Positions 1 to 64,000 of a DNA stretch of 64,000 bases are shown piece by piece (within the stretch, counting starts at the first letter, position 1; every line of letters begins with the position of its first letter). Origin of the DNA: Blepharisma stoltei ATCC 30299 (Eukaryota > Protista > Ciliophora); assembly GCA_965603825.1 (NCBI GenBank), contig CBFDEM010000047.1:124001-188000 (forward strand), in the 5' to 3' direction. The notes under the pieces were generated by a model. It made no database searches and was not told the DNA's origin. It worked only from the letters and a program-made list of their open reading frames with translations. Made by a program: the position numbers and the translations under genes.

Positions 1-688
1 CAATTTCTTGTATTAATTTCTGGACGTTTTCATCTTCTAGCAACTGCAGCCCAGCCCTTTGCATTACTGCTACCTCAATATTCCTGCTGCCACTTTCTAC
101 CACTTCTAATAGTCCTTTAATAGCTAATTTCAAGGTTTGGTCCATTGACTGATTTTCTTGATAATTTTTCTCTAAAAATTCTACCACATTTTTAGAATTT
201 TTCCCAATAGCTTGAGCTTTCCATGCACTAAAACTTCCAGATGGCTCAGTCATAAATAGTTTTGGTTCTCCTGCTCTTCCAAATCCTACAACTAAAGTTG
301 AGACTCCATAAGGCCTCACGCCTCCTTTTTGGGTGTATTCTTGCTGTGTCCTAGCAATATGTCTGGCAATATATTCAGCAGATGGCGGATCTTCCATTGT
401 CAGCCTAAAACTTTGGCATTCAACCCTTGCTTTATCACATAGCACTCTTGCGTCTGCAGTAAGTCCTGCGAATGCTAATGCAATCCCTTCGTCAAGAACA
501 TGGATTTTCTTGACAGTCCTGGTATCTTGAAGTTTAGCAGCAGCTTTTCTTTCAACAGCAAGCACAATGCAGTCAACTCCTTGAACCCCAACAGCACAGC
601 GGCCTTTTCTGACAGCTTCCATTGCATATTCCACTTGAAATAGATGCCCATCAGGTGAAAATATAGTGATAGCAGTATCGTATGACAT
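1..688 (-). CDS. PSMA7: 20S proteasome subunit alpha type-7 (alpha4); 3' end runs off the window
   Basis: Manual translation from ATG 688: [29 protein letters not shown]...[11 protein letters not shown]...[13 protein letters not shown]. Carries the proteasome alpha N-terminal signature. Not in the ORF track because it lacks a stop in the window. Confidence 0.95.
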
Positions 689-719
689 CTTTATATGATA
701 ATTTTAGTAAATGATTAGA

Positions 720-2021
720 TTAAACTAGTCCTTGTGCCTCATACCATCTTAAAGCTTGAATAAACGACTCTAAAGAGACAATTCCTGCAAATTGTAACGC
801 TTTTGAGCAGACTGCTTCAAGTTTCCCACGTTTAATTTCCATACCAGCGCAATCAAATAAGTCTTTTATTTCTTCTTTAGGTCGCTCTCTTCTGAATTCT
901 TCAATTGTTATGCCATAGCGAAGCCAGAAATCAGGGTATAATAATTGTACAGCTGATGCTTCATCTCCGTAATTATTTGGATCTGCAACAGATTTAAATG
1001 ACTTTTTGGGTATATCGTTTCTAATTGTAGGGACACCAAACTGTCTATCTTCGTCTCCGTCTTTTACAGTGTTTCTAAAGCCGAGCCTATTAGTTCTCCC
1101 TAAATCTGGATCAGGCTGCACCTCTCTTTTATTAGGCTGCCCATGTATGCATTGTTTAGCTGTCCACTCATTTTTTCGATGAATTGAAGATCCAAATGCA
1201 TGGTCTTCTGGCAAATTTGGCTTTCCCTGGCCTAAATTTCTGGGTTTTCCTAAATCTTCATGTGCAGTTGACCTGAAATCTTCAACAGTTTTTTGGACAA
1301 TAATTGTCTTTGGATGAGTGCTTCCATATTTTTCTGGCTGCAATGAAATTGCAGCCCCATCTAACTGCTTAGGATCAGGCAGGCCAAATCTATGTTCATG
1401 TTTATCAACTGGCCAATTATAATCTCTCCTTATTTGTTCTCCAGCTTCAGTGACCCCATGAGATTTATAATACATTTTTCTAACATCATCAGGCTCCATT
1501 GTTTTTCCACCTGGAGGGAAAATCAAAGTATAAGCGCTTTCACTGCCTATTGTCTTGACACCATATTTAAAATCAGGCTCATGCACTACGCCTGGCATTT
1601 CATAATTTCTCTCCATAGGCCTTCCAAGTGGCTCACGAATGCTTGAAGCGTATTTATCTTCTTTAAGTTTATTAGCGAATTCTGTAAGTCCTTGAAGCTG
1701 ATTTGGCTTTATGACTTCATGGACATGGTCTGATCCGTGAGTCTTTTTGCCATATGTAAAAGACTCTGGGGGAAGAGGATCGTCTGCGACTCCGTAATGG
1801 ATTTGTTTAGCGCCTGGCTCTTCATTGAAGCTTTTTCTGAATTTTTTGATGTTTGGTGGAGTAGATGTACGGGGTTGTTCTGGCTTGATACAGAACTCAG
1901 CACCTTCGTCAGGCATTTTGGTTACTAGTCCTGCAGGAGGGAGGTTTGCGTTCATTCGAGGCTGATTTTGAAAACCTGCGTTTGAGTAGTAAGAAGCTTG
2001 AAATGGAGGTTTGAGAGCCAT
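720..2021 (-). CDS. EFHB: EF-hand domain family member B / CFAP21-like ciliary protein
   Basis: 433-aa ORF with FGVPTIRNDIP...SVADPNNYGDE..A..LLYP and Y.SS.REPLG motifs, which I recognise from the EFHB family. Confidence 0.8.
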   Translation of the reverse strand: MALKPPFQASYYSNAGFQNQPRMNANLPPAGLVTKMPDEGAEFCIKPEQPRTSTPPNIKKFRKSFNEEPGAKQIHYGVADDPLPPESFTYGKKTHGSDHVHEVIKPNQLQGLTEFANKLKEDKYASSIREPLGRPMERNYEMPGVVHEPDFKYGVKTIGSESAYTLIFPPGGKTMEPDDVRKMYYKSHGVTEAGEQIRRDYNWPVDKHEHRFGLPDPKQLDGAAISLQPEKYGSTHPKTIIVQKTVEDFRSTAHEDLGKPRNLGQGKPNLPEDHAFGSSIHRKNEWTAKQCIHGQPNKREVQPDPDLGRTNRLGFRNTVKDGDEDRQFGVPTIRNDIPKKSFKSVADPNNYGDEASAVQLLYPDFWLRYGITIEEFRRERPKEEIKDLFDCAGMEIKRGKLEAVCSKALQFAGIVSLESFIQALRWYEAQGLV

Positions 2022-2799
2022 TTGGAATATATAAATAACTGCTATTTAAATAAAGAATTAAAAAATCCTTATGAAATGTTGTAAGCTGAAAAGAAATTAA
2101 ATGCTTTATAAGAAATATTTTAAAAGATATCAGATATTGATGAATTTAATGAAATTGGAGTAAAGTCCTGATGCTTCACGTTTTATCTCTTTTTTAAATC
2201 TTCACAGGTTTTCCCCCAATATTTCAGGCTAAGCTACTTTTAATATTTATTGAATCAGATTTGTCTTGGCTTTTCACTACTAAAGATTTCATTCTATAAT
2301 TGCTATTTTTTAACCTCAAGATCAATTTCATCTTTTCATTTGTTTTTATATTGCATAATTAGACTTTTTCAATTATTATCATCACTCTCTCATTTACAGG
2401 CTACAAATAATCTTTTCGGCATATGCTTGAATAAATTTCTTCAATTTCCTAAAATATTTCATTTCTCATTAATCCAGCACATTAGAAATTCTTAATAGAT
2501 CCTAATATCATTCCAAATCAATTGAATGCCAATTTTTTTCTCTTTAATATAGAAGCCAAGATATGCTTCTCTGTACCACCTGTTTTAATAAAATAAAGCC
2601 TTTTGCCTTTTACATTCAGAGCTAGAATACTTATAGCAGTGAAACTAAGCTAATGTTGTAGAAGCCATGAACTCTTACATTTTTAAACTAGATTCACATC
2701 AGATTTTACTATTAAAAATGTCGGCACTCAAATTTAAGATACTTACTTAATTTTATCCCTAATCGAAAAATTCTGTTTTGAAATAAAATATTAATTAAA

Positions 2800-3021
2800 T
2801 TAAAAGTTATGATTTCTCAGATGTCCAAATGAAGGCGTGCACAATGGAGGTGGACCGAACATATCTTTTTTAGGGGTGGACACTTGAAGTCCTCGGAATT
2901 CAAACAAAGGATCATTTGAGTTTTTTTTAAGCATTCTGGATATAGGACTGAGATTTGGATCTTGTTCTCCAAATGGGTTTAAGTTTTCGTCGTTTTCTTG
3001 TATCTGGTAGCTTTTTTCCAT
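2800..3021 (-). CDS. small hypothetical protein (73 aa)
   Basis: ATG-to-TAA ORF, GC higher than the AT-rich flanks, Pro/Ser-rich. Confidence 0.55.
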   Translation of the reverse strand: MEKSYQIQENDENLNPFGEQDPNLSPISRMLKKNSNDPLFEFRGLQVSTPKKDMFGPPPLCTPSFGHLRNHNF

Positions 3022-3506
3022 TTTAAATATTTCATATCGATAATTTTAGCGAAATATATGAAAATGGGGCAACTTAATTTTTGAATTATTTTATTGCGTA
3101 CTTTATGGATTCTTGGGGAATTAATTTAAAATTGCTGATATCGGGTCTCCTATGCCGTATAAATTGTTTTATTATTTCTTTATACTTGAGAGGTAAGCAA
3201 TGCTAAATGTTAATTATGAAAAATCTTTGATTTACCAAAATAAGATTAACCAAATTAAACTCTAAAGGCAGCCTATAAAGCAATTTCTTAAATTAAATAT
3301 TATTTAAATATATACAAATGATGATACTATTAATTTAAAATCGTCAATTTTTAGATAAAATTTACTTTCTAAACTTATTCTACCATATAAAATTATTTTT
3401 TATATTTTATTAGAAATCCTTCAAGTAATTTCCACTTTGAGCCATTTTCTGATTTCCTTACTATCAAATCCCTTTTTTTATTATCTAATGGAAATTAATC
3501 AAAGAA

Positions 3507-4670
3507 ATGAGTGAAAGCAAAAATAAAAGCGTAAGAATCGCAAATATTTCTCTCAGCCCTGATTTAAGCTCAGTTATTAATACTTCATCTGACCAGTCCG
3601 GAAATACTCCAAAACGTATTTTATTTGTAAATAGAAAAATAAAAGGATTAAAAAATGTTGAAACACCATCACTAGGATCCTTAGAAGAAGATTTCATGCT
3701 CGAAACTGACGGAAACGCTAAAAATTTTTTAAAAGAAAAAAATTCCACCACAGGTGTATACTCAGCCAGCAATATTTTAAGCGGTTTACAATATGACGAT
3801 AATGGAAACATTATCCCTTACTCGATAGTTGGATCACCAAAATTATTTGAAACTAATAAATCCCTAGTTTGGGAAAGTTTTGAATCCAAACTGTCAGAAA
3901 CTGACAAACAAAGAATAAGCAAGCACGCGATTTTTAATAAAAAAGCTTATAATCTAGACCCTGAAAAAGAATTCAAGGAAAAACTTAAAAGAATTAAAGA
4001 AGGCTCGATAAAAGAAGAATTGTTAAAAAACGAAAAATTAAGAAAAATGAGGCCGAGTGAAAGAATTATACAAGAGAGACAAGAAAAAATACTAGAAGCT
4101 TTTAAAAATACTGAATACAGATGGAAAAAATTAGAAAAATCATTAGGGAAAAAATTGAACAAAAATGAAGGAGATCTATTGGCGAACCGAGCACAGGAAT
4201 ATAGAGAAAAAGTTGAAGAATGGGATTTTTTAGATAGAACGATTTCAGCTAAAGAAAAAGCTGGAAAGTTTTCATGGTATATGTCATTAAGAGATAAGTC
4301 GAAAGAAAAACTTGATACTTATCTGCATGTAGGGAATAAATTTTCTGGATTATTTTCAAGAGTGACAGAAAGATCAGGCGAACCTGAGCCAGTTATAAGA
4401 AAGCCAGGCTTAGCAAGAACCTTAAATAAGACTTTTAGAGATGAGCCATATTTTCAAAAGAGAATTCAAGAGGAATCTAAGTATAATGACAAGGGCGTAA
4501 ATTTTATGGAAGCTGAAGATCTATTAGTGCTTGGGGTTGCTAAATTTCCTTTAGAATTAGAAGCAGCAAAAATTGGAGGACTTGAAAATGTGAAGCCTAG
4601 TTTAATTGAAATTCGAGAGCATGAGGAAATTATTGCTGAGAATTATGATGAAAATTATATTAGAAATTAA
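3507..4670 (+). CDS. coiled-coil protein, possibly similar to the MYCBPAP N-terminal region
   Basis: 387-aa ORF; the segment DLL.NRAQEYREKVEE...WYMSLR is reminiscent of MYCBP-associated protein homologues (weak). Confidence 0.7.
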   Translation: MSESKNKSVRIANISLSPDLSSVINTSSDQSGNTPKRILFVNRKIKGLKNVETPSLGSLEEDFMLETDGNAKNFLKEKNSTTGVYSASNILSGLQYDDNGNIIPYSIVGSPKLFETNKSLVWESFESKLSETDKQRISKHAIFNKKAYNLDPEKEFKEKLKRIKEGSIKEELLKNEKLRKMRPSERIIQERQEKILEAFKNTEYRWKKLEKSLGKKLNKNEGDLLANRAQEYREKVEEWDFLDRTISAKEKAGKFSWYMSLRDKSKEKLDTYLHVGNKFSGLFSRVTERSGEPEPVIRKPGLARTLNKTFRDEPYFQKRIQEESKYNDKGVNFMEAEDLLVLGVAKFPLELEAAKIGGLENVKPSLIEIREHEEIIAENYDENYIRN

Positions 4671-4837
4671 TATCAAACTGCTTATAATATATCTAAAATC
4701 TTTTGTAATTCCATAAAAATTTAAAATTTAGTAAGATATATTAAAGGTGAAATAATTAAAATCCATTTTTAAAGTATTTCATATCTTCCATTTTTCCTAT
4801 TAAAAGTCAATCTATTCTTATGGGCTTATAATGGAAA

Positions 4838-5041
4838 ATGTTTCGCAACTATTTACACCTTCCCAAAACCATCAAAATTCAGCCCTTTAAGTGGAATGAC
4901 TCAAGCCGGATGTTAGAAGCTGCAAAAATAAACTCTCCACTCCACTTCAATAACCTTGTTGAAAAACGGGTTTACAAGCAGAAATCCGAGCCACCAGAAG
5001 TCCCATCATCGAGAGTCAGGATCTTTAACGAGCTGAAGTAA
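4838..5041 (+). CDS. small hypothetical protein (67 aa)
   Basis: ATG-to-TAA ORF of coding-like GC content within AT-rich flanks. Confidence 0.5.
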   Translation: MFRNYLHLPKTIKIQPFKWNDSSRMLEAAKINSPLHFNNLVEKRVYKQKSEPPEVPSSRVRIFNELK

Positions 5042-6281
5042 TATAACTAAGCCTTTATAACTTTAAATTCTTTCTTTTTCTTAAAATTTTAACTTTTAAG
5101 TAAATGGTCCTTCTTCTGCATCTCGGCCAATTTGGGCTTGCCAGAACGAACTGATAGATGAATTTATCATAATTCTAAATTGATTTATATATAGGAGAAA
5201 TAAAAAGCCAAAAGACTTAAAAGCTTTTGTCTGAGTAGGGCTGACAGAAGAGCTGATAATAGCCTGACAATAATTTTTTGACTAAGAGAAATCAAAGGAA
5301 AGGAAAAATCCAACGATCAAAATTATTCACTCTTTTATACTTAGAATAACAAAATAAGACTGTTTTGACTTTTAAAAATTAAGAAAAGCTGAGCTATGGT
5401 TTTAAGGGAATTTTATGGTCCTGCTTATTAAATTGAAATAAGGCGGTTGAAATCAGAAATTTAAATTAAAACTTATAATAAGCAAATAAATTTATTTATC
5501 AAATTATAGAACTGCGAAACGATATTATATTTATTACAGCTGATAAGATGTCAATAATAAAATGTAAATAATCCATTTGGTATAATTGTTCGCTTTAATC
5601 TAATTGCTAATAAATCGCTTAAATTACTCAAATATTATATCATTGGGGAAAATTTCAGTAATACTTTTTCCAAAATAATAATCCGAAAAATTCGATCCTG
5701 TAGGCTATGATATAATTAATTTTCTAGCATTTAAAAATTTACTTTTATAGACCTATACTGAGGATTTAAATCAATTCTAGATGTTGTATATTTAAAACAA
5801 GCTGGCTCTCAAATAGAATGCAAATAGAGCCAAAATATATCATTTTTTCGAATTATTATTTAAATAAAATTCGAAATTACTATATTTTAATGGAATAATA
5901 GGTAAGTTTCGCTATATTGAAATTATTAATTTAAGATTAAATTCTAACTTTTATTGACATATTTAATACATAACGCAAGCATTTCAATATAGAAAATTTA
6001 AAAAATTGTAGATCATTTGAGTAGAAATTCAAAATATTATTAAATATGCTTAGAAATAATAATAAATTAAATTATGCCGCATTTACTATCTTTCAAAGCT
6101 AAATAAAGATATTCGCCCATATTTTAAGAATTTCTCATAAATATGTCACTTTAAGCCTGGCAATCCCTAATTTTCCCCTAATTCTCTATGCTTGATAATT
6201 TCCTTTAAAATTCATCCTTTGGATGCTACACAATTTCATCCACACTTTCAATCCAGTAATAAATTATAAACATTACTCCCA

Positions 6282-8036
6282 ATGGACAGCTGCTTGTGTG
6301 CGCACACAAATTGCAAAAAGTCTCCAGAATGGGTCTGCAACCACCAAGAAGGCACTTCCTTCTTATGTAGCGACCATCTCAAGTCTCACATGTCTGACGA
6401 GTCTCAGCCTCATGCTTTATCCATTCTTCAGTGTCTTAACCCCGTCACCAGAAGCTGGATATTAGATTATTTTATAAAGGAAAAACAGAGTCTTGAACAA
6501 GCAAAAGCTAATCTTATTAAATGTCTTGAGTCGAAACTAACAGAAGCAGAAAATACGCTTGCCAGTGATCTTGAGATTTTAGATAGTGAAATTACTAAAA
6601 TTCATAATATTCAATATGAAATTATGTCAGCACCAGAAATTCTGCCAAAAGATGCAAGCCCTTTTGTGAAGCTCGCTACTTTGCCAAAAGAAGACGCATT
6701 ACAAAGGCTTCAAGAGCTATATAAGAGCTTCTTACAAGAGGCAATAACGAGGATGATTTCTTCGTATAGTTGGCAGAGTCTGGAAGATTTCGAAAAAAAA
6801 TGTGAAAAAATTAAGGAAGAAATGAATGAAGTCATGGAGAAAAAAATCGATGAAATTGTGAAGGAGAATGAAGAGAGAATTAAAAATCTTAAGCTTGAAA
6901 GCGAGAATTTGGTGGAAAAAATGAAAGTAAATTTTAATGAAAAATTAAAAGAAATTGAAAATAAACACAAAAATGAAATTGAAGAAATTAAATCAAATTT
7001 CCAAAAGGAATTTGAAACGAGACTTCAAACAGCCCAAGAAAGTTATTTAAAGCCATATGCAATTAAAAATGAAGATAACGAGTTTAGGAGTTTAAATTCA
7101 AGCCAAGCAAATGATTTTGAGTTTGATATGGGATCAGAGGCGTCTACTGAAAGCTGGACAATTTCGTTTAATAAATTTACAGGAAGAGAATGGTTTCCTT
7201 TTCCGCAGTTCAAGATTGATTTCTCAAAGCCAGCGCCTATCCCAATAGTTTCTTCAAATAGTATATCAATTTTTAAGCATTGGACAAAAGAGCTTATTAT
7301 AGGAAAATTAGAAAGCGACTCTAATAAATCCATTCAGCTTTCTCTTTTTGAGTCAATGGATTTAAGGACATCAATGTGTCCACTAAGTGATAATTATATT
7401 TTCTGCTATGGGAATCACCCATGCACAGGCATTACTTTTCTGATCGATCCATTTATGAGGATAATCCATCTTGCTCCAGGCTATCCATGTCATGGCTCAG
7501 GAAGTATTTTTTACAATAATAAAGTCTACACTTTTGGAGGTTTTGACGGGAAAAACTTAGTCCGAGCTGCTTATTTCGACCTCAGTCAAAACTTTTGGCA
7601 TCAGTTATCTCCTATGCCGAAGCCTTCAGCCAGATGTTCCTGCGTCATCTATGGGAATATGATCCTCCTAACAGGAAGGCAGCATTCTGATGCGTATTTG
7701 TATGACATTAATACAAATTCGTACTCAGCGTTAGGGCTGACCTTGCTAAAAGACTCAACCAAAATAATTCTAACAGGGAACAACAGTGTCTATATAATAG
7801 ACGCCAAAGGCTTTATATATAAAAATGAAAAAGGTGACATAAATATATGGAAGCCTATAAAAGAAGCCAAATTGAAGGACAGATGGCTGAACTCATATAG
7901 AGTGCTGTATAATAGCTCTGTATACTTCATTTTGGATCACAAGCTATATAGATTTGATTTGGAGAGTGAAACAATAAAGAGCGTCAAAAAAGATGTGACC
8001 GCGCTTTCTGAGAGAGATATTGAGATTTCTCTTTAA
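6282..8036 (+). CDS. N-terminal Cys/His (B-box-like) + coiled-coil + Kelch-repeat protein
   Basis: 584 aa: CxxxxC...C...CxxH...H N-terminus, long E/K coiled coil, Kelch blades (VYTFGGFDG...FD...WHQLSPMP). Confidence 0.85.
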   Translation: MDSCLCAHTNCKKSPEWVCNHQEGTSFLCSDHLKSHMSDESQPHALSILQCLNPVTRSWILDYFIKEKQSLEQAKANLIKCLESKLTEAENTLASDLEILDSEITKIHNIQYEIMSAPEILPKDASPFVKLATLPKEDALQRLQELYKSFLQEAITRMISSYSWQSLEDFEKKCEKIKEEMNEVMEKKIDEIVKENEERIKNLKLESENLVEKMKVNFNEKLKEIENKHKNEIEEIKSNFQKEFETRLQTAQESYLKPYAIKNEDNEFRSLNSSQANDFEFDMGSEASTESWTISFNKFTGREWFPFPQFKIDFSKPAPIPIVSSNSISIFKHWTKELIIGKLESDSNKSIQLSLFESMDLRTSMCPLSDNYIFCYGNHPCTGITFLIDPFMRIIHLAPGYPCHGSGSIFYNNKVYTFGGFDGKNLVRAAYFDLSQNFWHQLSPMPKPSARCSCVIYGNMILLTGRQHSDAYLYDINTNSYSALGLTLLKDSTKIILTGNNSVYIIDAKGFIYKNEKGDINIWKPIKEAKLKDRWLNSYRVLYNSSVYFILDHKLYRFDLESETIKSVKKDVTALSERDIEISL

Positions 8037-8341
8037 ATAATATATCACTTTCAAAAGATAAGTCTGGATATATACGATTAATTTATATGTAATTTGCTAT
8101 TAAAAGATTATATAATGAGGAAAATTGAATTTTTGACTTAAAAAATATTCATGTATAGAATACCGCTCTTTTATTAGTATTTAAATAAATTCCAAAATCA
8201 CAGACTTTCAAGGTGCAGCACATCTAAGCACTGCTCATAAGACTATTTTAGCATATTTTTTATTTCTTCATGTTATTTCTAACGTTTTTTCTTGTTTTCA
8301 TGAATACCTCCATAAGAGTTTATAACAATTATTCATAATTT

Positions 8342-8950
8342 ATGAATTCAAACAAGTTCCCATCATTAGGATACAGCAACCGGCTGAGAAGCCAAACTCC
8401 TTATACACAAGCTACATACACAGAAATTCTTGAAGATCTTGAAATGCTAAATTGGCATAAACCAGCATCTTCACAAAATGAGATTCATTTCCCTCCAAAA
8501 ATTTTGAAAAAAAGAAAGCGGACAGTCAATAAAATAGAAAATCTTGATGAAGATTTGGCAATTGAAAGCTTGATATCTTTGATGATGACAAAAAAGCCTG
8601 CCCTTAAAAAATTTTCTGTTAAAAAAATTGTTAAAAAATGCGTATCATTTGAAATTCTTCAAGAAAATGTGGACCCAGTTAGGAAGGTTCAAGTTGTTTC
8701 AGAAAGTAAAATAATGCAAAAAATGACAAATCAATGGGTTTCTCCTTATTTTGTGAATTTTAGCTTTCCGAAAAGTGCGTTTGTATTGCCGACAGCGAAG
8801 GAATGGAAAAGTTTGGGGTTTCCTTATCAGGATTCTGAGGCGAAGATAAGAAAATTACCGCTTGAGGATGGGAAAATTCTTCAAAATAAGGTGTCGTTTT
8901 ATCAAAACGTAGGAGAAAGATTAGACTTGATTTCGCAAAAGATTACTTAA
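8342..8950 (+). CDS. hypothetical protein (202 aa)
   Basis: Intact ATG-TAA ORF. Confidence 0.7.
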   Translation: MNSNKFPSLGYSNRLRSQTPYTQATYTEILEDLEMLNWHKPASSQNEIHFPPKILKKRKRTVNKIENLDEDLAIESLISLMMTKKPALKKFSVKKIVKKCVSFEILQENVDPVRKVQVVSESKIMQKMTNQWVSPYFVNFSFPKSAFVLPTAKEWKSLGFPYQDSEAKIRKLPLEDGKILQNKVSFYQNVGERLDLISQKIT

Positions 8951-9382
8951 TGTAATTTAATGGTACTCTATTTAAATAATTTAGCTTTTAGCCATATTTT
9001 GTAAAAGTTTCAAATATTTATATTTTTATGGTATTTTTGATAGCTTTTGCATTAATTTTTAAGTTTTTTTCCATTTAAATTCTCACTTGCATGCCTAGCG
9101 TATAAATTTGAAACTTTATCTGAAGACACTAAAATTAAATTGCCTTGCAAATGATAATTTATTTTTTCGAATTTATCGATTAATTCATTCTTTTAAAATA
9201 GCTTAAATTTGTATATTTCTTAATTACTGTTTTTATCTTTATTAGGAAATAACTTAGAAAATAATTATTTTTTTAGTGTTAACTCTATCATAAACTAAAA
9301 TAGACTTAAGCCATATTAGTTTATTACGCTTATTCACTGAGCTGTTATGAAACTTTTTATTAATAAATATCGAGTTGTTGAG

Positions 9383-10972
9383 ATGGGGAATGCAGCAAAT
9401 AAACAAAATAAAAAGAACTCTAAGAAAATTCCAGAGTTCTATTATCTCAACCGCAAACGGCAGAGACTTCTCCACATTGAGCCAGGCCGGCTAACTTCCT
9501 CCCAATTTCAACCAGCTGTTGTTTTTCCTCCTGACTCAGCCATTGGCTATGTCCAAGGCTCTTGTATTATGGTTGCAGGAGGATCTGAGCTAAACAAGTT
9601 TATCACGCGAGTTGCACTAATAAATACTTCAACAATGAAGCTCAAGTTTTTGAGCCCACTTCCTATTGCTGCAAAGGAAGGTCATTTATACGAGTACAAA
9701 GAATGAGTTTATTATGTAGGCGGGCTATCAGAAGCCAAACTTGATCCTAGATCTCCACAGGATGAGCCAGCCCCTTTAATGAGATACCATATAAATAAAA
9801 ACAGGTGGGAATATTTTGTAAATTATGAAGATGAAGGTTTAGTAAAAAGAAAGATTTTGGTAGAAAAAGAGATCCAAGAGGACGAAGAGGTCCATTTAAC
9901 AGTCGACAAAAGCGAAAAGACCCTTTATAAATTCGAATTAACTGAGCTTACGCTCAGAGACTTGCTATTACCTGGCTCTTTTATGAGCAATGCAAAAATA
10001 TATTTTATTGGAGGGTTTATTATGGACCGAATTGGGAGACTGATTCCAAATAAACAAGTTTTTTCTTTAGATTTGTCCTTAAGTAAGCCAAAATTTCAAA
10101 TTGAGCCATTTAAAATTCCTTATTTAGTTATACGGCCTATATGCTCAAATGGAGGTAAGCATATATTAATTACTGGTGGGTTGAATCCAAGGTCAGGGAG
10201 ACCTAGTCAATATAGTTATGTTTTGACTTTAGCAGATACTTCTGCGACTTTCACACCTTTAGATGTACTGCAAGTCGAGCTTCTTGAAACTTGCGCACCT
10301 ATTTCTATGGAGCATTATGTAATTTTCCCTAATTACCCACTTGTCCCTGTAAGAAGAAGGCACTTAAAGGAGTGGCAAATATTTGATATAAAAACAGAAA
10401 AGAAGTCAAAATTTATTGAAACAAAAGAATTGATAAAAAATGAAAATGAAGTAGGTGATGACAAAAGAGCACCAATTAAAAAAGTTAGACCAATGATAAT
10501 ACCCTTAGGAACTTTTATCAGTGAAGAAGAAGGATTCGAGTTTACAAGGAAAAAAAATGAGAGCGCATTAGAAGAGGATGGGGTTATCATAAAAATGTGT
10601 GAAATAGACTATGAGGAAGAAGATGACGATATAAAAGACCCTTCAAAAACTGAGCAAAAAATCGAAATTGAAAGACCTGAATCATTCATAGCATATGATC
10701 CAAAAAGGATACAAATGAATAAAAATGTAAAAAAGGATTATGATTTAATTGAAAGCTCAGAAAGATCCAATAGCAGAAGAAACACTAGTGTAAGCAAAAA
10801 CTCGAAAAATATGAACATAGAAAATAGTTTGTCTAAGGAGAAAAAAAGAGATAAATCGCTTCCTACGCACCCAAAATGTCCTAGCAATGAAAATATGATT
10901 GAAACTACGACTAAATCAAGAGGGAATCTTGAAGATTATTTCCTTAAAAATTTAAAAAATAAAAAGCATTAA
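9383..10972 (+). CDS. Kelch-like beta-propeller protein, paralogue A (one UGA-Trp)
   Basis: ORFs 9347-9706 and 9779-10972 are in one frame, joined by TGA 9704-9706, which aligns with TGG in paralogue B (E-W-VYYVGG). Likely start MGNAANK at 9383. Confidence 0.85.
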
Positions 10973-11081
10973 TTTTGATTTCCTTTAGAGAAATAATAAA
11001 AATTTAACTGATTAAATAAAATTATAGTAAATCATTTATGCAGTTTTATTTTAAAAATAAATTATTTATTAAAAAAATCAA

Positions 11082-12497
11082 ATGGGCTGCAAATTATTTA
11101 AACCTTCAAAAACCAAAAACTCTTCTATCGACCCATTCTACTACTTAGATAGAAAAAGACAAAGACTCCTATACATCCACCAAGATAAAATAATTGCTTC
11201 TCAATTCCTTTCTTCTATCATATTTCCTCCAGACTCTGCTGTCTGCTATCTAAATGAATCATGCATTCTTGTTGCCGGAGGTACAGATGGCAGCTCATTT
11301 TCCACAAATTTTATATTAATCAATGCTTTAAGGATGAAAATCAAATTTTTAGCATCCCTGCCAGTTGGAGTTAAAGAAGGGAGCTTATATATTTATGAAA
11401 ATTGGGTTTATTATGTAGGTGGGGTTTCTCATGCTATTCTTGACTCAAGATCTGTTCAAGAAGAAGCTGCTCCTCTTATGCGGTTTGATTTAGAAAAAAA
11501 TCGCTGAGAATATTTTGTTGGGCCTGATATACAAGAGTTCATGAAAAGAAAAATGCAGAATATTGGGGAGAATGATGAAGAATTTGATCCAAGCGAAAAT
11601 AATTTATATAAATTCGATTTGGACCAATTTACGTTAAGAGATTTATTTTTACCTGGGACGTTTATGAGTAACCATAAGATTTATTTTATTGGAGGATATA
11701 TTATGGACAATATTGGAAAATTAATTCCAAATAGCCAAATTTTTTCATTGAATTTAAGAGGGGATAAGCTAAGACTTGCAGTTGAGCCTTTCACAGCTCC
11801 ATTTAACGTAATAAAACCTATATGCTCATCAGGAAATCAGCATATTATTATAACGGGAGGATTTGATCCAAATACTGAGCAGCCAAGTCCTTTAAATTTT
11901 ACATTATCATTAAACAAATCCTATATAAAATTTACCCCTTTAGACGTTCTACCTATTAATCTCCTAGAATCATGCTGCCCTATATACAAAAACGACACCA
12001 TTATTTTCCCAAATTTCCCGATCGTTCCTATAAGACGAAAATTAAAAAAAAATTGAGAAATTTTTGACGCAGGAAAAAATAAAAAACACAATTTCATGGT
12101 AACTGCGGATTTGATAAAATGTGTGAACAAAAAAGGTGAAAACGATAATCCACCTATTAGAAGGATTAGAAGAATGGCAATTCCTATAGGAGTTTTTAAA
12201 AGTAAAGAAGAAGGCTTTGAATTTTTAAAAAAAATGGACGAGAGTAAATCAATGATTGCAGATGACGAAATTAATATTGATATTGATGAAGTGGAAACCA
12301 ATTGCAGAGAAGAGTCATCACCAACAAATAACAGCAAGCAAGCTGAAAGCTTTTCTATTTGCAATAAAAGCACTCCCATAAATGAAAAAAATCTACTTAT
12401 TACGAATGTCGAAGGCCAGCCTAAAAAAATAGTTATAAAATCCAAGGAAAAAGAGAAATACCATAGTGCTCATAAAAATTTTATTATTTATGAATAA
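11082..12497 (+). CDS. Kelch-like beta-propeller protein, paralogue B (two UGA-Trp)
   Basis: Three in-frame ORFs joined by TGA 11505-11507 and 12054-12056, which align with W in paralogue A (NRWEYFV, KEWQIFD). Starts MGCKLFK. Confidence 0.85.
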
Positions 12498-12675
12498 TTA
12501 AATACTCCATATTAATTTTCTTTGCTAATAGAATAATCTAGATACTTAAATCAATTGATTTTAATCATTATAAATACACTTATTATCTCGTTTTCTTAAC
12601 AAAAAAAAGCATATAAAGATCTTATATCTTAATTTTTCATATCAGCTTGAAAAAGCCATAAAAAAATACCATAAA

Positions 12676-13038
12676 ATGTCATCAATCCACGGGCAAGCTC
12701 TGTGTGCAAATAAAACCTGTATAGACCCAATTGTAAGTATTTCGCAAGAAAAATGTTATTATAGGCCAGGAAACTCATGAAAAGCAACCCATCCTCAGCT
12801 AGCCAAAATAATCAGTAAGATGAATCCTCCAAGTCCATGTAAATTAGTGAGAGATAGAGAGCAGCCTATTTCAGGCTGTATTTTAAAGTCTATAACAGTT
12901 CATACTGAAGTAGAAGCAATTCCAATGCCAAAATTAGGAGAAAGAGAAACCATTGTACAGAGTAAAAAGTCCTTATCATTTGTGATGGAAAATAGCTCGA
13001 TTCTTAAGAGAAGAGTCAATCGTGTTGCAATGCAATAA
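12676..13038 (+). CDS. hypothetical protein (~120 aa, one UGA-Trp)
   Basis: ATG 12676 reads MSSIHGQALCANKTC... through TGA 12778-12780 into ORF 12820-13038 in the same frame. Confidence 0.6.
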
Positions 13039-13361
13039 AGATATATTTAATTTAATAGATAAGTATAAATAAATCTTTATCAAAATAATAAGATTTCATT
13101 AAACAACTATATAGACAGAATATTTTTGGAAAAATTGAATTAATCTTATTATTTAGGTAATTTTGCATTTAAATCACGATTTTATTAGAATTATTAATTT
13201 AATTTTAATTTGATTATCGCCTGTACATTTACAGGTCGCCTCAAAACTCTTTCCTGATATCAAACAACTGTACCAAATTATTTTGTCTAATTTTTCACCT
13301 AGAAGCGCTATGTCTAGTAATCCAATTTAATTCACATAATTTTATTAAAATAAACTAGTTA

Positions 13362-13799
13362 TTATTGATCAATTACACTCACGTCAGTTTGATTTTCTTT
13401 TAAGCCACAATAGCAAGATATATATAAGATCCCAGTACCAAATAAGGCTATTGCAATCGCGTAATTAATAAGTGAATTCTTGCTCAGGCAGAGAGTTGCA
13501 ACACTGCTTAAATCTTACAACATATAAAAGAAACCTCGCCCTATGTGTCCTTTAATGAATAAAAATTTGTCAACAATAGATTTTAGACGCAACTCAGAGC
13601 CTACGATAAATAATCCGAATAATCTAACTTGAAATTACATATAGTAAACTGGCAAAATGATGTTTATTGGGTCAGTGATGCTAGGAGGGATTAAACCAAA
13701 TACCCCTATCAATATAAGAAATACAGCCATCACAAGACTGCATGTTTTAAGCCATCGATCCCATTTCTTAGGCAGAGTTGGGTATTTTATGTCTACCAT
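13362..13799 (-). CDS. COPI-associated / TVP15-like Golgi membrane protein, two 15-nt introns
   Basis: Removing 13624-13638 and 13504-13518 gives MVDIKYPTLPKKW...VYYILFGLFIVGSEL...GRGFFYMFVATLCL..., with several hydrophobic segments and the GRGxFY motif. Confidence 0.8.
13504..13518 (-). other. 15-nt spliceosomal intron
   Basis: GTAAGATTTAAGCAG, A at position 10; contains an in-frame stop; removal restores FYMFVATL. Confidence 0.8.
13624..13638 (-). other. 15-nt spliceosomal intron
   Basis: GTAATTTCAAGTTAG, A at position 10; removes an in-frame TAA. Confidence 0.8.
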
Positions 13800-14286
13800 T
13801 TTATATATTTATTTTACAAATAAAGATTTTGGATTGAAAAATCTTTTGATATATCGAAGCACAAATAATTTCTATGCTGAATATAAATATAATTTTCAGG
13901 ATTTATTTTCGAAATTTTTGGATTTCGATTTTTAGCATATTAAGACTAATCTAAAAAAGGATTTTTTATTAATTTTGGCTTATAAAATATAAATTATTAA
14001 ATGGCCAAGAAAACTTAAAAAAATCCCTACAACAGAAACATCGCTTATTTTAATTCATCAGGATTGAATTTCCAAAATTTTTATTAATCCACAATTAAAT
14101 AGGATTTTTTTCATTTTGTAATCTCTGCTCCTAAAGTATCATATTTTTTAATTATTCTTTTTATCTTCACAACTACAAAAAGTTTGATCAATATCTTTTC
14201 ATCATGGATATTTATAAATAAAATGGAATTTAATTAGCTTTCTCTTTCATTTAAAATTGTTCATTTAATTCAATAATAAAGAAATT

Positions 14287-15855
<1,569 letters not shown>

Positions 15856-16039
15856 AGAATATAATTTTAATTTTTGAATTAATTATGATAAATGGAAGTT
15901 ATAGAAAATCATCTCCTCAATGGCCATAACAGTTCATATAAAGTTTCACCTTTGAAAAATTAAATTATTTTATATTAATCGCAATATATATTGTTTAATA
16001 AGAATAAATAACTTATTTAAATTATAAAATTGTTTTAAA

Positions 16040-16405
16040 GCTGCTGAAAACTATCAGCTATCAAATATTTGCTCTCAAAGGAGCGACCCTGCCGGCTCTT
16101 TTTGACTGACTTTAGGTAGAATATGTACTTGCTACTGCGATTAAGTTTTCTGAAGACGTGAAGCCTGGGGCATAGCTCCAGTTTCACCCTAGGTGCCTAT
16201 GATTCAGGGTCCTGAGTCGAGTAGGATCATACTCAAACTTGGGGAAGATAGCGGACTGTACCTTTTCAGTTCAGAAAATCCTATATCCCAGTATATTATC
16301 CTAAGTACGAGAAACACCTCTCCAAATACACTTAGGATGCGGACCTGCATATCTACTGGCGCGGGTAAATTTGTATCAGATGGCCAGGTGATCTTGTTTG
16401 CAAAT
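16040..16405 (+). ncRNA. candidate structured non-coding RNA, family unidentified
   Basis: GC-rich island with no convincing ATG-initiated ORF and many complementary arms (see findings); G-U pairs favour the + strand; boundaries approximate. Confidence 0.45.
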
Positions 16406-16460
16406 TGATTATATCCTATTTAGTATTAATCATTGCTTTTTTCTTATTATATAGATTAGT

Positions 16461-16919
16461 ATGGCGAAGAATGCACCTTCAAATGAATTACAAGGACTAT
16501 CAGAAAGAAAGCAGATGATTAAATCATTTTCTCAAGAATTTATATGGAAACCTACATTGAAGATTGTGTCACCTAAAGCGCATTCTCCAAAAATTATTAG
16601 GAAAAAATTAATTGATACTCCTTTGCCTCCGATTCCTATACCAGTCAGGAAAAAACAGACCTTAGAAGCTCCCTTCATAGATAGAAAAGAGTATAATTAC
16701 CATACAAAAATTGTTAAAGATGACTATGGAGATAAGCCTTATAAGAAGCCCGAACAGTCCTCAGGATTTTTCCTTTTAGATGGCCTTGTATCAGGGGTCG
16801 ACTATAAAACCCCTATATCTTTCAGATTTTTAAAAAATCTCCCTAATAAATACAATGGAGCAGGAATCTATACGTCGCTTATGAAAACTCTGTCAAAAGA
16901 AAAGCTCAATAAACCTTAA
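16461..16919 (+). CDS. hypothetical protein (152 aa)
   Basis: Intact ATG-TAA ORF. Confidence 0.7.
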   Translation: MAKNAPSNELQGLSERKQMIKSFSQEFIWKPTLKIVSPKAHSPKIIRKKLIDTPLPPIPIPVRKKQTLEAPFIDRKEYNYHTKIVKDDYGDKPYKKPEQSSGFFLLDGLVSGVDYKTPISFRFLKNLPNKYNGAGIYTSLMKTLSKEKLNKP

Positions 16920-16971
16920 AACTTTATATATCTGATAAATTAATTTTGCAACCTCTAATAATGGTTTTTTA

Positions 16972-18246
16972 ATGTCAGAAGAAAATTTTCCTATTCTATC
17001 TCCAAGATTGTCTAACCACAGATCCACCCCGACCTTGAAAAAGCAGTTTTTTGTGGCCGATTTCAAAATTATGCCATATACGTTTGACAGTGTAATTCCT
17101 AGATGACTTTTAGATCGTAGAGATTTTAAAGATCGGCTGAAACAGCTAACTAGGACAGATATTGCAAATATTTGTTCAAAACTTAGTGAAGAGCGTTCTG
17201 GTTTTGAAAAAGAGTCTGTGGCTAAGTGAATTAAAGACTGTCCTTATTTTTCGTCTATGAGTAATAGAAAGCTACTTGAAATTTCTAACCTTTTGAAGAC
17301 CCACTGCTTCGTTAAAGGAGCCAATGTTATAAAAGAAGGCGAGATTGGGGACTGCTTATATGTAATTTTAAAAGGTCAAGCTGGGATTTATTTAGGAGGC
17401 ATTACCCAGCCGATAGCGATTAAACACCCAAGAAATGTAGTCGGAGAAGCAGCATTAGAAAATGCTGTAGTAAGGACAGCCACAGTAAAAGCAGAAACTG
17501 ATTTAATTGTTTTAGCTTTATCATGCATTGATTATTTACAATTCGCACAAAAAGAAAGGCAAAGAGAAAAGCATGAAATTAAAGTTTTTTTAAAAACAGC
17601 AAGCTTTTTTAAAGATTTATTACCATCAAAACTAGAAATTTTAGGGAACACTATTTTAGTTATGGAATATTCAAAAAATCAAAACGTATATAAGCTTGAT
17701 GAAAGCGCGCACCATCTTTATATAATAAAACAAGGCTCAGTTTTATTAGAAGCTCCTGTTTGTTTTGATCAATACAAAAAGATTCCTTCCTCGCTTAGAG
17801 AATGAAATGGGAGTGACACAAGAAGAGAAATGAATCAAATCTTGAAATATTATGGACCAGCCGAGTTTTTTGGGGAAAGAGAAATGATTTTAGGAATCCC
17901 AAGAGACACACAAGCTGTTGTAACAGCTGATAGAACAGTTTTATATATTTTATCAAAGCAAAGCTTTGATTTAATTTTTTCTCACTCAGATAAAGCAAAA
18001 ATGCTGAAAAATTCTGTATGCAGGCCGACGAGTAAAGAAATGAGAGAAAATATTACAAAAAAGGTGGAAGCCATTAATACAAAATTAAATTCACTTTTAA
18101 ACGCTTGTGACATAAATGTCCGACCTACCGACCGAAGCTCCACAATTGATCGAAAAATCATAAGAAAAGTGACGTGGGCAAGATCCCTTGCGCAGCGCTA
18201 CAAAGATGATTTGACAAAAGAACTGAACACTGTTGGAGACCTATAA
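16972..18246 (+). CDS. tandem cyclic-nucleotide-binding domain protein (three UGA-Trp)
   Basis: One frame from ATG 16972 through TGA at 17104, 17227 and 17803. Two cNMP domains: GEIGDCLYVILKG...GEAAL..AVVRTATV and LYIIKQG...FFGEREMILGIPR. Confidence 0.88.
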
Positions 18247-18294
18247 ATATAAATCTCGCTTATGTAACGTATTTTTCATAATAAATAAGCATAA

Positions 18295-20592
18295 ATGGAA
18301 GGTTTTTATCTTGATCATTACAATATTGAAGCACTTAAGCATTTATTTAAAAATTTTTCAAGAGATGCCTTAACTACCATGAAAACATTGACTATCAACA
18401 AAGAAGAAATCATAAAATTCCCGCCCCTTGGGACTTTACAAATATTCAGGAGTTTAGAAGAGCTCATTATCACAAATTGCAAAATCACTGATTTTCCTAC
18501 TGAAGTAATTACTGCCTCAATGCCACTATTAAAAAAAATAGACTTAAGGAGCAATAATTTCGCCACAGTCAAAATTTTGCTGCCTTTAGGTGAATTATTA
18601 AAATTAGAAGAATTACATTTAGAAGGGAATCCATTGACTTTATTATCACATAGGATAAGCTTACTACAAGCTTTATTATTTCCAAAAAATAAAATCCGCT
18701 ATAAACTGTCAGCTTGCTATACAGCTAGCTATAAAGCGATAAAGCAGCCTAAGCAACAAATAATAGTTAGAGACTCCCGAAGCGTTACTAGTATAATTTT
18801 AAATAGCAGTAAACCAGCCAAAGTTCCTCGGAAAGGGATGTTCCCAATGCTAAAGTTTTTAAACCATGAAGTTATCACTGAAGACGAAGTTAATAGCGCA
18901 AGACCTTTTATTGATGAAACTTGGCTTGCGACTGAAGAAAATCAAGCTAAAGATTTAGACCCGATTTTGGAAAAAGTCAAAAAGAAAAATGCAAAAATTT
19001 TGGCACTGAGGGAAAGGTATGGAGCTGATATTTTAAGACAAGGCTTGCACCCTTGCGATTCAAAAAAACCGAGGGTTGAACATGTGTCAAGGACTGTGAG
19101 GCTGCAAGATATGCTGATTAGGTCGTCAAGAGAGCCGTCAGTTATTGATGCTGAGCCTGAAAGCTCGGTAAATACTTCAGTTAATGTGAGCAGGCATGAA
19201 GAAAAATTGCCAGATTCGCCTAATAAAGCTTTTACTGAAGAAAAATTTTTAGGGTCAAAAGCTTCAAATACCCATATGTCAGAAACTCCTGGGATAGAGT
19301 CGTCACCTTTACTATCAAAATCAATCAAAAAAATCCCACTTACTCCTATACCACCTTTGCCAGAACCTCCAAAGCCGCCGGTATCTCCATTAATTGAATT
19401 TAAAAAACGAAAAAATATGCAAAGAGAAAATTTATGAAATTTACTAGACAGTGATCGAAATAGATCACCTTTTTCAGCCACACGAAGAAGCTCTTTAATC
19501 CAACTAATCCAAGAAGCCAACGTAGAAGAGCCTGAAATCGTAGTTGAAGAGAAAAAAAATGAAGAAGTCCTCAAAGAAAAAATGAAATCAATAATAGAAG
19601 AAAGCAAAAAGATCCGGGAAAGAGCTATTGAGCCTTTTTTGAAAAAAATTTATAACTTCAGTGAGGTCAACCAATTTGTAAATAAAATCGACCCATATAT
19701 AAAAAACAAAGTCCAAACAGTCAGCGATGTGCTGAATCTTGTAAATGATACCAAAGGAAAATCACATGGAATTACTGATACTGAAGTAAGACAATTATTA
19801 CAAGAAAACATGAAAGAGCTGCCCCTAGATGAAATTGAGCTTCTCCATAAAATTGTAGCATTAGATGATGATATGAAAAATATGAGACTAAAAAACACAT
19901 ATTTGGACTGGTGGCTAGGAAAAATGGAAAAGAAAAGACTGCAAATTGCAGAACATCAAGCGATTTTGGCTTTACATAAAAAAAGAATTTTTGGTAACCC
20001 TACACTTGCAGTGAAGTCTCCGAAACCTTGACAAGAAGAATATGCGCCACCAAAAAACCCATTAGTTTCTAGAGCAATAAGCCAAGGGTATAAAATAAAA
20101 TTACCTGAAAATAAACAAATTGCGACAGTGCATAGAATGGCGGAGCAGGAGTTTAAAAAGAAAGGAAAAGAAGTGATTGAAAAAGATGAACATTTTTCGT
20201 CGATTGATTTTAAATCACTATTTAAAGATCCAAATGTAAAAGAAGGGCCTGTTATTTATATAAAGCCTATATTAAAGCTTGAAACAATGCTTGAGCATCT
20301 ACACACCCAATTAAGAGAAAAAGAAAAAGAATTCGAAGAGCTTAGTTATGATGACAAAGTTATGCTGAGACTACAAAGAATAAAAAAAAATATTGCAGAA
20401 AGAGAAATCATGAGAGATAGGCTGAAATCTTTATATAGCCAGGTAGAAAAAATGAAATTGGAATTCCAAGAGAATGAAAAAGAATATTTTTATAATATGT
20501 ATGAGAAAAAAGAAGATATCCATGACTTGCTAAGCAAAGAAGATTTTTCTAAAGTTGAGCTGCCAAGATTTATTATTCCTCAAGAAAATTAA
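18295..20592 (+). CDS. LRR + coiled-coil protein (two UGA-Trp)
   Basis: Three in-frame ORFs joined by TGA 19435 and 20029; LRRs LEELIITNCKI, LKKIDLRSNNF, LEELHLEGNPL. Confidence 0.82.
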
Positions 20593-20683
20593 TTTAATTT
20601 TCATTCTAAAAATCATAAATTAATTTTTGTATCAAAATTGCCATTTTAGTGTTCCTTAAATTCTTCTCTAGATTTTTAACGCA

Positions 20684-21652
20684 ATGAGAAGAAACAGGAC
20701 ACCAGAAAGAAATTTATCTAGAGCAGGAAAGTATCTAGTTTCTATTCGACACAAAACTCCAGCCCCGAAGCTCGATTTAAGTGATATAGCTACGAAGCGA
20801 GCTACAAGCCCTATTAAATCTCAAAATGACGATAACCTGTCAGCTCGTTATGATCCTACTAAAAGAAGATTTACAAGCGAATGAACAGGAGACATTGATA
20901 TCAAAAATTTTCAATATGCCCTATCAAATATCCAAGAAAAATCCTTGAGCACGCCTCTCCTTACAAAACCCAAAGAAAAAATCGACATCAATAAAATCCC
21001 CGAGTTAATTTCTTTTAGAGAGCAAGCGAGGAAGATTGAAAAACAAAAACCTGACTATATAAGATGCCTAAGAAAAAGCTTTCGAGAGCTAAAATCAATG
21101 AATTTAAACAAAGATCAAATTCCTAATTTAAGCTCAATTACATGCAAAATCCCATACGGTCGTCCAAATTCTAAACAATTTTTTTCTGCTGTAAAATCCG
21201 GAGACGAAGAAGAAACTCAAAAATTCCTATTAAAAGACCCATTTCTAGTCCACGTTTTTGACGAAGTTGGCTTAACAGCTCTTCATTGGGCATCTCTACG
21301 AAATTATCCAGGAATTGTTTCCCTTCTTTTATCAAAACGTGCTATTATTGATGCAATCGATACTGCTCATAGAACTTCTTTATTTATCGCTGTAAAATAC
21401 AACTCAATAGAATGTGTCCGAATTCTCCTTATAAACATGGCCGATCCGCATATTTCTTCAAATTCAAAAAAAATGCCAGTAAATATAGCACAAACCAAAA
21501 TTTGTGAAAAATTGATAAAAAAAGCTATGACTTTTTATACTTTATATGCAAAACTCCCTGAGCCACAACGCAGCCAAAAATGGAAGGAAGAAGCAATTCC
21601 GGTATTTGAAGGAAGCTATAAGTCTCAGAAAAAGGCTGGAAATAAATTTTAA
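20684..21652 (+). CDS. ankyrin-repeat protein (one UGA-Trp)
   Basis: TGA 20882-20884 joins in-frame ORFs; GLTALHWA, RTSLFIAVK ankyrin motifs. Confidence 0.87.
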
Positions 21653-21656
21653 TCGC

Positions 21657-22136
21657 TTAATTAATTATTAAATATGTGCTTAATAAGTCTGAGCCTACTT
21701 GTTTAAGCTGTCTTCGAAATCCAAAATTCGGATAAATGCATAATCTTCTACTTTGGACTAAATTGTGTGCTTGCTCAAAATTGAGCCTGTGTTTTGCCAT
21801 TATATAAGCAATTACTATTGTGGCACTTCTGGATCGGCCTGCTGCACAATGAACAAGGACTTTTTGGCCTGACAGGAGACTGCTGCTTATAAATTTAAGC
21901 GCTTCTGGCAGAAGGGGTATCATGTTTTCACTTTCTAAATCATTTATCTGTACAAAATGGTAAGTAATTCCAGGAAATGTTATATCTGATTGGTATTCTA
22001 GTACTTGGACAATATTTTTAATTCCTAAACTTTGGAGAAGCTCTAAATTTTCTGCAGCAATTTGGCTTCCTAAATAAAGCCCATTTTCAATTTCATGGAT
22101 ATCTTCTTGGAACCTTTCAAGATCAGAATTTTCCAT
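21657..22136 (-). CDS. atypical dual-specificity protein phosphatase
   Basis: VLVHCAAGRSRSATIVIAYIM active site, LYLGS, PNFGFRRQL. Confidence 0.93.
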   Translation of the reverse strand: MENSDLERFQEDIHEIENGLYLGSQIAAENLELLQSLGIKNIVQVLEYQSDITFPGITYHFVQINDLESENMIPLLPEALKFISSSLLSGQKVLVHCAAGRSRSATIVIAYIMAKHRLNFEQAHNLVQSRRLCIYPNFGFRRQLKQVGSDLLSTYLIIN

Positions 22137-22445
22137 ATTATTTTAAATTAAATAAAATCTTGCGCTTAAATAATGGCTAAATAGTAGCTTTTATTATAAA
22201 AAAACCTGATTTTTGCTGTCCAATTTTAAAATTTTTTTAAGCTTTTAATTCAAATTTTACCAAGTATAAAACCAGAAAATCTAAAAAATGCGAAAAAATG
22301 AGGAAAATATGAATTTTTTATCTTTGGTGAAGCTTTTTGCTTCATAGCAACTATTAGTATATTTAGCCAATACTTATTTTGCATATTTATTTTCTAAAAA
22401 GAAGATTTGCAGTAGCTAGCTAATTTCTTTCGATATTAATAATCT

Positions 22446-22922
22446 ATGAAAAGTATGATCAATAACTCCTTACATGCTCTGCAATTGACCCGTGAAAAAA
22501 TATTAAAAGAAAGAGAAAGTACTTCAGAAACACAAGCTACGCAAGGCCCTCTAAGATCTATTCCTACACAAGGGACTGAATTAAGTGAAAGTGAAGACGA
22601 GGGAGATAACTCAAGCAGACTAAAAGATAAATCGATTTCTGCAGGTGTTCAATACCAAAGAGGTGGCCTTGGAGTAAGAACACAGGTAGATTTAAATCAA
22701 CTAAGGCAAGAAATTAAATTAAGGGAATCTGAGCAGTTTGAAAGGGAAAGGGAAATTAAAAATATCTTGGGGAGTGACACAAGCCAAGATGAGCAGGGAA
22801 GTGGAGGAGAAGAACAAGAAAATCGGATGAATGAAGAAATTAGAAATAAAGTTGAAAATATCATTATCCTAGATCAGAGTGATATAAAATGCTGCTGCAG
22901 TCGGACGTGCAATTTGTTGTAG
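22446..22922 (+). CDS. hypothetical protein with C-terminal CaaX box
   Basis: 158 aa ending KCCCSRTCNLL-stop. Confidence 0.75.
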   Translation: MKSMINNSLHALQLTREKILKERESTSETQATQGPLRSIPTQGTELSESEDEGDNSSRLKDKSISAGVQYQRGGLGVRTQVDLNQLRQEIKLRESEQFEREREIKNILGSDTSQDEQGSGGEEQENRMNEEIRNKVENIIILDQSDIKCCCSRTCNLL

Positions 22923-23337
22923 TCGATAATTAATGAGAGTGGAATGTTAGCAAAATAAATTTTAAATAAAGTTTTAAATCAATAGCTTGTATAGAGTAAA
23001 ACTGCGAAATTTAAGAAATAAAATTGGATAATAATAATAAAAGGTAAAATAATTTTACTTTTTTATTATCCTAAATTCAAAAATCTAAAAGTATTTTTCC
23101 CTAATTTTAAAATATTGACTCTTAGTCAAGACTTTCCAATACCCAATTGAACAATTCTTATTTTTGGGCTTTTAGCCCAAAAATTTAAATCCAGCTTTTT
23201 AAAGCAGCAAACCTCAGCAGAATTTCAAAACAATATTTAATATTTGCATAAAATTTATTATACTCTTTTAAGCCACCTCACAGTCCTGAAGCGGGATAAA
23301 TGATTATGAAGCCACATATAGTAAAAAATATCGTTAA

Positions 23338-23814
23338 ATGATAGAATGCTATTACAAAGAAATAGAAAACGAAGAATGTGACTGAAAAGGAGAAGCCTCT
23401 GAAGTTCCAAGCCATTTAATATCTCAGCACAGCATCTGCGAATACACCAGCTGTAAACACAATAAAATAATGCTTGAGCTAGAATTTGATGAAAATTCTG
23501 GCTTCAGGTTTTTACTTTTGACCTTCCAGAAAGACGAAAAGCCGATTCCTTTTATATTTGAAGAAAGTATGAGTGAAAATAATTTGATAAGTTTACTGTT
23601 AAGAAGCCCATCTGAAGAAATCATTAGGTACAAAATGAAAATAGAGGGAAAAGTTTCGTCTATTGAATATGAAGGAAACGTGCAGAAGTTTGATGGGAAA
23701 AATATAGAGGAAAACCAACAGTGCTTAAAGGTCCATGCAAGGCAGATGCAGCATTTTTCTTATATATCTGATGATGGGGAAAAAAGATATAAAATTGTGT
23801 TAACAGTGTTATAA
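23338..23814 (+). CDS. SIAH/Sina-like zinc finger + substrate-binding domain protein (one UGA-Trp)
   Basis: ATG 23338 gives MIECYY...CD(W)KGEASEVPSHLISQH; C-terminus YKMKIEG...IEYEG...CLKV resembles the SIAH substrate-binding domain; no RING seen. Confidence 0.6.
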
Positions 23815-24290
23815 AAATTTTGGAAGAGGATAGGGATATATAATATAAAATAATTGTGTATAAGGAACTTTTCTATCAAAAATAATATAACTTTACGGCA
23901 CTTAGCAAATCCTGGATTTTTTAAAATGGTCTGCCGTGCCAAAATCATTATACAGCTTTTGTACGAATAAAATTTAAAGTTATTAGCTATTATATATTTA
24001 AAAGCAATAAGATTCATCAACCAAATTTACCTATATCTAAGAAAAATGATTCATTCTAGTTAAGAAATTATATAAAAATACTAGGGGATAAAAGACGACC
24101 TATAAAAACAATTAAAATATATCATATCTATTTTTCTTAACTTTAGATATCAGCTTCAGCAAAATAAAAACTCTAATTGAAGAGCCAATTTTCTTTAAAA
24201 TTTTGTTATTAAAGATTTTACTTAAAATCCAAAACGTCTCCATCCCTCTTATTATTTTCCTATCGTTTAATAAATATTTTTAATTTGCTC

Positions 24291-24975
24291 ATGGGATCTG
24301 CTTGTACGTCAAATCCAAGCCCTCGGAATCATTCATCCTCTCACAACTCAAGGCTCCGGACAATGAAATTGGGCAATTTCACGTTTCAGTTGTATGGTAA
24401 CCAATATTTTAGAAAATAAAATTGTGGGAAAAGGCTGCAGAAGAACGCCAGCTTGGGAAACACAAGCCACAAGAGAAGAGGTGGACAAAAAACGCAAGGA
24501 ATTTTGGGAAACCAGGGTTGATGGAAACCCTGAAGTTTGGCAATTATTAAAAGGTGCAATAGATGAGCCTCTGCCAGCAAATTCTTTAGCAATGATACAA
24601 GCTGCAGGGCTTTCTTTAGCTGATGGAGTTTTGATGACTGTTTATGACCAAGGGCAGCACCGCTATGAAATTCCTCCATATCTTATCAATGAGCCTGAGC
24701 ATTATGGACCAGGTCTAGATGTAATATCAATAAATCAGCCTATAAAAGAAGAACTAATTGAGCTGACCTTGAGGTCTACAAAATATAAAGATTGGGTAGT
24801 TCGTATCAGCAACTGCACAAAAGTTACACAACTGAAAGAAGATTACGCGAGAAATTTTGATACCAAAGATTTGAAAATTAGGATGTTTTCAAATGGAAAG
24901 GAATTAAAAGACGGAAATACACTGGCTCACCATAACGTTAAAGCAGGGATGGTACTGCAAGTTGCAGTTCTTTAG
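24291..24975 (+). CDS. UBTD: ubiquitin domain-containing protein (UBTD1/2, DC-UbP family), one 16-nt intron
   Basis: MGSACTS start; KRKEFWETRVDGNPEVWQLL, VYDQGQHRYEIPPY, C-terminal Ubl domain; intron 24397-24412 joins the frames. Confidence 0.88.
24397..24412 (+). other. 16-nt spliceosomal intron
   Basis: GTAACCAATATTTTAG; removal joins LY-ENKIVG in frame. Confidence 0.8.
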
Positions 24976-25260
24976 CTATTGTTAATAATTCGATTTATTT
25001 AAATAGTGAAATTAAAAAAACTGTTTCAATTTTTGTGGCATAATTGCTTTTTTTACATACAATTTTTTATTTAAAATTAGACTAGCTGCTTATTTTTATT
25101 GCAAACTGATTAGATTTTGGTATTAAAATGTGATTGTTTGAAATTTATTTAAATATTTGGAAAATTAATTATAATTGAAAAATCAAAACAAATTTATTTG
25201 GAGAAAATTATAGCTGAATTTTATTCTTTTAAAATAAATGATAATATAGTAATATAAATC

Positions 25261-25647
25261 ATGGGAGGATGGGACTTTGGAGTTTTTCAATGTGAACAAA
25301 ACCCTGTAATGTGTTTATGAGCATGGTGTGTCCCCGGTGGAATATGCTGCATGCAAGTTGTTGATGCCAAAATTTCTGATTCAGAGAACAAAAATGCTGC
25401 CTTCGTTGCATGCTTATGCAGCTGCTTCTTGGGCTGTATAGGAGCTACTTTTAACCGCTATAAACTAAGAGAAATGCTTACTATTAATGACTCTGTTATT
25501 ATGGATTTACTTTGGTATTGGTGAGTCCCATGTTTCGCTGTCACTCAAGAATGGATGACCACAATGAATCGCCAAAAAAACAATCACAAACTTCTTATTT
25601 GGCAGCTGATTGGAGCTCAAGAAGGAGGCAATGGGGTAAGAGCTTAG
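25261..25647 (+). CDS. PLAC8-family Cys-rich protein (two UGA-Trp)
   Basis: MGGWDFGVFQC...CL(W)AWCVP...NRYKLRE...DLLWYW(W)VPCFAVTQEW; missing from the ORF track. Confidence 0.88.
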
Positions 25648-26118
25648 GAAAGTATTAACTTAGTATTATGCAATTTCTACAATTAAATATAAAATCAGAG
25701 GAAAAATCCAATTAAAGGTCTAGGGATATTTTCATAAAAATGAAATCATGGGCAATTTCTTATTTAAATATTTATAATCCTTTCATCCTTATTGCAAAAT
25801 AAAAAATGAAAAATAGATTAATTAGTTAATGATAAAATAATAATACTGCAAAAAAATGATTTTACAAAAGGATTTTTTTGCTATTATATTTTTATTTCAA
25901 TCTACATTTATTTATCCAAGCTTTGTTTTTGTCATTAATTTTAAAATTATGAAAGAAATAATACGAGTGCACGTACTTATTGCAATGACTCCTACAACCC
26001 CTTCCCATATTTCATGGGAAAAACCTAAGCTTCCTAAAGGATCGCAAGATGGTTCGCACGATAAATCAAGATCATTATACTCATTAGCAGCCAAAGCTTG
26101 AAATCCCCATTTAAATGG

Positions 26119-26133
26119 CTAAATAATCTTTAC
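26119..26133 (-). other. 15-nt spliceosomal intron
   Basis: GTAAAGATTATTTAG; removal restores WISYIT-PFKWGFQALAANE. Confidence 0.9.
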
Positions 26134-26321
26134 TGTGATATACGAAATCCATCTAAAAGAAATAGGAATATTATCAAGTTTCACATATTCTCCACCAAAA
26201 GCCACTAATGGCAGTACTAAAATTGAGCTAAAAGCCATTGCATTTTCAGATCGAGAAAAAATTGCTCCAATTATGCAGCCCAGTCCTACTCCACATTGCA
26301 ATAGCAAGGAGTAAATAATAT

Positions 26322-26336
26322 CTATATGAAACTTAC
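26322..26336 (-). other. 15-nt intron (in-frame, no stop)
   Basis: GTAAGTTTCATATAG, A at position 10; removal gives FIIFYIIYSLL. Confidence 0.75.
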
Positions 26337-26522
26337 AAAATATGATAAATTTTGACCCATCATTATTATTAAGACCTGCAGAAAAATAAACAATAACTGC
26401 TGTCATAATCGCAATAATAAAAGTCCAAGGCAAATCTGCAATATTTTTCGCTAAAAAATAAGGGATTGTCCCATATAATCCTTGAGATCTTTCTTTAATA
26501 TAAGGAGCTCTTTCTAATGGAA

Positions 26523-26537
26523 CTATATAAAAATTAC
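26523..26537 (-). other. 15-nt intron (in-frame, no stop)
   Basis: GTAATTTTTATATAG; removal restores the ABCG motif NNFPLERAPYIKE. Confidence 0.85.
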
Positions 26538-28258
26538 AGTTATTCACAGTCGTTCCATTTCCTTGGACTACTGCAAACATAACCAAAAGATAAATTAGCC
26601 CATTTCGATTTTGTATAGATTTTACATTATCTCCTAAATCATTAAAAAATAGCGCCACAATCACACTAAACCCCAGATGGCTTGCAAGCCTAAGTTTCAA
26701 TGACAATTTATTCCTGCTTGCATTTTTGGCAGCTCTTTTAAGCAGTTCATAAAACTCTGCCCATATGCCAGGGTAATAAACTTTAATATTATGAAGCTCA
26801 GAAAGCTCATATTCAGAGCTCTGTCGTTCTTTATGGTATTTTTCCCTATATGCCGTAAATAATAAATTCATCATTTCTTGCTCATTTTCTGTTATATCAA
26901 ATCTATTTGAGACGTGAAAAATTCTCATATAAAAATCAGCTGGATTAACACTTTTTGGGCATTTGTATCCTAATTCTGCGAAATATTTTCTTGAATTTTT
27001 GCAAGAGCCTTGATAGATAATATTTCCTTCTAATAAAAGTATAAGCTTGTCGAATTTTTTAAAAATTGAGGAGCTTGGCTGATGGATTGTAGAAATTATA
27101 GTTCTGCCTTTTAAAGCTTGCTTTATTAATAAATCAATAACTAGCTCTGCGTTATAGCTGTCCAATCCTGATGTAGGTTCATCAAGCATGAGAATGCATG
27201 GATCAGTTATCAATTCCATTCCAATGCTGAGCCGTTTCTTTTCTCCTCCTGAAAGTCCTTTAATTATCTCGTTTCCAATTAAATTGTCAGCAATATTCGA
27301 TATATTTAAGTCGTCAAGAATTTCTTGGACTTTTAAAGATTTTTCCTCAATGCTACCAGGGAATCTGAGCATGGCATAAAACAATAGATACCCATTAAAA
27401 AACCTAATTATTAATTGGCAACTTATAATCTCATAGTAATAAAATAAGCTAGTATTAAAAGTATTATAATTGAATATAAAAAGTATAGTTTTCCCTGACC
27501 CAGATGACCCCATAATTGCTAAATTTTGCCCTGGATTAGCATCTCCTGAAATATTTTTTAATATTTGGTGGGTCTTTTTTTTCGAGGAAATTGAGTAACT
27601 GATATTTTTCCAGGAAAGTTTTATCAGATTTTATTAGTGAATAACTGGCATTCAGATTATTGCCAGGAATTTTATTTTCCTCTGGAAAAGTATCAATATT
27701 TGTGAGATTTACCTTTTGTTTCATTTATATTTATAGACATAGTGAAACTGTTTAGATTTATCCACCATTTTAAGTGCAAATCACCAAATTAAATTTTAAA
27801 TATCTTTTAATATTTTTATCATTGCCAAAGCTATAAAATATTTTACATTTTATATATAACTGCTTTAGGCTTAGCTCTGTAAACTGTTTGTTTTTAAATA
27901 AAATTTATCAGTTTCAAGAATTGCTCAGTTTAGAAACTCTTAATATAATTTCTTACCCTATTTTATTATTTAGCTCCAAAGTTTATATAGCATTATTTTT
28001 CAAAAAGATGTATTCACAAACAAGATTCCATATTCTATCTAATTGATCATTCTATCAATTTTATTATTAAATGCCTTTTTTATTAATAAGCAGTCTAATC
28101 ATTTCTGACAATTTAAAACTTTTTATTAACCTGTTAGCAAGCTTGATTTAAACTAGAAATAAGCTTTATGCTTATTAATAAACGTTTATTCAGGCATAAT
28201 GGTAGCTTTTAAACTATCATAACTCCCACCATTTTAATATTCATAAAGCGAAGTAATT

Positions 28259-30190
28259 ATGTTGCCTTTAATTTTTGCTTTGTTATTTACCCTTTCTCAA
28301 GCAGACCCAGGAATTTGTAAAAGTGCTTTAATATCTGTATACACCAAAACCCACAAAGACGCCACAAAAATGCTTTATTACTCTGGAAGAGATTTTGATG
28401 ATTTAGGAAAATACGATGACTGCAATGACTTAGACTCTGCAAAATATCTTTTAATAAGAGGCAAAGTCCAAGGAAATATAGGAATGATAGGCCTATGTGG
28501 CCCAAAAGAATGTTCTACTTCAGATTACGACGACTTAAAAGGATGACTTGATGTTGCCTTAAATTTGACTTCACGAGGAATTGAGCTGGACACGCTGAAA
28601 TTTTATTTTTCTTATGATTATAATCACGAACCACTTGACGGAGGAGCTATTTTTATGGTAATTTTGTGGTGCTTGTTAATAATCGTTGTCATTTCAGGCA
28701 CATATCTTGAGTACCTGAAAATCCAAGACCCTGAAAAGAAATTTGAAGGGAAATTGGGGCTTTTAATGACTTTTTCAGCCATACACAATTCTTCAAAGCT
28801 ATTTGTCCTTCCTATAGAAAAAGACAATTTACAAATTTTTAACGGAATTAGGGTTTTTGGAATGCTTTATATCATTATTGGGCATTCTTATGTATACCAG
28901 CTTAGTGCAGCAATCACAAATCCGAATCAAGCAATTGATTGGATAACTGATTTTGGGCATAAATTTATATCAATGGCCCAATATCTGGTTGATATTTTTT
29001 TCCTTATGGCTGGGTTTCTGCTTGCATATCTTACAATCGGAGAAATGAACAGAAAAAATGGGAGGATTAACTGGGTTGTGTTTATATCCCACCGCTTCAT
29101 CAGGATGATTCCTGTTTATTGGTTTGCTTTTTTAAACTACCTGCTGCTAGAAAGATATATAGGAGGTGGCCCTCAGTGGCCATCATTTAAACAGCTCACT
29201 ATAACAGGCTGTGACGACTATTGGTGGTCAAATCTTTTATTTTTAAATAATCTTTTGCCTAGTGACGCTTATTGTTGCATGGGCTGGACATGGTACGTAG
29301 CCAATGATGTACAGTTTTATTGCTTTACGCCTATTATTTTGATAATTTATTATAAGAGAAAATACTTCGCATATATTCTCTTATGCCTCCTTATTCTGCT
29401 GAATTTTGTTATAATTGCAGGGCTGTCAGATAGGCATGACTATAATCCTACGATTTTGTATGGGTTAAATGATAAGCATCAATTTTTGAATATTTATGTA
29501 AAACCATATACAAGGATGTGCACTTATATATTAGGGTTAATAATAGGATTTATTTATAGGTCAAATGTGGACTATAGACCTGTGAGCTTGATATCTCCTG
29601 TTACTGATATTGAAAACTCTGAACAATCTGCGTTTGAAAGTCAGCTTTACCCTGATAAGGAGAGGGAGGTTAGTGATAATTCAAACTTAGATTGGGTCAC
29701 AAACTTAGAAGTTATGTCTGTAAGGTGGATTCATAATTGATATATAAGGTATTCAGCATATGCTCTAGGAGCTGGATTAATGTTTATGATAAATTTCCTT
29801 CCTTATCAGCTTGATGACCATGGCTTGGATTATTGGACACAAAATGGAAAAACCACTTTTTTGGTATTCGAGCATTTTACATTTGCTGTGGGATTCAGTT
29901 TGATTTTGATTCCTATGCTTTTTGGGAAAGGCAGGGTATTAAATTATATTCTAAGCTTTAAATATCTAGTTCCGCTGGCCAGAATTAGCTTTTCAGTTTA
30001 CATTATCCACCCTATTTTTATTTATTTAGTTGCTTTGTCAAGATATCAAGCCTTTTACTTGCAAGATTGGGAATTGCTTTATAATGCAATTGCGACGATT
30101 TTTCTATCGTTTATTGTAGGCTTTATTTTATCTATGACTTTGGAAAGTCCTATTTTATCATTAGAAAGGAAACTTCTTAGGAAGAAATAA
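28259..30190 (+). CDS. NRF-6/OACYL-like membrane acyltransferase (Acyl_transf_3), two UGA-Trp
   Basis: Signal peptide, DLGKYDDC NRF domain, NGIRV...IIGH, VDIFFLMAGFL, HRFIR, WTWYVANDVQFY, ISFSVYIIH; TGA at 28544 and 29738. Confidence 0.92.
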
Positions 30191-30283
30191 CAAATTATTA
30201 AGCGATTTATTAAATTTTGCTTTTATTAAATAAAGATTTTGTTTTCACAGAATTCCTTTAAATGCCTGAAAATTAGTTAATAA

Positions 30284-30544
30284 ATGTCACTTTTGTTTCG
30301 AGCATTTGCATCTTACTATAAGATGAAGACTCACTCTGGCATCAAAAAAAGAATAAAAATTATAGGAAGCTTATGGGAGAGGCACTTCATGTTTTATCCG
30401 ACTAGCAAGCATCACAAACTCATCAACAAAAGCAAGAATAACTTGAAGAGGAAGACAAATCCAAAAGAACTTACATGTCCTGGAGATGTAAAAAGACTGA
30501 AAAGGTTGATGCCGTATTGGAACTTTAAAAAGTACAAGAACTAA
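30284..30544 (+). CDS. MRPL35: mitochondrial ribosomal protein bL35m
   Basis: Short presequence followed by KMKTHSGIKKR...H.L..KS...KRLMPY. Confidence 0.85.
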   Translation: MSLLFRAFASYYKMKTHSGIKKRIKIIGSLWERHFMFYPTSKHHKLINKSKNNLKRKTNPKELTCPGDVKRLKRLMPYWNFKKYKN

Positions 30545-31406
30545 TTTAATTTAGGATTACTTGGCTCGATTGAGATTTATGATGAATTTAATAATAGATA
30601 AGGGAAAATGGGAAATTTTATCTTTTAAATCATTCATTTCAGAAGGAAAAATTGTATGCTCATGCTAATTTTAATTTATAGTAGCATGATTATTGAAATA
30701 ATTAAAAGCTATTAAATATTTCAAATGAAAAATAAATCTTTAATATTTGGCAAAATTTAATGCATAAAATGATAAATAAGTAAAGTCATGATAAAAAATA
30801 TGAAATACAAGGAAAATTCACAGGGCTCTAATATAATTTTCATACAATGTTCTGAACATAATAAAATAATTTAAAAAATAATATGGAATAAAGAGAACTA
30901 TTTAGCTGTAATTAAAATAAAGACTAAAATTCAATTCCTGTATTAATAAATTAAATATAGAATTCATTTAAGAAAGAAAATGGATCTTGGTTTTCAGTTT
31001 GTTTTAACCCTTAAAAATACATATATTCTTTAATGGCAGAGAGATTGGGAATTTACTTAGTTAAAAAAAAAGATTATATGTTAAAAATAAAGAGTTTATT
31101 TATAAATAGTTTTCGATAGCTCTTGCATAAATCATTTACTCATATATTGCAGATAATAGCATCAAATTATAAAGAAGCAGTGAATTAAACCAGCTTTTTC
31201 TCATGAAAGTGCAATATTTAATAATAGCATTATCTTTCCAAAACAGTTTAAATCAAGTCTTATAGAATCATCAAGAGTTTTAAAAATCACTATGACTTTA
31301 ACGATCGCATTGATATTTTAATTTGTCGCCAAATTTAATATTTAACTCCATACCCAATTTCATAAAATTGAATCCCTTTCAACAGAATATAAAATAAACA
31401 AACATC

Positions 31407-33032
31407 ATGCAAAAATCTAGTTCAGCCACAAATCAAACGCTTATTAAAGGAGAAAGCACCTCAGACCCCAGTAAAATCTACAGCCTGATCCCACCTCGTA
31501 AAAGGCACTTAACTCCAAACTCCCGAGTCCGCAGTACAAAAGTTATAATTCCTTCACAAGGGTCTTCTTTTTGCCATACACCCCAGATTTCCGATATTAT
31601 CCCTTTTATCACTTGTGGGAGTATTCCCGTTGGTTTTCAATTTCCATTGAAAAATCGGCTGAAAAACCAAAAATATCTCCCATCGAAAAATCTTGAAAAT
31701 TCACCTACAAGGAGAACTTCAGATGCAGTTGGAAAAGAATTTTCTCCTGAGGCAAGAACTGATTCTACTATGGCAAATTCGTGATACTCGAACCAAAATC
31801 CTTGTAACTCGATTTCAGAAGATGTTTCGTCTCCGCATAGACAAGTTGAGTCTTTACCAGGCACTGAAGATAAAGAATCACCGAAAAGCGTAAGGGTTTC
31901 TTATACAACTATGTCAGATTTCCATCAAATTGTACCAAAAATCAACACAAAATCTGTATTAAAATCCAAGCTCATAAATTGCCAAGAAAAAATTTATAAA
32001 CTTCCTAATAGGGCTAAAACGCCAAATATCAGGCCAAGGACGCCTGAGTTTTACCATAGTCAAAATCCTCATAATCAAGAATCAATCCAAGAGTACTTCG
32101 CAGGCTCAAATATTTCAAGGCTAAAACGCAAAGGAAAAAATGACGACAAAAAACTTGATTTTTCAAGCGATTTTGTAAATATCAAGTATTTATTAGCAGG
32201 ACACAAAAATTCAGTAAATTGTGTAGAAGTTTGAGATGAAAATATATGAAGCGGATCTAAAGATTGTAAAATAAACGTTTGGAATTTTAATGAAATACTG
32301 CAAAGTAATAAAAAAATCATCAGAAAGCCTGTGGTGATTGGGAAACATCATGGCTCTGTCAACGTTATAAAAAAATGTAGCAATTTAATAGCTTCTGGTG
32401 GACAGGATTGCTATATTAAACTATGGAGCCCAAATTACAAAGAGCTTGGCTGCTTGAAAACTTCATCAAGCATAAAAAGCTTAGAATCTCTTTATAGTAA
32501 TAAATTGATTTCAGGAAGCTTAGAATCAATAACAGCTTGGGATTTAGCCAAGCAAACACATATAAGAGAACCCATAACAGAACATCTTAAAAAAATAAAC
32601 TCTCTTACCAGACATACAGAATTTACATTTATCAGTGGATCAGATGATTCAACCATAAAGCTATGGGATTTAAGGGTACCGAGGTCAATTTTAACTTTAA
32701 TTTCTCACGAAAATCCAATTACTTGTACAATATTTACGAGCCAATTTACTTTTCTTTCAGGGTCACTTGATAAAAGCATAAAGGAGTGGGATATCAGGGT
32801 AGCTGACGTTATAAGCACAAGGCAATCAAATAGTAAAATTTATTGTATGTCTGCTATAGGCTTGAAAATCGCAGCTGGGGGAAATGGCATTGAAATTTGG
32901 GATGAAAACAAGCACAAAGATATAAATTTTCATGAGGGGAGAATTAAATGCTTGTGCTATGATGGAAGCCAAAAGCTATTGTTTTCGAGCAGCACTGATA
33001 ATATAGTCGCTGCATGGTCTTTTAAAGAATAA
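31407..33032 (+). CDS. WD40-repeat protein with a disordered N-terminus (three UGA-Trp)
   Basis: One frame through TGA at 31782, 32232 and 32247 (GHKNSVNCVEVWDENIWSGSKDCKINVW); SGSDDSTIKLWD. Confidence 0.88.
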
Positions 33033-33117
33033 GGGTCGAAATGCTCCTTGAAGTTATATTTAAAATGCATAGTTTTAGTTGTAAGAATATATAAATAAAT
33101 AATATATTGAAAAATGC

Positions 33118-33675
33118 TTATAGTAAATAATTAAAAAAAGTTACCAGACATAAATATATTTCAATAACAGTCCCTAATATAAAAAGGAAGCCAAACGCCC
33201 AAGCTCCATAAATTATTCCTAAAATACTTTGCAAAATAATATAAATGCTTCATACATGCATAAAGATCATTAGCAGCTGAAAGAGTTTTTTATTATCTGC
33301 TCCTATACAGTTCGAAAGCATAGAGCAATGATGATGGAATTCTCTTACACATCGGTGGCATTGCACACAATGTATAGTTGTGTCATCTTTGTTCATTTTG
33401 CAGGTTTCGCAATAGTTATATGTGAACCCTTTTCCAGAAAATCCTATTTTTTGTTTCAGTAAAGGCTTAAAAGCTAAATCCAAGTAATACCCAGGGTCTG
33501 ATGTGAAAAAGCATAACGAGAAACAAATGCAGAGAAATGATAGCATAAGATGAAAATTATTAACAATTTCAGGGTAAAACCCACTTGCTAATCTATTGCT
33601 GTAAAATGATGTTCCTATTATGATGAGTAAAGTAGTAGCCAAATTTCCGGGGTTAGGGCAGCTGTGTCGTTCCAT
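33118..33675 (-). CDS. DHHC-type palmitoyltransferase-like protein with variant HHHC motif (one UGA-Trp)
   Basis: SDPG, CETC...HCVQCHRCVREFHHHCSMLSNCIG.DN...F; reads through TGA 33250-33252 to TAA 33118-33120. Confidence 0.8.
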
Positions 33676-33881
33676 TTAAGTTTATAAGAATTCCATATTT
33701 CATATTTCAGTTTGATTTCAAAGATGAACTTATTTACTATTTACATATAAAGTACTGATAGGATTAAATTAATATTTGGTTTGCTTTTTTTAAATTATTA
33801 AAAATATTTTTATTTAACAATAAGAAAAATTATATTGGCTGTTTAGGAATTTAGACATATTAGCATCTTTTCATGGCTTGG

Positions 33882-34099
33882 CTAAGAAATTAAAATCTTG
33901 GCATTGAGTAATTAATCTCCTCCTTCATCTATATTAAAAAGCGCATATACTGCGGATCCAACTATTAGAGCTAATAAATAGGAAGCCATGCGAATATTTA
34001 TTTTAGTCCTTCATCAATTTTGCTATAGTCTCCTGATGCAGCTTCATCTGCAATTGCGAGTAATAGTAGACAAAAACTTAGCACCAGTTTCTCTATCAT
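33882..34099 (-). pseudogene. degraded small signal-peptide + single-TM gene (C-terminal motif like ATP6AP2/renin receptor)
   Basis: MIEKLVLSFCLLLLAIADE...K*IFAWLPI/LALIVGSAVYALFNIDEGGD*LLNAKIL; two internal TAA and one frameshift. Confidence 0.4.
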
Positions 34100-34173
34100 A
34101 TTTTATTATTGCTCATATAAGATTTTTGCCATTTAATACAAATTTAGAAGAAAATAATTATAATAAATGGTGA

Positions 34174-37044
34174 TTATTGTTTATTAAAGATATGCTCTAC
34201 ACGCTTAAAAGAGTTGCAAGACTCGCATTTTCTCATTTCTTTGCAGTATTTGATAAGGCTTTTCCATTTAGGATTTCTTGACAAGCAAGCTTCATTTCCA
34301 ATGGCGTACATTCCATACTTCGCTCTGCTGATAGCTACATTCATTCTCCTCTCATCTTTGAGGAATCCAATTGTTTTTCCAGATCTAACAGCACTGAAAA
34401 TGACGACATCTACTTCTCTTCCTTGGAAACCATCCACAGAACTTACTTCACAATTTTTTTTCCAAGAATCTCCATATCTTTTGGATAATAATTTTTCAAT
34501 GTGATCCACTTGTCCTTTATATGGAGAAATTATTCCAATATGAGCATCACTTCTACCTATTCTCTTTTTAAGCACTCCATAGAGATTCAGCGCGAATTGT
34601 GCTTCAGGGTCATTGAAGTAGCTCATGGAGCCGTTTTTAGTATTTTCTTTAGATGTGCTAATATTGAAAAAGAATAGCCCTTCAGGATATACCCAATTTG
34701 GTATTGGACGATTATCTATACTTTCTCCCGTACATATTTGATTATTGTAAAATGTTTTGCTGGTAAAGTCACTGATTTCTTTCATCATTCTATATTGCTC
34801 ACTCAATAGCACAGGCTTAACATTACATTCTGTCATCCTTTCAAAAAAGGATCTATCATATTTATTTTTTTTGGATTTTTCTGAAAAAGTTGTAGCTGGG
34901 AGTTGTTTAGGATCTCCAATTAATATAACCGATTTAGGGTCATATTGAAATGGTATTAAAGTGCTAACCTCCAAACTTTGGCAGGCTTCATCTATAATTA
35001 GATAGTCAATTGATTTAACATTTTGCAAAACTGGAAAAGAGCCAGCTCCACTTAAAGTGCAAAATATGACATCGGAATTTTTAATAATATCTTTTTTGCA
35101 TTTATTCTTTTTTCCAAGTAATGTAAATCTTTTCTTTTTCAATTCTGCTAATTTAGGATAAAGTTCTCTTGTGGTGCTGTAGGAATTATAGCTACCTTCT
35201 TTTTTCAGATCTTCTATTTGTTTTTCTAGTTTTTCAATATTTTTAGTTATTTCTTCTATCAGTTTTGAATCATTTTCTTTAATTCTACCAAATAATAAAT
35301 ACAAATCTCAGATTTTTTTGAGCATGAGTTTGGAGAAAAAATCATTTGAACTATAGAATAAATTCATCATTTTGAATAAAACATTTAGCATCATACTTTT
35401 ATACCATCGAAAATAAAATTAACAGCAGAAAATCTTATTAATCTTTATAAAAAAATTTATTCCTCTAACCTAATAACTAAAAAGATTCATTTATTGATAT
35501 AAGAAAATAAGCAAATTTTCAAGTTTTACACTCAATCTTATTGAATGCACAGTCATTTCTATTTCTTCAGCAGTTTTTTCTTCTTCTTCATCAACACCAA
35601 GCTCATGCTTTTGCTTTTTTTCTCCAATCCTCAGTAAAGAAATATCATTTCTTTTATCTCCATATATATCAAAAATTCCTTTTCTTAATACAGTTGATGC
35701 AATTTCGTCAACTGCTGCATTGCTTTGAGCACAAACTAAGATCTTGCTTTTTGGGTTAATTGCAAAGAGTCCTGATAAAATCCCAACGACTGTAGTTGTT
35801 TTTCCAGTACCCGGAGGCCCTTGAATTAGAGATATTTTTCCATCAGATTGTATTGAATTTTTAATTGCTTCAACCTGAGATTTATTATAATTTTTTTGAC
35901 GTATTGTTTGCATGAATATTGGAGGTATGCATTTTTCTCTTGCTGGCGGACATACTTTAGGGTTAAGAATTTGACTTCCCAATGATAAATATTCAATATC
36001 GCCTATAACATCATACTCTCTCTTTAAGGGTGTAATGTTGCCTATAGAAGTTACTATATATTTTCTTGAAGTTTTAAATGATTTTTTACGTCTTGGATCT
36101 AGTGAAATCGTGATTTTATTGTTTTTGCCTTTATTTATCAATCCTAATGTTCAATTAATGTTTCTTATTTGAAGCTCTTTATAGCTTTGAGGCACCGGAT
36201 TTTGGTTAGAGATAATAAGCACAATATCATCATTTCGGATTTCACTTTCAAATTCTGCTTCATCTGAGTCTCTATCTCTATCAGATATAGATGCATATCT
36301 TTTTTCAACGCTAAGATTCAAACAATAACTGTTTGACAGAAAAGCTTCTCCTAAAGCTTGCTCTAATATCGCATCTAATTCAATATAAAAAGCTTGTTCA
36401 AAGTAACGTTTGTATGCAAACTCATTTTGAAATGAGCTTGGGATTTTTAATTGATTCTTTTTGGGGTTTAAAGGGCTGTATGAAAGAATAAAAGTTTCAA
36501 AGTCTGAAAATTCTACATCTGAGTCTGAAGAGGAGTCAGAAAAATCACTAGAATCTTTTCTTTGGCTAGATTGTTGTTGATAGGTTCTATTTTGGGTATT
36601 GTTATACAAATTTTTCTTTGGAAGATCTAAATTTCATCCAGGCTTGAACTGAGACGGACTTGAATAGGAATATCCGTTTTCTTCTCTATCATAGCTGTCT
36701 CCATCTAATCAATATTGATTGAATCCTCTGTTCTGATACATATTTCCTGCAAACTCCTTATTTTGGGCTTGATATTTGCAGGCTGATGATTGAGGAGATG
36801 GAAGCACCATTGGTGCAACATTTTTAACTTCAGTGTTTAAATTTCTATAAGATGGGCTATAACTAGTAGGTATAGTGCTAAAATTATTTGTAGATTTGCA
36901 TAATCCTTTCCCTGGAGTAGCAGAAAGAGAGGCTCCTCCTAGCTTGCAGTCTGAATTTTGAGATATTTTCTCTTGATGCTGCAGGCTAATAGTTTCCTTT
37001 TCTTTAAGCTCTTCAGAGTCACAGGTTGATCATATGGATCCCAT
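34174..37044 (-). CDS. Sen1/Upf1-like SF1B helicase copy 1, interrupted by a ~222-nt AT-rich insertion
   Basis: Starts MGSI(W)S at 37044; several UGA-Trp; GPPGTGKT, DEACQ, GDPKQLP, QYRM, DGFQGRE, RMNVAISRAK; both halves are in the same frame across the insert. Confidence 0.8.
35288..35509. mobile_element. candidate IES / insertion inside helicase copy 1
   Basis: AT-rich, contains stop codons, absent from the three paralogues. Excision of 222 nt between TA dinucleotides (35508-35509 and 35286-35287) leaving one TA restores KLENLLRIKEND. Exact ends are ambiguous. Confidence 0.45.
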
Positions 37045-37089
37045 TATTTATTGCTACATTAATCTCAATTTGTTGTTAAATCTGCATAT

Positions 37090-37124
37090 TTCGGGAATAT
37101 ATGGCATTATTTTAATTTCGGGAA
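37090..37124 (-). promoter_or_regulatory. two copies of the TTCGGGAA upstream motif (helicase copy 1)
   Basis: TTCGGGAA at 37090-37097 and 37117-37124, 46 and 73 nt upstream of ATG 37044; the first matches the offset seen in the paralogues. Confidence 0.55.
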
Positions 37125-37339
37125 AATATGGAAATTTAAAGTTAAAGATTTAAAATAAAAATTTTAGGCTATTATTTAGGCATAATTATTGTTTAAAAAA
37201 TGCAATAAGCATAAATCAACGATTAATATATATTATAGATATGCTTCATCTAGAATTTTCTGCCAGGCTGGTATTTCTCAATCTGTTTGGAATGAAGGTT
37301 TCTTATAAATTATAAAAAATAAAATAAAATAAAGAATGA

Positions 37340-39967
37340 TTATTGCTTATTAAAGATATGCTTACCACCTTCAAAAGTTTTACAAGACTGATACTTTCTA
37401 ATTTCTTTGCAATAATCAATAAGGCTTCTCCATTTGAGATTACTTGACAAGCAAGCTTCATTTCCAATGGCGTACATTCCATACTTCGCTCTGCTGATAG
37501 CTACATTCATTCTCCTCTCATCTTTAAGGAATCCAATTGTTTTTCCAGATCTAACAGCACTAAAAATGACGACGTCTACTTCTCTTCCTTGGAAACCATC
37601 CACAGAACTTACTTCACAATTTTTTTTCCAAGAATCTCCATATCTTTTAAATAATAATTTTTCAATATGCCGAACTTGTCCTTGATAAGGAGAAATTATT
37701 CCTATATGAGCGTCATTGTTACCAATTCTCTTTCTAAGCAATGCATAGGCACTTAATACAAACTGAGCTTCAGAGTCGTTAAAATAGCTCATAGAGTCAT
37801 TTGCCATTACTTCTTTGGACTTGGTAAGATTAAAAAAGAATAGCCCTTCAGGATATACCCATTTTGGTATAAGACGAGATTTTATACTATTCCCGGTCTG
37901 GATTTGATTTTTATAAAATGTTTTGCTGGTAAAATCGCTGATTTCTTTTACCATTCTGTACTGTTCTCTTAATAGTGAAGGGTTAATGCTGCAAGACATC
38001 ATCCTTTCAAAAAAGGATCTATCATATTTGTTTATTTTTGATTTTTCTGAAAAAGTTGTGGCTGGGAGCTGCTTGGGATCTCCAATTAGTATGACTGACT
38101 TAGGATTATATTGAAATGGGATAAGAGTACTAAGCTCTAAACTTTGACAGGCTTCATCGATAATTAGATAGTCAACTGAGTTGATATTTTGCGTGACTAT
38201 ATAAGAGCCAGCTCCGCTTAAGGTACAAAAAATAACATCTGCAGCCCTGATTGTTTCAGCTTTGTATAGCTCTTTTTTATAAAAATACTTGGATTTTAGT
38301 TTTTTCAACTCTTTAAGATCGTCAGAAAGTAAATTGAATTCAGTTTCAAGATCTTCCATAGCATCATATTTTGCTCCTTTTTGCAGCTTTTCCATTTGTT
38401 TTTCTATTTTTTCCAGTTTTCCAATTATTTTTGTTATGTCTAATGAAGGGTCATAGAGACCTTCTTCATTTAGCTTTTTTTCAACAATCACGTTCAATTT
38501 AATAGAACTTATGCTCATTTCTATTTCGCTTGCAGTTTTCACTTCTTCTTCAACACCCAACTCATGCTTTTGTTTCTTTTCTCCAATCCTCAACAAAGAA
38601 ATATCATCTCTTTTATTCCCATTTATATCAAAAATTCCTTTTTTCAGTGTTGTTGAGGCAATTTCGTTGACTGCTGCATTACTTTGAGCGCAAATTAATA
38701 CCTTGGCATTTTCATTAATTGCATAGAGCCCTGATAAAATACCTACAACGGTTGTTGTTTTTCCAGTTCCAGGAGGCCCTTGAATTAGAGATATTTTTCC
38801 ATCAGAATTAATTGAATTTTTTATTGCTTTTACTTGAGACTTATTGTATTTATTTTGGATTGCTTTTGTAAATTCATTGGGGATAGTTTTCTCGCTACTT
38901 GGCTTGTATGTTTGAGGACAAAGAATTTGTTCTCTAAATGAAAACTGATCAATCTTATCAAGCACTGAAAATTCTCTCTTTAAAGATGTAACGTTCCCAA
39001 TGACTGTTATCATGTATTTTCTGTTATATTTGAGATCAGTTCCTCTATCTGCATTAAGAAAAATCTCAATTATTTCATGAGTTTTCTTTTTATTCCTCTC
39101 TATTCTTTTATTTATCAATCCTAAAGTCCAACAGACATTATAGTCAGTCAACTCTTCGAAATTTATAGGATATCTATTTTGTTCAGGTATGATTAAAACA
39201 ATATCATTTACGCACACCTCATTCTCAAATTTAGCTTCATTTGAGCCTTTAATTGATAGTGTGGCTAAATTCTCTTGCATTTTCAAGCTTAGAAGATAGT
39301 TATTTGACAGAAAAGCTTCGTCTAAGGCTTGCCTTAGAATTGCGTCAAATTCTATATAAAATGCAGGCTCGAAATGAGATCTGTAAACAGATGTGTTTTC
39401 GAATGTTTTTGGTATTGCTGTTGGCTTAATCTTTGGTAGAAGAGGGCTGTAGGTCAGAATAAATGTGATAAATTCTGAGTAGACTGTTGTAAAATCTGGA
39501 GAGATTTCAGGAAAATCAGTAGCAGGTATAATGCTTTGAGAAAAATCTGTCCTTTTCTTCGCCTTTTTTCATTTTTTTTGATTTTTTCTTTGATTGGATT
39601 TTTTTGGAGCGTTGCTGCAATTGGCTAGAGCGGCAACACTATTAAAACTACTTTCAGATTTATATTGAATAGGAGTAATGATGCTTAAATCCAAGGTATC
39701 TGAACTAGCAGTTGAGCTTTCGTCAAAATTTATGCAATGATGAGGTCTAGCTGTCCCAAACTTGTTTGGATCATTATTTAAGATGTGAGATTCATTAGTG
39801 CTTGGTTTTCTAGAGTTGAACAAGTTTTCATCTGAGTTGTCTAAGTCAGAGAATCTTTCTAGTTTACCATCTGATCGCTGAATTTCTATCTCTGGACGAA
39901 GCAAACTAGATGCTTTCTCTGAACTCGGCTTCTCAGAATCTAGTGATTTTAATAAAGACCCCATCAT
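37340..39967 (-). CDS. Sen1/Upf1-like SF1B helicase copy 2, intact (~875 aa)
   Basis: (M)MGSLLKS start; reads through TGA 39569-39571 into the 648-aa ORF; all SF1B motifs present. Confidence 0.92.
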
Positions 39968-40011
39968 ATTGTTTATAATGGAATGATTTTTTTGACTTAA
40001 AAATATGACAA

Positions 40012-40019
40012 TTCGGGAA
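40012..40019 (-). promoter_or_regulatory. TTCGGGAA upstream motif (helicase copy 2)
   Basis: 45-48 nt upstream of the ATG. Confidence 0.55.
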
Positions 40020-40147
40020 TAATTGCCATTATCAAGCTAACGGCATATAGTAAAGCGAGTAAAGAAAAATTGACTTTTATGAATAAATGAGGTAAAGTAA
40101 ATAGACGCATTCAGGAAGATACACAAGATGATTTATATAAAGTAAGA

Positions 40148-43100
40148 TTAATTATACTTTGGCTTATTGAAAATATATTTCAAGTCATCAAAAGAGCGGC
40201 AAGGCTCATATTTGTTTAATTCCTTGGAATAGTCAATCAAACTTTTCCATTTAGGGTTATTCGATAAACGAGCTTCATTACCAATAGCATAAATTCCATA
40301 TTTCGCTCTGCTTATAGCTACGTTCATTCTTCTCTCGTCTCTGAGAAACCCAATTTTTTCGGATCTGACAGTGCTAAGAATAACTAAATCGACTTCTCTT
40401 CCCTGGAAACCGTCAACTGAGCTGACTTCACATTTTTTTTTTCATGAATTCCCAAACCTATAGTATAATAACTCCTCAATATGTTGAACTTGTCCTTTAT
40501 AAGGAGAAATAATCCCTATATGAGCATTCGTATTATAAGTTCTCTTTCTGAGAAATGCATAAATATTAATAACAAAATTTGCCTCAGATGCATTATAATA
40601 GCTTAAAGAGTTTTCTGCTTTCATTTCTTCAGAAGTCTCAAGATTAAAAAACAATAAACCAACAGGGTATATCCAATTTGGTATTTTTCTATAAATTATA
40701 CTTTTTGGGCATTGAATTTGGTTGTTATAAAAGGTCTTGCTAGTGAAATCACTAATTTCTCTTATCATCCTATATTGCTGGCATAGGAGAACTGGCCTTA
40801 TGTTACATTCCATCATTCTTTCAAAAAAAGATCTATCATAATTATTATTTTTTGAAATTTCTGAAAATGTTGTTGCTGGCAGCTGTTTGGGATCTCCAAT
40901 TAATATAACAGATTTCGGATTATATTGAAAAGGTATCAATGTGCTAAGTTCGAGACTTTGGCAAGCTTCATCAATGATTAAATAATCAATTGAGTCAATG
41001 TTTTGCACAACAGCCATTGAGCCTGATCCGCTTAAAGTGCAAAATATGACATTTTTAGATTTTAAGATCTCTATTTTAAACTTTGTTTTCATAGAAAAAT
41101 AGGTTGATCTTTGTATTTTTAATTTTTTTAATATATCCGAGAGAATAATAAATTCATTTTGAATTTCTTCCATTGCTTTATATTCTCCTCTTTTTTGCAG
41201 TTCTTCAAGTCTTTTTTCTAATTTCTCAAGTTTTTCAATTAATTTTTTTATTTCAGAGGTTGGATCGCTAAGACCTTCAGCCCTAAGTTTTTCTTCTACC
41301 AAAACATTTAGTTTGATAGAATGTATACTCACTTCTATTTCCTTAGCAGTTTTCACTTCTTCCCCTACGCCTAGTTCATGCTTTTGCCTCTTTTCTCCAA
41401 TCCTTAATAAAGAAATATCATCTCTTGTATTTCCATCTAAACCAAAAATTCCTTTTCTCAATACTGTTGAAGCAATTTCATCAACAGCTGCATTACTTTG
41501 TGCGCAAACTAACACCCTGATATTTTTATTAGCTGCATAGAGTCCAGATAAAATTCCCACGACAGTATTTGTTTTTCCAGTTCCAGGAGGCCCTTGAATT
41601 AAAGATATTTTGTTTTCTGAATTCATCGAACTAGCAATCGCTTTTATTTGAGATTTGTTATATTTGTTATTTAAAAGAATTTCCTTAAGCTTGAAAATGA
41701 TGGCATCTTCAGCTAAATCGCATTGTTGTGGGCAAAGGATTTGGTCTTTCAGAGAATAGCATTTAAGCTTTTCCAGCACCGAAAATTCTCTCTTTAAAGA
41801 TGTGATATTTCCAATAATTGCGACGATGTATTTTTTTGAGTGTTTAAATTGACTTTCTCTACATGTATTAAGTAAAATATTGAATTCATTTTTTTTATCC
41901 TGATTTATCAATCCTAGTATCCACGGAATATTTTCTTTTTTAATCTCTTGGAAATTTGTAGGAAAATTATTTTGACTGGGGATTATAATAACAATGTCAT
42001 TTATTTGGATTTCATTTTCAAATTTCATTTCACTAGAGCCAATAGGGGATAAAGCTGCTCAGTTTGATTCCATTTTAAGATTTAATCGATATTTATAGGA
42101 TAGAAAAGCTTCTTCTAATGCTTGATTTAAAATAGCACCCATTTCAATATAAAATGCATGCTCAAAATGAGAACTGTAGATAGATAAGTCCTGGAATATA
42201 TTGGGGAGAAGAATTGTCATGGATCTTGGCTGGGGGAGGCTATATTAAAGGATAAATGAGATAAATTCTGAATAAGTATTTGATTGGGAGGAATCTGATG
42301 AAGAGTCAGAAAAGTCCTTGCCGGGTTTATAAGACTTTGGGGAATGACATCTACTTTCTCTTTTTATAGAAGATCCTCTTCATCTTCCTCTTCCTCTTCC
42401 TCGTCTTTGATTCGGGCTTGGACTAGATCTCTCTGAACTATAATTGTGAATATTTTGTTTCTTAGCAGCAGCATTTAAATCACTTATAGGTCTATATTGA
42501 ATTGTGTCAGAGCAGACAGAAGACCTACAGCTTGAAATATATGAATTGCTGGAGGAGTCATAATCCGAAGGCGGATAATTCACGGTGAACATAGGTGAGC
42601 TTTTTTCTGGCCATTTATTAGTTGTAGACTTGGTTTCATATTTTTCAGTCAATGTGGAATAATTAGCTTCAACTTTAACTTGCTCAGAATAATGACTAGT
42701 GTACAAATTAGAAGATTGATTAGAAACTTTAGGAGATGGGATTGCAACTGTAGAAGGTTGATTTTGGAAAGAGTTTGCGACTGAATACTGATTTTTAGAT
42801 TGAGTAGTGGAATTTGCAGATTTTAATGAGTCAGTATTAATTGAAAATGTAGGGCTCTTAGCTTGGCTTTGTATAGCTGTAGCTTGATTTTGCAAAGTGT
42901 ATAATTCTTGACGATGATTTCTAGATGAAGTAGCAGGAGCTATAAGATGAAGTGAGCTACTATTCATCGGAGCTTCTGGGATCTTAACTTGATTGAGTGC
43001 AGTTTTAGTAGGCAAAGATTGGGTGTTGGGCACATTAGCAGGGTTTATGCGTCTACATAAGTTTTTATCAATTGGTGATAAAGCGCTACTTGCCAGCTTT

Positions 43101-43309
43101 AGCTGAGTATTTATATCTGAACCTCGATTTCTAGATAAGATAATTTGATCTATAAATTTATGAGGTCGATTCCTCATTAGTAATGCATATGGAGAAAGTC
43201 CTTCTGGTTTGAGATACGGATGCTGACTAATTTTATTTAATCTTTGTGGCGCAGGTTTTTTCTCTACTTGATTCTTATTTTTATTCTCTGATCCCAATCA
43301 ATTTCCCAT
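40148..43309 (-). pseudogene. Sen1/Upf1-like SF1B helicase copy 3 with one in-frame TAA
   Basis: Starts MGN(W)LGS at 43309; single frame of 1054 codons with UGA-Trp; TAA 42245-42247 where paralogues have Ser/Thr (FIL-S-YS). Confidence 0.75.
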
Positions 43310-43738
43310 AGGAAATTCACTTAAATATAAAATTCATTTTTTGGAATAAATATCGATTTAGGAAAATAGACTGCCGCTAATAAGCTATTGGGTAATTTAT
43401 ACTGATATTAGATAATATTATACACTCATACCAACAACCCTGCTAAATTTTGCTTAGAATTTACTCAAATATATATAAACGCAAAATCAATAAACAAATA
43501 ATTAACCTTTCTAGCTCATTCTTTATTTCCTTTTTAATTTTCAAACCTTCAAAGCAAAGCGTTTTAAATAGATTTTATGAAATCTATTCCGATGCTTGAA
43601 CCCTAATGTCTAGGGCTGAATTGTGCAGAAGAGATAGTTAGTTTCATAATGAATTATATGGCTCATTGATGATAATTGAAATTAAAGAAATTCCACATGC
43701 TTATAATTTAAAGGCTATAAGATGCATTAAATTTCAGA

Positions 43739-46521
43739 TTAATAATACTTTGTGTTATTGAAAAACAATGTCACGTCCTTAAAATATCTGCACGACTCGT
43801 ATTTGTTTGACTTTTTACAATACTCAATGAAGCTCTTCCATTTAGGATTACTTGATAAGCAAGCTTCATTCCCAACGGCATATATTCCATATTTTGCTCT
43901 GCTTATAGCTACGTTCATTCTTCTTTCGTCCCTAAGAAACCCAATGCTTTCAGACCTTACAGCACTAAGAATAACTAAATCAACTTCTCTTCCTTGGAAA
44001 CCATCAACTGAACTGATTTCACAATTTTTTTTCCAAGAACTCCCAAAATTTTCATATAATAAATCTTTTATATACTGAACTTGTCCTTTATAAGGAGAAA
44101 TTATCCCTATACGAGCATTTCTATTGCAAATCCTATTCCCCAGTAATGAGTATAGTCTATATACAAAATCTGCTTCAGATTCATTATAGTAGCTCAAAGA
44201 GTCTTCTGCTTTCGTTTCTTCAGATGTTTCAAGATTAAAAAATAACGTTCCAGTAGGGTAAATTCAATCAGGTGTTTTTCGAAGCATAACACTTTGTGAG
44301 CATTGAATTTGGTTTTTGTAGAAAGTTTCACTGATGAAATCGCTAATTTCTTTTGTCATTCTATATTGAACACTTAATACCAGGGGTCTTATATTACATT
44401 TCATCATTCTTTCAAAAAAGGATCTGTCATACTTACTAGTTTTCGAGATATTTGAAAAAGTTGTTGCTGGAAGCTGCTTGGGGTCTCCAATCAATATTAC
44501 TGACCTTGGATTATATTGAAAAGGTATTAGGGCACTAAGTTCTAAGCTTTGGCAAGCTTCATCTACAATCAAATAATCAACTGAATTAATATTTTGCACA
44601 ACGATATTGAGCCTGCCCCACTTAATGTGCAAAAAACAATATCTGCAGCTCTTATTAATTCTGCCATATATATAGTTTTCTTGGAAAAATAAAGTGTTCT
44701 TTTCTCTTTTAAACTCTCTACTTTGCAAGAAAGTTCTTCAATTTTTATTTCGATTTCCACAGTGCCATATTTTGCTCTTTTTTCCACCAACTCTTTATAT
44801 TGTTCTTCTAATTTTTCAAGTTTTTCAATTAATTTTTTAATATTAAAAGTTGGATCGTAGAGGTCTTCTTTATTAAGCTTTTCTTCTACTAAAACATTTA
44901 TTTTAATAGAATTTATGCCCATTTCTATTTCTTTCGAAGTTTTAATATCTTCTTCAACTCCGAGTTCATGCTTTTGTCTTTTTTCTCCAACTCTCAATAA
45001 AGAAATATCGCTTCTTTTATTGCCATCTTCATCCAAAATTCCTTCTTTTAAAACTGTCCATGCAATTTCGTCTACCGCTGCATTACTTTGAGCGCAAATT
45101 AATACCTTTAATTTTCTATTATAAGCATAGAGCCCAGATAAAATCCCTGCCACTGTTCTTGTTTTTCCAGTTCCAGGAGGTCCTTGAATTAAAGCGATTT
45201 TGCCATCAGAATTGATTGAAGTTACAATAGCTTCTAACTGAGACTGATTATATTTATCTTGAATATTTTCTGTAAGTCTACATTTTATTAGCGGTTCATA
45301 CCATTGAGGGCTTAAAATCTGTCTGAGCAGTGAAAAGCGCTTAATCTTATCAAGCACTGACAGTTCTCTCTTTAGCGATGTAATATTTCCGATTATTGCT
45401 GCTATATAAATTTTTGAATTTTTAAACTGAGCTTCTCTGTCTGGGCTGAGTAAAATATTAATTTTGTTTACTTTGTTTTGGTCTATCAACCCTAGAATCC
45501 AAGAAATATTGTTTTCTTTAATTTCTTCGAAATTTCTTGGAAACTTATTTTGATTAGGAATGATAATGATAATATCATTAATTTGGATTTCATTTTCGAA
45601 ATTTAATTCACTAGAGCTTGAAGGTGATAAAGAGGCATGGTTATTCTCTACGTGAAGATTTAAGCGATATTTATTTGAAAGAAAGGCTTCTTCTAAGGCT
45701 TGGTCTAAAATGGCATTTAATTCAGTATAAAATCCATGCCTAAAATAATGGATATAGCTAGGTATATCATTAAATGAGTTTGGAATTATAATGGGTTCGG
45801 ATTTTGGCCTGTAGAGACTGTATGAAAGGATAAATGTAATAAATTCAGAATAAATTTTTGATGGCGCTGATGAATCTGGAGTGGAGCCAGAAATATTGCT
45901 GTTTGGTTTTATGGGCTTTTGAGATTTATTTATGCTTTTGATAGGGAGTTTACTATTTGCTACTGCTTTTCTCACTGGACTATTATTGCTGAGATTTTTG
46001 TAGTTAACAACATTTTTCAAATTGCTTACTGGTTTATATTGTGCAAAGCTATATGAAGCTGAAGAGCTATCGCTAGAAGTGTCCAAAAAGCAGGAGTAGT
46101 CAGAGTCTAAAGGCACATAATCTGGATTATATTTGGTTCATCTATTAGTTTTTGTAGACGGGGCTTCATGTTTTTGAGGTGATGTATGATAAGTAGGAAG
46201 AGCCGGGAATTCAAAGAGATTCATCTGATATTTTGCATCATTTTTAGCGGGATCATAGCTATGCAAATTGGTGCTTCTAGCAGATGGATATGCATATCGA
46301 GCAGAATTTCTAACCTGATTTTGTAAGGTGTTTGGCCTAGATCATAAATTGCTAGATAAATTAGCAGAGTTGGATGGGCTATTTCGCATTGGTGTCACAT
46401 ATGCTGATGAATATTCTGACTCACTATATGAGGGCTGGTTGGATTTATTTAATTTTTCCTGCTCAATTTTCTGTCCTTCTTCATTCCTTTCTGAATCTGC
46501 TGATCCCAATAAGCACCCCAT
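43739..46521 (-). pseudogene. Sen1/Upf1-like SF1B helicase copy 4 with a 1-nt deletion
   Basis: Starts MGCLLGS at 46521; frameshift at ~44607 after CTLSGAGS, after which IVVQNINSVDY continues in another frame; TGA 44264-44266 is W in PDWIYP. Confidence 0.75.
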
Positions 46522-46570
46522 TAAAAATTTTATTAAAGATGCATATTTATTGTTTAGGTTACATATAGAT

Positions 46571-46578
46571 TTCGGGAA
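46571..46578 (-). promoter_or_regulatory. TTCGGGAA upstream motif (helicase copy 4)
   Basis: 50 nt upstream of the ATG; context ATTTCGGGAATATATAGCATTA is almost identical to copy 1. Confidence 0.55.
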
Positions 46579-46855
46579 TATATAGCATTAAAAATTCGGC
46601 ATCTTTTATAACTATTTTAGGTAAACATTTATAATTTATCAAAATCCATAATAATTACTTTTAGCTGTCTTATTATTTTATATATTGTTTTTCAAAATTA
46701 TTATAAATATCACTGTATTCTATAATTAAAATTATATTATATTTAGTAAATTTTTCCATTCTGCTCTAAAATTAAAAATTAAATAAATTTGATGCTAAAT
46801 TTATTATTTAATTTTAATTTTGAACAACTAAATTGAATTAATAAAATAATTAAAT

Positions 46856-47731
46856 TTACAACTTTGTTACTAAAACATCCAGCCTGTTCCATTCAAACTT
46901 CTTAAAAAGTTCAAATTCTGTGTAAGAGAACCCAGCTGTACATGTTTCTTGTTGTGTTCCTCCATCCTTTCCATATGCTACATATTGATACCAGCAATCA
47001 ATAAAGCCAAATCTCCTAGTGTTATATAAATTTTCCCCACACATGATACATTGGTGCTCCCCAATTTCATTCTCATTAACAAGATTAAATTTTCCTAATC
47101 CCTTGCTAATGCATACCGACTGCTTATAAGCAAGGCAATTTTGATTCATACAAATCCCTTCCTGAATTAATCCTGATTTTTTTATCTTCCAAGGACTAGG
47201 AGCACACCCTAAATGCTCACCTTGATAAAGTGCATGCAAAACATGGCCTGATGGAAATTCGCAATTTTCATCAGACCTGAGTTCTAAGTCATCATAAACT
47301 AATTTACAATTGTGATTATTGCAACAGTTTTTTAAGTCTGAAATTGAGTCTTCTAGCTGTGAAATAGTAGACTCATTACATACTGAAATACAAATATTTG
47401 TATGTGTACAACAGTGGATTTTTACGTTTATCAATCTTGTGTTTTTTGCCTTAGGCTCGACATGCACAAAGATTTTTTCACCCTTTTTGATGAAAAGCTC
47501 TGATAAAGGGGTGAAGTCTTTGTGATAGTAAGTTTTTTCTCGGAATTTCAAGTTTATTGAATATCTGTGCCTACAAAATTCTGGCGACATAAATGTTTTT
47601 AATTCCTTGCAGAGAGACTTTATTGTAGTATTAGCTGGAACTTTTTGTATGTGCTTAGGGGTAGGAAAAAAGTGAGGATCGAATACAAAAGTTATGCTTT
47701 TTGTGAGCGAAGAGGCAGAACAGTTTCCCAT
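46856..47731 (-). CDS. protein with Ubl-like domains and a C-terminal Cys-rich (putative Zn-binding) domain
   Basis: Likely start MGNCSAS at 47731; two beta-grasp-like segments (NTTIKSL...TPLSELFIKKG; ESTISQLE...LVYDD), then PW....GL..EG.C.N..C.A....V....G......C.MC. Confidence 0.75.
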   Translation of the reverse strand: MGNCSASSLTKSITFVFDPHFFPTPKHIQKVPANTTIKSLCKELKTFMSPEFCRHRYSINLKFREKTYYHKDFTPLSELFIKKGEKIFVHVEPKAKNTRLINVKIHCCTHTNICISVCNESTISQLEDSISDLKNCCNNHNCKLVYDDLELRSDENCEFPSGHVLHALYQGEHLGCAPSPWKIKKSGLIQEGICMNQNCLAYKQSVCISKGLGKFNLVNENEIGEHQCIMCGENLYNTRRFGFIDCWYQYVAYGKDGGTQQETCTAGFSYTEFELFKKFEWNRLDVLVTKL

Positions 47732-48429
47732 AATTATTATCTGATGAATTAAATAAAAATTAATCAATTTTTATGGAAATCGAAAAATAAATAACTGGAA
47801 TCAGAAGTATCAATAAAGTAATCACCATGGGGTGTCAAGAGTAATAATCAGTGCAATTTTATGAAGATAATGCATAAAACGCATAAACATGAATTTCATT
47901 TTGTTTTTATTTAAATATTGTAAATAAATTTATTTATCATCAGATTTAATATGCTTTAAATTGATTTTCAATTGCAAGCAGTAAAACTTCATTTAATAAA
48001 GAAGCTAATTTTTCTCTCTATTTTTGATGAAAAAATGAAACAACATTTCTCAATTTAAAATTTAAATATTAAATTCAACAAAAGAGATTTCAAACTATTT
48101 ACCTTTACTAATATAATTGAATGCATTATATACATAATTTTTTTAGCATAACAGATATTGAGTAAGAGTATTACAATGCTGTTGCTATTTTTATTTTTCA
48201 ATTCAAGTTTCATACTGAATATGAGAATTTTAAGAAAAATTATGAAATGATTTATAATTTTAAAGCTTACATTTTTATTTATCAGTCTGTGCTTTATCAT
48301 TATATATTAATTTCATTACTTATTTCACTGCTGACCGCTGAATTCTATTGCATTTTTGCAAAATAGATACTCTAAATATTTCTTTTTCAAAAATGTGAAT
48401 TAATTATAAAATTTATTAAATCTTTCATA

Positions 48430-48837
48430 ATGGCTGATTTTCCATATCTTCGTGAGCGTTCGCTTTCTTCCATGGAATATGCCGAATACAAAAAAATCCG
48501 AGTCCACACATCAAGCCCAGAAATGCGTCCTTTAGAAGCGGTTGATTTTCCCCCTCCTATCTCATTAGCACCCTCAGAAATGGACACTTGCTCTCAAACT
48601 ATCCACAAACTCCTCAAGGAAAAAGAAGAAGACCAGCATTTAATCAAAATTTTAAAATCCCACTCTTTACAGCAAGTAAAAGAGTTAGAAGAGCTTCAAG
48701 AAAAATACAGCCAGCTTATGAGAGAATATGATGACTTGAACTCCCGATTAAAAGAGCCAAAAAATAAAGAAGGATTAATATACCAAGCAGTTCTTGCCAG
48801 AAGTAGGAGCAGCAGTTTAAATGAGAATGTAGAGTAA
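48430..48837 (+). CDS. hypothetical coiled-coil protein
   Basis: 135-aa intact ORF. Confidence 0.7.
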   Translation: MADFPYLRERSLSSMEYAEYKKIRVHTSSPEMRPLEAVDFPPPISLAPSEMDTCSQTIHKLLKEKEEDQHLIKILKSHSLQQVKELEELQEKYSQLMREYDDLNSRLKEPKNKEGLIYQAVLARSRSSSLNENVE

Positions 48838-48902
48838 TAAAAATAATTCACAAAAACTTAAGGAATTCCATTTTTTTGTTAGAAAGTAATAGTTTTTGGA
48901 AT

Positions 48903-50729
48903 ATGGGCTGTTGTGGATCACAAGTACCTCTCGATATTGTCTCAGACGACGAAAGAATTATTTTTCAGAAGCAGTTGGAAATGGGCCTTCACAAATATAA
49001 AGCTACAAGCCTCATAAGCACTTTTTCTTCAAAAGAAATCCAAAATCATATCACGATAAGAGGATTCATAGAAGCTCTGGCTTCTCTGAAAATAAATTCA
49101 GCTTTTCTTTCTTACCCTAGCAACCCTATCAACTGCTTTTATAGGTCAATTGGAAACAGTGAATTAATAGAAGCAAAAAAGCTGAAAATTGCATGTGCTT
49201 TATTAGGACAAGGCACAGATGATGAGAAACTGGCCCAGCTGTATAAAATTTATGTGGCTGACGAGAAAATGAAAGTAACCCCTGCTCCACTTCCTATGAT
49301 GGAAAATGCTAAATTTGAAAAAATGATAAGAGATCTGTTTGCAGTTGCTATTAAGCTTATATGGGTAGCTCAAGGAAATGATGAAGAGTCTATGAGTATA
49401 AATAGGTTAAGGGCTTATGAAACGAAATTAGTAGGCGGGATAGTTTCTTCGATCATTTTGACAAAAACCGCTATATTGAATATTGAGAATGGAATAGCCT
49501 TAGAAGACATAAAGGTAAAAAGTGGTAAATTGCCTGGAGGCATAAAATCACTAGTTCATCCTTATCATATCCGCCAATTTATTTTAAAACAATACAGGGC
49601 AATTGACTTAAAAAGTGCAGCCCAAATATTTCAGTCAAAAATTAAGTCAGTCTTTGACAAAACTGATGAAGAAGAAATTAAGCCAGTCGTCGCAGACACC
49701 ACCATACTTTTTGGAGCAGAAATGCTTACAGCCAGCGTAGAAGAACTAGACAAGCCTTTCTCTTGTCACAGAGGCCACACACTGAAATGGTACAACGATG
49801 CCCCATTTTACTATCAAGAAGCCTACAAGACCTGGCTAATATCTTGCGATGCCTGCAAAAAAGGATTTTCGTCTGGCTGCTGGCAATGTAGGGACTGTGA
49901 GTATGATATATGTGAAGAATGCGGACTAAGCAAAAAAATGATCCCTCCTAAGCTAAAATGTGGAGAAAATAAAGAATTAATGTGGAGATGTGACGTCAAC
50001 CAATTCTACGCAGCTAATTATAATGCGTTTTCATATACATGCAACCAGTGTCATGAAATAGGAGAAGACGCTCATTGGCACTGCAGGTCTTGCTTGTTTG
50101 ATGTTTGCAGGAAATGTGGAGAAAAAAGTGGGTATAAGTTTCCTAAGTCGGCTTTCACGTGCAAAAAAAATCATCCACTGACACTAGAGAGTAATATTGT
50201 TGACTTGTATATGAGCAAATTTGGAGGCAAACCACTATGTGATGAATGTAGAGCAGCAATAAAATCTTCAAGTCAGCATTGTCAAGAATGTTTCTATGAT
50301 CTATGTGAAGCTTGCTCTATATTTTACAATCAGCCTATCGGCCCACATCCAGCGTTCGTTTGTACAGAAGATCATGTTCTTCATTACTTTGACAGTCCAT
50401 CATATTATGAATCAGTAGGCCTTCCTAAATCTTTTCGCTGTAATGGCTGCAGCCAGGTAAAAGAAGAAGAATGCTTTCATTGCAACAAATGCAACTTTGA
50501 CTTATGTAATGACTGTGCTGATAGCTTAGCTACATATTTTTCTTCTCCTTCTTTTAATAGAACTTGCAAGGAGGGTCATTTATTGGAATGGAATAATAAA
50601 GTTTGCAAAAATTACCAAGGAGGATTATATGTCTGCAAAAAATGCAACGAACAGTTTTCTGGGGTTGGCTCTTTGAGTTGCGCTCAGTGTTCTTATGATA
50701 TCTGCATCAAAGACATCAATAAGGATTAG
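48903..50729 (+). CDS. MGCC-start protein with five Cys/His-rich (C1/ZZ-like) repeats
   Basis: ATG 48903 MGCCGS; five repeats of C..(H)L...CxxC...CxxC.(Y/F)D.CxxC. Confidence 0.85.
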   Translation: MGCCGSQVPLDIVSDDERIIFQKQLEMGLHKYKATSLISTFSSKEIQNHITIRGFIEALASLKINSAFLSYPSNPINCFYRSIGNSELIEAKKLKIACALLGQGTDDEKLAQLYKIYVADEKMKVTPAPLPMMENAKFEKMIRDLFAVAIKLIWVAQGNDEESMSINRLRAYETKLVGGIVSSIILTKTAILNIENGIALEDIKVKSGKLPGGIKSLVHPYHIRQFILKQYRAIDLKSAAQIFQSKIKSVFDKTDEEEIKPVVADTTILFGAEMLTASVEELDKPFSCHRGHTLKWYNDAPFYYQEAYKTWLISCDACKKGFSSGCWQCRDCEYDICEECGLSKKMIPPKLKCGENKELMWRCDVNQFYAANYNAFSYTCNQCHEIGEDAHWHCRSCLFDVCRKCGEKSGYKFPKSAFTCKKNHPLTLESNIVDLYMSKFGGKPLCDECRAAIKSSSQHCQECFYDLCEACSIFYNQPIGPHPAFVCTEDHVLHYFDSPSYYESVGLPKSFRCNGCSQVKEEECFHCNKCNFDLCNDCADSLATYFSSPSFNRTCKEGHLLEWNNKVCKNYQGGLYVCKKCNEQFSGVGSLSCAQCSYDICIKDINKD

Positions 50730-50759
50730 GTTAATTTATTAGAAATTGATTAAGTAAAT

Positions 50760-51383
50760 TTAAGATATAGTAACTCCTTCACTAAGACACACTGAGCAGC
50801 TTCCTTTTTTTGCGCACTCTTCTCTTTGACAAGCATAAATAAACCCTTTACAGCATTCACAACTCATAGAATTAGGATACCACTCTTGCATTTTTGTAAT
50901 ATTTCCTTGCTTTAAATCATCCTCTGAATGAACCCACAAGCAAATATTCTTAATTAAGCAATTTCCAGTTTCCACAAGAAATGGGCACATCATATTTTTT
51001 TCTTGCGTATCTGGGCCTTCTTCGAAATGTTTCATTTCTTTCATAAGTCTGTCTAGTTGGTCTATGTCATTTTCAATGTCATTCTCAAGATTATACTGGG
51101 GATCTGGGGTTTCCATATATGGCTCATTTTCTTGATAAGCCAAAGCAATGTCTTCTGTAGAGAACTGTCCTTCCTGAGAAGCTTGCCTAGTGAGCTCTTG
51201 GACCATGCTATGAGGGTTTTGAAACATCTCATTGATTGTGACGTAGCATGACCTCTTAGGAGGGTTGTGTGAAAAAACACATCGAGGGAAATATTGGCAT
51301 TGTTGGCCTGTGAAAATTGCTTGGCATATTGGATAGTTATTTTCATCGAAATACCAAACAGTGACTTGAGGCTGGCTGTCCAT
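50760..51383 (-). CDS. CCCH zinc-finger protein with a C-terminal Cys cluster
   Basis: CQAIFTGQQCQYFPRCVFSH, CPFLVETGNCLIKNICLWVH, CECCKGFIYAC...C..C. Confidence 0.8.
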   Translation of the reverse strand: MDSQPQVTVWYFDENNYPICQAIFTGQQCQYFPRCVFSHNPPKRSCYVTINEMFQNPHSMVQELTRQASQEGQFSTEDIALAYQENEPYMETPDPQYNLENDIENDIDQLDRLMKEMKHFEEGPDTQEKNMMCPFLVETGNCLIKNICLWVHSEDDLKQGNITKMQEWYPNSMSCECCKGFIYACQREECAKKGSCSVCLSEGVTIS

Positions 51384-51407
51384 TTATTAATAAGAAAATT
51401 TACAGAG

Positions 51408-52622
51408 TTATAAAGAATTCTCTGGCAGGAGTGTGGAAGGCTCATTGTAGTCTTCATCAGCTTCTTTTTTGGCGTCTTGGAGTCGTTTAAATAGTTTTCC
51501 AAACAATTCGAAGTTATTTTTGTGGGAAATTTCAAGCTGGTATTTTAAAGCTTTCATTCCTTTCATATAGTCATCAATAAGATTTCTCTCTCTGAGCTTT
51601 AGAATTTCGAGCTCCTTTGTGTGGCGAGCTTTTTCTTCTCTTTTTTCTTTTTCTAATTCAATTATTTTTCTTTGTAAGTTTCGAGAATTCTCTCTATCAT
51701 TGAATAGTCCTACATCTCGCATTTTCATATCTAAGCTTTCCAATACTTTACTGTATTTCCCATTTTTATCTTGATTGAGGACAATTGATCTTAGATGCTG
51801 ATAGGATCCAAAAGTGGTAGTCATCATGTTAGAATGCTTTGATAATAATTTTATCGCCAGCTCTAGCTGGCCTGATCTACGTTTTTTTCAATTTTTATAC
51901 AAATGCTGAATTTTTTTGATTCTTGATCTAAGCCTATAAAAATTTCCACATAAATTCTTGCGTACTAAATGGCCTCTATAAACCCTTTGAATTTCTGTAG
52001 CAGCAAGTATATAAATATCAAAATCAAATACAATAGGTTGGACTAGTTTTTTATTTTTTGATGGGCTGAATTTTTTTCGTTGAGACATAGGAAGAGGCAG
52101 CTCAAATTTGGACACTTTATCTAGCTGTCTTAATGATGGTATCACTGATTTATCAACACTTTGATTCATAATAGATATTTCTGATAAATCTGGAGACTGA
52201 GCATTTGAGTAAAATTCATCACCTATTAAAGCATCTTCTACTTTTTTTATTTGTGTTTCGTACTGATCTTCTTGCTCCTTTAACATCTTTTCAATAAGTA
52301 AATTTTTAAATTTTTTTCTTTGTAAAAATCCTCTTATATGTTTTTGAATTATAATAATGCTTTTTGCATATTCATCTTGACTTTTAGGTGTCTTTTTATA
52401 TATAGGAGGTTTTCTCATCATAATTGAAGGCTGCTTTTTTGGCTTAGATTTAGGTAAATTATCTCCTAAATATTTTATGCTCTGTGCTACTTTCAGTTCA
52501 TGCCTCTGTAGGTCCTTTAATTTTCTCACTTGGAGTTTTGACAAACAACACCTCACAGTCTGCTGGATTTTAATAATCGAATCAATTATTCGTGTTCCCT
52601 TAGACATTTTTGAAGAGGACAT
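51408..52622 (-). CDS. IQ-motif + coiled-coil protein (one UGA-Trp)
   Basis: IQKHIRGF and IQRVYRGH IQ motifs; TGA 51888-51890 joins in-frame ORFs. Confidence 0.85.
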
Positions 52623-52734
52623 GTCTAACGTTTATTTATATTTTCTTTGGCTGGTTTAATCAATATAAAGCAAGCTGTTATAAAAATCAAATTTATGATA
52701 ATAAAAATTGAGAAATGATCAAAAAGACTTTAAA

Positions 52735-53610
52735 ATGGTTGAAAAGGTATGAGACATTAAAGTTCATAGCAATCCTGATTGTATTGTAAGTATTGAAAAT
52801 GGGTATTTGATAGGCACTTATGAGCTTAATGAAGAAACAAGAGTGAAAACTGGGTCAATTTTAGCAATGGTGGAGATGGAAGAGAAAAATCGTATGATTT
52901 TGGACAAGGGAATTATGGATATCAAAAAAATTGATCAAACTTCTTTTCTTGCATCAACATCAGAAGGTGGAATTGTAATATTTTCTGGAGAAAACCTAGA
53001 AATCAAGGCTGATTCGGTAATTCATGATTTTTGTACGTCATATATATCAATTTCGGATGGAATTTGCTGGATTTCTTATCTAGATGGCACTGTTTCAGCA
53101 GTTGATATTAACACTTTGCAAACTTTGTATTCAATAAAGCCAAATGCTTATGAAATATGAAGCATTTTTGCCTCAGAAAATGAAGTTTATATTCCAACTT
53201 CTATTGGAAAGCTAGAAATTTGGGACAAAAGACTAGAAAATTCTGCATATAAGCTTAATATCCATACAGAAGATATATGCAGTATAGGGATTAGCGATAA
53301 TTGCATAATAACTGGAAGTTATGACGGAGACCTCGCATTTCTTGACAAAAGAACCTACCAAATAATAGAAAAACTCCACATTGGCGGTGGGATCTGGCGA
53401 TTTATAAACACCGACAGCTACATAGCATGCGCCTGCATGTACGAAGGCTACAAATTCTACTGAAAAGCTTCCAAAGAAATTTCCACAATCCCTACATCTT
53501 CAATTGCCTATGGTCTTGACCAAATAAGCCCTACAAGCTTTATTGGCTGCTCCTTTTACGACAGAGAGGTCTCGAAACTAACATTAAAAACAGTCTTTAA
53601 TTCTACTTAA
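52735..53610 (+). CDS. DPH7: diphthine methylesterase DPH7/WDR85-like (three UGA-Trp)
   Basis: GTYEL, TGSYD, GGGIWR, ACMYEG, SIAYGLD, CSFYD; TGA at 52750, 53158 and 53461. Confidence 0.85.
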
Positions 53611-54106
53611 ACATCATATTTTTTGCATCTTTTAACGCTTCAGCTAAAAGCTCACACATGTCTTCTGGCTCAAATGCTGATAAAAGTTTTGCGAAATCTT
53701 CATAAGTCATCTGCTCTTCTGGGGTAAAATTGAATTTCGCGATATTTGATTTCCTTTCAATTCTCCTAGATATTCTGAGTTTTGATGATTTTGGATCAAT
53801 TGATTTAGAATGGTTTAGAGGAGACATGCGACTGAAGCCTGCTTTTTGAGAGCTTGAAGGCCGGTATAGGTCTTGAGATTTGTGGTAAGAAGTTTTAGGA
53901 TACCTATATGCTGATTTCTGAGGAAAAGGGGAAGAAACCATGAGGATTCTTGGCCCACTGGTTAAGGATTACTAATGATTGAGAATTAAGGCATTTTCGC
54001 TTAAAAATTGAGAATTTTGTGATTTTTCTTGCCGGGAGATTAAAATTTCGGGGTTGGAGTGGTTGGAACTGCTGTCACTGAAATTTTCGTCTTTCTTTTG
54101 CATCAT
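53603..54106 (-). CDS. hypothetical protein, one 15-nt intron
   Basis: ATG 54106; removal of 53958-53972 removes TAG TAA and joins ORF 53603-53941 in frame. Confidence 0.7.
53958..53972 (-). other. 15-nt spliceosomal intron
   Basis: GTAATCCTTAACCAG, A at position 10. Confidence 0.75.
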
Positions 54107-54680
54107 ATTAAATTAAAACAAAAAGAATTTTAGATCATTGAATATAGCTGCACAATTAAAGAGAGATATGATATAGAATGAGTGCAAATATCCATTTTAG
54201 AGTGCAACTTAATGATAACTTACAAACTGAGTAAATTTTGTTAATTATCTGCCTGAATTCAGCGTTATATTATTTCATTTATCTTGATGGATTGCTTTAC
54301 TCAAATTTGATAGTTTAATTTTGGAAATATGCAAAAACTGGAGAGTGAAAATTAATTATATAAAATTTATTGCTATTTTGCCAATTATCTATACCAAAGA
54401 AATAATTTATAGAAAAACACTTGGCTGCTTTTTTGACACTGAATTCTCATTCTTTATTGACTTAATGTGTCTCTAAATACCCGCTTTTATTTTAAAAATA
54501 TTTATTATTTTGCATAGCTGCAGGTTATGAATTAATTTAGTAGAATCTGCCATACATTAATCATATTCAAAATAATTGGTCACATAGCCTGCCAATTCTA
54601 TGATATTTTTATATTGATTAATTATTATATTTATTGTTAGAGTATTTTAATCTTAAAGGGTAAGGCTATTAATAAGCAAT

Positions 54681-56354
54681 ATGTTCAAAGCATCCACCTT
54701 TTTTTGCTTAAGATATACTAAAATCGTCAGTAGGCATGCAGGAAATTTAGTTTCGGACCCTAAAAAACTTAAAGGCATGGTTGGAGTTTCTAGTAACACT
54801 GAATTTTTACACAAAGATGCAATAGTCTCTGTTCAACCCAAATTAAGAAATTCGAACGACTTTGGGTATGAGTATTATGGTCAAATATTTTTCAACAATA
54901 GATTTGGCACTGAAGACTCTGAATGGTAACTTCTATTTAGTCTTCATTCTTTAAGAGAATATTTTCTTACTCAATTTGGTGTGCAAGAATTTAAGGAATT
55001 TTTAGAAAGAAATGAATTATTAAAGGACACGCTTCTCAAAAAAGAACAATATAAATCCTATTTCTCAGAGATTGCACTAAAATTCAACTATGATCGAAAT
55101 CTGCTTAAATTGGTATCAGACTGTAATATTCATGAACTTGTGGTTAGTAATTTTTCAGAAATTTTCAATGGAAAAGAAAACTCCCAAGAAGATATCTATG
55201 TAGGAAAATTTTGGACCCAAAAAGCGATTGGTAGTAATGAAAATTATGTGTTTAATTATTTCCCACTTGAAGATGCTGATCACTTTGATAATGATAGTGA
55301 TAAAAAAGAATTTAAAATGTTTTCCATTTCAAATGAATATCCGCAAGTAATTGAAGAAGAAAGGACAGAAGAGCCTGAAGAAGCAAAAGAAAGCACAGAT
55401 AAATCTGCAATTGTTTTTGATTTAGATGAAGAAAGCTCTGAAGACACTATATCATATACAAATGACAAAGAGATGCCTCATGATCCGCTTAGTGAAATGA
55501 AAAGTCAAATCCCAATAGATATTTTTGAATTTTTCATAAAAAATAAAGTCATAGTTTTTTCACAGGAAAAAAGTTCGAAAAACCCAGTAACCAATTGGGT
55601 TTATGTGCAGCTAGAAACTGGAAATGATGATCTTTTAACGATAGAAACAGTTGAACGAGCAATGAAATCGTGTGGTGTTCGTTCTACTAAAAGAATCGAA
55701 ATTTTTAATGGTACTAATAAGAGAAAGCAGAAAATAGTGGAAAGCGAAGTAATGAATAAAATTAAGGCCTCAAATAGAAATATTGTTTTGGGCCAAAAGC
55801 CAGAATTATTTCCAGCTAAGATACTTCCAAAGCAAGAAATTCCTAAAGAGCAAGCTAAAATTAAAATTTTTCAAAGTCCAAAAGCATATGCATTTATTGA
55901 ATTAAATGAAATTTCAGACAAAATGAAAGTTTTGAATCCCCATTTCAGGATTTTCGGAGTGAATATGTTCGGATCATTATTGCTTGTTGATGATGCTGAT
56001 ATCAAATTTACTATAGTTGTAAGAAACGTAGATATCACAGATCAAGATATGTTTGAAGCAAAATTTAATGAAGAATTATTGAATAATAAATCAGATGTGC
56101 AAATTCGTGGATATCAAATTTACAATTATTTTAATGGGAAAATGAACCAGATATTGCTGAGGCTTAAAACTTTTGAAGATGCTTTTGAGGTGGCAAACAT
56201 TATGAATAATAAGACGCTTAGAGGGAAAAAGATAACTGTTGATTTTAGAAGAGGATGCGGAATTTGGGATAGTGGCGAATATAGAGAAACATTAAATGGC
56301 TTCATAGGAAGTGATTCTATTGAAGGGGGGAAAAAAGATAAGAAAAAGCATTAA
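54681..56354 (+). CDS. probable mitochondrial protein with C-terminal RRM-like domains, one intron
   Basis: Basic presequence-like N-terminus; KAYAFIEL RNP1-like motif; intron 54926-54940 joins the two ORFs. Confidence 0.72.
54926..54940 (+). other. 15-nt spliceosomal intron
   Basis: GTAACTTCTATTTAG, A at position 10; removes an in-frame TAA. Confidence 0.85.
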
Positions 56355-56486
56355 TTATATAACACAGTATATTTTAAGCAATTTTTAGCGGAAAATAAGT
56401 AGGATAAAGATTAATATATTTTAATTAATTTTGAGGAAATAAATAAAAAGATAAATATATATGGTGGGGTTTTCATTAGTAAATAA

Positions 56487-57761
56487 ATGGAAAGTGTCTG
56501 CATCGAATGCCAACAGAAAGCTGAATTCATCTGTTTTTGTCAAGATATCAAGCTTTGTAAAGCTTGTATACCAAACCATCAAAAAAAAGTTACAGGCCCA
56601 CACAAGCTTGTCCTTATAGGCGACCCAGACCTTGAAAAAATTCAGTTAGAGTTCAATAAAACCCGGAGGGCGACCAAAGGTCCTAAAAAAACTGCAGGAG
56701 GCAAAAAAAAGCCTGCAGGCCCTAAAAAACCATCAAAAACCCCTGAAGAAGAAAAAAAACTGGCTGATGAAAAAGATGCATTAAAACAGCGAATGAACGA
56801 AGAACTGCAAAAGCTTCAGAATTTTAAAAGAGAAATGATCAGCAAGCTATCAAATCAAGCTGCCAGAATAATCCAGCACATTGTAGGAGAGCATGACAAA
56901 GCTAAAGAAATCTTGAACCGCGAATGCGGAGCTAAACAAAGCTCGATTCAAGAAGCTATTATTGAATGTGACAAAACTCCTGCAAATGGGGACATTGAAA
57001 GAGGAAATGTCGTGCTTGCAAAAGTCCTAGATGCTCCCGATCTAAATGCGTTGAATCTTGTGAATAGTAAATGCACTGTTAAAGAAAAAAGTATTTCTTT
57101 AGAAGGGTCGCTGACTTTTCAAACTGTTTTGATGCCTTTGAAGTCCAATACAAAACTTCAAGAATTTTTATCAGCAAATGCAACTGGAATGAATGAAAAA
57201 ATCAAGCAACTTTTTGATGATGTTTTAGCTGAAAGGCATCATGCGGTTACTGAAATAAAGCTAACTAAAGTAAGTTTAGGAAAAGACGGTGCTAAACATT
57301 TAGCAACTATTTTGCCTAAATATTCAAAAATTAAATCATTGAGACTTGTAGACACTGAGCTAGGGGTTGAAGGAGCTAAAAAAATAGCGACAGGGCTATC
57401 AAGCTTAAAAGGACTGCAAAAACTTTGTATTTCAAAAAATTCGCTTGGAGGACAAGGAGGGAAAAGTATTGCAGCAGCTATAAAAGATCTAAATCAACTA
57501 AAAACTATTGATTTGTCAAGCAATAAGCTTGGAAATGAAGGGACGAAATTCATAGCTGCAGCTTTAAAAAATTTAGTCGAGTTGAGATCATTGAGGCTAT
57601 CAAACAATAACTTAAGCACTGAAAGCGCCAGAGCTCTTGCATCAATTTTAGTTGGCCTTAAAAAGTTGAAAACATTGAATTTAGCTGATAATAGTTTTGA
57701 AGGAGAAGATAGGAACATGCTGAATGAGACGACTCCTAAAGAATGCAACCTCGAGTTATAA
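56487..57761 (+). CDS. B-box-like + coiled-coil + ribonuclease-inhibitor-type LRR protein
   Basis: CIEC...CFC...CKAC..H...H; 28-aa LRRs (LKTIDLSSNKLGNEG). Confidence 0.88.
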   Translation: MESVCIECQQKAEFICFCQDIKLCKACIPNHQKKVTGPHKLVLIGDPDLEKIQLEFNKTRRATKGPKKTAGGKKKPAGPKKPSKTPEEEKKLADEKDALKQRMNEELQKLQNFKREMISKLSNQAARIIQHIVGEHDKAKEILNRECGAKQSSIQEAIIECDKTPANGDIERGNVVLAKVLDAPDLNALNLVNSKCTVKEKSISLEGSLTFQTVLMPLKSNTKLQEFLSANATGMNEKIKQLFDDVLAERHHAVTEIKLTKVSLGKDGAKHLATILPKYSKIKSLRLVDTELGVEGAKKIATGLSSLKGLQKLCISKNSLGGQGGKSIAAAIKDLNQLKTIDLSSNKLGNEGTKFIAAALKNLVELRSLRLSNNNLSTESARALASILVGLKKLKTLNLADNSFEGEDRNMLNETTPKECNLEL

Positions 57762-57864
57762 TTAAATAATTTATAATTCTTTTTATTTTTGACATTTTGC
57801 ATATATACATAAATAAAAGAATTTCTGTCTTAAAATTTTAAGATTAATAAGAATTTAAGGTTAA

Positions 57865-58302
57865 TTAAGCTGCTTGAAATATAGAGGAGAATTCTTGTAA
57901 GTTAACTTTTCCATCATTATCGCTATCAAATGCTTGTATCATAAGAACAGCTTGACGATAGCTTAAAGGAAATCCAAGTGATTCGCTGGTATTTCTCAGA
58001 TCATCAACTGAAATTAAATTGTCTTCATCTTTGTCAAAGTTCGTAAAAACGTCTTCAATATTGCTTGGCTCTTCCAGCTTCACAAAGTCAGGGTGCAGCA
58101 AAGCTTCTACCTCTTCAGTTTGAATTCTCCCATTTTCATCAGCTTCTAAGTAACCAATTAAGTCCATAACTGAATTTTTTTCATCTAAGTACCCATTGGC
58201 AATCAGTGAAGCTTCAATTTCTGCAGGGACTATGTATCCTCTGTTTTTTGGATCAAAAACTTCTTTAAATAAAGTAAAATAGTCTATGCTTTCTTCCGAC
58301 AT
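57865..58302 (-). CDS. centrin/calmodulin-like EF-hand protein
   Basis: FDPKNRGYI, FDKDEDNLISVDDL, FDSDNDGKVNLQEF. Confidence 0.88.
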   Translation of the reverse strand: MSEESIDYFTLFKEVFDPKNRGYIVPAEIEASLIANGYLDEKNSVMDLIGYLEADENGRIQTEEVEALLHPDFVKLEEPSNIEDVFTNFDKDEDNLISVDDLRNTSESLGFPLSYRQAVLMIQAFDSDNDGKVNLQEFSSIFQAA

Positions 58303-58653
58303 ATTATTTGCAGATCTAATAATCAGCCCACCAAAGAAATATATTTAATAATAAGATTTGAATAAATTGAGAGTGAATTGAGAAAGGAGTAAAATGATAA
58401 TAGCTAAACGCTTCAAATCTATAATGAGCTTATTTTTATTACGATGGTTTACAATAAAAATGCTATAGGGATTTAATTTGAGAAATTTTAATTAAGCGCT
58501 GGCTTAATTACTTTTGGATTCTCATGTCAAACTTATTTTGAAACGAATCCCATCGTTTAGGCCTTAATAGTATCAAAATCAATTTATTATGAGAAATTTT
58601 GAATAAATGTAAAATAAAGTATAAATTAAGAGCGCTAAGCAAGGAATAAACAC

Positions 58654-59292
58654 TTAAAATCCGCTTGCCATGTTTTTTAAAATTCTTTGTTGTCGCCTTT
58701 TCTCCAAGTATTTTCTATCAAGTTCTTCATACTGCCTTTGTTTTAGCGTTGCTATAGGATTTGATGCTTCTAACACTTTTTTATCCTTAATTCAAAGATC
58801 ATTGCTTGTCTGATAATTAAATCTAAAATATCCTTTAAAGCTTTTTCTTATTGGCTTTGGTGGTGGATCTTCTCGTGCACTCATATTTTTCTTTTCTTTT
58901 TCCATTTTCTGGGTTAAATCATAAAATGTTCTGACTAATCTTTCTGTAGGTTTAGCCATACTTGCTTTTAATTCACTCATCGTATGGAAAAATGGCTCAG
59001 TTTTTCGTTTCGGCTCAGTGGAACTAAATGCTTTTCTAGGAGGTTTAGTGGAAGGGTCGTATACACTTGAAATTACTAGATGCGCTACAGGTCGAGGGAT
59101 TTTGGTAATATCGTCAGGCAAGCGGTTAGAAGGCAATTGGCCTGGCTTTGCAGGCTTAAGAGTTTTGGGACCGTGAATATCGTTGAAATAAGGAGTTGAG
59201 AGAGGTCGTGGGCATTGAAAATACCCATCAAATTTCTTCGGTTGTATTGTATAGAGATTTGATAATGGAGAAGAGGTTGTATTTAATTGCAT
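58654..59292 (-). CDS. hypothetical protein (212 aa, one UGA-Trp)
   Basis: Reads through TGA 58792-58794 to TAA 58654-58656. Confidence 0.75.
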
Positions 59293-59465
59293 ATTAATAT
59301 AATAATTTGCTTAGCTGAAATTGAAATTCACTTTTTTAATTAGAAAATAATTGGAAATTTCTAACAAGTTAGATAAAATTGGCTAAAAGATTATTCATGA
59401 ATTTATTATCTTAAAAAAGTAAAATCCGAATAAGTTCACCTTAATTATTAAATTTAAAAGAAGGC

Positions 59466-60470
59466 ATGGCTTTCTACCCGAGCCCACAAAATTTGGATTT
59501 TTATATTTTGATTGCTTTGGTATGGTTTTCCTTTTTCGGGTTTTGGTTTCTTAATACATATTTCTGAAACAAAGAGCACAGTTCATTTTTGCAAAAATCA
59601 ATGACATTCATGATTTTCTTTAAACTTATCCACTGTGTTTTTCAAGTAATTCTTATAATTGCAGAGTTTGAAAATATGTATTATGTTTGATTTTGTCATA
59701 CAGCAGCTTATACACTCTTCAATACAATTTCATATATGATCTTCCTACTTATAAGCCAAGGATTTGGGTTATACAAATCCTCACTCAATAAAAAGGAACT
59801 ATCAGTAACTGTGGTAACGATGATTGTGTTTTATGCTTGCTTTACTGTGTATTCTCTAAATGAAATTGCAATGTTTCCTTTGCTTTTAACTTTTCTTGCA
59901 ACCTGTGGATACTTCATTTTGAAGTTTGCATTTTACACGACAAAATGCCTTAAATTGAGATATGAACTTTTACAAATCTTAGAGATGAGAAACTTAGCAC
60001 AAGTTGTTATAAAGAAATTAAAAATACTTAAGAAATATCTTGGCTTTGTGACGTTTCATCTTGTGTCACATTTTATACCCGCATTTTTGATTTTTTCTAA
60101 TTACAATGGTTCAATTAATATATTGCCACATGAAACTAATACAAGATTCTTTGGAGAAATATGTGAATATTTATCAATTGTCGCCATATGTTTTTTATTT
60201 AGATCAAAAAATCGAGGCGAAATCTTTATCCAAGAAACCCAAACACTTCTAAACTACCGTTCAATACTCCCGATTTATGAAGCAAGAATTACCGATCTTC
60301 CTTCTAGGCGTATTAAAAACACCCCTGAGATCCCTCCATTGCTAATAACGAACCCAACATATGAAGAAAAAGTATCACTTTTTGTCGCAATCCCAATTTT
60401 ACGAGAAAATCGGACTGATGTAAGTCCAGATGAAGTCTTAATCCAGCCATTACTGAGTGATGTGCATTAA
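59466..60470 (+). CDS. multi-pass membrane protein, GOST/Lung 7-TM-like (two UGA-Trp)
   Basis: ATG 59466 in frame through TGA 59565 and 59688; about seven hydrophobic segments; LLISQGFG. Confidence 0.72.
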
Positions 60471-60509
60471 GTATTTGTAAAAGTTTTTATAATTAATAGC
60501 TGATTAAAA

Positions 60510-61922
60510 ATGAAATTAATTCTCCTCTGGCTGCCAATCACTATTTTTGCTGAATTCAATGCAATGAATATTGCATTTAGAGAAGATTTCCTGCAAAATA
60601 TATACACTCATGCTTTGGAGTCCTGACCAAATTACATTATTAATACTGATTTAGAAGATATCATTATTCAAACTGAAGATCCTAATTATCCAACAGCAAA
60701 GTTCTCAAATATAATATTAACAGACATCTCTTTAAATTATTCTTCACCAATTACAATTAAAGAGTCTGATGTTATAGAGCTTTCAATAAATGATGTCAAC
60801 GCTTTCTTTGATTCCAATTTAACACTTCAAGGAGGTGAAACCCCGCTTGAGAATCCTTGCAAACTCGAAATAAATGAAACTGATATCACGATTTATATAT
60901 TTATCTTCATGGGAAATGATGGTGAAGCAGTTGTCGGGGTTAAAAATTCTTTAGCAAATATAGGGAATATTTCTCTTATGAACACCTTAAATGAGACAAT
61001 AAATGAAGCCATATGAAAAGGGCTTCAAAAGGAAATTGCAATTTTCGAAAAAGAGATTATCGGGCTATTTGAAAAATATGTTATTGAATGGAATCATTAT
61101 TTATCACAACGCCCATATAAAACACCATTAAAAGACCTTGGAATTGTCGTTGATACCCATCTCGCTCACAATGCAACAACTACGAACAATTATTTGTCAC
61201 TTCCCCTTATAGGCACAGTTCTTAATGCAAAAACTGGGTTGCCTATCCTTAACTATACTTCTTCAACTCTTCCAAGCTCAAGCCAGCGCCAATTTCCAAT
61301 TCAGCTATTTTTATCTGATTATTTTGTGAATTCTGCTCTTATTCAATGGTGAATCAATTTATCTGTTGATCTTTTAACACTTCCCCCTAATTTCCCATTT
61401 AAACTAACCACAAACGGCTTAGCATTTTTTGTTCCACAATTGCAGCTTACTTATGGAAAAAATAAGCCAGTTTATATACAATTTACTGCGGACCCAGAAA
61501 ATCCTATCCCTTCTTTTACAACAAATAACGCAGTTTATTTTCAAGGCTACATACAGATGATTTTCTGGGTTCAAATACAGAAATCTTGGGTTCGTGCTTT
61601 TAATATGCAGGTTTTGACAAATGCAGTGTTTCCTTTATCTATTGTGAACACAACTGCTACTTATAAAATTAATAGCCTGCAGGCGAGTAAAATTTCTGTG
61701 ACTGACTCAAATGTTGGAACAATAAACACGCTATTGACTGCGAATGTTCTGAATAATGTTTTTCAAATATTGATTCCTTTTATAAACTTGCAGTATGACC
61801 AGATGAATGTGAAAATACCGGATCTTGAGCATTATAAAATTCAAGGGGATATAGTGAATGTATATAAAGGATATACTGAAATTGACTATTTTCTTATTCC
61901 TATCATACAAAATAAATTTTAA
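60510..61922 (+). CDS. secreted BPI/LBP/CETP (TULIP)-like lipid-binding protein (three UGA-Trp)
   Basis: Signal peptide MKLILLWLPITIFA; ~470 aa; IQLFLSDYFVNSAL resembles the start of the BPI C-terminal domain; TGA at 60624, 61014 and 61350. Confidence 0.72.
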
Positions 61923-61964
61923 TAAAAATGTTCTATTGAAAAAAATTTTAATAAGTATCTTTAA

Positions 61965-63509
61965 TTACTTTTTATTTAAAAATGATGTTAATATATCAAT
62001 AATTTCATTTACTTGAATAAGTCCATCTTTGAACACTTCCTTAAGTCTTTCTCTTTTCAAGTTAAATTTTAGATCAAAACACTCATAATTTTTGAAGTCT
62101 TTTAATGCATCTACGTTCTTTTTTAAAACTTGCTGGAATAAAGCATGAATTCTTTTATATTTTCCAGGCAAAAAATCACATATAAAATCAATTTTTGCTG
62201 GCTTTTTAGAGCACTTGTAAATTAGATTTGATGCGATACAAATCCAGGTCTGAAAATCAATGGTCTTTTCAATGCCAAAATATTCAAATAAAATTTGCTG
62301 CATAATCTGAGGCATTTTTTGAAAAAAATCATAAGAAGCAAGCAAATAACTAACAGCAATTGTATGCTGCTCATTTTCGCCATTTTTCCAATACGTATCT
62401 TCCTTCATTGAAAATCCTTTCTTTTCGCTCGAAGAAACCATTACCAGGATTTTATATTCATTAGAAATTTTTTGATAATCTCTTATATTAAGCCCATATC
62501 TTCTCAAAAAATTTTCTACCGCTTCAGGAGGCCCACTAAGCCTGCTTTGTCTTCTTTGGCGACTTGTTTGAGATTTTAATTGAATCTGATTTAATTTGTG
62601 ACTAAAATTCTTTTTTTCCTCTTCTATTTCGTCTGACCCGCTGCTGAAATTTATTTCATCAATATTTTCCGAAACGATAGGGTTTGACTTTTTTATAGGC
62701 GAAACACTTTTAGACCTTTTATACTCATTAAGTGGCATCAGCTCAAAGTTTGTATCTTCTACTTCAACTTTTCTGCAGGTTTCCATGAACTTTGCAGAAT
62801 ATTTTTGGTTTCTTTCTTCAATGGCTTCAATTTTTGATTTATCGCTGGGCATGGAGAGCTTGTCACCTTTAAGCAGTCTTGAAAGGATTGGTATTGGGTA
62901 ATCTCTGATTAGAGATTCAATACTTTCGTATTTGTGCTTATCTGCTATATATTTGTCTAATTTCATGCTTGGCTTTTCGCTGAGCTTTTGTGTGGGGAAG
63001 TTAGTTGAAGTTGAAACTGCAGTGCTTTTGCTTGATTTTCTCATCATAGCTGGCATTGAAGTTAAAAACAGCCCACATCCGACACCTTCTAAATTTTCAG
63101 ATTCTGAAACTACAAGGTCAGTCACATAGTCAGGGACTTGGGCAAATGATTTTATTCGTTTTCCAGTTATCAAATAAATATAATTAAGATTTTCAATACC
63201 AGTAATTTTTCTTGAAGCTTTTAGCAGGTTGCTAATTTTGCAACAAACTCCTTGAACACGTTCATTGGACTCATACTTTTTTGCAAACTCCTTTTTAGGG
63301 ATCGGAAGCATAAAATTAGATGGATCGTGGATATAGCCTTTGTCTGGAATTATTCGAATCATTCGAATATGATCAGGATGGCAACGAGGTAGATTAGACT
63401 TATGCTCAATTTTTGAGTAAGGTAAATACAGTGGATCGCCTTCAGGCTGGCTTTTTAAATAATTTTGATATTGAACTTCTTTACTTGTTTGTCTTCTATT
63501 TATTTTCAT
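61965..63509 (-). CDS. hypothetical protein with a possible doublecortin-like domain
   Basis: Long ORF with ATG at 63509; LNYIYLITGKRIKSFAQV...LVVSESE resembles a DCX domain. Confidence 0.72.
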   Translation of the reverse strand: MKINRRQTSKEVQYQNYLKSQPEGDPLYLPYSKIEHKSNLPRCHPDHIRMIRIIPDKGYIHDPSNFMLPIPKKEFAKKYESNERVQGVCCKISNLLKASRKITGIENLNYIYLITGKRIKSFAQVPDYVTDLVVSESENLEGVGCGLFLTSMPAMMRKSSKSTAVSTSTNFPTQKLSEKPSMKLDKYIADKHKYESIESLIRDYPIPILSRLLKGDKLSMPSDKSKIEAIEERNQKYSAKFMETCRKVEVEDTNFELMPLNEYKRSKSVSPIKKSNPIVSENIDEINFSSGSDEIEEEKKNFSHKLNQIQLKSQTSRQRRQSRLSGPPEAVENFLRRYGLNIRDYQKISNEYKILVMVSSSEKKGFSMKEDTYWKNGENEQHTIAVSYLLASYDFFQKMPQIMQQILFEYFGIEKTIDFQTWICIASNLIYKCSKKPAKIDFICDFLPGKYKRIHALFQQVLKKNVDALKDFKNYECFDLKFNLKRERLKEVFKDGLIQVNEIIDILTSFLNKK

Positions 63510-63698
63510 GCTCAAAAAGATATTTTATCACTATATATGAGAAATCTTAATATAAAAACAAATACTGTTATAGTGCCACGTGCGATAAAGCAGAAAAATT
63601 GCTAATATTGTAATTAATAATCTTATTATGCATCAATTTCAGAATTAAAATCTTATGAGACATCAATTATTATAATTCTTGTACGAAAATTTCTTGTT

Positions 63699-64000
63699 TT
63701 AAATTTTAGCCATGCTTGTATAAAAATTTACAGCTGACTTCAGTGTCGGTCGCCTTGGTTTTGACTTTTTTATTACTTCATTGTACTCTTGTGCAGATGA
63801 GCAAGGATCACATGCCAAGTGGCAGCAAATATCCCCGAGCAAGCTCCCATCAATATCATAAAACTCCCTAATATGTTGTCTGTTTAATCCTGAACCTATA
63901 CAGCATAGAAAAATACTATAGGCAAATGCTTCATAGAAATGTTCATTATTTTGGGTAATTGAAACAGCTTTAGCTTGTATACACGCAGGACCACATGGGC
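63699..64000 (-). CDS. PLAC8-family protein, 5' end outside the window
   Basis: PCGPACIQAKAV...CCIGSGLNRQHIREFYDIDGSLLGDICCHLACDPCSSAQEY. Confidence 0.88.
   Translation of the reverse strand, partial: PCGPACIQAKAVSITQNNEHFYEAFAYSIFLCCIGSGLNRQHIREFYDIDGSLLGDICCHLACDPCSSAQEYNEVIKKSKPRRPTLKSAVNFYTSMAKI

Follow-up and report, generated by a model that had tools for sequence, protein, structure and literature searches.

Do the four helicase genes that lie in tandem in the MAC genome of Blepharisma stoltei, each opening with Met-Gly, form a living family of membrane-tethered RNA surveillance enzymes, as a sequence-only reading of this DNA had proposed? The genes occupy the minus strand at positions 34174-46521 of the window, by which we mean the whole 64,000-nt stretch analyzed, and are flanked by a ubiquitin-like gene on one side and DHHC/WD40 genes on the other. 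Translation with UGA as Trp reproduced the four tandem SF1B helicases (AAA_11 and AAA_12 in each), and the proposed starts MGSIWS (37044), MGSLLKS (39964), MGNWLGS (43309), and MGCLLGS (46521) all read as given. The earlier description of four helicase genes is right in that all four are present, but only the 39964 copy is a single open frame in the assembly. The locus is best explained as a tandem, lineage-restricted expansion of a ciliate Sen1/senataxin-type helicase that is now in birth-and-death decay (probability about 0.62). The copies are as follows.

43739..46521, minus strand: Sen1/SETX-type helicase copy, start MGCLLGS (Cys3); frameshift just ahead of Walker B
40148..43309, minus strand: helicase copy, start MGNWLGS; N-region of 345 aa with RG repeat; in-frame stop within the brace helix
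37340..39967, minus strand: sole intact copy, 875 aa, MMGSLLKS from the first ATG
34174..37044, minus strand: helicase copy, start MGSIWST (Cys8); broken within the prong-coding region

The helicase core of the array is of the Sen1/senataxin type, not of the Upf1 or ZNFX1 type. Ranking of PDB sequences placed Sen1/SETX (1e-68) ahead of UPF1 (1e-59), IGHMBP2 (1e-37), and ZNFX1 (1e-25), and a structure model with a pLDDT of 89 had SETX/Sen1 as its top structural matches (Z 34–37). The model aligns from residue 4–6 onward to Sen1 from residues 1109–1110, the brace as defined for Sen1 (PMC5452015), the part covered being the second brace helix, whereas UPF1 aligns from model residue 25–33 only and neither UPF1 nor IGHMBP2 gave a brace alignment in the structural comparison. 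Like Sen1/SETX (PDB IDs 5MZN, 8FTM, and 8RAM), the array has the SF1B core, brace helix, stalk, barrel, prong, and catalytic motifs, with motifs Q, I, Ia, II, III, IV, V, and VI intact in the core; the intact copy carries brace, stalk, barrel, RecA1, prong, and RecA2 together with every catalytic motif. It differs from Sen1/SETX in that a low-complexity Met-Gly region replaces SEN1_N and in its four tandem copies, three of which are broken. The array proteins gave no Pfam match to SEN1_N (PF12726) or SEN1_barrel, and because SEN1_N is missing from the ciliate relatives too, we regard the array as Sen1-type paralogues rather than full-length orthologues. The SF1B fold and motifs are shared with UPF1, IGHMBP2, ZNFX1, and MOV10/SDE3; the sequence and structure scores of UPF1, IGHMBP2, and ZNFX1 fall below those of Sen1, a comparison that included no MOV10 reference. 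Pfam gave no match to the UPF1 CH zinc-binding domain or the UPF1 1B domain, and B. stoltei carries separate UPF1, UPF1-like, and IGHMBP2 genes (the true UPF1 lying on C21). The original label, Sen1/Upf1-type, is narrowed to Sen1/senataxin by sequence rank and structure. The motifs CAQSNAAV and QYRMx(K/R)EISDF, singled out earlier as non-canonical, do occur in 4/4 copies; they are not special, because loss of the His of QYRMHP is ciliate-wide (26/26 ciliate-type relatives showing the motif have QYRM without His) and CAQSN recurs elsewhere (Gln in motif Ia in 9/50 other Sen1-like matches).

The four copies form one clade (support 100/100) nested in a ciliate Sen1-like clade, which groups with fungal Sen1 against UPF1 in trees whose deep branches are weakly supported and from which MOV10 is absent. 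Trees and dN/dS were computed piecewise on the broken genes, the first tree being a quick version, and the shortest or joint-shortest end branch is that of the intact copy. Core dN/dS among array copies is 0.12–0.3 at a dS of 0.6–1.7; the ratio is below 1 in all well-aligned pairs, with no sign of positive selection, and these codon comparisons show the mark of purifying selection on the cores through most of their history. Orthologue searches over three length ranges and against 50% representatives found no relative above ~45% outside the window, though close kin may sit hidden within a cluster. The nearest relatives (39–45%) form another B. stoltei tandem cluster (C15), in which one copy is broken, as in the array, and one bears the motif TTCCCGAA upstream in reverse; this cluster differs from the array in a TPR/J-domain-like N-terminus, kept in a second species, and in having no Met-Gly. 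Stentor SteCoe_30073 and SteCoe_14461 and the B. stoltei paralogues C5 and C53 belong to the same clade at 33–45% identity and share with the array QYRM without His and a disordered N-region instead of SEN1_N, but motif Ia is CAPSN-type in all of these heterotrich paralogues. One further broken and three decayed Sen1-like loci lie elsewhere in the genome, and the B. stoltei total comes to ~11 near-complete and 3 decayed Sen1-like loci, whose front ends are of at least three kinds. A development-specific SEN1 paralogue is on record in Oxytricha (PMC5312943). Among 20 full-length relatives, 13 start with V/I/L-D-L-T/I/L, which is SUMO-binding-like, and none with Met-Gly. The V/I-D-L-T start of the relatives has been replaced in the array by an ~11-residue Met-Gly-x-hydrophobic start. 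All four copies trace back to a single founder, in which Met-Gly-x-hydrophobic-hydrophobic and a disordered S/P/N-rich linker took the place of the earlier N-terminus.

An antiviral or small-RNA surveillance role at membranes, of the MOV10/SDE3/ZNFX1 kind, was suggested when the locus was first read. Tandem duplication, turnover, and varied N-termini (Met-Gly, J-domain-like, and SIM-like) may recall the evolution of defence genes. Sequence, tree, and structure all give a Sen1-type core, however, here with a brace, and grouping with Sen1/senataxin was what the sequence-only reading had itself set against such a role. No MOV10, UPF1, or ZNFX1 accessory domain was found in the Pfam search at E ≤ 0.01, nor did positive selection appear in any well-aligned pair. 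We found no supporting evidence for this role and consider it very improbable.

Three copies are interrupted in the somatic assembly of the studied strain, which is near-homozygous and was assembled from HiFi data at 145x (10.1101/2021.12.14.471607). The features concerned are the following.

44600..44606, minus strand: 1-nt deletion relative to three paralogues, outside any homopolymer (placed by alignment near 44605, in the 46521 copy)
42245..42247, minus strand: in-frame TAA in the 43309 copy, with Ser/Thr in paralogues at the same site
35282..35509, no strand assigned: AT-rich insert in the 37044 copy, 21% GC, stop codons inside; ~228 nt (about 222–234), single-copy

The public annotation likewise splits these copies, into 652-aa and 222-aa pieces (46521), 354-aa and 690-aa pieces (43309), and 517-aa and 398-aa pieces (37044). 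The frameshift of the 46521 copy leads into a TAG at 44563-44565, and past it private amino-acid changes are in excess (22:13 against 25:40, p = 0.02), which suggests that selection was relaxed downstream. Tiny introns were rejected as the source of the breaks, as there is no GT-AG tiny intron near the TAA at 42245-42247 and a deletion, the lesion of the 46521 copy, is not explicable by an intron. IES junctions were rejected too, the MAC+IES record placing eight IESs in these genes, all at other sites. The insert in the 37044 copy is IES-like, yet it is present in the somatic assembly and absent from the called IESs; several TA-bounded excisions of 222–234 nt, listed only as candidates, would keep the frame, and IES lengths are known to have a peak at 228 nt (PMC9942856). 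It occurs once in the genome, and its origin as a decayed internal duplicate was rejected, similarity being on par with shuffles (p 0.3–0.9). Because every catalytic motif survives in the broken copies as well, the lesions are likely to be recent or partly artefactual.

The N-regions of the four copies are S/P/N-rich and 161–345 aa long. They had been called unalignable, and most of the linker is indeed barely so, but the 46521 and 43309 copies align with a score of 140, where shuffles give 58 ± 10, and homology spans the first ~11 residues in 4/4 copies. This homology continues into the upstream DNA, where a rare motif precedes three of them (46521, 39967, and 37044).

46571..46578, minus strand: TTCCCGAA motif, starting 57 nt 5' of ATG 46521
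40012..40019, minus strand: TTCCCGAA motif, starting 52 nt 5' of ATG 39967
37090..37124, minus strand: two TTCCCGAA motifs, starting 53 and 80 nt 5' of ATG 37044

Rfam gave no match. A donor for the N-region was found neither elsewhere in the genome nor by Pfam or Atlas match. Gly2 is present in 4/4 copies, encoded by two different Gly codons at a dS near 1, and hydrophobic residues are conserved beside it at positions 4–5. Retention of these residues while the linker diverges is typical of acylated N-termini. Met-Gly starts make up 7–14% of the baseline (4/58 other ORFs in sampled DNA and 3/21 ORFs in the window), so that their conservation in the array exceeds chance. Gly directly follows the initiator Met in the three broken copies; in the intact copy, an in-frame ATG at 39967 directly 5' of 39964, where the public annotation (P0001) starts, makes the beginning Met-Met-Gly if translation sets in at the first ATG. 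The looser small-residue rule of the PROSITE-type N-myristoylation pattern fits 3/4 starts, the intact copy having Lys6. The pattern Met-Gly-x-x-x-Ser/Thr (PMC8982324) is matched by 1/4. The poorest fit among the four is the intact copy, which also contains a basic NLS-like cluster at about residues 126–139. Two broken copies have one candidate palmitoylation site each (Cys3 and Cys8), acidic residues come after the start peptide in two copies, and an N-terminal polybasic patch is found in none of the four. The genome contains an N-myristoyltransferase (NMT) gene. Because Met-Gly is above chance, residues 4–5 are hydrophobic, and an NMT gene exists, it is plausible, at about even odds, that the founder was under selection for an acylation signal. 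The earlier claim of selection for N-myristoylation keeps this much, and is set back by the single Ser/Thr6 match, the three interruptions, and the Met-Met-Gly, Lys6, and NLS-like cluster of the intact copy.

If the array were a family of Sen1-type helicases still alive, N-myristoylated, and membrane-associated, the breaks would be strain-specific, assembly errors, or repaired, most somatic copies would have lost the insert by IES excision, as its length might suggest, and the intact copy would initiate at its second ATG through leaky scanning. The invariant Gly2, the hydrophobic residues, the PROSITE-type fit, the two Cys residues, and the NMT gene speak for this; the presence of three independent lesions despite HiFi assembly, the relaxed selection past the 46521 frameshift, the single Ser/Thr6 match, and the acidic residues speak against it, as do database searches without an orthologue and a literature search without a published myristoylated Upf1-like helicase. 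We consider it unlikely, and a family of membrane-tethered helicases is a possibility, not an established fact. Also unlikely is the version in which the SUMO-binding-like N-terminus was exchanged for an N-myristoylation signal and at least one copy continues to be expressed and acylated, staying at membranes until it is required. Alternatively, the Met-Gly start may reflect shared ancestry together with constraint that acts around the start codon or through N-terminal processing (acetylation, Gly/N-degron), the proteins being plain nuclear Sen1 paralogues without lipid. A single founder means that the four starts are not independent, and their homology extends to residue 11 and on into upstream DNA. 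The intact copy accommodates both an upstream ATG and Lys6, it carries the NLS-like cluster, and the SUMO-binding-like start of the relatives points to a nuclear ancestor. What this leaves awkward is a linker that barely aligns, yet in front of which residue 2 stays Gly and 4 and 5 hydrophobic. We rate it as a possibility short of even odds; it overlaps our preferred explanation, birth-and-death decay of a Sen1-type expansion, and differs from it solely in the role of the start peptide.

Under that preferred explanation, the intact protein would, like Sen1, load on single-stranded RNA and move 5'-3' driven by ATP, and it may unwind RNA:DNA hybrids or strip polymerase or other protein off transcripts. 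Its site would most likely be nuclear, and the shared TTCCCGAA element would confine its expression to a restricted stage. The founder start was probably, at close to even chances, an N-myristoylation signal, under which membrane binding or sequestration would have been weak and reversible instead of a fixed anchorage; in the surviving copy that signal has probably been weakened or lost (Met-Met-Gly, Lys6).

Sen1/senataxin is usually single-copy and nuclear. The front ends found in B. stoltei, at least three, suggest that one motor has been retargeted repeatedly in a cell whose somatic genome is rebuilt. If a Sen1-type helicase were indeed lipid-modified, it would be the first of its kind and show a new way to localize such an enzyme; at present the array mainly illustrates how genes are born and die within one species.

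The four minus-strand genes at 34174–46521 each encode AAA_11 and AAA_12 domains and start as the sequence-only reading gave them, at 46521 (MGCLLGS), 43309 (MGNWLGS), 39964 (MGSLLKS), and 37044 (MGSIWS). The window spans C47:124001–188000 in the Blepharisma stoltei somatic genome (41.46 Mb, 64 contigs), and the locus is on record CAJZBQ010000047. The published genome of strain ATCC 30299, which reads UGA as Trp, was assembled from HiFi reads at 145x from a nearly homozygous strain (10.1101/2021.12.14.471607).

That reading had called the helicases Sen1/Upf1-type, of which the Sen1 half holds and the Upf1 half does not. Sen1/SETX top the PDB sequence ranking for the array core, and the structure predicted for the core of the intact copy (pLDDT 89) has SETX/Sen1 as its best PDB structural match (Z 34–37). 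The modeled core aligns to Sen1 from residue 1109–1110, corresponding to the brace, and to UPF1 and IGHMBP2 only from the stalk; the brace is the feature distinguishing Sen1 (PMC5452015). The phylogeny proposed as a check gave the same placement in two trees, built from unjoined gene pieces without a MOV10 reference, where the array forms one clade with full support, nested in the ciliate Sen1-like group and apart from the UPF1 genes of B. stoltei itself. The motifs described as non-canonical are present but not diagnostic, as they recur in relatives: the His of QYRMHP is absent in 26/26 ciliate-type relatives scored, and the motif Ia Gln is also found in 9 of 50 other matches. A second UPF1-like gene (C30:592600–595200) has DDAT instead of DEAT at Walker B and is possibly catalytically impaired.

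The Sen1-like family is turning over genome-wide, with the following relatives on other contigs.

Sen1-like genes and pseudogenes elsewhere in the genome
C15:541000–552300, three tandem Sen1-like genes, TPR/J-domain-like N-terminus
C1, C5, C20, C53, single Sen1-like copies
C39:332000–333400, decayed Sen1-like pseudogene, many stops and frameshifts
C20:254200–255000, decayed Sen1-like pseudogene, many stops and frameshifts
C45:64250–64570, decayed Sen1-like pseudogene, many stops and frameshifts

The first C15 copy is broken, and the third has an HPD motif that is also found in its orthologue in SRR24908292, a further heterotrich assembly that reads UGA as Trp; Pfam gave no match at E ≤ 0.01 for residues 1–300 of the C15-type protein. 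Judged by eye, the three pseudogenes, all heavily decayed, are nearest to the C1/C20 copies. The C15 and C5/C53 copies have orthologues in SRR24908292, but protein database searches returned nothing outside the window above ~45% identity to the array, which therefore looks restricted to one lineage.

Of the four copies, the 39964 one alone forms an uninterrupted frame. In the 46521 copy, one base is missing near 44605, not in a homopolymer, and a stop follows at 44563 directly ahead of Walker B; the 43309 copy has a TAA at 42245–42247 within the brace helix; and the 37044 copy carries, where the prong is encoded, an AT-rich insert of ~228 nt that contains stops. The public annotation likewise splits these three genes. 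Neither tiny introns nor called IESs (germline inserts) account for the breaks. Given the read depth and near-homozygosity of the strain, and the excess of private amino-acid changes after the 46521 frameshift (22:13 vs 25:40; this comparison, one out of three made, gives p = 0.02), the lesions are probably real. They also appear younger than the duplications, since all catalytic motifs are kept in all four copies and the array cores show dN/dS of 0.12–0.3 at dS of 0.6–1.7.

The 37044 insert is single-copy with 21% GC and does not duplicate any sequence in its neighborhood. Removing 222, 228, 231, or 234 nt between TA boundaries restores the frame in each case, and protein scores do not favor any one of these excisions. 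A known peak of IES lengths lies at 225–231 nt (PMC9942856), and the insert may be an IES whose removal has ceased. From 46742 to 29966, the MAC+IES record has 15 germline inserts of 93–739 nt. Eight of them lie within the helicase genes, where the 37044 copy has none. Four inserts share their terminal sequences (CTCCCCC...GGGGGAGTAA), and a 231-nt insert near 29966 has long inverted ends.

The array is accompanied by the following features.

Features beside the array genes
46856–47731, minus strand, upstream neighbor; starts MGNCSAS, weak ubiquitin-like domains, Cys-rich C-terminus
33118–33675, minus strand, gene encoding a DHHC palmitoyltransferase, immediately downstream of the array
37090–37124, 40012–40019, and 46571–46578, TTCCCGAA motif, preceding three array genes

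The TTCCCGAA motif starts 52–80 nt ahead of three of the four starts. Since its 11-mer form occurs just 117 times in the genome, this placement supports the ATG regions as genuine gene starts and suggests common regulation of the three genes. In reverse orientation, the motif also precedes a C15 paralogue by 35 nt (C15:548784), and elsewhere it clusters at C2:711732–712126, C36:1026030–1026834, and C52:116930–117261.

About 11 homologous residues open all four proteins (Met-Gly-(S/N/C)-hydrophobic-hydrophobic, then Ser, often Asp-Ser-Glu), with Gly2 encoded by both GGG and GGA. The S/P/N-rich linker that follows mostly resists alignment between copies, as had been described, but aligns well between 46521 and 43309. 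Met-Gly starts occur in 0/20 full-length ciliate-type relatives, 1/50 further full-length matches, and 4/58 other ORFs sampled (3/21 in the window; a small sample), and conservation of the array N-terminus exceeds chance. This conservation and an N-myristoyltransferase gene in the genome make the proposed selection for N-myristoylation plausible in the founder, but only one of the four starts fits the pattern Met-Gly-x-x-x-Ser/Thr (PMC8982324). The intact 39964 copy has Lys6, a basic NLS-like cluster, and a second ATG (39967) immediately upstream. Methionine aminopeptidase would not trim a Met-Met start to bare Gly, so the glycine would not be exposed in this copy if the first ATG is used. A V/I/L-D-L-T-type motif, which we take to resemble a SUMO-interacting motif, lies within the first 40 residues of 13/20 full-length ciliate Sen1-like relatives and thereby points to a nuclear ancestor. 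We put the odds that the start peptide was a myristoylation signal in the founder at about even; an acylated copy that still works is less likely, with about one chance in five. A single myristate would have given the founder reversible membrane binding, to which Cys3/Cys8, present in two copies, could have contributed palmitate. The adjacent DHHC gene is probably there by chance, and no link was seen between the upstream neighbor and the helicase N-termini.

The array genes share Sen1-type fold and motifs, a single founder, a new N-terminus, and long purifying selection, and three copies are interrupted. The intact protein would use ATP to translocate 5'-3', unwinding RNA:DNA hybrids or displacing polymerase. 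It would probably act in a stage-specific manner, by analogy with Oxytricha, which has a SEN1 paralogue specific to development (PMC5312943). Nothing found supports a surveillance role, whether antiviral or in small-RNA pathways. The array is real, but its Sen1-type paralogues are for the most part broken and are restricted to the species.
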